A stretch of 63,675 nucleotides of DNA, filler included, from Octopus bimaculoides (lineage: Eukaryota): the NCBI RefSeq assembly GCF_001194135.2. It is 7 parts of 7 records of this genome, joined end to end, with 100 filler letters (N's around TTAATTAATTAA, not from the genome) between each part and the next. Parts side by side here need not be neighbours in the genome. Positions count along the whole stretch, not along the records: positions 30,872 to 51,136 come from NC_069003.1; 6 more parts are not named here. One strand, 5' to 3'. Of this stretch, positions 1 to 63,675 are shown in pieces. Under the pieces are notes generated by a model. The model had not been told where the DNA came from, ran no database searches, and saw only the letters and a list, made by a program, of their open reading frames with translations. How positions within the stretch are numbered: the stretch's first letter is position 1; each line of letters starts with the position of its first letter. The translations under genes and the position numbers were made by a program.

Positions 1-260
1 GACTGGCTTGTGCGGGTGGCACATAAAAGACACCATTTCGAGCGTGGCCGTTTACGTGCGGGTGACACGTAAAAGCACCCACTACACTCTCTGAGTGGTT
101 GGCGTTAGGAAGGGCATCCAGCTGTAGAAACTCTGCCAAATTAGACTGGAGCCTGGTGTTGCCATCCGGTTTCACCAGTCCTCAGTCAAATCGTCCAACC
201 CATGCTAGCATGGAAAGCGGACGTTAAACGATGATGATAATGATGATGATGATGATGATG
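1..260 (+). mobile_element. 3' UTR and (GAT)n tail of a young RTE-clade LINE
   Basis: Nearly identical (only ~3 differences seen) to 13988-14238, which is attached to an RTE ORF2 C-terminus; ends ...ggacgttaaac(gat)n. Confidence 0.85.
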
Positions 261-328
261 TTTTATTCATTTCAATTGTCGATAAACAAGTGTTAAGTTG
301 TGTTATACACTTGGTCTTCAACAACAGG

Positions 329-867
329 ATGGCACTTTGCAATTCATGTCAATTGACTTTGTATGATGGAGTTCATCGATTTGATAATGACAGTGAAGTA
401 CTAGATTTTTTTCGTAGACACAATGTTATTCCCAGTACTGTAGATTGTCCTACATGTAATTCAACTTGCACCTTCTGTGAAAGCACAAGCATCTTCCGAT
501 GTAGAAAGATTGTTCGCCATAACACGTTTTTAGTGCGCAGCCAGTTACCACTGTGGAAGGTTCTTTTGTATGTGAACCACTTTCTTACAGACAGTTGGCT
601 GCATAGATCAATTATGGAAAATTTGAAGATTTCAAATCTACCTCAGCTGATTGGAGATCTTTCGGTTCGGAAGTTTGTCAGCATTGGGTGGAGAATCACC
701 AAGATCAGATCGGTGGGCCAGGAGTCGAAGTTAAAATTGATGAGATGGTTATCGTAAGGAGAAAATATAATCATGGAAGACTTGTAAAAACTATCTGGCT
801 TTTCGATGGAATAGAACGAGAATTCAAAATGAAAGTTTTGATACCTCTCGGAACATTCACGATGTGA
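329..867 (+). pseudogene. Merlin / IS1595(ISXO2)-like DDE transposase, frameshifted and truncated
   Basis: N-terminal zinc-ribbon CPTC...FRCRK in ORF 290-757. After a frameshift near 635: STSADWRSFGSEVCQHW...QIGGPGVEVKIDE...RRKYNHGRLVKTIWLFDGIERE, matching the IGG.G..VEIDE / RKYNRGR / WVFGG.ER motifs of this family. Confidence 0.85.
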
Positions 868-2519
868 ATTTTCCGAGTCCTCTCCCCCATCCCCCTTCTT
901 TCTTCATATTTGTTTAGAGCAAGTTGTTTTACACCGATTACACTATTTTTCTTTTGTTTTTTGNNNNNNNNNNTGGAATAGAACGAGAATTCAAAATGAA
1001 AGTTTTGATACCTCTCGGAACATTCACGATGTGAATTTTCCGAGTCCTCCCCCCCCCCCTTTCGCGAGCACGCTTTATTTTTTCATATCCATTTAGAGCA
1101 AGTTGTTTTACACCGATTACACTATTTTTCTTTTGTTTTTTGCTTGGGTCAAACGCTTTAGTTTAACCAAAAAAAGTAGAGATGAAATAAATGAAATAAG
1201 ATGATATTCATTCTAGATCTCACTTCACGGTCAATTAAATAAAGTACCAGTCAAAATTGCTGGCCTTTCATTTCAGCTTGCTAGATTCTCAGAACCCAGT
1301 CAAGACCAACTTTGCTTTTATTCTTTGTAATGAATGAATAAAGTACCAGTCAAGTATTAAGGTAAATTTGTCGTCAACTTCTTCTTTGGAAGAGACTTAA
1401 AGAAAAATGAGCTCTGATTGGCTTATAAAGAAAAGTGCCCAACATATGCCCCTATGAATTCATCTGGAGTTGCGGACCCCACTACTACCAACAACAACCT
1501 GTTACTAGCAATGCCTTTTTTATAAAATATGATTTGATAGGACCATCCATTGTTCAGGGTTGGCCATTTATTGCATCTGTGTGTGCAGGCTTGGGTAAGG
1601 TTTTTATGCGGAAAACTGATAGTTGCCTATGAATGCAGGTTTCCTGTCTTCACTTTTTTATCAACACCAAAAGAATGGAAGTTGACCCCTGCAGGATTTG
1701 AATTCAGAGTGCAGAGACTTGAAACAGTACTGCAAGGCATTCTATCCAACATTTTATCAATTTTGCCATTTTAAAAATGTGATACAAAAAAAAAAACTCC
1801 CTCAAATCATTAATGATTTGAGCAGAATGTTGTATTGTTCTATGTTAGAGATTTTATTTTATCAAAAATGGTGGTCAAAAATCTCTAATGAATTATTATT
1901 ATTAAGATGACTTTAATTTTTCAAACTATTAACCTCAGATTTAGAGATGTATTTTTGATTTTAACATTTACACCTTGACAATGTTTTGACTGGTTGGTTC
2001 ATCACTCATCACTTGATACCTTATTCCTGGATGTGTACATTGTACCAGACAAGGTTTGAACTCAGAATATTTATTTCAGAGTTAGGTGTAGTATATTTAT
2101 CAGTCTTTTAGTGGATAACAGTTATCTTACGGTTTTAGTTTGATTCTAGTCAGGTGATATTATATTATATTATAAGACATTTGATGTCTTATTCCTAGAT
2201 AAAACTAGTTGAGATGTACTCATCATCATCATCATTGTCACTGTTTTTATACTTGTTTTTCTATGCAGACATGGGTTGGACAGGATTTTTTTGAGGTGAT
2301 GTTTTTATGGTTGAATGATACCAATCCATTTTGTCACCTCTTGTGATGCAGAGATACAATATGCTAATAGTCTGAAAAAGTATCACCTTATAGATGGTGA
2401 TTCTAGATTAGTTAAGTGTATATGAATACTTCTTCTTCCTTACCATCTTACCTTTAAAGTTAGCTACATAAATGGACTAATTATAATATTAAATATTACT
2501 AGAACCAATTTGAGACATA

Positions 2520-2950
2520 GAAGAACATGCACATTCTTAACAGAGTGAGGACTGCCTATCAACGATTTGTTCATCTTTTCAAGGGTTCATCCTCCAGCAA
2601 TTACTAATCCACTACAAAGCTCAGATGAGATACACAATGGAGTATTGCTCCCATATCTGGGAAGTTGCTGCTGCTACACACAGATATTTTAGACTGCATT
2701 CAGTGACAAGTCACTTAACTTAGCATAAAGTTTCTCAGACTATTCCAGCTTTTAGCACACAGATGTGCTGTCTTTTCTCTTTAGCTTTTTCACTGCTACT
2801 ATAATGATCTCAGCTCATCAAAGATGGCTGGTATAATGCAACTCTACCACTCCCAACTCCTCTTTACTCTTATCATCTATATCTAATTCCATTAATCCCT
2901 ACACTAATCACTATGCCCAGTCTTTCCTTCTAGAACATTGGCCTTCTGGA
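2520..2950 (+). mobile_element. Degenerate CR1/L2/Jockey-type LINE ORF2 C-terminal fragment
   Basis: Translates ...LLIHYKAQMRYTMEYCSHIW..., matching the post-RT LYK..IR..MEY.S.IW motif. Confidence 0.6.
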
Positions 2951-4699
2951 ACACCTTCTCTGCTCATATCTTTTCTGTTGATGTCAACTTGCAACAGTTT
3001 AAGCAGAAAATTCAAGAGGCCATACCAGAGGATCTGCAAAGGCCAATGGTCACTGCCTCTTGCTAAGTAATAATGTTATTGTTACCTGTTAAACTACAAG
3101 GGCTTGTTTATTGCCTCTTCTTAAATTAGTTACTGTTAATTATTTCTACTCTTTGAAATGCATTTGTTTATTTTTACTTAATACCATCAGGAAAAATAAT
3201 TCTACTAATTTCTACTAATGATAATTCATTCTACCAGTGGCACATCAAAAATAGCTGTGCTAAGTTGGCTCAGTAACTTAGACAATTTGAAATTAGGCTA
3301 GCTAAAATAATGTCCAAATCAACTAATGAGATGGGATTACAGATTGTTGGATCCAAAATAGTTAGCCTGTATTAGTAATATATTGGGGTTAAATAGTTAA
3401 AATTTGAATCATTACATGGTGAGTTAAGTTGATGTTTTAACCCTAGGTTTACTCTCATAATATAGACCTATGATAAAAGATGTTCTAGGCAATTGTGGTT
3501 GCTAAATTTCAGAACAATCACTGACCTGAGGTCATGAGATAAAATTAATTTTCCTTGTAGGTTTAATTGCTTTGACCTTTTAGGTCAAATTTCTTGAAAG
3601 AACTTTAATTAGATCTACATGTGTTTGTGTATGGTATGTGTATATATCTGCATGTATGTGTACATTTTTTCATGTATCTATCTATTCACTTGTATATATG
3701 TGAATGGTAGAGGATTGCTGTGTCTTTCAAATGATTTCCCTATGATTGCTGCACTGTATTCAACTCAGTTGTCATTTCAATACAATTCCTTTCTTGTTGG
3801 CCTACATTTAGTGCATGTCATGAATGTTTAGTTTTGTGTGTGTGTGTGTACATGTGCATTTATAACTGTGTGTGCGTGCATAACTATACCTCTAAGTGTG
3901 TCTGTGTCTATGAATGTATATCCCTGTGTCTGTAGGCTCCTGTGTGAGAGAGTGAGTTATCGAGCATTATACCTCATGCAGAGTTCTTATCTGAAATGAT
4001 AATGTAAATATTGTTATTTAGATTAATTACCAACCATGTTGGGATGTTATCTCTCAAATAGTTTAAAAACTGTTACTCACTCCTAATCTATTACAGGTGT
4101 AGTTTTCTTGTTACAAATTGCACTTAATTTTCTATGGCTCAGTCCATAGACCTTGATTAGGCATAGTGAGTTACTACAGTTTATGGCTGTACTGCCACAA
4201 GAAAGCATTATATTATAAAACTGATGAATATTTCATTATTTAGGATGTTGAGTTACTATTTATTGTTGAGTTTTAAATTCTTCCAAAAGTAGAAATCCTG
4301 TAATTGATTAACAAATTTTTATGCAAAGAATTGTTGGTCATGAATTTTCTCAACTCTTTTTCTATATGCGAAATATCTACCTTTGATTCATAGACAAGAA
4401 GGACAATACTGTGCTAATGATGCTTGTTGAAGGAGAAACACCTATACACAGTTGCTCCTTGCTTTTGAAATGAAAATCAGAGTTACTTTCTCTCCTGGTA
4501 CAAAAATTCATTGAGAAATATTCTCACTTTCTTGAAATTGTCTCTCTTTCTCATTCAGTGGGTGACTTAAATATTGACATTTGTAGTGATGCAGCCTTCC
4601 ATGTGCATTTTACTAAGTTGGCAATGAAATGCAAGAGGCTGATCAGATGGATTCTTAGAACTTTCAGAAGCTGTCTTGATTATTGTTCCCCAACTTTGG

Positions 4700-5700
4700 T
4701 CATCACACAGTGTGAAATTAATAGATGGTTAATAAACTTGTTCCATATATGATCAGCTCTATAATATCGTGATCTGAGACTAGTATTGGTGTCACTTTCA
4801 TATTATGGATGAGATCCATATTGTTTGTGAAGCAAAGATCGAGTATATTGTAACTTTGGTTTGTATGTATAACATGTAGATGAGGTTGAGCAGAGATTCC
4901 ACTTGTCTTTGTTTGCACCGTGTCATTCCCAAGAAGAAAAAGGCCCTCAGACCATCCTTTGTTGGGCAGGTTAAAGTCTCCCATAAGATGTGTTGTTCTA
5001 GTTTGGTTAAGAGTTCTATTTTTGTAACGCAGTCTTCGAACAGGCCTGCATGATCTGCTGGGTGATAAGTAGTACATATAACTATCTTGAGTTGTCATAT
5101 ATGTACAATTAGTGTCACACACCAAGTTTAAGTATGACGAAAGGGTCTGGGGTGTGAGGTCTTCGTGGCTGTACATTGCAACTCCACCACGACTGTTTTT
5201 TCCGTTGGTTTGTGATACAACATACTTTAGTACGTGTATTTCTGCATCTATAATATCAGGTTTTAGATGCATTTCACTGAGTATTTGCATGCTACAAAAT
5301 TTCTCAGGAAGGTAATTTTGGTTCTGTTACTGAGTTGTAACACCACTCTAATATTTAGGAAGAGTATTGATATGACACTTGTGCTGCTGACAATGATGAC
5401 CACCTTGGATCCATTTGCTGTGGTAGTCTTCTATGTTACTGATGATGGCTCTAACTCTGAAACTAATGTAACCAGGTCATTTGCTGCACAATTTTTTGCA
5501 CTATGCATAAAAAAGATTGTTGCGTAACTTATGACTGCATCTACCAGCCCGGTAGATGGAAGTAAGGCACACTACATTTGCATATTTTTGTTTCGGTGCA
5601 GATAGCGCACAAGTTTTTCCCTTTTGGGGTCTTTCTTTACGTTTTGATATTTTATTGTGGTTACGGACTTCTGGTTTATTCATTCACCAACTGTCAAATC
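4700..5700 (-). mobile_element. Degenerate LINE (CR1/L2-like): APE endonuclease plus ORF1 remnant
   Basis: ORF 4718-5290: LSEMHL, SRGGVAMY, MGDFNLP, LDLCFTN, SDHDII are APE motifs; the upstream Cys/His-containing segment (5501-5683) resembles an ORF1 tail. Confidence 0.85.
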
Positions 5701-6299
5701 ACCAACATGTAATCCACGATATCTCTTCTTTTAGCTTCTATGACTCCCTGTCTAATAAATGGCTGTGTATACGACAATGTTATTTCTTTATTGGGCACAC
5801 AGGCCCGAACACAGAGGGGATGGTACAAGGACAGACAGAATGATACAAGTGGGGACAAAAAACATGAAACAGATGAATGAAAATAGATTATAAATAAATG
5901 AAGGTGCAATGGCTATTCGAACGCCACTCTCGAGCAGTACCATTCAACTGTTCTTTATTAAAGTTTGTATATCTTTTTTTTTCTTTCATAGTATCATGTG
6001 TGTAGTCTCTCCAAAAATATTAAAAACTTACTTCCATTTTACCAGTTTATATACGGTTTCAACTTGTCCATAGTTCACAACAATAGGTAGGTCATCATAT
6101 ACCACCTCCACTCTTAATGGGTCTATGTTTGTCCCGAACTATTCCTTTAATTTAGCATATCTTTCCTTCTTTATTAATATACATTTAGTGTTTTCTATAT
6201 ATTCCTCAGCTGGCAATTTCACTCTAATCCCCGATTTGAACTTGGTGATTTTTCAATTGCTGTACTTTTTGTGTACGTTACAAGAAGTGCTCTGTTTTT

Positions 6300-8170
6300 A
6301 TGGGACCTTTTAAGGGACTGTGTGTTATGCCTGTCTGTGGCTGTTTGTTTACATGATGAACTCAGACTATCTGGGGCAGTTTCCTTTTTTGTTTTGTTGG
6401 TGTTACTGGTGGTGATATATGCTGTGTGAGTGTGTCTTGTGCATTGTGTGTTTGCTGTACAATGTCTTCTGTTTTACTATTCTTCCTTTTCTTTTTTGGG
6501 CTTTTCAGGGATGTATTTACTATTTCCTTTCTCCTTCTTTTGGATACTTCTGTAAATCCCTCTTCTTCTGTGTCAGCCATACACTTCTCCTGGACTGGGT
6601 TTGTCATTTCGGTACTCCAGCTTTGTTCATGCTGGTTTTGTTCGGTTTCATTGTTTATTTGGGAGCATTTTATTTCGATGTGCCCTTTTTCTCTGTGATG
6701 GTAGCATGTTGGAGGGCTCCCTTCTACCACCACTCTCAACTTTATGTCTTCAGGCAGCAACACCTCTTCTGCTATTTCATTCAGGTCTTGCTGGGTGACC
6801 TGGATGACCATTTCCAGGCCATAACCCCCCCCCCCAATTCATTTTCTTCTTGCCACTTTGTGTCTTCGTGGGTTCCATGCATCACGGCTGCCACCAGTCA
6901 CACTTCTTCAATTCCTGGTGGCACTCTGCCTATCCTAATTCTTGCGACTCTTTTTCTGCCGTAGGTTGGCAAGAGTATTTATTCTTGCGACCTCAGTGTC
7001 ACAGTGGAGTGATTTATTGCCTCTTGTTCGGTGACAAACCTCACCTCCACTGTGCTGTATCTTCTAGTGTAGAATGTTGCAACACTCTTTACTTCTTCCA
7101 GACATTTCTTTGTAGCTTCTGTAGCTACTTCAATTTTCTTACTGTTTGTGGACAGTGTTCTGTAAACTACTGTCCTCCTTTTTGTTTTGTTGGTTACTTC
7201 TTCTGGAGGGGTCAGCCTGAAACTTGACCGCTCCTTCTAGATCAGCTCTTACTCTTCCAACTTCTCCAGTTCAATTCTGACTTCCTGCACCTCCAGTGAT
7301 TCCCTTGCGGTGGTATGTCTTCCAGCTGCCAAAGCACAGCTCCTGGCATGCTTGCATATTTATACAATTCTGAACTGTCCATTCTCGGGATGTTCAGCTT
7401 CCACCACAACAGTTTATTACTTGATCCCTTTGAAGGGAAATTTTCCTCCTGTCTCATGCTGCTGTTGCTATGAAACAGTTTTGGGTGTGTGAGATGGCAG
7501 TGTGTATCATCATCTCCATGCCAGTAGACAACACGAAGGTAAAAGTTACACACCTGTGTTTGCTCTCTCTTTGTACCATTTCTATTGGTACAAAGAGACA
7601 GCACACACAGGCCTCTCTTGTCTGGGTCTCCCTTGTATGGGTCTCCCTTGTATGGGTGTCCCTTGTCCCAATGTTTTTTTCTTTTTAACAATTGGTACCT
7701 TCATGTATGCTCAGTCTAGCTTATTTTTCTCATCGGTTGTTTTTCCTGAAAGCTGTTCTTTTTTTCTTTTTCTTTTTTTCTGTTATCATTTTTTGTTCCT
7801 GTTTGTTTTAAGAAGCTTTTGCTTTCCTTTTTTCTTCCTTTTTTAACCCTTTCTTTACCTCAGTTGTTCACATTTGTGGTGGTGGGGCCATTATTGCTGG
7901 TATCTCCTTCCCTGTCAGGTCTCTCACTCATAATTTCATCTTTGTTACTTTGGTGGTTTGTCGAGCCAGGGGAACATCTCTCACTCACATCTCTGTCTCC
8001 ATCCTTGTCATCTTTTTTTGTGTTTGTTTTAAAAAATGACATCAATGATCTTAATGTGAGGTCTAATGAGAATGTCACAAAATGTAGTAGATGGTTGCTA
8101 TGATTGATGAAGATCAAAGATATGAGATGCTGGTAGTCAAGTTGGAACCAGGCTGTATATAATGAATGCA
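6300..8170 (-). mobile_element. Degenerate gag-like ORF1 of a non-LTR retrotransposon
   Basis: VVVEGSPPTCYHHREKGHIEIKC is a decayed CX2CX4HX4C knuckle preceded by V.V.G.P; basic low-complexity tail; upstream broken ORFs (7242-7691, 7860-8174) are in the same orientation. Boundaries approximate. Confidence 0.6.
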
Positions 8171-9469
8171 ACACCCATCAGCAAATAACAGAATTTTATT
8201 TTACCATACAAATAATTTTCATGTTGATCATGAATTAGAAATTGCTGTAACAAATTTTACACACCGGAAAGAATATTATGTAGTAAATAGTTGCTTAAAA
8301 AGGCTTTGTAATTAAGTTGCCAAGACAGAAGAAAATACTGGGTTCATGTCATTGAACAATAGTGGCATGTCTAGGTTGAGTAGGATCCATGATAACTTAA
8401 AAGCAGCAAAATGAATATGTGGTTAGCTTAGCTGTGGATGGCCACAAACAAAATTTTTGGCACTCAAATCATGCCTATTTATATGCTTTGTTAGGAGAAT
8501 ATTCTGGAGGCTTCTAGAATGATCTATCACATGATGTTTGGTCTAAAACTCTGCCAATCACATGAAAAAAACCTATTATTAAACCATGATTTTAACTTGG
8601 CAATTTGTTGATTTGGTTTTGAATCTCACTTCAAGTTCTCTTGTAAGAAACCAAGACAACAAAAATATATAAAATGCATATGAACAAAGAAGGGGGAAAT
8701 GGGCAACAGAAAAAAGTACAAAATGCAAAAAGCAAAAATATATGTATATTGATCTTGGGTTTGTAACTTTGGCCTTTTCTTTCTCTAAAATTTTCATCAG
8801 TAATATATATTACTTTCTACTGTCTTTAGGACCCTTTTATTTATCCTTTAATTTTTGTCATACCTTTTTTTTTTTTTTACCTATCTATTTTTTCTGTTAA
8901 TTTTTAAATTTTAATTAATCTTTTATTTGTTTTTTGTTTTTTTGGTTTCGAAATTTAAAAAATTTATTGTTTTTACATATGCACCACCTCCTTCAATGTA
9001 ATATGTAATATTATATTTTCTTATGCATGGTTTTTTTATGACATGCTCATGTATTATTTATTTTTTAAAAAGCGGGGGTGAGAGAAAAAAGAGGAAACTG
9101 CATGTATAATACATAATTTAGAAGCAGCGCTATGGATGTGCCAGCACACATGAGCCTGAGACATGGCCACCCTCATGCACTTCTCACAAGGAATTCTGGA
9201 AGGGGCTTCATGAGATCAGTGCAGAGAAACTTCCAGGGAAAGAAAAAAAAAGGGGAAAAAGAAAAGAAAACTGCCGTTGGAAAATCGATTGTAGCAGTGA
9301 CTCGATCAAACCCTAGGGATATCCGAAGAAGGAATTTTTGATATTCCGAAATATATCAGACACAAGTTATTATAGTCCATTGTTGTGCCATTCAAAAATC
9401 ACATTATTACTCTTTGTTATTAATTACAAACAATACTAAAATGCTTCAAGTGAATTACAATACTCTCCT

Positions 9470-9487
9470 ATATATACATATACACAC

Positions 9488-9550
<63 letters not shown>

Positions 9551-9667
9551 CACACATGCACATATATATACAAATACATATATATACACACATATACATA
9601 TATAAATACATACTTATACATATATATACACACACACATATATACATATATATATATATACACACAC

Positions 9668-9714
<47 letters not shown>

Positions 9715-9759
9715 TATATACAAACACATGCACACACACATATATACAAACACATGCAC

Positions 9760-9806
<47 letters not shown>

Positions 9807-9820
9807 TACATATACATATA
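9470..9820. repeat. Compound (CA)n/(TA)n microsatellite
   Basis: Direct inspection. Confidence 0.95.
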
Positions 9821-12800
9821 GAAAGGGAATTGTGTATATTACAAAAGAATAGGAACAAATACCCACATACTAACATTTAGACAGATTATTATTTTAGTGG
9901 TATATATGATTAACTACACTTGACTTAGTATATTATGGATCTCAAGGTTGTATCTAGGGACATACACTGCACCAATTGTACTCTACTTAATAGACTCTGG
10001 ATCCATGCTAATAGCTGGTTCTGAATAAGATGAATAATAAATAAATAGCAAAAGATAGATAATGGTTCATTTACTACAACTGTTTCCAATGAATTTTTTA
10101 ATTGATGAATAGAGATGTGAAAAAAACTGTTTCCATCAGGAGAATATACACATTTAAAACATTCTAAAATCACGAGTTTGTGCCACTTCACGATTTCTGA
10201 CTAGTGATAGTCAAAAGAAGCTTTTCTACCAATAAGTTAGAGCCCATCTGACAGAACTTTTACATCCTAGGTATATAGATGTTATTAATTTGTTATGGCT
10301 GGTTGTCTGTCCATCCATCTGTTTGTCTCTCTGCCTATCCATCCTTCTATCCATCTGTTTCTTTCTCTGTCTGTCTGACTGTCACCCTCTCTCAGTTTAA
10401 TATCAATTGAGATCTCTGTAGACTTTGCATGGTAATTCATGTTCAGTGTGCTTAATGAACAAGGTTCTGTGCATGTGTGTGTGTGGTGATGTCATGTTTT
10501 CATTTATTTGTTATCAAAACTTCTTGCAGCTCCCCACTGTCTATCAACAATGGAAGCAATGTCAAAGAAGTGAGAATATTTCTGATATTTCCCTCTGTCC
10601 CTCAACCAGTCTCTCTTATGAAGTTTCAGCATCCAAGTAAGTTTCTCTTGTTTTTCTTATTAAATATGTTTTGTTTTACTGATTTGTAAATTTTAAGACA
10701 TTTCTTCTCTGTAATTTATCTCAGCACCCTGAACGAAGGTTATACATCTTGTTATGTCAGTATTACCACACTACACCACACCATGCTACACTGCATCACA
10801 CCATACTACACAATACTAAAGGATAACTCACTTTACTTTCTAGAAATAACAGCCAAATCTCCCTCAAATAATACTCTACTACCTAAAAAAAACAAAGAAA
10901 AAACAGTGGATTATGTCACCCTAAATACATTGTTTCTCAAGACATTTTGATCATAAGTCTGTGCTTGATCAAGACCGATCAGGAGATAAACAACAATACT
11001 AAAAAATTGACTAGATTGTTCACACCCCCACTATGGTTAACCACTGCATGTTGGAATGTACACGGCAAGAAGTATGGTGTATCAGAAATAATAGTTCTAT
11101 GGATCACATCTTATCATTTAGCCAATTATGTATGTAGCAGGCTTGCTGGATCAGGGCTAACCATTTCAATTCTTCACTTTTCCCAAAAATAAATGTTCTA
11201 CCAACTTAACATCAAATTGTACAAACTACTCAACTTTGATCTAATTGTTACTCCAGATGTTCCAGTGTGGGCAAAAACCCAATATATTCCAGACATTACA
11301 AAGCTGTGGTGAATAAGGACTGTTACCCAACGAAGGACATTGACCTGCATTCTGGACAAAACAAGGTAAAAAGCAAAAACAAAACAAACTTACTTCCATT
11401 TCATATTGATAAATACAAAGTAGGGGAGGGGGAATATTTCTCTCTACTGTACTCTGAAATAAAATCCAAAATCAGAAGGAACCAATAAATGTCTTTATCA
11501 GCAACAAATACTTCAAATATACCCTGCTTGTTTTGCAAATTCACAGTAACAGCATTATGTTGTAGCGAACTCTAGTGAACTTCCTCTCTCTATTATATAT
11601 CCATACATACGAACGTAGCAGGTAACAGCTAACCTTTGGGTGATGTTTTGGACCCCGTTGTGTCTGACACTCTGATTGGTTGGTATTGGTGCAATTTGTC
11701 TCTTACTCTATCGCACACCAATATGAAACCTAACCAATTGCAACCTCCAAATAAATCATGAGATAGTCTGTTCTAAACTCCATTTGAGCCTACTGTTTGC
11801 TATAAAAACTCACCTCCTCCTCGTCTAACCACTGACCATATTATAGCAACCTCCATTTTCGTCACCACCATCATATCTCTCACCAACGTTGTCAACAATA
11901 TCTCTACACAGCACCAACGACACTGCACTGGTTCTAACATATCCCTGTTCATGAGCTTCCTCACTAAGGTTAACAGCAAGCATACAACCCACGTAGATGC
12001 ATGTAGATATATGAATAAATGTCCACCAACCACTTCCATTTATCATTCAGCTTGTGTATATATATGTGTGGCTGGCATTAAAGACATTTAAAGTTACCAC
12101 CTTGTTCCATGTATTTCTTTATACCATGTTCCTGTCAAATGATATTATAGCCTTCTGAGTAGAGTCACATTAGATGGAATACAACCTATCCTTCTATAAT
12201 GTTGATCTGCTTTCACTGCTGCTGGTGCTGTTATTGATGCTTATGTTGCTAGCGTAAATGATACTTTCACTATTGGGGATGCTGTAGTCACTATTGTTGT
12301 TTCTATTGTCACTGTTGTTGGTACTTACATGATGTGATTATTGTCAGTACTATTGTTACTATCACAAATGTTATCATTGCTATTGTGAATATTGTTGTCA
12401 GTGTTGGTGTGTCTATTGTTAGTAATGCCAATGTTGCTATTGTCAACTTCTATTATCACCTTCATTGCCATCATTTTACAATCCACTTCCCCATATTGTG
12501 GTGGGTTGGGATGGGTTTTCTGAAGCAGTGTTTTATGGTCAGCTCCCCTTCTTGTTGCCAGCCTATTTAGTTACCTTTTACAACACAGGGAAAATGGTGG
12601 ACAAATTTTAAAACGGGTTGTGCATTTTGTAGGATGATGGAGATTTTGATAGCAGACTGTTGCCCTGCAAATAGGATCTATCATTGGCTTATAACAACAA
12701 TGATGATGGTAAGAGAAGAAATGATAGAGGTGTTGTTTGTTAACTTCAAGTTCCATGCAATAACTGTATATTGTTGTTTATATTGTAGTGCTTCAGTGAA

Positions 12801-12869
12801 ACAAATGGGTAAGTATTACTACTTTCTCTATTGCAACTGCTGTTGTTAACATCAATTTTTATGATAGTG

Positions 12870-12899
12870 GTGATGCTGTTGCTGCTGCTGCTGCTGCTG

Positions 12900-12931
<32 letters not shown>

Positions 12932-13030
12932 GATACTACTACTACTACTACTACTACCACTACTGATACTAATACTACTGTGCAACTAAAACTGCCATTA
13001 TTACTCTTACTGTGTTACCACCACCACTAC
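12870..13030. repeat. (GCT)n/(ACT)n microsatellite
   Basis: Direct inspection. Confidence 0.9.
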
Positions 13031-13519
13031 TACTACTAAAACTATTACTATTTATTTTTACTCCTGGTTTCTGGCATTTATTGTAAAATGTATAAATTTG
13101 CAGCACTCTTCAACTTAATTAGTGAATAGAAAGTGAGAACAAACTTAGTTATCTTTTTTTTTATTCTCTCTCTTTTTCTTCTTCTCCTCTCTCTATTTCT
13201 CTCTTGCACTCTCTCTCTCTTTCCTTTTATCAATTTTTCTCATTTACTCTCCTCTCTGACTCGCCTGTTTGCCAATTCTTTTACTTCCCATCATCTTCTT
13301 CCTCAACATTTCGGCTTTCTTCACTTATACTTCTTCTCCTGAATGACTTCCCACCTTCATTCTTTTTACTCACTGATGATACAGATTTACCTACTTTCTG
13401 ACTCTCGGTAAAGCAGCTGTTACAATTCTGCGACATTCCTACTTCCAATACAACAGAAGCAGATCACCATTCCACCAGCCCATGTTAACACCCTTAATGT
13501 GGTGCTCAATGGCAAGAAG

Positions 13520-14238
13520 ATGGAAATGGAAGAACGGTAAGTGGCAAAAATGACTTCATTTTCAACTCTTTATATTATTCATGGTAAGCTGAACATTAGA
13601 AGCATCAGTTGTGGCGTGCAAGAGAGACGATTGCGTTGGTATGGACATGTGGTGAGAATGGAGGAGGATAGCTGCGTGAAAAAGTGCCACACCCTAACAG
13701 TTGAGGGAACCCGTGGAAGGGGTAGGCCCAGGAAGACCTGGGCTGAGGTGGTGAGGCAAGACCTTCGTACATTGGGCCTCACCGAGGCGATGACTACTGA
13801 CCGAGACCTTTGGAAATGTGCTGTGCGTGAGAAGACCCGGCAAGCCAAGTAAGATCGTTGCCAGTGCCCCTGGACTGGTTCTTGTGCGGGTGGCACATGA
13901 GATGCACCATTTTGAGCGTGGCCGTTGCCAGTACCGCCTGACTGGCTCCTGTAGGATTTTCGAGCGAGATCGTTGCCAGTGCCCCTGGACTGGCTTGTGC
14001 GGGTGGCACATAAAAGACACCATTTCGAGCGTGGCCATTTTCGTGCGGGTGACACGTAAAAGCACCCACTACACTCTCTGAGTGGTTGGCGTTAGGAAGG
14101 GCATCCAGCTGTAGAAACTCTGCCAAATCAGACTGGAGCCTGGTGTTGCCATCCGGTTTCACCAGTCCTCAGTCAAATCGTCCAACCCATGCTAGCATGG
14201 AAAGCGGACGTTAAACGATGATGATGATGATGATGATG
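13520..14238 (+). mobile_element. 5'-truncated RTE-clade LINE (ORF2 C-terminus, 3' UTR, (GAT)n tail)
   Basis: ORF 13541-13852: VQERRLRWYGHVVRMEEDSCVKKC...GTRGRGRPRKTW.E.V..DL, the typical RTE C-terminus. Confidence 0.9.
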
Positions 14239-15234
14239 TTGCATATCCAAGAGCGATATGTTGTCATTAAGGTGTGCTAGACAACTAGACTATAGAAAAT
14301 GTTGCAATTTTATCATCATCATCATTCAATATCTGTTTTCCATGCTGGCATGGATTGGGTGATTTGACCAGATCTGGAACCACAAATGTCAGCTTTGGTA
14401 TGGTTTCTATGATTTGATACCCTTCATAATACCAACCATTTTACAGTGTGTGCTGGGTGCTTTTACTGTGCTACTGGCACTTATGAGTTTGCCAAGTAAC
14501 CTGTAAAACAGGAAAGAACAAGAAAAGAGAGGGTGTAGAGGTGATTTTATGCCAGAAACAAGCAGGGGTAGGATTGTCTTGCTGTAGAGAAAATACATGG
14601 CTACCCAACGTTTAAAATTATATCATTGCAGGCAGGATTTGAATTTGCACTGGTATAACCCATTAGTTTAACACCCTGACTGGCTGACTGATTTGACTCA
14701 TTATGGAATACAAAATCAACCTTGGTAGGATTTGGAAAAATCAGAATGTAACAAAATGCTGCAAAGTATTTTGTCTGACAGCCTAACCTGTCAGCCTCTC
14801 TTTGATGATGATGATGATTGTTTCTAACATAGTCCAAAGCCAGAAATCTGATGGAAAGGAGTAGTTGATTACATTGTCTCCAGACTGGTACTTTATTTTA
14901 TTGACCTTGGATAGATGAAAGTTGACTTTGCCTCTTCCATAGCAAATTTTGCCAACAGTTAAAGTTATCAAAAACACACAAAAGCCCTCCATAAGAAAAA
15001 GGGGGAAAAAACAGTTTGTTTTTTCATTCTGACTGAATCGAGAAAATAATAAATACAGACCCTGTTGTGAAATGCTGCACTAGATTTTTCACAAGCGCAA
15101 GGCAGTAAGCACAGTTTATTGATACCATCATCTACAACACATGAATTGCTAATAATATCATATATACAAGCACTGCTAATATATAATATATATACATGCA
15201 TTGCTAAAATGTAATAGACAAAGCACATACCAGA

Positions 15235-15669
15235 AGTTTTGAGACATTTTCAGGAGAGACATTTATTAATTTCTAAGAAGCACAAAATTCTAATCTCTTT
15301 TCAAAGTACGATCCTCTGACTTTTGTTTTAGCACTCCAGCACTTCATGAAGGCTCCATGGAAGTCCGCCAAAATGAAGATGTTATCCTTGTTACAACTTC
15401 CTTCACCTTCTTCTTTAGCTTTTCCTTTATCTTAGTGAACAACAAAAGTCATTGGGAGCAAAGTCTGGACTGCAGGGAGGGTGGACAACAGTTTTGATGT
15501 TCATCCTTGTCAAGTTGTTGGTTACTAGGATGAAATTGTGGACTGATGCATTGTCCTAGTGCAGGTGCTCTGGCCTTTTCCAATAAAATCTCTTCCTGAA
15601 CTCCTTCAGAACCTACACAATGTACTCTTTGTTGATCATCTGGCCAGAGGGAACCCAGTGGATGTAGAT
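15235..15669 (-). mobile_element. Mariner transposase C-terminal remnant
   Basis: Minus strand: HWVPSGQMINKEY..., H*DNASVH, VVHPPCSPDFAPNDF (YSPDLAP.DF motif), ...GSYFE near the end. Confidence 0.85.
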
Positions 15670-16139
15670 CAGTGGTTCTCAAACTTTTTGAACCACTGCC
15701 CACCCCTCATGGCCACATAATACCCTCAGTTCCCCCGTCCCTATTTTTATGTATAAGTAAATATTTTATTTCGTTTTTGTATTTGGTTTGTAAGATTCTT
15801 TATGTGAGTTTGTGTGTTGAAGCATGTTCTGTTGTGTCTTGGGAGAGTCATTCTCTTTTAGTGCCTTATAATTCAACACACTCACCGGTAAAATTTCCAC
15901 TTATTTCTTTTTTATTTTTCTAAAATTTACATTGCGTCTTGCAACCTTTTCAATAACTATTGAAGAGATTGCAAGACACAATGAAAATTTTAGAAAAATA
16001 AATATGTAAATGAATGGAAATTTTACCAGTGAGTATGTTGAATTATAAGGCACTAAAAGAGAATGACTCTCCCCAGACACAACTAAATATTTTATATTTT
16101 ACTAATTTATATATATTATGAATTATTTAATATTTAATA
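15670..16139. mobile_element. hAT-like MITE with an internal inverted repeat, truncated by a gap
   Basis: Starts cagtggttctcaaac (hAT-type terminus); 15830-15900 is the reverse complement of ~16015-16085; same internal sequence as 47600-47815. Confidence 0.65.
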
Positions 16140-17431
16140 NNNNNNNNNNNNNNNNNNNNNNNNNNNNNNNNNNNNNNNNNNNNTTAATTAATTAANNNNN
16201 NNNNNNNNNNNNNNNNNNNNNNNNNNNNNNNNNNNNNNNTATATATATGGGAGAATTTACGAAAAAAACAACAGACGAAGACAGGTGGTGTAAACAACAA
16301 ATGGATGTATTAGTTTTACATATATGCAACATACATACACACCTATACATACACAGACACACATAGTTAGAGTTTGATCTTCATATTTGCATCTATAAAA
16401 TGAAGATTTGCAGGAGATAATTATTTTCCAGGTCTTCTATTAGCCTTTCGACCTATTCTGGTGTGTCCACTACGCCAAATGTATCCTCAATATACTGAGC
16501 ATAAATTGTACGTTTATGCTTTGGTGGACACTATTTTCTATGTTGGTCATCTTGTCCGCTGTGAAATGTGGGCTCTAAAGTAAAAGGTTTAGGCACTCCA
16601 TCTTTTTAATTGTAATCATTTCCCTGTGAACAAAGAAACATTATGTCACTTGTACGAGAGAACAGTTGTCTCCTCACGATGTTTACTGGTATAGCTGATA
16701 GTTTTACTAGTAGATAGATCTATTCGTTGTCTATTCGTTCAAATATTTCTATATCTAAAAACATTGATAATTAGGATATCTATGCGTAAGGTACAGATGG
16801 TGCCGCGTAGCCTGCTTTGAATATGTGTAGAAATGATCAAATGGTTTCATTATTTAACACCAGCTCAACCCTACACGAGCAGACCCTACTCGAGCTGATC
16901 CTATTCGAGCAGACCCATCATCAAAGGCGATATTTCGTCTTTGTAGGTGTATTTAGCAAAACATTAAATGTACGTTTCCATTTTCCAAGGTCTTCAGATG
17001 TGATTTTGGGAGATTTGGGTCCTATTTCTGATAGGTAGAACTGCTACATAGAAGAACCATCCTAAGCTCGTTGAGTATATAGTATATATGTCATTTTATG
17101 TTGTTTAATACTGTTTAGTAATTGCTTGGAAATCTCTTAATATAATGAAGCAAAGGGAATATTAATATCTTTGCAGCAGTAATTTGTGCAAGTTGAATTT
17201 TCAATTGTTGAATGTTGTCTTATAATACGGATCTTCTTTAAGAAAAGCTGACGACAGATAAGAAAATATGAGAAGAATTTGAATAGTCTTTTCGGTAATA
17301 CATATCTAGAAAGAAAAGTTGTTGCAGACACACACACACACACACACATGCATGCGCGTGCGCGTGTGTGCGTGTGCGTGTGCATGTGTGTGTGTGTGCA
17401 TGTGTGTGTGTGTGCATGTGCGTGTGTGTGT

Positions 17432-17466
<35 letters not shown>

Positions 17467-17929
17467 CGTAAGTGTGGCTGTGTTTAAAAGTACACTTCAC
17501 AACCACGTAGTTTCGGGTTCAGCCCCAGTGTGCGGCACCTAGGGCAAATGCCTTCTAGTATAACTCTGTGCCAGTAATTGCCTCATTATCGGTTTATAAT
17601 ATTCAAAACCTTTCCATCAATGTTTTTAGTATTGTTATTGATTTGACTCATTCCTGGTAGAATTTATTTGAGTAGCAGGTTACTACCTGTATCCTTAGGC
17701 ATCCACAATCTTTCAATAGTCTTTTAAGTGCTTGAAACCCTCCTGATAATCATTCCTGTCCCTAAGAGGCTATTATTATTATTCTTTTACTTCTCAGAGC
17801 GCGCGGTCTTGTTTGCTCTGGTTGATTCAGTGAGAGCGGACAGCAGCCTGTTGTAAGAGGTATCACATGGTCTCTTTCCGCATATTATAAGCTTTGATAA
17901 CTGGCTGTTAATCATCGCGAAAGACATTC

Positions 17930-18364
17930 AACAGGCACATGCATCACAACCATATGTGCGTGACATGGTGATCTCATATCAAGATAAACAGCGCATGACC
18001 TCGCAGGTGGGGCTCAGTTAGCATTTTCTTCAGATCGAGTGGCCCATCCCGCTCAAAAGGTCCCTGAATAAGGGTTGTTTAAGGATGCTGAGCAAAAGAG
18101 CCATGTTTCCAAAGGTGAATTATTCAAACCCCAAATAATTCCTCTCAACACATGGCTAAGATGCTCCCCCACTACTTCTGCTCATGATCAGAGATGCACA
18201 TATCGTCAGCCACCAAGGGACATGCTCAACTGGTTAAGGTCAAACAACTGACAAGCAAATCTGTGGTATTAAGCAGAATATTTGCTGTAGCCCATCTTTT
18301 ATACCAAGACAAAACAATGTACATGATAACATGATAACACTTCCAATTAATTAAGATCAGAAGC

Positions 18365-18365
<1 letters not shown>
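17930..18365 (-). repeat. Dispersed repeat, probably non-LTR derived, flanked by (ATT)n
   Basis: GC-richer block bounded by a microsatellite; recalled as an abundant octopus repeat, and a piece recalled as the same family's 3' end is at 25590-25685. Not verifiable within the window. Confidence 0.4.
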
Positions 18366-18430
<65 letters not shown>

Positions 18431-21062
18431 GATTATTATTATTATCATTTGTTAAGCGAAAGGTAAGAATCCGGGAGAAACGGTAGAGCGTCGAAAAAAT
18501 ATATTGTAACATTTGATCTAGCATTTTAGCCTGTAGTTCAAATCTCACTGCAGTCTACCTTTCTTGCTTTCGGGGACCATGAATTTAGAGAATCACTAAA
18601 GTACTGAATTCGATGTTATCGTCTAGCCCTTTTCCTTTTGCAGTTTAGGCTATGTTTCTATGTTATTTATTGAGGATCGGTGGCGGAATTAATAGAGTGT
18701 TAAAAAATGTATTATGTTTTAGTTACGGTCATCTATGTTCTGAGCTTAAACCCCTGCATAGTCAATTCTGTCTTCATTTCAGCTTCAATCCCACTCGACT
18801 GAGGCGTTTTCCCCCAGACGACTCTATGTTTGGAATGAATATTACTATTTACTGTTGCTGTTTAACTCTGTTTAGCCCTATTAAAGTAGAACTGTGGAGC
18901 GAAGGTATTCTAGCTGTAGCCTTTCTTCTTTCATAAATACGTTTAAATATTTTCGTCGTTATGTCCTCTGTAAAAAAAAAAATGGTAAGGTATGATTTAA
19001 AATAAATGTCTAGTAGTGCTAGCATGTCGATGGGGGACAATATAGTTATTCCCTCTTTGGCTTGCATTAATTATATATCTTTCATTCGGCTTAACACTTC
19101 ACATCAACAGCAAAGGGTTTTAAAGCTAATGGAAAACTCATACTTTTCCTAGGTTATTAATGTCATAAGTAAATTGAAAAGGCTTCGAATAGAAGTGAGG
19201 CTAATGCTTACCTCAAATCGATAACACTCGCTACTGTTAAATAATAATTCTATTAACAGGAAATATCAAAAAGTGATTCAAATATATAAATTCCATTGAA
19301 ATCCCCTCAAAGAAATCATCGATATTTTAACATCAAAATATTAGAAAAATAATCGATTGACCTATTTTTCTATACGAACACAAAAGACTTGCAAAATATC
19401 CGGTGTATTTGAGTGTTATTTGCTTATATTAACAAAGCATAATGTATAAGTTTAATTGAAACAATTTCAATGAAACAAGCTCGAACAATTAGGCTTTAGT
19501 AAATTCCAGTAACAGCAAGATTTCTCAATACCTTACTGTTATACAGGTTTCGTCATCGGACTGCGCCATGCTGGAGCACCATTTTCAAAGGATTAGCCGA
19601 ACATATCGATTCCCAGTATTTAATTCAGTTTAGTGCTTGATTTAATGAGTTCAGTATTTTTGAATCTCTAAGTTGCAAGACATAAAACGATCTCAACATA
19701 AACCAGATTTTAGAGGGTAAGCACGGTTATAGACTCGGATACACACTCATACGAATATGTACACAGACACAAATACCTATCAATGACCTTTGACGTCTGT
19801 AATAAACTGCCTGAGTCTCTGAACATGGAAAGTTCCTCGTCTGAGTACAGGCCAGGATAAGGATTTTGTGGAAGCTTACTAGTTGCCCACGTTTGCAAGT
19901 CTCTCTTCACTATACCGCTGATATTGTCCAAAGAAAAGACAACTCAGAGCTTTAAATCGTATTGTCGCTGGCGATACCGTCAAAACATTGAGAGGCAGGA
20001 CAGATGTCGCAAAATATCTCGTCAAATGTTCAAACAATTTCGACAATCCACGCACACAAGCACACAAACACACACACATATTCCCAAAATGCTAGTAGAT
20101 TCCAGGATATGGCAAAAGTCACGTGCACGGATGCACATAACACTGAGTTGCGTCTCTTCATTGCAATGTACACAGCAATGTATTCACACCAAGTTACAAC
20201 TGGTATACACGCACAAACATATATATTTATATCGACACACGTACAAACACACTCGCACACACACACTCGTGCGCACACACCCGTACAAGTACAAAAGCAC
20301 ATACATACACACATCTGAGTTTTGCGTCTGTAAATTACACGTATGATCAATCAGGCAATGTTTTGTGCATAAGAGTGGGTAATAATATTTTGGGAAAGTA
20401 CTAGCTAGGTAACTTGAGTCATTTGAGTCAAACAGATGTGAAAAAAGTGCTCAATACATGTTGTAGAAAATATTTAATTGAAGCTGAACCTTTTATCTTG
20501 CGACTGAGTTTCAAGACGACACTAGGGAGATAAAAATTCTCGACTTGAATCGTCAGATGAAGTTTTAAACCACACACACACACACACACACACNNNNNNN
20601 NNNNNNNNNNNNNNNNNNNNNNNNNNNNNNNNNNNNNNNNNNNNNNNNNNNNNNNNNNNNNNNNNNNNNNNNNNNNNNNNNNNNNNNNNNNNNNNNNNNN
20701 NNNNNNNNNNNNNNNNNNNNNNNNNNNNNNNNNNNNNNNNNNNNNNNNNNNNNNNNNNNNNNNNNNNNNNNNNNNNNNNNNNNNNNNNNNNNNNNNNNNN
20801 NNNNNNNNNNNNNNNNNNNNNNNNNNNNNNNNNNNNNNNNNNNNNNNNNNNNNNNNNNNNNNNNNNNNNNNNNNNNNNNNNNNNNNNNNNNNNNNNNNNN
20901 NNNNNNNNNNNNNNNNNNNNNNNNNNNNNNNNNNNNNNNNNNNNNNNNNNNNNNNNNNNNNNNNNNNNNNNNNNNNNNNNNNNNNNNNNNNNNNNNNNNN
21001 NNNNNNNNNNNNNNNNNNNNNNNNNNNNNNNNNNNNNNNNNNNNNNNNNNNNNNNNNNNNNN

Positions 21063-21118
<56 letters not shown>

Positions 21119-21361
21119 ATAAGTTGGCAATCTGCTTTAACGTTCACCCTGTTCTTGTATGTTTACGGCAGTCATGAAGAGCACAGCCTAGGGCAAAACG
21201 CATAGTAGAATACCAGCTTTTGATATGATAGACATATCCATGGATCTTATCCAAAGTATAGAGTAAAAAGTTTTATTTATTTTACAACTTCCCCCCACGC
21301 ATACACACACGTATTAATATATATGTATGTATATACTATATACTCACACACATACATACAC

Positions 21362-21398
<37 letters not shown>

Positions 21399-21739
21399 TG
21401 TGTGTGTGTATAGTATATATTCATTCACAAACACACATATACACACGTATATATGTGTGTGTATATAATATATACTTACACACACACATATATATGAGAG
21501 AAAGGGAAATGAAGAAAGAAAGGTGTGTGGTGTATCTGTGTATTCATGTGTGTATTCATATGTTGGCGACACGTTGATTCCGAAAGATAAGGAGTCATAC
21601 GTAAGCACATACACTTGCACGCTTGCGCGCGCACACTCGCTCACAAGTACGCACGCATACGCATACAGGCAGAAACATATATTTGCACATATATACACAG
21701 AAAAATTTGATATGACTTTGAAATCTCACTAGTCGTTAG

Positions 21740-22670
21740 CCTCATCAGATAGTGTGATGAAACATTTGAATGGTGAGGCTTTGACGACTCTGTCAAAATT
21801 GACCTTGTGAAAAAACTTGTCCAAAGCAAAACTAACAAAGAAAAACCAAAAAATCATATGTGACTTAAATGCATTTTGGGATCCTTCAGTAAATAATTAA
21901 CTGTTTTGTTTATAACTATACATACATACATACATACATACATACATGAGACAGAGACGCTCTTGTAATCCCAAGGTGCAATTGCATGTGTAGGCTATGT
22001 CATGTTTCTGTGGAAGGCATCACGCATGTGATTAGCAGCTGTCCTAAAATGTTGTCACGGTACTACATCTCTATGCGGCACCACATTGTCGCTAAAACAA
22101 TTTAGAATGCCGTTCACAAAAAAAAAAACACTGTCCAGAAATAAACTTAGAAAATCCCTCTGTTACGGAATATATTCATAAATACCAACTCAAGGAATGC
22201 TGGTGGAATATTTTCATCAACATTTCTATCAAATGTAAACATAACAGGCCGGATATTGTTTTTTGGGACAGAAGGGCAAAGATATATACCATCATGGAGG
22301 TCAGCCGCCCTGCAGATATAAATATCTCTTTGACAATCAAAGAAAAAGAGGATACCTATGGACAACTGCTTCGAAACCCCCAGCTTCTATATCCGGATTA
22401 TGAATTCACATTCACACTAATAATTGGAGCACTAGGTTTTGTTAGTAAATGCTTAAAGGAGAATCCAGATAAACTGGGATTTTCAGAAGGAGAAATCGAT
22501 CGGCTGGTTCGTACATTACATGTGTAATCTGTGAGCGGGAGAATAAAAATATGCAAGACTTTTCTCAGATTCCAAATATTAATTTATCTATCTTAACTAC
22601 GTCCCAAAAATTGCGTCTTGTATCTTTGTTGGAAACCGGCTCCCTCCTCAGTGGATGATATATAATAATT
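21740..22670 (+). mobile_element. Degenerate R4/Dong-clade (RLE) non-LTR retrotransposon 3' part
   Basis: CRLCHVSVEGITHVISSCPK..YY..RH..VAKTI (zinc knuckle), then HNRPDIVFWD...IMEVSRPADINI...KEKEDTYG and IIGALGFV (PD..E restriction-like endonuclease). 5' boundary uncertain; interrupted by (TACA)n. Confidence 0.85.
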
Positions 22671-22784
22671 AAAAAATAGAAGAGACATACGTACATACAC
22701 GCGTGTGTTTCTACGTAGTGTTTGCATATTAAATACATTCACTTACATTTATGGATAGAGACAGAGAGAGATTGTAAGAAAGAT

Positions 22785-22863
<79 letters not shown>

Positions 22864-23244
22864 GAGGGAGAGAGAAAGAGAGAAATAAAGAGAGAATGAA
22901 AGATTGAAGTACCGATAAAGATAAATAACTATAGAAAAGTATCTATTGATTCATATATAACTGCATATATTGCATTTATATACGCACGTACGCACGCATA
23001 TAGGAATATGTACGCACGCATGTGTGCACTCTTGCATGTCTATAGAAAACAAGATTACAAACTCATAACTAAAGATTTCGGACAACCAATCTTATTTGTT
23101 CGACTCAACTTAGTCAGCAGATTGCATAAACCATTTCGGTATGGATCTGTAATCCTTTTTAGAATGATTTGACATATTTCATATTTGTACGTTAAAAGGA
23201 ATGAAACAAAAATATAAAATGTGGCTGTGTTTGTGTATGTGAGG

Positions 23245-23281
<37 letters not shown>

Positions 23282-23669
23282 TGTGTGTGCGTATGTGCGC
23301 GCGCGCGCGCGTGTATTTTATATTTATGATTATAACACCTCTTTTATATCTCTTTTTCAGGTGAACGATTACTTGAAGGAGAGGCCGCAGAAGCTGTTAA
23401 ACTCGACAATCAATGTTAATATTGCTTCTACGTATGCTCTAAATTCAGGAAGATGAAAAAAAGAATTGAGTTATAGTTGCCGGATATACAAACTTTATCA
23501 GTTAAAAGAAAGAAATGGATTCTTCGCTTTTTTCCCCCCATTTATTGCCAAACTGATGAAAATAACGTCGAGGCTGTGACAAACAAACTGAAATCAACGA
23601 TCGATCGATAAAGATAATCATATGGAAGTATTCAACGAGTGATACTTAGGGATAATAATAATAATAATG

Positions 23670-23721
<52 letters not shown>

Positions 23722-24143
23722 TAATAATACCTAGAAGGGCAATTGATGAGAGGATATTACAGGGACATATGAAATGTTTGTGTGTGTGTATGTGTGTGTG
23801 TGTGTTCATGTATGTGCGAGTATGGGGAAATTTACAATGAAATCGAATGAAATGACATGAAAAGTGAATATGAAAGTCCTAACGGGAAGACTGCCACTTT
23901 GGGCCAAATAGTGCAGCCCTGCAGATTGAGGATTACCTCGACTGCCGAAGATAATTGTCCTCTCTAAGCTGTATTCTCCGACCTACTGGCAGATTCAGAA
24001 CTGGGCTGCACTTTCCACTCTGACGCATCTTTCAACAAACTTATATTAGAGGGCAGCATCTTTCTTTCCACCCTCACCTATTCTAAATGGAAATTGAGAA
24101 AGTCCACTCAACATTAGAAATAAATTGTTACATGTCCGATGTC

Positions 24144-24197
<54 letters not shown>

Positions 24198-25829
24198 CTA
24201 ATGAACTATTTTAAAAAAGTATTATAGAATTCTAATTTTACAAATTTCAGGTATTTATGCCTCCCTTTTATTTTCTTTGAATCTATATATGCCTTCGGTT
24301 CTGTTTAGAATTTTTCAAATTTGTCGAGTTGACAGAAACTATAGCGTACCAGATTAAATGCTTAAGCCATTTAATCTTATTCTTCTACATTCTGTGTGAA
24401 TCCCTCGCAGAGGTTGACATTTCTTTCTATCTCTTCCGGGTCGATAAGTTAAGTACCAGTAAAATATTGCGGTCGATTCAGTCGGCTTTATATTTCTCGT
24501 ATACAAGGTTTTGTAGCTGTGCCTCAACATGAGTAATCGAATATTAGTCCATATTGCATTAGAGTGGAAGAGTAATTATCTCGGCACTTGAAAGATATTT
24601 CGCTTTTTCTTAAAACATTAATGACATTACAAAGGCTTGAATGCCACAACAATTTAGTTCTTTTCACCCATAAAGCTGGGCTTTGTGCGTAATTAAAAGC
24701 AAGCCCTTCAATGTGAATCCATATATTTTATCCTAAACGCTGTGATCTAAGTTAAGCTCCTAGTGGGCCAAATAAGTCCGCATCGAGTTTCGACTCGTGG
24801 TTGTAGCTACGACACTTAACATTCCTAAATGTTCTTGAAAAAGGGATAAACGTCACACAAGTCTCATTTACTTATCTATACAAATCTGGGGCCACGTGCC
24901 GAAGAAAACTAAATAAACAATAATTTGCCGTACATTTCAAACTAATAAACATTCTTTTATGATTTTTCAATTCTCATTTTCCATATTTATTTCTTTTTCT
25001 TGTTAATGTTGTTACTCACTCGACAAAATAATCCTCGCCAAAAACAATAAAATCAAAGACACATATAATAAGATTCTTGATTCATATTTTCATATAATTA
25101 GTCGAATTTCCATTCCAGTTCTATTGATTAAGCATATACTTCACTTTCAAATTATTTCTTGTTGATACATTCCCTCAGCACTTGAATAAACTTTCGTCCA
25201 ATATCACTGTTTATTGTTTCAGACATACTTGTTGTTGTTATTTTTATGAAATAGATCTAATGCAGTGAGCTGGAAAAATCGTTAGAGCGTGGGAAAATAT
25301 GCTTTATGGTATTTATTCCGGTTCTTTAAATTCAAATTTCGAACCGGCCGGGGTTAACGTTACATTTCGTACAATAGAGTACCATTCAATTACTGGGTCA
25401 GTTTAATCGACTAACCCCTACCCTCAAAATTGCTGACCTCGGGTAAGTAAAAAAAAAAAGAATAACAAAATTAGATAAAAGAAATAAAGCGTCAGGATGC
25501 TTTCAACAAATTCCTGTTCTCTCAGAATTGCTGACTTTGTGCCTGAATTAGAAATAATTTTTCTAAAAGAAAACATAACTAGTACTTATTGTTATTATTA
25601 TTATTGAGGGAGAGAGCAGTGCATGCCATCAAAGTGACACTGGGGTAAAATATACAAAGCCCATTATACCCATCATAACTACTCTTTTACTGTTGTTGTT
25701 GTTCTTCTTGAGCTCAGAGCTGCCCCAGTAAACAGGCATGGTCAAAACTATAATTGCATATGCCTAAAGCGAACAGAACTGCATGTGGCAGTCCAGTACA
25801 AAGCATGCTACGGAACAAGACTACTGATT

Positions 25830-26043
25830 AATAATCCTTTCTACTGTAGGCACAAGGCCTAAAATATTTTGGAGTGGGGTCTAGTCTATTACATCGATTC
25901 CTGTGCGTAACTGGTACTTATTTCATCGAGTCTGAAAGGATAAAATGCAAAGCTGATCACGGCAGAATTTGAACTTAGAGAACCAGAAAAAATACCGCCA
26001 AGCATTTTGCTTGGCGTGCTTACGATTCTGCCAGCTCGCCGCT
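25830..26043 (-). mobile_element. SINE family A copy
   Basis: Reverse complement of the 43388-43600 family over its full length. Confidence 0.75.
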
Positions 26044-27649
26044 ACTGATTAATAATAATTCTTTTTGCTGTAGGTACAAGACCTGACATTTCGGGGTAGG
26101 GAGCTAACCAAATACATTAACCAAAGTCGAATGTAAATATCTACAAATATATCTAATAAAGAATAATGGAAATCTAATACAAAGAGCTAAAGAAAAATGA
26201 ACTCCAGCCGAATAAAGTGTTGCTTTCTGTCTTAAAATATTAAAGAGAAGTGAATGTGACAGTCACATGTAAGGAAGAAGAAACAAAGACAAAATTGTTT
26301 TAAAAATAACTAGGCTGAAAATATGGTTACAGATTGTCGTTACTGTACGGACAATAAAGAAAAATATCCGGACTAGTGGAGAAGCGTAGGTCTCGGTTGA
26401 GTCCAAAAGATTTTTTATTACGGTCCAAAACCAAATCTTTCCTACTTGAAACTATCAACAGAATATAATGAAATAGAATACCACACGTAATTATTAAATA
26501 CGTGGAGGGTGTGAAAAATCAATTAATCACATTGTGTTTAGCTTCTTAGTCATAACAAACATGAAAATACATTTACTGGAGGTTTTATAAACTGGAAGTT
26601 AGGCCAGTATTATAAAAAACAGACAGAAAAGAGATTGTACAAACACACCAGAAGAGGTCGCGGAGAATGACAAACTGACAATGCTCTGTGATATGCCAAT
26701 TCTTAAAGACACAGATATTAAAAACATTTTGGTAATAAAATTTTGTCATAGATTATTTGATAATTTAATGACTTCTTCTGATGAGTCCAGACAGAAAACA
26801 AATTTGTTCTTAAAATAAAAAAAAAAAGACACATTATCGAAATATAAATATAGGAAATAGAAATTTCCAGGACACAGAATTTGTAAACTGAAACATGTGT
26901 ATAATAATAGATTTGGGAATAATTGCAAAAAAATATTCGGACAAAAGCAAATAAACACAAAGCCTCAGTCCACATATACAGACGCGCACACACTCTCACA
27001 CACATACATATGCACGCACATGCATGTAGACGCATGCAAACGTATGCACATGCAGAATACACACACGTGAACTATATTCTTTCAAGTGACATGCTTAGTC
27101 GATCACGTGCTGTCCTAGTGCGTTTTTGATATTGTTTCATTGCTGCAGAACAAGTTTCACCCAGATATGCGTTGCGGTGAAGCTAACTCTGTAGAGTTGT
27201 ACAGAGGTGGTGAACTCATATATCGCTTTCGTTATTTTGTATCTCTTAACTGTCGGACCAAGCTAAGCTTCTATCTGATCATGGTGACCGGTAGAACTCG
27301 ATATTCCTTAACTGACATTGTACAAGCAGTTGCTGAGGCTACAACACCTGCAGAAATTCCTGGTCAATGAGGGGCTGTGGTCTCCGGTTGTCAAGCATGA
27401 CTTTCCATAACTCTTTTCTGTTTCTGTGACAGTGCTGCAGTTTTTGGTTTGAGTAAAAAAGTGGAGTTAGTGCACATGCATATATGCAAGCACCTAGCCA
27501 CAGGCTCGGGTTATAGTATATAAGGAGGACGAATAAAAGTGACGGCTTGCTACGCTGGTAATTTTTGGCGCGTCACCAAAACTGCATTGCAGTAAGGGCA
27601 TATTGCGAATGCCAAAATGAACAAAACGACGTGCAATAAGCGAGGTCTG

Positions 27650-28000
27650 TATGGGTATTTAGTTCATATAAACCCCATGGAACTATCTCAGAGATGTTAC
27701 TGGTGTAGGGTTGAGTGTAGAGGAACAAGTGATGTAACTAGTGGTGCAGAGTAGCAAACTACATATGTAGTAGGGAAAACCACTTGAATGCCTTCTGGTC
27801 CGAGGATCTGGGACGGGAGATAGAAAACGGTGGTAGAATCAGTGCGATCAATAGCATTTATGGGACATGGAAACTGCTGTTTCCAGAAACAGAAGCGACT
27901 GTACCTTAAACTCGGCAGCTGGTCGACGAACTGTGTCTCTACTGTGTTTGCATTTAGTATGCAGAGCACATCGCTGAGGTAGTTTTCCCCATCCATAACT
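27650..28000 (+). mobile_element. Possible very old RTE endonuclease remnant
   Basis: + frame NAFWSEDLGREIENGGRISAINSI resembles RTE F.WSG....RRE.GV.FAI.NSI; weak. Confidence 0.35.
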
Positions 28001-30677
28001 CTAATCTTACTATAAGAATTCCCCTCACGTTTTTCTAACAACTTTCAACTTCGTTTATAGCCCTTGAAGACAAAATTACAGTTTGGAATACTGAATGTTA
28101 TGAAAAAGCGTTTCACTCAGGGTTGTGGGAATAATATATTTACGACGCAATGATCAGACGTGATTGTTGCTCGATAACTTTCAAGTAGTCACTACATTCT
28201 GCTTAAATTTTCTCATTATAGACTTAGTGTCATAAATGCTTGAAACTCAGATTTTATCAAAACAAAAAGTATGATAATAGCTGATACAGACGTTAGCTGG
28301 GCCTAAATTGTGCCTTAATCTGAAACAGAAATAACGACCAATACAGACAAGAGCAATGAAATAAGATCACGTATTGAAAGCTAAAGAAGCTAAATGGTTT
28401 AACCTTGCAATGAATAATTTTGAAGAAGTGACAATTTTTATTAAAAAGAAGAAAGGAACTGGGATGTTCTTTATAACGTATGGTAATGCTACTTCAAAGT
28501 AAGAGTAAAATATCAGTTATTGCTTTTCTGAACAATATTACAATAAGAGGAAATAAGAAAAGGAACAATTCATAGATTAAGAAACTTTTAATATAGGAAG
28601 AAATGTAACCAAAGTGGGAGTAATAAGAAATGCAGGAAGATTAGTTTTGTGCCAAGAGAGGGTAGCATATTAAAAAGTAATTTAAAGTTTATGAGAAATA
28701 GATATGCAATTCCTATGGGATTTGTCATTAAAATTCCTGAATATCAAATATCACAATATCTAGGGGCTTATCTCGAAGAGTTGGACTAGAAATTGAAGAG
28801 ATAAAGGAAAATTACCACGAAATTTTATAGTCACCTTTATAAGGGTTTGGAGAAATTACTAGATTGTCTGTTCCATGCAAATCAATATATTATTAGCAAT
28901 TAAAATTCGCATGAGTGTGTTCAAAGTGATGTCTTCTGACATTACTCGATAAAGCTGCGATCTTCTGTAGTAACATAAAAGTGTTTTCTCATGAACGCTT
29001 CAAATATATGACTCTACATTTGGATTTGATATTAAAGAATGCTTAGCATAAAATATCTGTTGCTATTGTAATGAGCTCTTTTACTAGTTTTGATGTAAAT
29101 CTACATTCACTTGTCTGACTGCCTTTCGTCTGAAGTAAAATTTTCTTTCTCTAAAACACACAGCAAATGATACAAAAGGTTTTTTCTCAAGTACAACTGC
29201 ACTGCTGAGAATGTTCATGTATTACAGTAAATGCCATTAGTATGTTCTTGTAATACACTAAATACATTTACGATAGCATTTTACAAAGAGCAGATAAGAA
29301 AAGAGTAGATGAACGTTAACATTTTCTACTCTTTTCAATTGAATTTTATTTTCGCTGGGCTTTTCCAGACAGTGTGCAGCAGACTTAAAATTTGGACACA
29401 ATAGCTATGAAATAAAACGCGCTATACAACGAAGACGTTATTCAAACGAGTAACTATTTTAGCTTTATACTAACTCCACTTCAAATAATATTGCAACTTT
29501 TCTTTCAATTTTATTTTGTTGTCGTCTTTTTCTATTATTGCAGATCGTGTGGATAGTTCTGTCTGTGTCTAACTACAGTCAATTAAGAAACATCGATTTG
29601 AAAATAGAAAAATCTATATTTTGCTAAGGTTGAAGTGTGATCGAAATTTCTAGTTTGAAAGTATTACAAATTAATTTTCCTCTGGGCTGACCTTCCTAAT
29701 GAACCGCCTTTCACAAAGATATTTATGAGAAAGAACGTCTCAACGCTGTAAATTGTCACGAGCAATTACTAATTACATGTAATGTTTCAAATGAACTGAT
29801 TAATATATTCCTTTGTGCGGTGATATCTAATGTCAGACACACACACATACGCATACATGCTTACATATACATAAACGCATACATACACACATATACATAT
29901 AGTACATACATATATACATACACACNNNNNNNNNNTATATACATATATATAGACATACACAGACACACACACACATATATATGAGCACATATACGTATAC
30001 GTTTATGTATATTCATATATGTATATGAATGTCTTTGCATTTCTATGTACTTAGGTATCTGTGTATATAAGCATGTAACGTGTGAAGTAGATTATCTTAA
30101 ATTTATTGAGTTGAAGTGGAAGGAAAACGCCATATCATGGAAAATGACCACATAATTTAGTAATCTAAATATGAATTATTAAAGAAACCAGTTTAATATC
30201 TACATAATATCTCTTCTCATAGCGAATTAAGAAAGCGTGAATTAAGGAAGCATGATTTTTGGAACGGTTCCAGTGATTTCTCATCAAGTTTTTTTTTCTT
30301 TGGCAAACTGCTATTTAATATTAGCAATGTGAAAATCTTTAGAGAGCCAAACTGGCGGAGACAATAATGAGCAGTGCTCACTTACAAAGCAGTAATCACT
30401 TAAAGTAAATGTTTAAAATAAAACTCGCTAACATATATACGATAAGATATATGAAAGTGAGAATTCCTTCGATGTTAAACGAAATCAATGCGTCTCAAGA
30501 TATATTTAGAAATACATGTCTTTATATTTTCTTGGAAAATCTGTTTTATAGCAAAAAAGAAATAATTATATATTCTGTGAAAAACATCTAAAAGATTTAA
30601 ATTACTCAGAGACGGAATGGTAGTTGGTGAGGCAAAGAAAAGGCAGTTCACAACTTCGAAACCTGAGTATTTCATAA

Positions 30678-30747
<70 letters not shown>

Positions 30748-30871
30748 CTTTAACAACATACTAGCAGATCCNNNNNNNNNNNNNNNNNNNNNNNNNNNNN
30801 NNNNNNNNNNNNNNNTTAATTAATTAANNNNNNNNNNNNNNNNNNNNNNNNNNNNNNNNNNNNNNNNNNNN

Positions 30872-31350
30872 AATTACCAAGCAGCTTGCAAAGGTTCCGT
30901 GATGCTATAGAAAATATCAATCTTGATCCAAGCAATTTATGGGAAGATTTCAAAACAAAAGTATTTCAGGCTGCAAGTTCTTCAGTGGAATTTAATTCGT
31001 GTAAATCCAGTGACTGGTTTTCGGACAAATCACCAGAAATTCATGATCTGTTTTAAAAAAAACAAAACTTGTGCAATACACTTCTTTCTCAGTCTTTGAA
31101 CCCCAACTCAAACGAAGCTAACAGAAAGCTGAAAGGGAAAGTGCAGACTGCTCTAAGGAAAATTAAACAAGAATGGTGGAATGATAGGGCAAAAGGGGCG
31201 CAAGATGCAGCTGATAGAAATTATGCCAAGGGTTTGTACTCTTCTGTTAAGGAGATATATGACCCGAAATCTTCTTCAATGGCTCCGGTGAGAACAGCAA
31301 ATGGACCTTTGTTTTTGACTGACACCGCTTCTATTCACCGCTTCTATTCA
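30872..31350 (+). mobile_element. RTE-clade LINE ORF2 linker fragment
   Basis: WEDFKTKVFQAA...DWF...EI..L; KVQTALRKIKQEWWNDRAKGAQDAADRNYAKGLYSSVKEIYDP...VRTANGPLFLTD. Confidence 0.8.
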
Positions 31351-31974
31351 TAAGTAAAGAAACAGTCAAATTCTTCTCCCCCACCGTAGTATATGATTTA
31401 TAAATTATGTATCCAAATGTAGGGGGAGAGATTAAGATCCACAGAGGCCCTAAACACTTTTGGTGCCTCCATATACATGAAACAAAATTAACAGTAAGAT
31501 AGTAAATAACGTTTATTTTTGTTTACTTCCGCTTTATTTATATTTTTTAAGTTTTCTGTTTTTTTAATTGCAAAGTCTTTTATCATATTCTTACTATGGT
31601 ATTATGAACACTTCGAAATTATATTTCTGATCATATAAATCACTTTGAATATTATTTTAGCAAATTTAAAATGATTGCTTTTGTGCCGTAAACCATTTAC
31701 CATTTCCGTGGTGCCCCCATACACACCCACTCACACACACACACACACTTCCCTTGATGCCTTGAGCACGTGTTTATTTTGCTTAATGGTTAATCCAGCG
31801 CTGGTAAGGGTGCATTAATTAGCTTGTGAAGTAATGCTAGTTTGCTAATATTTTGGTTGCCTGCTGTCTTATTGATAAAAAAAAAAAAACATTATTTCAT
31901 TGAATGGTAAAAATTGAAGCAGTTTCTATGCGTATAATTCAAATACAAATTTCATAAACATACAGAACAATATA

Positions 31975-32185
31975 CATACATTCATACATACATACATACA
32001 TACATACATACATACATACATACATACATGCATACATACATACATACATACATACATACATACATACATACATACATACATACAGACGCATATGTATACA
32101 TAATTATATATATATATATTTATATTTATTTATTCATACATACATACATACATACATAGATACATATACACATACATATGTACAC
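31975..32185. repeat. (TACA)n microsatellite
   Basis: Direct inspection. Confidence 0.95.
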
Positions 32186-33004
32186 ATAAGGTATATACTA
32201 TAAAGTTGATATATGAAGAATCCCTGGTCCTATTCTGTCCATCAGTCTCGGTGGGTGGCCATTTATTATATTATTTTCGTTAGTTTTCATTCTTTATCGA
32301 CCTGTGGGTTTGGTTTTGTTGTTTTACTGGACTTCTCTGGAATCTCTTCATGGCTTCGAAGACAGGAGTATAAACAATTCCTTCGCTATAACAACAAATT
32401 AAAGCTATTAATTAAATGGACTTCCAGGCTCTGCATCCTTTCTTCAATGATATCTCCAGATGTACCAAACATTTACTGTTTACAAAGGTTGTTACTAATA
32501 CACCGGTAACAAGTGCAAATATGAACGGCAAATCGAGACCTTTTCTGTAAGGAAATAATGTGATAAATCGCATTGGAAGCCTACTCACACAACAAATGGC
32601 ATAACAGAAACAGTGACTTTCATTTTTTTAATCTTTTTTTTTTCTTTTCCAAAACTGAAATTTATGCAAATCCTGATACACATACATTTAGAAAATATGA
32701 AATTTAGGGATTGCTCAGTAACTTTCGTTATCTCCAGCAGGGAAGACCCCTCCCTCCATAGCAGTTAGACTCTTGAGGAAACTAGGCTGGAATAATTGTA
32801 TTCCTTTTTATATTTCTGGGAGTTTTTAAGACTTAGAGTTCTAAATACAGGGCTAAGTACTTTTTTGAAGTACAGTGGTTGATATAAGATGAGGTACTCT
32901 CTCATACACAGAGACATAGGAAAACAGTTAATCATTTTACTGAAGGTAGGAGTTTCAAATTATTTTAGTTGACATCGTGCTAAAGTTGGTCGAAATAAGA
33001 ATGA

Positions 33005-33243
33005 TAATAATTGCTTTCAAGGCTAGCAAGCCCAGAGGAGATGGACGAGTCGATTACATCGACTCCTGTACTCAACTGGGGTCGATGTAATTGACTTGCC
33101 CCTCTCCCAGTAATCGACTTACTCCAAAAGGATGAATGGTATAGTCGACCTCGGTGAGATTTGAACTCAGAACATAAAGACGGATGAAATACTGTTAAGC
33201 ATTTTGTCTAGCGTTCTAACGATTCTGACAGTCCGTTGCCTTA
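33005..33243 (-). mobile_element. SINE family A copy
   Basis: Homologous to other copies; (AAT)n at its 5' side. Confidence 0.7.
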
Positions 33244-33245
33244 AC

Positions 33246-33307
<62 letters not shown>

Positions 33308-34549
33308 CAACAACAACAACCCCCCAGTAGACACAATATCTTCGGTCAACAACTGAATCTATAACATAAGTACCAGTAGAGCAGTGTGGGTCGACTTACT
33401 CTGCTCTCACGAAATTTGAAAACTGGGAAACAATATTTCAGTTGTTATGCATTAGACATTTCCTTCCCATGGATTTATAGATTACAATATCATCGCCTTT
33501 AGTTATTTCCTGTTACAGTCCTAATCGATAGTGCTCTTAATACAGCGATAGTTACTAAACGACATTTAAAAACAATGGCAAGAAACTTCCACAAGTTCAT
33601 CATCAATATCAAAAGAATAGTTGCAAAAAATTATTTTAACGTTTCTTCAATTTCAAACAATAAACGACCAGAGTCCAACAAAATACATTTCCTTCTGTGT
33701 TGTGAGAACGATTGCTTTTTGTATTCTGAGATTATCTTCAACATTGCTTTTGTACAGTTGATAAACCTCTTCAATGTGAAATAAGAACAGCGGGAAAAGA
33801 CAAAGAAATGGTGATGCATAATCTCAGGATTAAGATGTTATACGAGAAATGTTATAGTAATATGTATCGTAGGTTCTTTTTTTTTTTTTTTTTCAGTTGT
33901 AGTGCACCTGAGCCCTGTATCTCATAATTCCATGATATGTTATTATATTGTAACTTGATATGAAAGATCTTGGTGGCGAAAGTCTTTGAATAAATATTTC
34001 TAACTGGTAGGATCCGAGCAAAGCATTTCGTCGATGATCAGATTGCACTTTCTCTTCAAGACCCTTATACACAAATAGTTTCTTGTATTGTTTTATATAT
34101 ATATACATACTACTTTTATATATTTTAAAGTTTTAACTGTTTATAGTTTGGACAAGATGGATAATCGATATATATATATATATATTCAATTTTGAATTAA
34201 AATAGCCGTAAAATATAAGTTTCACACATCCCAGGAAATAGGCCCACAGCACTCATCCGCTTTATGAATTGCCACAACACCCAGAAATTCTTTACATTGC
34301 TAAAAAGGCTTCACAAAGGTTGAATTTTCTTGTGAAAACAAGAAAGTAAGTCAGCCGCAAACAATTATTAGTTCTGTACAAGTGACGCAGCATTTTTGGA
34401 CTGAAATACTGTGAAGTTATCTATAAGCAGGTACACACGTGCACGTACACACATACACAAACACCCACACACACATGCACCTCCCACCACACGCAAACGC
34501 ATACACTATTTCTATTCTTTTGACGTTATTAACTATAAGCATATCTCCG

Positions 34550-34587
<38 letters not shown>

Positions 34588-35404
34588 CAATAAAACATTC
34601 TCCTCCCTAGTAAGAGTGAACTCAACAAAACTGCAATCTGTCACGATTTCTCCACATGAAGGTGATGGGTTGCCAGACCCATTACAGCATCGAGCAAAAT
34701 GTCCTGGCACTATGCGTATGGCTCTTTAAGTTCTGAGTTTAAACCTTGTCGAGGTCGACTTTACCTTTTATTCCTCCAGGTTCGATAAAGTAAAATGCCA
34801 GCCAAATATTGGTGCTGGTTTGATAAGCTGACCACCTCCTTCGCAATTACTAGCCTTCGGCCTAAATTACACACGTTTATTTCTCTATTTTACATTCAAC
34901 GACAAAAACTACGATGGTTCTAATCAATTTATTTCGTTTTAGAATCCTAAAAGGTCCCTTTCTCTATTCAGTACAATATGTGAGTGTTTGTTAGTAGTGG
35001 AGAGATAAATATTTATTCCACAGTCGCCTGGTAGCTTGAATAATTCACTTTCTAAGCTGTCGGTGACAATAAAAGCCTGGCTGAGTCAGCAGATTTGGCA
35101 GAATGTCGCTTCCATTATTTCTGTCTCTTGCAACTGTATCATCGTGAAACGAAATAGATACTCCAGGATATTAAAACTTTACCCTTTCATTTTCCATATT
35201 TTTCTTAGTTGCTTTCAGTCAATAAACTGCAGTCAAGCTGGAGCACCACTTTCAGCTTGTGTGTGGAGGTTGTAGCCGATTATAGTATTTATTTCAGTGT
35301 ACTATTTCTTTTATCGATCTCTAGTTATCGACTCGCTACCTAGCTTTTCAATGCAAAGAGATACAACAAATCAGTTTATATTTACTGATTGACACCGGTA
35401 AATA

Positions 35405-35700
35405 ATCACAGGTGAGCGCTCCAACTGATCCGATCAACGGAACAGCCATCTCGTGATATTAATATGCAAGTGACTGAGCACTCCACAGTCATGCGCACTC
35501 TTAACGTAGTTCTCAGGGAGACACGGAATGTGACATGGCTGACCCTTTGAAATACAGTCACAATTCATTTTTGCCAGCTGAATGGACTGGAGCAACGATA
35601 AATGAAGTGTCTTGCTCAAGGACACCTTGCACCCTTGGCAATTAAACTCCCGGTCTTACGATCGTCAGCCGAATACCACGAACCACGAAGCCACTAAGCT
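35405..35700 (-). mobile_element. tRNA-derived SINE, family C (...ccttgagcaagacacttcattt...)
   Basis: Shares the ttgagcaa.acacttcattt core with the + copy at 38742-38870, which has tRNA-like A/B boxes. Confidence 0.6.
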
Positions 35701-35859
35701 TACGCATGATTCTTCTCAAGTTTAAAATGTGACATTGTTTTTGATATCAACATTCCAGCGATGGAGCTTTGAAGTCTTGTTTAGAAACCAGCTCCTTCCT
35801 CGGAGGAAGAATTTCAATAATTAAAAACTGAACATAACATAACATAACATAACATCCAT

Positions 35860-35902
<43 letters not shown>

Positions 35903-36104
35903 TGCATACTTGCATGCATGCACGTATACATGTATACATGTATGTGTGTGTGTATTTATATGTATGTGTGTGTGTATTTATATGTATGTCATTATTCAGT
36001 TTATTTCAAGATTTCTTGCCAGTAGAGAAAGAGCTGGTTTCTAACCTAGATCCAAGGTTCCTTCATTGGAATTCCAACATCAACAACAGAGTGTTTTTGT
36101 AGTG

Positions 36105-36450
36105 TGTATGTATGTATGCACGTATGTATATATGCATGTATCTATGTATGTGTGCATGTATGTCTGCATATATGTATGTATGTATGTATGCATGTATGTA
36201 AGAATGTATGTATGCGTATTGTATGTATGTATGTATGTATGTATACATGTATGTATGAATGTATGTATGTACGTGTGTATGCATTATGTACGTGTGTATG
36301 TATGTTAGAGTGTATGTATGTATATAAGAATGTATGTATGTGTGTGTATGTATGAATGTATGTGTGAATGTATGTATGCGTGTATGCATGTATGCATGAA
36401 TGTATGTGTGTATGTATGTATGTCTGTATGCGTGAATGTGTGTATGCACG
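36105..36450. repeat. Degenerate (GTAT)n microsatellite
   Basis: Direct inspection. Confidence 0.95.
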
Positions 36451-37379
36451 TGCGCCTACGTCCAGACACACAGTTGAGCCTACTACTAGTCTCATCAACT
36501 CAAGTCTGATATTTCTCGATTTGCCTTACAATTACAATGAAAAGAAAAGAAACGCGTATCACTGCCTCGTGAGGATAGCTCAGATCTGCAATTTAACGTG
36601 TTTGAAAAAAGGATTTTGTTTAAATATCGACATAACAATGTCGTTTAAACAAAAGATGACCTTTCAATAGAAAATAGTTCTATTTGATGTTCACACTGCA
36701 AAATATTTCAACTAACAAAACTGGTTTCGAGTCTTTAACGTGTTACTTGATAGATTTATTCTTTACTTTAGAACTTTTTTTACGAGTACTGCCACATCAC
36801 CGAAGATTGAGTCGTTGGATTCCCTTGTGGCACATACCAGAAACAACATCTGTTCATACCGCAGCAGACCTTCCTTTAAATGTCGTTAGACCTTGTTGTT
36901 CTTTACAACATTTTGCTACTCTCTTCACATCCGAATATATTCTTGACAAACCATTTTTAAGGTTAAATGTAATATTGCACACAAAAATCTTTTTTCTTAA
37001 ACGGTTTTATTTCCTGTATATGGGTACTTATATGGTATAATACCACAATTTTTGTTATATGCGATTGTGTCTTTTACGAAATGACTCTAACAGGTGTGTG
37101 TTTATTACTGAAATCTGAAGAGGTTACTATAGAGATAAAAGAGTTAGAGGTCGATATATTAAGAGATGACAACAAAGGGCGTAAAGTTACCCGGGGAATT
37201 TTATTTGTGACAAAGATTGTGTGTGTTTATCTGTCACTACCACTTCATGGTTGTAGCAGACTGAGCAGAGAGGACATTGGTCAATGTGAAACCAACGATG
37301 ACTGAAAGACTCTGGGTTAAAACAAAAAATACGGAAAATCTGATATTACCAACACACCACCAATGTCTAGCCATGAACA

Positions 37380-38080
37380 ACTACAAAAATGAATTAATGA
37401 ATAACAATACTGACTTTAAAGTGCAGAGTATGCAATAAGACTTGGCCATATCATTTCCAACAGTCCAATCCTTGACAAGCTCAAAGACATTCACAGAAAT
37501 GATTTCGTCCGTCATTACAGCCGTGTGTAACACATTTGTACCTGTTCCGACACAGTTTGGGGGGTCACTGTTACTCTCGCACGAGAAGCCAAATAGGTTG
37601 CTGACTCGAATCTCTGTAATGAAGAGTTGACTGAGCGTACATTTTACTGGTTGATTCTGAACAGCGTCCGACACTGTTTATACGAAAGCTTTTTGTATGC
37701 GTGTCTCTCGCTAAATAGTTTTACCAGGTTTCTTTCTGTTGTACTTTTGATGTATGTTGAAAGCAAACTTAGATCTTCATAGTAGATGATAAGTGCAGCA
37801 GTTTCGACTTGCATATCTCTGTGGGTGTCTAGTTTATCCTTTTGCCATGTAATGACCAAACCAGATGTCGGTTTGGGGAGTGAGGAGGCATGCCGCTTGT
37901 CCTGCATTCGGTTTTCTCTTTCAGCGCGATATCTGTCAGTACCAGTTCGAACTTACAGCATATGGCCTACAGAAGCACATGTTTGTGTTACAGTCTCCAT
38001 CTTGGCCCATGACTACGGGCCAGTTTCTAGCCTTTTCTTTCCTTAGCCTTGAAATCTCCCATCAGTAGCACTTTGTCTGT
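37380..38080 (-). mobile_element. Degenerate RTE-clade endonuclease fragment
   Basis: Minus strand DKVLLMGDFKAK...W..VMGQDG...C..FELVLTD, followed by decayed HP.S / RD..D motifs; multiple frameshifts. Confidence 0.7.
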
Positions 38081-38457
38081 GCAAAACATGTTACGTAAAG
38101 TTTGTGATAACTAGTTGTAATAACATGAGTTGGCAGCGAGCCGCATCTTCTGGTCGACTCGACCAGAAGCAATTTTAAAATATGTTCAACTTGTTTGGAT
38201 TTGGTTTACAACTAATCTTCCGCAACTTAACATTCTTTATAATCTTAATTATATTCCATGGGACTAGTGCTTTGCATCCGTTTCTTTGGCATTAAGTAAA
38301 TTCGAATCACAATATTATTTTCTCAGACGTAGTTCATTTAAAAAGGTTCCTGGCTATTTTCGAATCCTAGATAGTCCAGTACTTAATTTGATCAACATTT
38401 TTCGTTTCTCATCATAGTCTGTTGATGGATATAATTATTAATATATATATATATATA

Positions 38458-38490
<33 letters not shown>

Positions 38491-39537
38491 NNNNNNNNNN
38501 NNNNNNNNNNNNNNNNNNNNNNNNNNNNNNNNNNNNNNNNNNNNNNNNNNNNNNNNNNNNNNNNNNNNNNNNNNNNNNNNNNNNNNNNNNNNNNNNNNNN
38601 NNNNNNNNNNNNNNNNNNNNNNNNNNNNNNNNNNNNNNNNNNNNNNNNNNNNNNNNNNNNNNNNNNNNNNNNNNNNNNNNNNNNNNNNNNNNNNNNNNNN
38701 NNNNNNNNNNNNNNNNNNNNNGTGGTGTTATTTAATATTTGTGGAGGCGCGTGGCTTAGAGGTTACGGTGTTGCATTGATGATCGTAAGTTTTTGGTTTC
38801 GATTCTTGAACCGGGTTTTACTTTGTTTTCTTGAGCAAAACACTTCATTTCAAATTAGTCATCCTGCGACCGACCGACCGGCCTTATGAGCTTATGGCTC
38901 GGTGACGAGTATTGATTTTTATTTTTTATCTTTTTTATTTTTAATATTTACCACCACGATACTAAGACTATTTAACTTTATTACATCGTTTATGCAATAG
39001 AGTATTAATCCTTCCGTAGCAATTACTTTAACATTTTATCTTAATAATACATACGAATGTTATTTCAAAGGCTGACTGAAATAATTCGGTTCCAATTCTT
39101 GCAATAGTATTCTATGGATCAATGAAATGAAATAGGAGCGGTTAGCCGAGATTAAGTTTATTTTACCGCGGCGCCTGAAAGGGCAACAATTTCTGTCAGC
39201 ATACCACATGCAGATGGGCGTGTGCTTTATGAACATGCAAGCACGTATAGCAAGAATGCAAGGTTACATGTGCAGACACACACACACACATACTCACACC
39301 TAATACATGTATGTGCGTCTATGTATGTATGTGTGTGTGCATTTATGTACGAGTATATATACAATATATATAGGCGCAGGCGTGGCTGTGTGGTAAGAAC
39401 CTTTTTTCCCAATCACGTGGCACCTTGTGCAAGTCTCTTCTACTATAGCCTTGGGCCGACCTAAGCGTTGTGAGTGGATTTGGTAGACGGAGACTGAAAG
39501 AAGTCCGTCGTATATATATATATATATATATATATTC

Positions 39538-39583
<46 letters not shown>

Positions 39584-39872
39584 GAATTTACAAAAAAACA
39601 AAAGACGAAGACAGGTGTGTAAACAACAAACAGATGTATTAGTTTATATATATTCATCTCTGTGTGTATCTTTGTTCCCCCACCATCGCTTGACAACCGA
39701 TGTTGGTGTGTTCATGTCCCCGAAACTTAGTGGTTCGGCAAAAGAGACGGATAGAATAAGTAATAGGATTACAAAGAATAAGTCATGGAGTCAATTTCCT
39801 CGAATAAAGATGGTACTCCAGCATGGCCGCAGTCAAATGAGTGAAACGTGTAAAAGAGTATATATGTATATT

Positions 39873-39911
<39 letters not shown>

Positions 39912-40001
39912 GGGCGGGCGCATACATACATAATCATATATGTACGTGAGTATGTATATATATATATATTGACAAGGGGCAACACCCAGAAATATTAATA
40001 A

Positions 40002-40048
<47 letters not shown>

Positions 40049-40575
40049 AACTTACACACAGACACATGTATATAGTCTTTTCTTACTATAGAATGTCTGT
40101 ATTTGTGTGTGTGAGTGTGTGTGCGTGCGTGCGCGCGCGCAAAATTATACACAAAAAGAGCGAGGGAAAGGATGGTGGAATGGTGAATAAAAACATGAAA
40201 GCAATGCTGCCTTGCCACGGTGTACTTAGATGGAGCATATTTCAGATATTTCCTAATGTATCGTGACCGAGGAGCAATTTATGAAAGCTAAAGACTGAGA
40301 GATGATATTCGCAATGCTCTACATCAACTGCTACGTGTCATTATGAAGCAGACGATAACAAACAGGCTGCTATTAATATTTCTTAAGCAGATGTAAGATC
40401 GGACAAAAATTTTTGGTAATATTTGATTGCCAAAAGTATTGTCAAAATATTTTTGAAAATTTATTATTTCGAAATCCATGATTAGCGAACGAAATTTCTT
40501 TCATTGGTATTTGTTTTAGATATTATCAGAAAGTTTTTCACTATTCATAACCCTCTGGTGTTTGTGGGAGTTTAA

Positions 40576-40576
<1 letters not shown>

Positions 40577-40625
<49 letters not shown>

Positions 40626-40645
40626 TAATAATAATAATAATAATG

Positions 40646-40694
<49 letters not shown>

Positions 40695-40845
40695 TAATAA
40701 TAATAATAATAATGATAATAATAATAATAATAATAATAATGATAATAATAATAATAATAATGATAATAATAATGATAATAATAATAATAATAATAATGAT
40801 AATAATGATAATAATAATAATAATAATAATGATGATGATGATGAT
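40577..40845. repeat. (AAT)n array with interspersed GAT
   Basis: Direct inspection. Confidence 0.97.
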
Positions 40846-40854
40846 TAGAAGAAG

Positions 40855-41030
40855 AATCGTTTCAAATTTCGGCACAAGGCCAGCAGTTTTAGGGATAGGT
40901 GTTACTCCATTACGTCGATCTCAGTGTTCAACTGGTCCTTATTTTAATGATCCCGAAAGAATGAAAAGCGAAGTCGACCTCGGCGGTATTTGAACTGTAA
41001 AGGCGGACGAAATGCGGCGGAACATTTTGT
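40855..41030 (-). mobile_element. SINE family A copy whose tail is the long (AAT/GAT)n array
   Basis: Homology to other copies; 3' end directly joins the array at 40577-40845. Confidence 0.7.
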
Positions 41031-41650
41031 GCTTGTCATTGATATTTACATGAATTAACAGCTTTCTCTGATATCATAATATATTATCTATATCATTGGG
41101 GTCTAAAGATCTTTAGTCAACCTCAATCTTCTTATTCGCCCTTCTGTGCAATGCTGGAGTACTTTTGTTGAAAACTTTATAAATAGACTTCGAGAACCGA
41201 CAAAGAATCCTCAGCCGAAGTAATTCCACACAAGGATAACTATCTATATTCTAGCTGAGTACGAAAAGGTTCTTAGGTTAAGACCCAGCCAAAGCTTTGA
41301 AGTGAAGGAATGTTTTCAAGCACTGATCGGAAGCTGTCTAGTAGAGTCGCTTCTCAAGCGACCAACTGTCGACTGATTTAAAGATCACAAAGGAAATGAC
41401 GGTGCTTAACCAACGTGCAAATAATCTATATTGACCCAGAAACACAATGACCGTAAGATACATACATACATTCATGCATACATACATACATACATACATA
41501 TATACATACATACATACATACATAAACAACATTCATATTATAAATTTATTTCTAAACATGCCGCATATTCATTCCCGTGGTTATTTCAAAACATGTTTAA
41601 TACACACATAAGCACAGATACATGTAAGTCCAGACACGCACATAAACACA

Positions 41651-41689
<39 letters not shown>

Positions 41690-42959
41690 ATTGTATACAT
41701 TTGAATAATTCTTATATATAAAATATATTTGTGCGTAGGTATGTGTACATACGTATGTATTTATGTGTGTCTATACGTATGTAGATATACGCATATACCT
41801 AGCTTCGTCCTCACGTACACAAACCTATGTCCATAGATGTATTTCCTCAAAGTACAACTGAGATATTTAACGTAAACACTGGAATACTCGGTTACCTTAA
41901 GGTTGTTTTGTTAAAGATAACACTTCTTTTCATCATGTTGCACGAATTACTGCATTCCTCTTCGGAAGAAGTAAACTGTTAACTGATGATGGAAGAGCAC
42001 AGTGATGAAACAAGCTGGAGATACACGACACCGCACAAACAATACATGAACACTATCAAAAATAAAAGGAATCTACTTTGAGATATAAAATCGGACGTCG
42101 AGTTGAGTTTGAAATGGGAAGGATTAACTAATGAGTACAGAGCAAAAGTAAATAAATAAAAAAGAAAATATTTAGGGAAGTTTTCAGGGAAAGGTACATT
42201 GGGTGAGAAGAAAGAAAATAAAGATTACTTCAAATGTATGTAGAGTATACACACACACACATACATACACACACACACACACGCATACATACATATATGC
42301 ATAGAGATTGTTGTTGCTATTGATTAACCCTAGGCCATCCCCGATGAAGGAAACCTATGATCGAATTGTTCCAGCCTGACCATGTCATATTATATTCAGA
42401 TACAATGTAAGTCACACTACACTATACAAAGTATCTTTTCAAAGATTGTTGATTGTGATATGAGGCGGTTGAGCGACCAAATGATGTTGTTGTGCTCTTG
42501 GGATTGTATCATCCACGTAGATGGTTCACCTCAGTCAACAACAAAAGAGACCCTTAAATCTTTAAGCGAACAATTCCTCTCCTTTGGCTGTTTCTGCTCC
42601 TCCAGAGGTTTATCTCGATTAGAGATATTTTACAAACAACAGTCTCAGCATTCATCAGATATTGAGATAAACATGGATATAATTATTGGAATTTCATGAG
42701 ATTAATTACACGACTTCCTAATGAAATTAATTGGGACTTACTGATTATGTGCATTAATTAATGGCTTGAGTTCCTATTAAGTGCGGAAACACTTTATCTG
42801 TTAAAATGGACAGGTCGTACATTTAGCAACATCAGCCTTAATTACAATTTAATAAAGGTAATTCGACTATTCAATATAAATGGCTGATGTAAATCTACTT
42901 TAAGATTTGATAAAGACATAGCATGAAGATATCAGAACCATGTCCAATAGCACAATGGT

Positions 42960-43320
42960 GATGCTGTTCAAACCATCCCTCCTACAAACGGGACGGTGAA
43001 TACTTCCGCCTCACAAGCTTGCAGCCGATCCTTTTGGTCTCTTGCCGAAAGCTTCTCCACTAAATTTACATCTTCCTTTCCGACTTTGATGGATTTGTAT
43101 ACAGTACACAAGCTTTTGTGTTTACTGTCTGCCACCACAGATGCCTACACAGGCGAAATGCTAAGCACCTTGGGTCGCTTCTTAATAAGGGTCGAAACAT
43201 TTTCAAGGGGAACAGGCCTTAACAATGTCCTGTCCTTTACCAACACTGCGGCCAGCCCCCTCACTAATCCTCTCCCCCCAACTCTTCTTACTCAAGAACA
43301 TCAGCCTTCTGGAATTTTCT
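42960..43320 (-). mobile_element. Possible old LINE APE endonuclease remnant
   Basis: GRGLVRGLAAVLVK...L.TVYK resembles RGGGVA.LVK / .VY.P; weak. Confidence 0.35.
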
Positions 43321-43387
43321 CCTGTTAAGATTTATTCTGTAGTCGTTTACTCGTAACTATCCAAACACCAATATTAACCACGGGTTA

Positions 43388-43600
43388 AGGCGCTGAACTG
43401 GCAGAATCGTTACCGCGCCGGGAAAATGCTTAGCGGCATTTCGTCCGTCTTTATGTTCTGAGGTCGCCGAGGTTGACTTTACCTTTCGACCTTTCGTCCT
43501 TTCGGGGCGATAATATAAACACCAATCGGACACTGGGGTCGATGTAATTGGCTTTTCCCTTCCCCCGAAACTGCTGGCCTTGTTCCATAATTTGAAACCA
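43388..43600 (+). mobile_element. SINE-like repeat, family A (ggcggcgagctggcagaatcgttag...)
   Basis: Recurs at 25265-25445(+), 25830-26043(-), 33005-33243(-), 34722-34870(+), 40855-41030(-), 49820-49990(+), 51980-52070(+), 14620-14965(-); usually next to (AAT)n. Confidence 0.75.
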
Positions 43601-45800
43601 ATATTAAACGCGGGTCTCTGACCAAACTCGGTAAGTCTGTTGACGTAGACCGATGGAAGCTGTCACTTCTTCGAAATCAAACTAAAAACAACAAATACAA
43701 AAACATAACAAATATTATAACTAGACTTTTATTTTAGTCATGATGGCCGTTGAAGTGATCCCTGGCCTCGTTGACAGACACCGTAGCTATTAGTGAAACT
43801 GTGTTTGCTGAAGTGTATCAAGTCAAAGTGTTTTTGAATGCAGTCTACTTCCGTAAAGGTTAGTTCCGTGCAAGTGACTAAAATGTTTAAAATTAAAATT
43901 TAGATCCAAGACTCTGTAATCTTTGGTGAACAAAAATTGGTTTTATCTTTAAGTTCGAGTTTACGTGAGGCCGGAATAGTACCTTAGGTACCTTCAAGGA
44001 TTGTGTAGGTAAAAAGCCAATAGAATGATGGTCATTATATTATTGTTATTATTTTTTCTAATGGTTTTTGTGATTGTGTTAATCCAGATCAATCCTATTA
44101 TACCAGATCTACACTCAAAAGTGTTCAGCCATGACTATCCTGTCTGTTTTCCGGCATTTGTATCTAGAATTACATTATCATAGACGTTTATTTTTAAGTT
44201 GTAATACGAGGAAAGTTTAGCTACTGTTACTAACCGGTCAAGCACAACATGAATGCTCCCGCGTTGACTCACATTTTGTTAAAACTACTCTACATTGCGT
44301 CAATAACTGTTTCTGCTTTTCTTTTTTAAAACAGAGGTTTTCAGAGATTTTGGGGGAAATGCTGACAGTAAAACCCTTCTATTATTTCACTTCCACACAC
44401 ATCCTTAAACATGTTCTTTACTTCCTTCCATCTCTAGTCATTCCTCTCGGCCTTAATAACCAATCAACTAACACAACCGTCACACCCTAACTACCTTCTA
44501 TTTTACGTTATTCAAAAATTACCATTTGCTAAATTTGCTAAATTTGCACTTCCTTTTGCTTTCTTCTTTTTCCTTTCTTTTCTTTTCTTTCTTTCTTTTC
44601 CCCTTAGTTATTTTTCTCATTAGAACAGCTTATTTCAATATCCGATTTTGGCGGTTAATCTCCCTAAAACCACGTCTGTAATCTTCTCAATCCCCAGACA
44701 GCTACATTCGTTTATTCTCCACTGACTTTCAAACCACAACTCAACGCTGTCCGACCAATTCTTCTTGTTTCGCTCAAGCTGCGGTTAGAACCATTATTGT
44801 GATGAGAGGGAGAAAGTGTTAGGGACAAAACCTTTCGAGAAGACACATAATGATTGTTTTATACCATTCCACCTTCAAGTTAGTTCTTCGTGGAATATAA
44901 ATAAAGCCAGCAAGTGACGCTGCCTTAGATATAACAAAAGCGGAAGCGTTTCTTTCATTCGTTTTTATTTTTATATTTTTCAGCTATTGCGCGCGCGCAA
45001 CTGTCCTCTTTCTTCTTTCATGTAGCAGAATTGTGTCATAATATTGATATTCCTTGGCCCAGACTAAACAGACGACGTAAAGTAACCCAAACCTTCACCA
45101 TTGACGCCACTGTCAACGTCACTCTCGTTGTCTCTTTCATCACTCTCCTCAACAGCGACGTTGCCACCACCACCACCATCACCTTCTCCCTCTTTTTCTC
45201 TACTACTTCTCTTTACTTCTTCCCACCTGATCATAAGCATCATCGTTATCAAATAATCATAGGGACAACAATAATAATAATAACAACAACAACAATAACA
45301 ACGATGGGGGGGTGGGGGTGATAACAATGTTGATGATTTCTTTTCGTATTGTCCTCCCAAGAGGACAATATAAAAGAATTTCTTGATATCGTTTCACAAT
45401 TTATTGTGTACAGCATTTACTACATTACCTATTAACTTAATTGTCCGAATCTATGTCATTGGCCCATTTGAATTATTTCCCTTGGGTTATTTTATTTTTA
45501 TTTTATATGCGACTATGTCAAAAACATATCTATATCCAGGGTTACAAAATACTATATTCATATATTTCCAAATACTATTTTCATAGCATTGAGATAATGT
45601 TGGATGAATGAAACAGTAAAACGCTGAGAATTAGTTAAGTTTCCTTGTGTTTTGAGTTCAATTCCTGCTATAGACGACTTAATACGTTTGAATTGGATAC
45701 ATAGCCTTAACGTTCTTGAGTCCATGCCATCGATTATATCCCCGCTTGACTGCTTTCGTCTGAAATCACAATTACATTGTTTTCTTTTCTGTTCTTCTAG

Positions 45801-46069
45801 GTTTTAAAGAGACATCATATCTGTACGCAATATCATCTGCGGCGCTCGTCCATTCGTTCGCACATGCGTGTAGTCGAGGCATATTAGACAGATGTACGTG
45901 TGATATCTCCAAAAGACTTCGAAATAAAGAAGCCTGGAAATGGGGAAGTTGTGGGGATAATATCCGTTACGGTGTGAAATTTACACGAAAGTTTCTGAGG
46001 CGAGCGAAAAGATCGGGAAAGGATCTCCGAGCAAAAATTGACCAACACAACACAAATATTGGAATAGAG
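45801..46069 (+). CDS. Wnt9: Internal coding exon of a Wnt ligand, most likely Wnt9 (equivalent to vertebrate exon 3)
   Basis: Polypyrimidine acceptor (tttcttttctgttcttctag|) and donor (GAG|gtaact); phase 1 to phase 0; no stops. Translation (G)FKETSYLYAISSAALVHSFAHACSRGILDRCTCDISKRLRNKEAWKWGSCGDNIRYGVKFTRKFLRRAKRSGKDLRAKIDQHNTNIGIE has the Wnt motifs (ET..YAISSA, ACS.G, C.C, W.WG.C.DN, HN...G). GFKET, RCTCD, EAW.W and KDLRA are Wnt9-like from recalled Wnt9a/9b sequence. Wnt family is certain; subfamily needs a phylogeny. Confidence 0.92.
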
Positions 46070-46185
46070 GTAACTTATTTGCTTACATTCATACATGCAT
46101 GCATGTTTACATAAACAGTCATACATGCGCACATACACGCATGCCCACATACATGCATGCATACATACATGCATACATACATACA

Positions 46186-46216
<31 letters not shown>

Positions 46217-46225
46217 GTACATCAT

Positions 46226-47086
46226 AGTAATTTAGACAAAATTTTCTGTAATAACCATCCATATCCAGGAATCTCATAAGCTCCTTTTTGTTTGATGGAA
46301 CTGGGAATTTCACAATAGCGACTGAAATTTCGGGCTTTACAGTTTTTTTCATAAATAGCTTTCGTTTTGTCCTGTGATTTCTTCAAATGTTCTATGGCAA
46401 CCTCAGTAGCTTTGGAAGGTCGGTTTCGAAAAGTAGACACATGGTCTAGCGAGTTCAAGTGGGATTCAGGGCTCTCAGAAGGGCTTGGCTTAATGCTAAC
46501 ATGTGGATCAGACAAAACCTTGGACCCTGCTAAATCATTTCCAATAATCAAGTCTACACCTGAAACTAGGAGAGTTTTCTTAACACCAACTTTCACCAAA
46601 CCAGACACAAAATCTGACTGCAAATCAACAAAATGAAGAGATGCACTTGAAATTCCACTAATACCTTCTAATAAAACGTCAGAGTTAGCAGACGACACGT
46701 CCGAGAAAGGAAGAATACCTTCCAACACTAGAGACTGGAGTTCGCCTGTGTCCCTCAAAATAGTGATGGGTCGTAATGTGGACTTATCACCCTTAAGTGA
46801 GATAAACCCTTTTGAAATAAAAGGCAAGTACCCCTCCTCATTGTTAATAATGTCGGAAATAGGCTGAGACTTGATATTCACAAAAGCGTGTGGAAAGGGT
46901 TGTGACTAATTTTTTTAAATCCTCAATTGCTCCACACTGGGAAATTCAATAAATTCTTCCACCTTAAATTCCATGATTAAATACTGATTTCACAAGAAGA
47001 ATTTCGAATGTTGATACAAAATTATGCAGGTAATATGTGTATTTTAGCAGTGGAAATTTTTGTATATAGCCTTTTTTTTTTTAAAC
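46226..47086 (-). mobile_element. Deleted/rearranged Gypsy (Ty3) LTR-retrotransposon internal region
   Basis: ORF 46222-46881: ILRDTGELQSL (degenerate aspartic protease DTG motif) and GVDLIIGNDLAG; then AIEHLKKSQDKTKAIYEKNCKARNF (integrase C-terminal-like); then, in another frame, AIVKFPVPSNKKELMRFLDMDGYYRKFC (RT-RNaseH connection). Confidence 0.85.
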
Positions 47087-47151
47087 TCTAGGGGTATGAT
47101 TTTCGCTTGGGGTGCGAGAGGTCCCGGGTTCGAATCCCGGACGAGCCCCCA
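47087..47151 (+). pseudogene. 5'-truncated reverse-transcribed copy of mature tRNA-Pro (nt ~11-76 including CCA); its complement is the Gypsy primer-binding site
   Basis: tctaggggtatgattttcgcttggggtgcgagaggtcccgggttcgaatcccggacgagccc+cca matches canonical eukaryotic tRNA-Pro from nt 11 onward. Lacks the 5' acceptor strand; anticodon reads GGG (47109-47111). The minus strand reads ...gtaaca-aat-TGGGGGCTCGTCCGGGATT, i.e. LTR end followed by PBS. Confidence 0.9.
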
Positions 47152-47154
47152 ATT

Positions 47155-47530
47155 TGTTACGATCAGACAAATTATAATGTAAGAAAAAGGGGGTAAACTT
47201 CTGATCGCAACAACAAAGTGTTCAAACAGGGAAGCAAATGTTCATATATGAAGATTATGTCCAGTCTCAATTGATTCAAGGTAGGTGGTGAACGGTCCGA
47301 CCCGTATGCAGCTCTGTCTCTCGTACGAGATTACCTGCCTTGCTCGTTAACAGGAAGTGAACGAGGTTACCTGTCTCGTACTATGCTAACTTCCTGTATA
47401 TATATTTGGTTACTCATACCAACGTTATTTCATTTCTGCCAAACAGTCGTTGACAAACGTTTATCTCGCCATCTTCGGAAAATATAGGGTAAGTTCTCAC
47501 CCTTCATTATCTTATAGGGAATACATAACA
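47155..47530 (-). mobile_element. 5' LTR of the Gypsy element (~376 bp)
   Basis: Inverted termini TGTTA...TAACA (TG..CA rule); 3 nt from the PBS; TATA-like run near 47397-47405. The distal end is inferred from the terminal motif only because no second LTR is visible. Confidence 0.7.
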
Positions 47531-47902
47531 CGGTGCTCTGCAACCGGTGTGCCACGGCACACTGGTGTGCTGAAGTATAACCTGAATATAATTTTTTTCG
47601 TTTTTGGATTTGGTTTGCAAGATTTTTTATGTGATTTCGTGTGTTGAAGCATATTCTGTTGTGTCTGGGGAGAGTCATTTTCTTATTGTGCCTTAAAATT
47701 TAACACACTCACCGTTAATAAAAATAAGAAATAAGTGGAAATTTTAACGGTGAATGTGTTGAATTTTAAGGCACAATAAGAAAATGACTTTCCCCAGACA
47801 CAACAGGATAATTTTTTTCCTTATAGTTTTAGTTCGGGTGTGCCGCCGAATTTTGAAAAGAATATAAGTGTACCGCAAGTGAAAAAAGGTTGCGGAGCTC
47901 TG
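47531..47902. mobile_element. hAT-like MITE abutting the Gypsy LTR
   Basis: Imperfect 15-bp TIRs (cggtgctctgcaacc / ggttgcggagctctg); long internal palindrome ~47655-47815; homologous to the 15670 element. No TSD found. Confidence 0.65.
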
Positions 47903-50900
47903 GTGTAGACACGTCTACTGNNNNNNNNNNNNNNNNNNNNNNNNNNNNNNNNNNNNNNNNNNNNNNNNNNNNNNNNNNNNNNNNNNNNNNNNNNNNNNNN
48001 NNNNNNNNNNNNNNNNNNNNNNNNNNNNNNNNNNNNNNNNNNNNNNNNNNNNNNNNNNNNNNNNNNNNNNNNNNNNNNNNNNNNNNNNNNNNNNNNNNNN
48101 NNNNNNNNNNNNNNNNNNNNNNNNNNNNNNNNNNNNNNNNNNNNNNNNNNNNNNNNNNNNNNNNNNNNNNNNNNNNNNNNNNNNNNNNNNNNNNNNNNNN
48201 NNNNNNNNNNNNNNNNNNNNNNNNNNNNNNNNNNNNNNNNNNNNNNNNNNNNNNNNNNNNNNNNNNNNNNNNNNNNNNNNNNNNNNNNNNNNNNNNNNNN
48301 NNNNNNNNNNNNNNNNNNNNNNNNNNNNNNNNNNNNNNNNNNNNNNNNNNNNNNNNNNNNNNNNNNNNNNNNNNNNNNNNNNNNNNNNNNNNNNNNNNNN
48401 NNNNNNNNNNNNNNNNNNNNNNNNNNNNNNNNNNNNNNNNNNNNNNNNNNNNNNNNNNNNNNNNNNNNNNNNNNNNNNNNNNNNNNNNNNNNNNNNNNNN
48501 NNNNNNCCCCCCCTATTTGTTTTCTTTTTGTTTCCTCGGTGAGGTAGTTCAGGGTTTTTTCCTCGATTTTAATCTTGTATACTTTTAATAGTTTTTTTTT
48601 CTTCTATGTTGCCAAACAAAAATCTCTTTTACCACCCAATGAGGATTAAACGTGAAATTAAAACTGCACACATTAAACTGAATTAGCAATAGGGAACATC
48701 ACACCAACGCATCGGTAAATCCAGTCTCCAATGACTCGCCTGTGCTAATAAGTAATAATAAATATTATTCCACATCCTAATCTACTCAATAGTTTTAATA
48801 GATAAATAGATAATTTTCTACATAAATATACTGGATGGACTCTTTGTTGACCCCCCTATCTGTTCACGTTTGAATCGATAAATATTTAAATTTCGTTTCA
48901 TTGATAGCATGTTGTCGTCGAAGAAATGGGTAACGTCCACACAGCGACTGTCTGATGTTTACATTGGTGTAAATTCACTGCAAAACTGTCAGACGTAGAT
49001 GTTGATATAATTCAATAATGAAGTGGGAATAAAAGAAAGTGGAGAAAGATATGTGTTTAAAAGGAAAGGAACAAAGGGCGAAAAGAAAATCGACGGATTA
49101 AAGAAGGAAGGGAGAGGAGGAGGAGGGAGAAAAGAGAAGAAAGATAAGACAACAAACAAAAAGTCATGTAGAATAACTTATATAAAGAAAAAAACTGGGG
49201 GAAAATGAAGAAAATAAAAGGTGTACGGTGGCGGGGCCGGAGTGGGGGGGAATGACATGAAAAATGAAGATGAAAAAGAATAATAAAAAGAAAGAAGAAT
49301 AATATTTGAAAGTACCATGAAATAGAAAGGAGAAAGAAATGGAATAAAAAAAGTCATAAAGGGAAGAAGAGTTGGGTGCAAAGTGAATAAACAGAAGCTG
49401 AGCTTCTTTACTCTACGGAAAGCATCGAGTCATGTTTGGCCGCTTTCAAAGGCAACGTTCAGCACCAAGTTAAACCGTTTTTAAGCGAAAGCAAACAGTT
49501 CAGCTCTGTGTGTGTGTGTGTGTGTGTATATAAGTGTGTGAGAGTGGCTGTGTATGTGTGTGTGCGCGTCCTTTGTTACCTTACCCCCCCCCCATCAAAT
49601 AGAGCGCATTGTAATGGAACCGTCCAGTTGTCTCGTTCTATGAACTTGTTATCAAGTTTCTGCTTTCCTTGACGGAAAGTCAAAGAACAACCATTAGTTA
49701 GATCTTTTAATTTTGTTGTGGGTTTATCTCACCCCAAGCACTTGATATGCTAAATACCTACAGCAATTATTATTCAGGCCATTTCATTTATTTTCCTCCT
49801 CCTTCACTTTTTTTTCCTCAGAATCGTTAAAGCATCGAATAAAATGTCCAGCAGTGTTTCTTCCGGTTCTTTACAGTTCAAATCCCGCTGGAATTCGGGG
49901 TCGATAAAATAAGTACCAGTTGATCACTGGGGTCGATGTAATAGACTTATCCCCTCCCCTGAACATGCTGGCCTTGTGCCAAACTTTGAAATCATTATTA
50001 TCATTATCATTATTATTGTTATTATTATCATTATTGATATTAAACTATTATATGCTACATTTATTAGTAGGAATGTCTTGAGGTATAGTCACAAGTCACC
50101 TCAAATCTCAAGAATCTTTCTTAGGATTCTTATAGAAGACAGGATTGACCTTTCCTGAAGGTCGGCAGAGCACTTCTCATTACCAATATCTGTTGCCTTT
50201 GTTTTCAACAATCACTTCAGCTCTTTAGTTAGGTCCTGAAATGTCTTAATTTGTTTCAATTTCTTTGGAATTCATTCTGTTATCATATGGTATTGTAAAG
50301 ACTGATTTTACAATCTTACAATTTTCTATAAGAAAACTAAAAAAAAAAAAAAAAAAAGAGCCTGTCTCCTATGAAGTGGAGCCTTTCTCTGATAATGTGT
50401 TTGTCTGAGAGTGAACCCATCTTGTGTGAGAATGAATCCTTCTCCCTCCCGATTGAAACATTTTTCACGACTATTCAAAAAACTAATAAAAGTGTAATAG
50501 AGCAGGTATATGAACTGTAAAAGAACGATCCAAAACAGGTGCTAGGGTGCTTCATTGGACAGGGGGTGGGGTCCAATCACAGGGAAAAACGATAGACAGT
50601 CATAAAACTTATATATTATGAAGTTATACTATGAACAATACGTGGGCCTTTTCTCACTCAGTTTGACCAAGGCTAATAAAAGGATTCTAGAATTACCAGC
50701 ACTAAACAATTGAGAGTATGTAGAGGATAGGCAAAGAGAAAACGTAAACACAGCCGAAAGGTACCGAGATCATTACAAGTGCAAGTTGGTAATTTTACTT
50801 TTACACATATTTTGTTTTAGTTTTTTGTATGTTCATTATACTCTTTACTTATTCCTTGTGACACTTTGTGCGCATTTCATTTACAAGTTTTGACACGTCC

Positions 50901-50929
50901 CATTGTAAATGCTGCATAATGTTTTTCAC

Positions 50930-51136
50930 TCCTCTCCTCGTCCTTATAGCGCTTGCCGGTCTGCTCTCACTTCCTCGTCCTTGTATCACTTTCCTGTCTG
51001 TTCTCTCCTCCTCCTCCTCCTTGTATCGCTTGCCTGTCTGCTCTCTCCTCCTCCTCCTCCTTGTATCGCTTTCCTGTCTGTTCTCTCCTCCTCCTCCTCC
51101 TTGTTTCACTTGCCTGTCTACTCTCACTTCCTCGTC
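50930..51136. repeat. Pyrimidine-rich ~35-45 bp minisatellite
   Basis: Repeated tccttgtatcgctt(g/t)cctgtctg(c/t)tctc(ctc)n, 5-6 copies. Confidence 0.85.
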
Positions 51137-52281
51137 NNNNNNNNNNNNNNNNNNNNNNNNNNNNNNNNNNNNNNNNNNNNTTAATTAATTAANNNNNNNN
51201 NNNNNNNNNNNNNNNNNNNNNNNNNNNNNNNNNNNNATATATATATATATACAAACAAACGTTTATGTCGCTTAGAGCAGCGAACAGTATTTCTTTCAAT
51301 AGAAAGAGGAAACTTTATTAGGGACCAGTTTATGAACCTATTTATTATCTAAGGGTTGTTATATCTGCGTCTGTGTGTGTGTGTGTGTGAGTGAGTGTAT
51401 TCGTGCATGTGTGTGTATGTGTATGTGTCTATATACATACATTGATAATGTCGTGTGTGTGTGTGTGTGTGTGTGTAGTCAGTCTGTGATCATTACAGGA
51501 TGTCGCCTATAAAAGCAGTGGGTTACACAAACAGACCAAGAGAGCCCTTATGCACTTCCTAACATTTTCATGGCCGCGCAATTTAACCCCACCGACCCCA
51601 GTTTGGTATTTTACTCCACTCCGCCCACAGCCACAAACCCCCAACCGCCACTTACCCCACTTTTGGCATTTTACCACCTCCCTACCCCCTATTATTTTAT
51701 CACACCAACCTCCTCTACCATGCTCCCTGCTACTGCTGATATTTTAGCCCCATTTAAACTCGAAGGCATTTTAGTCCTTCCCATGATAAATACGAATTAG
51801 CGTGGGAGCCTCTACGGGATCACTCGGTGGGCTAAAAATAACAGCAAAATCCCACTCAACTCAGAAAGAATAACTAAGGCTCTTTTGTACTGAATAACGT
51901 AGTCTATAAAAATGAGAAAAGTTAGGACGGTCACGGTGGAGCGCCTTCTGGTTATACTTCTATTATAATCACATGATCAAATGACAACAATTCTGAGCAT
52001 TTTGAGCTCCAGTCCTGCCGAGGTCGGCTTTGCCTCTCCTCCTTTCAGGGTCGATAAAATAAATCAGTAGCACGTGGATTGGGTGTTGCGCTCACAACTG
52101 TAAATTTAGTCTCATAACGACCAGTTCATGTTAGAGAACGGTTTCATGTTACAGCAGCTTCGGTAGCTTAACAGTCATCAGCCTTGGTGCAACAGAAGTG
52201 TATAACTAAGGCTCTTTTGTGCTGAAAGTTTGAAAACACTACTTTCGTTTTAGGAATCCCAAAGGGATACAACTCTGCGTG

Positions 52282-52332
<51 letters not shown>

Positions 52333-53304
52333 GTGTGCGCGCGCGCGCATTATTTCTCTCTTTTTAACCGGCTGCCTGCTTTTGACGGGCCGCCTGCTTA
52401 GTAATGCGGTTGTAAAAGAAAGCATCTTATTTCGTTCATCGTGCTTTATCTCTTAAGGTGTTGTAGATTTTTATTGTCCCAGATATCGTGATCATTTGTA
52501 GCGCATGACTTGAGGAGTTGCATTCTCTCCCGCACGAACTCAAGTTCGGCAATATTTTGCTTCTGACAGGTTGGTACGCATCCTGTTGCTCCAATAATTC
52601 ATGCGTGTATTCTCCTTTGTTTTTAGATGTCTTCTTGTAAGGAAATAACTGGTTTCTTACCACGACACAAAGCTCAATCGCTGGAATATAGCTAGCAAAA
52701 ACAAATTCACATTCTGAACTTGAGAAAAGTCTTGCATGTTTTTATTGTTCCACTTACAAAACGTATTTGTAAAGTGAGAATTAGCTGCTTGTTTCTTTTT
52801 AAGAAAACCTTCAACTTTTCCAAATTGTCACAGACTCATTGATTCACGAAAGCCATCTGCACCAATTATTATTGGTGTAGATGTGAATTTATAATCTGGA
52901 TGTGGAAGAAGCTGGAAGCATCGAAGCAGCTGTCCACAGTTGTTCTCTCCCCCTTCGTTTTTCGAACAGATATTCTCATCAGCAGTGGCGACTGACCACT
53001 GTAACTGTACATACAATTTTGTCTGTCCTTTAAATGCATATGCATATGTATGTATCGATAAGTGTGTGTGTGTGTACACTGACAGATGTGTCTTTATGTT
53101 TAATATAAACATAACAATATGTTAACGCCGATAGAAACATTACTTGACAAGAAGCATAAAATAATTTTTATTGTAAACGGTGCGTTTGACAAGTAATTGC
53201 GCGTCACCGAATTAAGAAGCCACTACAAAGGTTTTATAGTACGTGTATGCATGATTATGTAAACCCATGTATTTATGTGTATCAATAAGTGTATGTATAT
53301 TTAT

Positions 53305-53645
<341 letters not shown>

Positions 53646-53859
53646 CATGTCTCTTAAAGGATAGAGCTCAAAATCAATGCATTGAAGATACTTTATTGCA
53701 GCAACAATTATAATAACAGAAACAACCACAATAAGCCAAACTTATGCACATTTCAATAGNNNNNNNNNNNNNNNNNNNNNNNNNNNNNNNNNNNNNNNNN
53801 NNNTTAATTAATTAANNNNNNNNNNNNNNNNNNNNNNNNNNNNNNNNNNNNNNNNNNNN

Positions 53860-53973
53860 AAATTAGATTGGAGCCTGGTGTAGCCATCCGGTTGCACCAG
53901 TCCTCAGTCAAATCGTCCAACCCATGCTAGCATGGAAAGCGGACGTTAAACGATGATGATGATGATGATGATG

Positions 53974-53975
<2 letters not shown>
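53860..53975 (+). mobile_element. RTE 3' end with (GAT)n tail
   Basis: ccagtcctcagtcaaatcgtccaacccatgctagcatggaaagcggacgttaaacgatgatg is identical to the copies at ~175-240 and ~14160-14230. Confidence 0.85.
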
Positions 53976-54002
<27 letters not shown>

Positions 54003-54004
<2 letters not shown>

Positions 54005-54165
54005 ACAGGCTTCTTTCAGTTTCCTTCTACCAAATCCACTCACAAGGCTTTGGTTGGCCCGAGGCTATAGTAGAAGACACTTGCCCAAGATGCCATGCAG
54101 TGGGACTGAACCCGGAACCATGTGGTTGGTAAGCAAGCTACTTACCACACATGCACTCCTGTGCC
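54003..54165 (-). mobile_element. tRNA-derived SINE, family B (gcaggagtggctgtgtggtaag...ggttccgggttcagtccc)
   Basis: Pol III A/B-box-like motifs; partial copies at 39372-39510(+) and 17465-17560(+); (TA)n tail. Confidence 0.75.
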
Positions 54166-54704
54166 TATACGTATTTTAAATTTGTTCATGGGAAACATTT
54201 TGAATATGCAAAAACAGCTCCTATCCAATTATGCCAGCCACCATCTAATGATGTGGACTAATTAGCCAGTTTTCCAGGATTTCATCAAGTTGTACTGATA
54301 TAACGTGGGATTACTATAATGCTAATGACAATGATCCTAACATTGCATTAAATGTTTATAAATTCCATCCAAGGATTACTATTATTATTATTATTATTAT
54401 CATTATTATTAGGTGTAGGAATTTGCGTATGAATTTGTTTTGAGTGGAAAAAGTTATTGTACAGCCCTGAACTCACATTTCAGTACAATCAGCTATGAAA
54501 CCAGTGGCACAACAACACATAGGATGCCAGAAATGGCTAGGTTCAATAACAATAGGGTCCACCGTGAGGTAAAACAACCCTGAATGTATCAGGTGTTGGT
54601 AGGATAGTGTAGATTTGTAAGTACTGAATCTAATTTAAACTGTTGATCTGACTCTGGGCTGGTTCCAGGTGCAAAAAAGAATACAAATGGTGTTTATATG
54701 TACA

Positions 54705-54965
54705 TCATCATCATTTAATGTTCGACGGTTTGAGTGAGGACTGGCAAGCCAGGAGGCTACACCTGGCTCCAGTCTGATCTGGCAAAGTTTCTACTGCTGG
54801 ATGCCCTTCCTAATGCCAACCACTCCAAGAGTGTAGTAGGTTTTTTTTTCACATGCCACCTGCACAGGAGCCAGTCAGGCAGCACTGGCATCAATCATGC
54901 TCAAATGGTACTTTTTATGTGCCACCAGCACGGGGACCAGTTAGATGGCACTGGCATGGCACGGG
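54705..54965 (-). mobile_element. RTE 3' UTR fragment, reverse orientation
   Basis: Reverse complement of ...gagtggttggcattaggaagggcatccagc...ttaaatgatgatg seen in the other copies. Confidence 0.75.
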
Positions 54966-54979
54966 AGCCAATCATATAA

Positions 54980-56865
54980 TTTGAGGTATCAAATTGTCAG
55001 AACAGGTGATGAAAGTTAAGGAGAGGGTCACAGCCCAACTAATTAGAGATAGAGTTAATTTAGATGAAATGCAATTTGGTTTTGTGTTAGGGAGAAGCAT
55101 CACTGATACTATATTTCTGGAAAGGAAGCTACAGGAGAAATACATAGTCAAAGATAAACCTCTGTACCTGACTTTTGTTGACTCGGATCCTTTATCTTGA
55201 TCCTTTTGTTGTTCCCCTGATCCTTTATCTTGATCCTTTTGTTGTTCCCCTGATCCTTTATCTGGTGGTCAATGTGGAAACTAGGGATAGATGAGTAGTT
55301 GGTGAGAGCTGAACAAGCCATGTACAGGGATACTGTCAGTAAGGTGAGGGTTGGCATTAAGTATGGTGAAAAATTCAGAGTACAAGTAGGGGTTCACCAA
55401 GGATCAGTCTTCAGTCCCCTCTTGTTCATCATAGTCCTCCAGGAAATAACAGAGGAACTTAAGACAGGCTGCCCCTGAGAGCTCCTCTATGCTGATGACC
55501 TTGCTCAAAAAGCTGAATCACTACAGAACTAGAGAAGTTCCAGGTATGAAAGCAAGGTCTAGAACCAAAGGACCTTAGAGTTAACCTAGCAAAAAACCAA
55601 AGCCTTAGTAAGTAGGAAGGCAGACAAATCACAAATCCCCTCGGGTAGATGGCCTTGCTCAATCTGTAGAAAAGGTATAGGTAGAAACTCCACAAGATGT
55701 AGCTGGTGTCAGCTACGGACACATAAGAGATGCAGCAATATCAGAGGAAAATAGTTTTTGTGTGTGAAAGATGCACAGGTACAATAAACACTAAAAATGT
55801 ACAGAAAATAGATTCCATCAACTGCCAGTTGGGTAAGCTAGAGGTAGTAAATAGCTTCTGTTATCTAGATGACCAAGTTATTAAGGGAAGTGGGTGCTCC
55901 AAGGGTGTGGCTGTAAGAATAAAAATAGGCTGGGCAAAGTTCAGAGAACACCTACCTCTGCTGGCCTCTCTCTGAGTGAAAGGCAGATTGTATGATGCCT
56001 GTGTGTGAAGAGTTATGCTACATGGCAGTGAAACATGAGCTGTGATAATCGGGGACTTGCATTGGCTTGAAAGAAATGAAGCTAATATACTTTGCTGGAT
56101 GTGCAATGTCAGTGTGCATGTTCAACAAAGTGTAAGCAACTTGAGAGAAAAGTTAGGCATAGGCAGCATCAGATGTGGTTTGCAAGAGAGATGACTGTGC
56201 TGGTATATTCATGTGAGACATATGGACAAGGATAGCTGTGTAAAGAAGTGTTGATCTCTAACTGAGGAGGGAACCTGTGGTAGAGGTAGACCCAGAAAGA
56301 CATGGGACGAAATGGTGAAACATAATCTTTGAACTTTGGTCCTCATGGAGCAGTGACCTGTGACTGAGGCCTTTGGCAATATGCTGTGCTTGAGAAGACC
56401 TGTCAAGCCAAGTGAAATCATAGTCGTGGCCAATGCTGGTGTCAAGTAACTAGCACCTGTGCCGGTGGCACGTACAGGGCACCTTTTGAGCATTGAGCCT
56501 CATGGAGATAAGGTGGCCAATGCCGGTGGCGTATAAAAAGCACCTTTTGTGTGTTGAGCCTCATGGAGGCAATGACGAATGACCGAGACCTTTAGCATGA
56601 TATCGTGCTTGAGAAGAAGACCCATCAAGCCAAGCAAGATCGCTGTAGTAGCAGATACCGGTGTCATGCAAATTGGCACCTGTGCTGGTGGCACATAAAA
56701 GCACTCATTACATTCTCGGAGTGGTTGGCGTGAGGAAGGGCATCCAGGCTTACAAACCAATACAAATCAGACTGGAGTCTGGTGCAGCCTTCCAGCTTGC
56801 CAACACAGGTGAAACTGTCCCAACCCATGCCAGCATAGACAACGGATGTTAAATGATGGTGATAA

Positions 56866-56869
<4 letters not shown>
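54980..56869 (+). mobile_element. Degenerate RTE-clade LINE (RT domain to 3' tail)
   Basis: MQFGFVLGRSITDTIF..RKLQEKY...KPLYLTFVD; GVHQGSVFSPLLF; LLYADDL; later GRGRPRKTW region; same 3' UTR family as 13850-14238; many stops and frameshifts. Confidence 0.9.
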
Positions 56870-56905
<36 letters not shown>

Positions 56906-58189
56906 CAAATTTACAGAAAACAAAAGACAAAGACAGGTGAGGGAACAACAAGCAGGTGTATTAGTTTAACACTTGAGAAGAATGGATTAAGAAGAAAAAA
57001 GGATTAAGAGGCGGTGGGGGGGGATGGAGAGTGAACAAAAAAAACGTGTTTGGATTAATGATTGAACATAATGAAGAAAAATATACATCTACATACACAC
57101 ACACACATGCACACATACAGACACACACACACACACACACACACAAGTTCTCTGACCAAAATTTAGTCAGACAGTTTTGGTTATTAAGGTCAAAATGATA
57201 CTTTATACTTGTTACTGAGATGTTCAAAAATGTGTAGATTTTATATATATATTCACCTGATGAAAACTTAATATAGCACTTCTATTCATCAATAAAAAAA
57301 ACATGCTTGAAACAGCTGTAGTGAACCACAGTTCATCTGTTGCTATTTATTTATATATACATACACACACATTTATATGTATATGTATATATATATGTGT
57401 GTGTGTGTGTGTGTGAGTGTGTGTATCAACATCATTGTTTAATATCCGTTTTCCATGCCAGCATGAGTTGAATGGTTTGACAGTTTTTGGTCATTCAGTG
57501 ACCTGTTTTGGCTTGGTTTCTTTTGGTCGATGCACCAATCACTTTACAGAGTGTACTTGATGCTTCTTACATGACACCAGCACAGGTGCATTTCATGTGG
57601 CACCAACATGAGTGCATTTCATGTGGCACTTGCATGAGTGCACTGTATGTGAAACTAACACGAGTGCATTTCATGTCCTCTCAGCTGGGAAAGGGAGTAG
57701 AGGCATGGCCATAGAAGGACATGCCTGTGTGTATGGATGGCCACAATTTTCAAGTACAGCAAATCGCCACAAGTCCTGGGTCCTTTGTCATCTCAGTGAG
57801 GCCCCCATGAAGTTCCTTTTCTAATTACACACACATACACACACACACTCACACACACACACATACACACACAAACACATACACACATACACACAGACAC
57901 AAATATATATACATATTGGAATTTTGTCAGTAAACAGGTTGCGGTCTCAAAGCGATGAAAATATTTTGGAAAATTAAATTTAAATGTTGAAGTGAATCTA
58001 ATGGTTTTTGTGTGTTTCTTAAATGGCTTATAAACACCTTCTATGCCGCAATTGTTTTTGTTCCAGCACATGATCTCAGATCAGGTCACTTGCCATGCAA
58101 GTACATCTCCCTATATATATATAAATATACACTGCTTTCTTCCAAGGAATCTAATGCTCTTAGCTTAGTTTTTCCTTGGGGCTTATTAG

Positions 58190-58535
58190 TACAATAACCG
58201 AGAATTTTATTTACATAGGATGTAGTATTAATGTGAAACAGAGAATATATAACCATAGGTCCTCTTTTAGACTAAGACATAAGGCTAATAGTACGACATT
58301 AGCAAGTAAAATGTGGGAGTTAAAAGATAATGGTATTAGTTTTAGCCTTAAATGGGAAATTATAAGAAAAGCTCAACCTTATAGAAATAATAGATATGGA
58401 TGTGAATTATGTTCTATGGAAATGTATGAAATTTTTAAACTTAGAAATAATCCTAATCTAATCAATAATAGATTAGACCTTAGGGTATCATGTGTACACT
58501 GCTCTACTCGTACTTTTAAATTTTTTAAAAAGTAG
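58190..58535 (+). mobile_element. Penelope-like element GIY-YIG endonuclease C-terminal fragment
   Basis: YIGCS..VKQRIYNHRSSF...STTLASKMWELK...SLKWEII..AQPY....CELC..E..EI....LIN.R....CVH; reading frame open. Confidence 0.85.
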
Positions 58536-59800
58536 TTTATTAAGTAGTTAAAATTATTAAAATATAGTATTTTAACTTCTACCATGGTCATCTAGGGCTA
58601 TTAATTAGCACATATTTTAAATTGGAAATTGAACCTTTATAACATATATTCCTAATCTCTCACCTTATCATTTAATCTACTTGTGATAAATAAGATTTCA
58701 TCTTTACTCCATAGAAGATATTTTTTCACACCACTTCTGCTATTGCTGTTAGTTTCTCAATATGTATCTTAACCCTATATAGCTTATAAGAATTGGAAAT
58801 TTTCATAAGTTTTTACCTTATTTAATGCTTGATTTTAAAAGAATCATTATTATTTATTACATTATTCCAGGGCTTACAGCAATAGTGTCTTGTTTTTTTA
58901 AATTTTTAACTTGAATAAATCTAATCTTATGCCCAAAATTAATGTAATCCTTATTCAATTAATATTCTTTAATTAGCCCATGTTAATCTTAAAACAAACT
59001 CATGACTAATGAAACTTTTAATCAATCATCAGGTTCCTGTATTGGATGGCCTTGTTAATTTCTAATATCATTTTTATTTTTCTGTCCCTCAAACCTTAGT
59101 AAACCCATTATTATATAAATCCTATACTAATTTTTTCTTCACATTATAAAAATATAGCTTACATTTATGTGTCTTCAAATTAGTATTATTATATATATCA
59201 GCTAAAATTTTAAAATCATTTTTAAAATTATTCAAAATAGTTTTTCATGAACCCAATATACTTATTATCCTTAGACCTTACACCTTATAGCCTCTGAATT
59301 CAATACTGACATCACTTCATGATTTTTGTATAAACTTACTACATTTCAATGTTAAATCTCTTAACGAGGACATTTCCTTTTATTGTTATTAACATACCTC
59401 TTATTGTTAAAATATTGTTAAAATATTGTTTAAACTAATATTGATGTCTGTAAAACAATACTGATGCTCTATTCAGACTAAAGAAAAAGCCCTGTTTGAC
59501 CTATATACCTAGGGTTTAATTCCTCAACATTTTGATAGTAGTAAAAAAAACCCAACCTATAAGAGTGTTACCACTCTGACCAGAGAAACCTTTATAACCA
59601 TATCCTTTATAGCCTTGTCCATGCATAATGCTTACACCTTCCCTTTCCTTAGAAGTGATTGTCCCTTACACTATTACTACTAGATAAGAGACAATAAAAT
59701 NNNNNNNNNNNNNNNNNNNNNNNNNNNNNNNNNNNNNNNNNNNNTTAATTAATTAANNNNNNNNNNNNNNNNNNNNNNNNNNNNNNNNNNNNNNNNNNNN

Positions 59801-60100
59801 GGAATCTAAAAACAGAAACAATTCCTATCATAGTAGGTGCCTTAGGTATAATAAAAAAATATTCAGACAAATACATAACAAAAACACCAGGACTTACAAA
59901 TATATATAACATACAGAAAATTGCACTACTGGGTACTGCACACATTCTACGCAAAACACTTTCAATACAGTAAACATAAGAGCACCACAGCAAACCACAG
60001 CACATACCCAAGGCGCACAGAGCTGCGCTCGGTAGTGAAGTGAAAGTACGTTATAAAAATAAAACTACTGAATAATAATAATAATAATAATAATAACAAC
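59801..60100 (+). mobile_element. R4/Dong-type LINE 3' end with (AAT)n tail
   Basis: NLKTETIPIIVGALGIIKK...IQKIALLGTAHILRKTLSIQ*, then 3' UTR and (AAT)n. Confidence 0.85.
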
Positions 60101-61088
60101 AATGCCTCGAGAGCTAGCACGTACAGAAGAGTGAGAGTGGGCATCCTTGACGGACCCAACGAGCAATAGGTGGCCGATAGGTGGCCACTTACTTTGACCA
60201 CCGAACAGATGTTGCTTGTACATTGCAGCGATCCAGCCTCTGAAAACTGAACCGAAATCCGCTGCCGCGAGAACAGCATCTCAGTATTGGTGGTCGACCC
60301 TATGTCCTCGCTAAATGTCCTCGTGGGCTAAAATCGTATGCAAAGGTTCTTTATTCACCTGTTTCGATTCACCTTCGAGTCCTGTTTAAAGTGGTAATAA
60401 ATTCTAAAATTCACCCTCTTGTTTTCCTGTCTATCACTATAATACATCTACATCACGACCTCGAACTCATGTTCTGTGAACCAACGAAACAGTGGTTAAT
60501 TTAACAGTGTCAGTCCCACTGGCAATGCGACCCGACATTCTACCAAGCAGGCTTTACCTAACGCAAGTGTGTTATTCCGTACACTTTAGATTATAAGGTC
60601 TTTATTATGCAATGGACACATTTACTCGAAACAGCTGTAAAGATATGACTATTATATAACTATGTTGTTTTTTGTAGATTTAATTCTGTATTCTGTATTT
60701 CATATAAAAACACTCATCAGGCCTATTTGTGCTTACCAACCTTTCTACAGGCATAGCCCCCTCGACGAGGATCGTTCTTATAGCCGACTTTTTATACCGG
60801 AGGCACCTGTCCTGGATGAAGGAACTGGAATGTAAATACTCCTCTTGAATATCCCTATCACGCTTGCTTTATCGTTCACCAGTACACACACGCACACGTA
60901 CACAACCATATTCACACACACACACACACTATATATGTATGTGTGTGTGAGTATAAGTATGTATATATATATATATATATATNNNNNNNNNNNNNNNNNN
61001 NNNNNNNNNNNNNNNNNNNNNNNNNNNNNNNNNNNNNNNNNNNNNNNNNNNNNNNNNNNNNNNNNNNNNNNNNNNNNNNNNNNNNNNN

Positions 61089-61134
<46 letters not shown>

Positions 61135-62226
61135 ACGCACAGACACGCACACATTCACACATAAACACACACACACACACACAAGCTCACACATACACAC
61201 ACATATATGCTGGTTCGTTGAAAGTTTAAGTATTTTAAGTACGGACGTAACCAGTGACACAGGAAAACCTGTTGACCTCTGGGCAGGTTATATGTTACTC
61301 TACAAAATCTTGAATATGCAGCTTTTGTTTAGTGAAGGATGATTTATAGACAATGAAACAGATCAAATTTGCTGACGTTCGGAAAGGAATATAAAAATTA
61401 TGAATGTTATACTTCGACGCTCGGTTGTATAAAATACCTTTAGAATTCTTGAATGACTTGCATAAATTCATAGAGAAAATCATTGCTTAAAACAGAATAA
61501 CAATTTCAATATTGGATAAAAGGAAAGGAATTTATCGGTCTCTTACAATTCGAATTGATTTCTCGGTAAGGTAGCGGTGGTGAGTGTTCGGAATTTTGGC
61601 TGATAACCATAAAGCTGGAATTGATAAACCAAAGAAGTATTAATCAACAAGAGACATTTGACATTAATTACCAGTACGATAAACCGTTAGTTTTATAATA
61701 CGGTGATCTTGAGAATGTTTTCGCTTGATAATAAAACGGTTGATCCAAGAAGAGATTTGAAGTGACACAAGTATAAAACCGGCAACGGTGTTATTCTGAC
61801 TGTTTCAAATAGTGGAGTTAGCTGTTATAAACAACAAATCCTTAATGTCTCCGGTTGTATTGAAAGATATCATAAATCAAATATTTTGATCAACTTCTAT
61901 TAGATAACAAAGATATAAAAATAGTAATGACGAAATAAAGCATGTGATAATCTTTATTTCTTCGTGGTCTTAGTTTAAAGTGCTAAAGAAACATTGATTT
62001 AACGTATGAGCGTAGCGAAAATAACAGTCATGTCTCGCTCGAATCGCACTCCATCATTTGGGAAAGACGTACGAGATATTTTAGTATGATATTAAGTAAA
62101 TATGAAAAAGAGAAAAACGAAACGGATGGCTCGAATTTCATTGATTATAAGTTTTTCTCGATCACGGCTGGTCAAAGCCTACACAACAACGTAATTACGA
62201 TAACTGTTAATTCTCTGACGAATCAC

Positions 62227-62464
62227 AAATCGAAATACATGGTACCAACAACACTATGTACAAATCGAAATATATGGCACCAACAACATTATGTACAAAT
62301 CGAAATATATGGTACCAACAACACTATGTACAAATCGAAATATATGGTACCAACAACACTATGTACAAATCAAAATATATGGTACCAACAACACTATGTA
62401 CAAATCGAAATACATGGTACCAACAACACTATGTACAAATCGAAATATATGGCACCAACAACAT
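62227..62464. repeat. 35-bp minisatellite (~6.8 copies, runs into a gap)
   Basis: Unit aaatcgaaata(c/t)atgg(t/c)accaacaaca(c/t)tatgtac starting at 62227, 62262, 62297, 62332, 62367, 62402, 62437. Confidence 0.95.
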
Positions 62465-62564
62465 NNNNNNNNNNNNNNNNNNNNNNNNNNNNNNNNNNNN
62501 NNNNNNNNTTAATTAATTAANNNNNNNNNNNNNNNNNNNNNNNNNNNNNNNNNNNNNNNNNNNN

Positions 62565-62799
62565 TTTAGCAAATAAAATAATTTGCTCGGCGAAATTCTC
62601 ATCAGTAACCGCGCCATAACATTAACAAATACTTTAGAGACAAATAACACATGTCTCATCATTATATGTTATAATTTTTCAAATTCACCGCGCAAGCGCA
62701 GTTTCAGTCGGCAGTAAATGAAATCTCTAAATTATATGTTAATGTTTTGGCGCGGTTACTGATGAGAATTTCGCCTAGCACATTATTTTATTTGCTAAA
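62565..62799. mobile_element. MITE-like element with ~63-bp inverted repeats
   Basis: 62565-62627 is the reverse complement of 62737-62799 with 3 mismatches; left end abuts a gap. Confidence 0.75.
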
Positions 62800-63001
62800 A
62801 AAAATTCGAAACCTAGGTATAACCGTAAAAAAATAACAAGGTAAACGTTTTTATTCTCCATTCCTCTTGAAATTGCTCTTAAATGTGGTTTTGGTCGTTT
62901 TGACTGCTTCTTCTAGCGTGTAAAATTACCTGTTAAAGGTAGTTTCTCTTGTGTTTAAATGTACACTATTTTATATATATATACAGGTATGTGTGTATAT
63001 A

Positions 63002-63332
63002 CCGTATTTGATGGCCTATAAGACGCACGAGTGCATAGGAGGCACCTTAGCCTAGGCTATACTTTTGTAAAATAAATTACCACTAAAATAATGTTTTAAT
63101 TCTTCCACTTAGCTGTATAACTTTATGTTATTACCGATAATTATAAGCAATTTATTGCATCCACATTCGATATAAACATACCGAAGGTGATTGTCCACCA
63201 ATAGATGGCAGCATACGTTTTGTAAACATATATATCGTTTTGAGCCTACATTGAATGCATTAGACGCAGAAGGATTGTTAAAGTCATTTCTGGGTAAAAA
63301 AAAAGGTGCGTCTTATTGGCCATCAAATACAG
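63002..63332. mobile_element. Tc1/mariner-superfamily (pogo/Tc2-like) MITE
   Basis: TIRs ccgtatttgatggcctataagacgcac / gtgcgtcttattggccatcaaatacag; TA on the left flank. Confidence 0.8.
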
Positions 63333-63675
63333 ATAAATCTTCCTAGCTCAAACAATATCAATTGCATATCCAGTAATACAACCAACAATATTGATATAAT
63401 CAATGTTGATGATTGTATTAACAATCAACATAATAATATATATATAGCTAATAATCCCCTTGATTGCAATTGTAGAATTAAGGCCCGCTGCCCGGTATCT
63501 GGCCGTTGTTTAGCCCGTAACGTGGTCTATAAATGTACAGTAACTACTCCAACTAATAATTACATTTATGTTGGTTGCACAATCAATCTTAAACAGCGAT
63601 TATACAATCACTTTTTCTCGTTTATACTTAAACATAAAGCCAATAGCACATCATTATCTAATAAAATTTGGGAAT

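Follow-up and report, generated by a model that had tools for sequence, protein, structure and literature searches.

The window, by which we mean the whole stretch of Octopus bimaculoides DNA analysed here (63,675 nucleotides, filler included), holds in its 20-kb piece from record NC_069003.1 what looks like the 5′ end of a minus-strand LTR retrotransposon, heavily deleted and truncated. Its LTR-like end is followed by a PBS complementary to tRNA-Pro, and the complementarity goes on for most of the remaining tRNA before the leader and the coding remnants begin. The features of the locus, in the order in which they are met along the element, are the following:

47155-47530, minus strand: putative 5′ LTR of 376 nt with TGTTAT...GTAACA termini and a TATA-like box at about 47404
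47152-47154, minus strand: AAT spacer that separates the PBS from the LTR end (..ACA), from reading of the sequence
47087-47151, minus strand: block of 65 nt complementary to tRNA-Pro nt 11-76, CCA included
47134-47151, minus strand: canonical 18-nt PBS, the complement of tRNA-Pro nt 59-76 with CCA
47087-47133, minus strand: 47-nt extension, the complement of tRNA-Pro from nt 58 to nt 11, covering the T arm, the variable loop and the anticodon arm with the greater part of the D arm
47109-47111, plus strand: anticodon nt 34-36, GGG in the tRNA sense, nt 34 being position 47109
47070-47086, minus strand: junction that follows the copy (GTTT, A11, GG), with no tRNA similarity, either native leader or filler
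46975-47069, minus strand: putative untranslated leader of about 95 nt, between the junction and the gag-like ATG
46915-46974, minus strand: gag-like start MEFKVEEFIEFPSVEQLRI followed by a stop, recognised by eye only; the remaining gag is missing
46480-46842, minus strand: aspartic protease remnant (ILRDTGE, LIIGNDL), 48% identical to P0001
46324-46458, minus strand: integrase C-terminal remnant, 42% identical to the integrase of L001 (pairwise E 1e-8)
46236-46340, minus strand: RT thumb/connection motif VKPEISVAIVKFPVPSNKKELMRFLDMDGYYRKFC, in a different frame, recognised by eye
46100-46235, no strand: (TACA)n microsatellite, at which the element ceases to be recognisable

The minus strand reads ...GATCGTAACA AAT TGGGGGCTCGTCCGGGAT TCGAACCCGGGACCTCTCGCACCCCAAGCGAAAATCATACCCCTAGA GTTT A11 GG..., and around the PBS it passes from ...TTGTCTGATCGTAACA through AAT to TGGGGGCTCGTCCGGGAT. 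The PBS matches metazoan tRNA-Pro's 3′ end with its CCA at 18 of 18 positions and starts 3 nt past ..ACA; the 18-nt sequence occurs a single time in the whole window and in none of 100 shuffles. The 47-nt extension joins it gap-free as part of the same tRNA-Pro complement, and neither half of the extension, each searched separately, is found elsewhere in the window. The copy stops at tRNA nt 11: the following 10 nt (GTTTAAAAAA) bear no resemblance to tRNA nt 10-1. The first-pass annotation of this DNA had described an 18-nt PBS continued by 47 nt of tRNA complement to about nt 11, with a non-templated CCA and a GGG anticodon. Its coordinates are correct, the run being gap-free to nt 11, and the two other elements stand as well. 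CCA is present at the tRNA 3′ end of 47087-47151, positions 47109-47111 read GGG, and ARAGORN, which reports no tRNA gene in the native sequence, returns a tRNA-Pro(GGG) once nt 1-10 are restored.

Compared with human tRNA-Pro-AGG plus CCA, the copy is identical at 62 of 65 positions and differs at nt 27 (T), 34 (G) and 57 (G). Rfam aligns 47085-47140 of the plus strand to positions 9-63 of the tRNA model with 26.4 bits (E 0.0024 in a 501-nt search); since the copy lacks the 5′ part with its acceptor strand, this falls short of the gathering score, which is 29. A functional tRNA-Pro gene was rejected on these grounds (nt 1-10 absent, CCA encoded, no ARAGORN call, Rfam below the gathering score). 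So was the insertion of an LTR into a tRNA gene, as there is no tRNA 5′ end and CCA is encoded.

The LTR assignment is plausible, from its termini and context only. An assembly N gap (47921-48506) lies 390 nt upstream of it. No second copy of the LTR was detected in the 20-kb piece by ungapped or by sensitive gapped search. The piece likewise yielded no 3′ LTR, PPT or target-site duplication, an absence that counts against a read-through explanation of the kind discussed below. A polypurine run of the plus strand located in U5 (AAGAAAAAGGGGG) was considered as the PPT of a plus-strand element and rejected, the coding remnants being all on the minus strand.

Downstream of the tRNA copy the minus strand carries remnants of gag, protease, integrase and RT. 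The gag-like ATG at 46974 opens a frame of 19 codons that ends at a stop. The integrase tail is in frame with the protease, its zinc finger and catalytic core having been deleted, and a deletion breakpoint is found near 46330. Pfam gave no match for the ORFs of the window, while the sequence of P0001, to which the protease was aligned, matches Pfam RVP. Searching the protein collection with the protease ORF retrieved only three distant proteins (46-50% identity), and no alignable relative of the leader was found. The relatives L001 and L002 encode a SCAN/CCHC gag and RVP followed directly by Integrase_H2C2 and rve; their loci have no Pro PBS and no LTR or leader that can be aligned to those of the window. 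Other family copies of the window element were not found in the collections searched. The domain order in the window (protease, integrase tail, RT motif) departs from the gypsy order PR-RT-RH-IN. We take integrase before RT to resemble the arrangement of Gmr1-like gypsy elements. Since the integrase of the relatives comes directly after the protease, the “Gypsy” assignment made at first pass has to be taken as Ty3/gypsy-like, the order of the domains being unusual: the PBS and the gag, protease, integrase and RT remnants agree with it but the position of the integrase before the RT does not. The lineage is thus Ty3/gypsy-like with the integrase ahead of the RT.

The antisense translation of the copy (WGLVRD[S/L]NPGPLAP[x]A...) served as query against the protein collection, so as to retrieve natural tRNA-Pro genes with which the body of the copy could be compared. 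In this frame W stands for CCA and the residue x reports nt 34 (K=T, E=C, Q=G, stop=A). About 175 ORFs antisense to full-length tRNA-Pro genes without CCA were recovered. The nt-34 tally in these genes, which are those of the collection and not the host's own set, is about 121 TGG, 47 CGG, about 8 AGG and 0 GGG, in line with the prior statement that Pro(GGG) is essentially absent from eukaryotes. One of the ORFs, P0008, led to contig L032, where ARAGORN identifies a tRNA-Pro(CGG) gene. This gene consists of GGCTCGTTGG followed by the exact sequence of window positions 47087-47148 except for C instead of G at nt 34 (61 of 62 positions identical), and it is followed by ATATTTT, not by CCA. Because the L032 gene carries both T27 and G57, these two differences from the human sequence are natural isodecoder features and not mutations; G57 is also present in a genuine tRNA-Pro AGG gene (L034). 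As far as these sequences tell, G34 is then the lone difference between the window copy and a real tRNA-Pro body. The initial expectation of a Pro-AGG body altered only by A34>G is borne out in part: nt 34 is the sole mismatch to a natural body, but the gene that has this body reads CGG.

Reverse transcriptases copy inosine as G. A lone change at nt 34, together with the lack of GGG genes among those recovered, supports a primer in which A34 had become I34 and was read as G, as first proposed. Eukaryotic tRNA-Pro belongs to the tRNAs that bear I34 (TAPSLIVR; PMC11066159). Provided that the block is a retro-copy, G34 is probably the trace of I34 in a primer of the AGG isoacceptor, in a comparison made outside the host's own tRNA-Pro set. 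Two ORFs only, among those recovered, carry the W that reports CCA. The first (P0131, in L033) belongs to a 69-nt CCA-bearing copy of another tRNA-Pro isodecoder with a compensatory U50-A64 pair, and its anticodon is also GGG. It has no clear LTR end and its tRNA 3′ end is partly duplicated, which suggests microhomology priming. The second (P0171, in L037/L038) belongs to a diverged 61-nt CCA-bearing copy of tRNA-Pro(UGG) that comes after CACA-TA. An LTR context did not emerge for either of the two copies.

For this part of the interpretation the alternative is that G34 arose after insertion by an A-to-G (or C/T-to-G) mutation, or that a real tRNA-Pro(GGG) was copied. A single substitution is always possible, the comparison genes are not the host's own, and the identical body in L032 belongs to a CGG gene rather than to an AGG gene. 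Against it, the other 61 body positions compared are unchanged (the CCA, which genes do not encode, being left aside), so that the chance of a random change falling exactly on nt 34 does not exceed a few percent; a GGG gene is absent among the roughly 175 natural genes of the collection; and the second, independent CCA-bearing copy in L033 shares the GGG anticodon. We regard a mutation or a GGG gene as unlikely, and this bears on the inosine alone.

Similar copies were found at other LTR-like ends. The metagenome collection was scanned with one pattern (CCA plus the tRNA-Pro complement through A58 to nt 46), in which the T opposite A58 was fixed, so that copies with a misincorporation at that position would escape. 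Five contigs were retrieved. Two of them (L004 and L006) represent one locus, being 100% identical over 2086 nt, and the four resulting loci (L003, L005, L004/L006 and L007) have only the tRNA segment in common with each other and with the window. In each, a CA end and a spacer of 2-3 nt precede a tRNA-Pro complement that bears CCA, is 35-39 nt long and has no mismatch (GTTACA-TCT in L003, ATACA-TAA in L004/L006, GGTCA-TT in L005 and ATAACA-AT in L007). AATAAA is found 80-90 nt upstream of the LTR-like end in L003 and L007. In L007 the tRNA copy runs directly into a LINE RT sequence (..GPLLAIL..HSYADDTQLY), with which it has the 8 nt GGACCTCT in common, possibly a microhomology junction.

The copies in these four loci end at tRNA nt 38, 39, 42 and 42, just 3′ of G37, which in tRNA-Pro presumably carries m1G. 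The positions are suggestive: they fit a block at G37 and equally well run-off synthesis on a 3′ tRNA half, for four loci found with a pattern that required nt 46. The read-through pattern had no match in viral_contigs, and a scan of genome_contigs in which any base was allowed at nt 57 and 58 gave none either. For comparison, the complementarity goes on for only 0-5 nt in 24 retroviral records that have the identical 18-nt PBS, preceded by CA and a 2-nt spacer. In the literature searched we met no account of a long primer-tRNA extension in natural copies of LTR retrotransposons.

To our knowledge, primer tRNA is turned into DNA at one step of replication only, plus-strand strong-stop synthesis. 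The best explanation of the locus is that in an element of the Ty3/gypsy type this synthesis read through into the tRNA-Pro primer and that the product was completed and inserted, a reading to which we give a probability of roughly 0.8. The element, now deleted, would have used tRNA-Pro as its minus-strand primer. During plus-strand strong-stop synthesis, the primer still joined to the minus-strand DNA would have been copied with no halt after 18 nt at A58; synthesis would have passed the T arm, the anticodon arm and the D arm and ended after nt 11, beside G10 and G9. The primer would have been a mature, CCA-bearing AGG isoacceptor whose A34 had been deaminated, and the resulting inosine would have been copied as G. 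The over-long strong-stop DNA would then have been completed and inserted in the germline, through priming at a downstream site or through repair of the unpaired tail. In the first case the tail might anneal to a microhomology located downstream, leader sequence being lost, and in the second it might be ligated and the looped heteroduplex repaired. The outcome would be what is found here, an LTR followed by a 3-nt spacer, the PBS and 47 extra tRNA nucleotides. Such an event may have taken place in the last replication cycle or earlier in the lineage.

The central claim of the first-pass annotation, that a reverse-transcribed copy of the mature tRNA-Pro primer lies at the PBS, is supported by the position and orientation of the PBS, by the CCA and the missing nt 1-10, by a body that agrees with a natural isodecoder everywhere but at nt 34, and by the comparable extensions at four independent LTR-like ends. 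Its corollary that copying went past nt 58 and nt 37 agrees with a complement that is continuous from CCA to nt 11. Correct bases at A58 and G37 would be unusual if m1A and m1G were present there, and a hypomodified primer may be needed. Faithful bypass is no more likely than a primer without m1A58 and m1G37. As for what may have stopped the enzyme, an end at nt 11 is compatible with a block at m2G10 or, if one base was lost, at m1G9.

The 65-nt complementarity could instead be an inherited, possibly selected trait of an element family with a near-full-length PBS, in which case an ancestral read-through would still be its origin. Such an extension, once in the RNA genome, would be copied harmlessly in each cycle. 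The protease/integrase-tail frame, 219 codons long, is still open and the element has the look of a non-autonomous deletion derivative, which suggests that its lineage replicated after the deletions; the extensions of the four other loci are perfectly intact. A second family member with the extension was, however, not found in the collections searched. The elements in the four other loci are unrelated and their copies end at differing points, a distribution that speaks for repeated accidents rather than for a conserved design, and a duplex of 65 nt would need the tRNA fully unfolded. We hold a family trait to be quite improbable.

There is very little room for an independent tRNA-Pro retro-copy, of the LINE-type tailless retropseudogene class or a SINE fragment, that came to lie beside the LTR end by chance. 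Retro-copies that bear CCA and are truncated on the 5′ side do exist, and the 69-nt GGG copy of L033 is one without a clear LTR end, but the block in the window starts exactly at the PBS position, 3 nt past ..ACA, in the orientation of a PBS and with the genes of the element downstream. No target-site duplication is visible at its flanks, the element would otherwise be without a PBS, and the layout of CA, spacer and CCA recurs in four unrelated loci. A chimera of assembly or sequencing, in which the junction between LTR and tRNA or between tRNA and leader does not exist in the organism, is hardly credible in spite of the nearby N gap (47921-48506) and the repeat-rich region, as both junctions are in continuous sequence, PBS and extension form one uninterrupted tRNA complement, and a like architecture is present in independent assemblies of other samples.

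We advance as a tentative and rather doubtful generalisation that over-long primer-tRNA copies at LTR ends form a recurrent, readable record in animal genomes and that read-through DNA can integrate in the germline. If it were true, where the copies end (nt 38-42 in four loci, nt 11 in the window) and which bases they show (G at 34, correct A58 and G37) would tell how the tRNA molecules used as primers had been modified or cleaved, and could point to tRNAs that bear I34 and are poor in m1A58 and m1G37, or to 3′ tRNA halves. The stop at m1A58 is held necessary for plus-strand transfer; the window and the four shorter cases would mean that read-through products are occasionally fixed. The window copy itself points to an inosine-bearing Pro isoacceptor as primer and hints at a methylation-poor primer or at bypass by the RT. 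From sequence only, a survey of such copies could show at little cost which primers are chosen and how tRNA is modified in non-model animals. The effect is small in scale and its mechanism was already known.

The closest known systems are the retroviruses. Plus-strand strong-stop synthesis normally ends at m1A58 and, without a stop at A58, the plus strand continues into the tRNA, giving a read-through product described as unable to finish plus-strand transfer or to integrate (PMC11251516, PMC8599865). The read-through products of HIV-1 are called dead ends (PMC8599865), and while retroviruses hand the tRNA-derived PBS copy on to their progeny, Ty1 and Ty3 reportedly do not (PMC7472051). Both reports count against a read-through explanation. 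If that explanation is right, sequence copied from the primer can be inherited by a Metaviridae-like element, in the manner of retroviruses and unlike what is reported for Ty1 and Ty3. Circular MLV DNA was obtained in which a nearly full-length tRNA, reverse-transcribed, lay between the LTRs (Colicelli and Goff 1986, as summarised in PMC12220202). The window copy is like these retroviral cases of MLV and HIV-1 in that the tRNA on the minus-strand DNA would have been copied far past 18 nt, with the CCA kept, few 5′ nucleotides missing and the copy directly beside the LTR end. The retroviral examples are laboratory cases (unintegrated circles, mutant cells) and usually dead ends, whereas the copy described here is chromosomal, belongs to an element of the Ty3/gypsy type and also records the anticodon.

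A second group of HIV-1 cases concerns tRNA inserts. HITME sequences contain 63-65 nt of tRNA-Asp or tRNA-Glu (Konstantinova 2006, as summarised in PMC12220202), and a reverse-transcribed tRNA-Gly was found beside a provirus (Gurgo and Franchini 2025; PMC12220202). These are, like the block in the window, near-full-length, CCA-bearing and 5′-truncated tRNA copies in retroelement DNA. The HIV-1 inserts derive from non-primer tRNAs and occupy other sites (nef, outside the 3′ LTR), while the window has the cognate primer continuous with the PBS.

Tailless tRNA retropseudogenes are formed by LINE-mediated retrotransposition (PMC5322556). With these and with tRNA SINEs the window copy shares its apparent origin from a reverse-transcribed mature tRNA, the CCA and the truncation on the 5′ side. 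Unlike tailless retropseudogenes it has no target-site duplication or LINE tail and it abuts an LTR end. Unlike SINEs it is placed inside an LTR element with a whole LTR and coding remnants and is not, as far as visible, a dispersed short element. Ohshima and Okada reportedly proposed that tRNA-derived SINEs arose from strong-stop DNA together with its primer tRNA, and the plus-strand order in the window (tRNA, CCA, U5 complement) is the arrangement proposed for that origin.

Extra contacts with the primer outside its 3′ 18 nt are made in the bipartite PBS of Ty1 and Ty3, by copia with an internal tRNA-iMet fragment and through the A-rich loop of HIV-1. The window resembles them in having complementarity beyond the tRNA 3′ end. 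The contacts of Ty1, Ty3, copia and HIV-1 are short, separate and selected boxes, whereas the window has one uninterrupted complement of 65 nt that is best explained as a copy. Compared with all these systems, the locus is best read as a natural chromosomal example of a mechanism known from retrovirus experiments and not a new kind of element; what it adds is a non-retroviral case in the germline, a readable trace of inosine and the recurrence of such copies.

The minus-strand element of the window retains a 219-codon frame (46222-46881, minus strand) that stays open through an internal deletion joining the protease to the C-terminal tail of the integrase. An open frame across this fusion suggests that the lineage was non-autonomous and that the deletion was made as it replicated, not by slow decay. 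Immediately upstream of the putative LTR, about 160 nt (47652-47810) are self-complementary (84% palindrome) and form a candidate foldback or MITE-like sequence. The polypurine run AAGAAAAAGGGGG (47190-47203, plus strand) lies within the putative U5 on the strand opposite to the element, and was judged coincidental, since every remnant of coding sequence is encoded by the minus strand. The window also carries the dispersed short repeats listed here.

Dispersed short repeats in the window
33124-33167 and 40953-40996: dispersed short repeat
43504-43606 and 49898-50000: dispersed short repeat
40809-40957 versus 49894-50042: dispersed short repeat

One of them includes the reverse complement of a B-box-like motif, AGTTCAAATC, which suggests copies of tRNA-derived SINEs. 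(TACA)n, (AAT)n and (TA)n microsatellites are also abundant, and the combination is reminiscent of cephalopod genomes.

Contigs reached through ORFs antisense to tRNA-Pro sequences provided further copies bearing the CCA. The antisense copy in L033 (5147-5229; Logan SRR31406916) is 69 nt long and has the anticodon GGG, as does the window copy. It derives from a different tRNA-Pro isodecoder, with a compensatory U50-A64 pair and C in place of G18, and part of the tRNA 3′ end is duplicated ahead of it (AAT TGGGGGCGT AAT). As no LTR context is evident at this position, the copy may be a microhomology-primed retropseudogene. A diverged 61-nt copy of tRNA-Pro(UGG), also with CCA, is shared by L037 (2655-2715) and L038 (sources: a GCA_022075345.1 contig and a metagenome scaffold); it follows CACA-TA and extends to the D loop, and the contig around it is rich in TEs and contains RVT_1 ORFs. 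The marine metagenome contig L034 (1-4284) features an unusually dense array of eukaryote type, 24 tRNA genes within 4.3 kb, that includes a tRNA-Pro(AGG) with G57.

Four unrelated LTR-like ends in metagenome contigs (L003, L005, L004/L006 and L007) carry tRNA-Pro complements of 35-39 nt with CCA. Their end points, at tRNA nt 38, 39, 42 and 42, lie just before G37, or where the 5′ end of a 3′ tRNA half would fall. In L007 (2704-2830) the extension is directly abutted by a 5′-truncated LINE reverse transcriptase (..GPLLAIL..HSYADDTQLY), and 8 nt (GGACCTCT) are common to both; the junction looks like microhomology-mediated joining of strong-stop DNA to the LINE. In L005 a perfect 19-nt inverted repeat (arms 1690-1708 and 1824-1842) flanks the PBS plus extension on both sides, an arrangement that resembles the U5-leader stem enclosing the PBS in retroviral RNAs.
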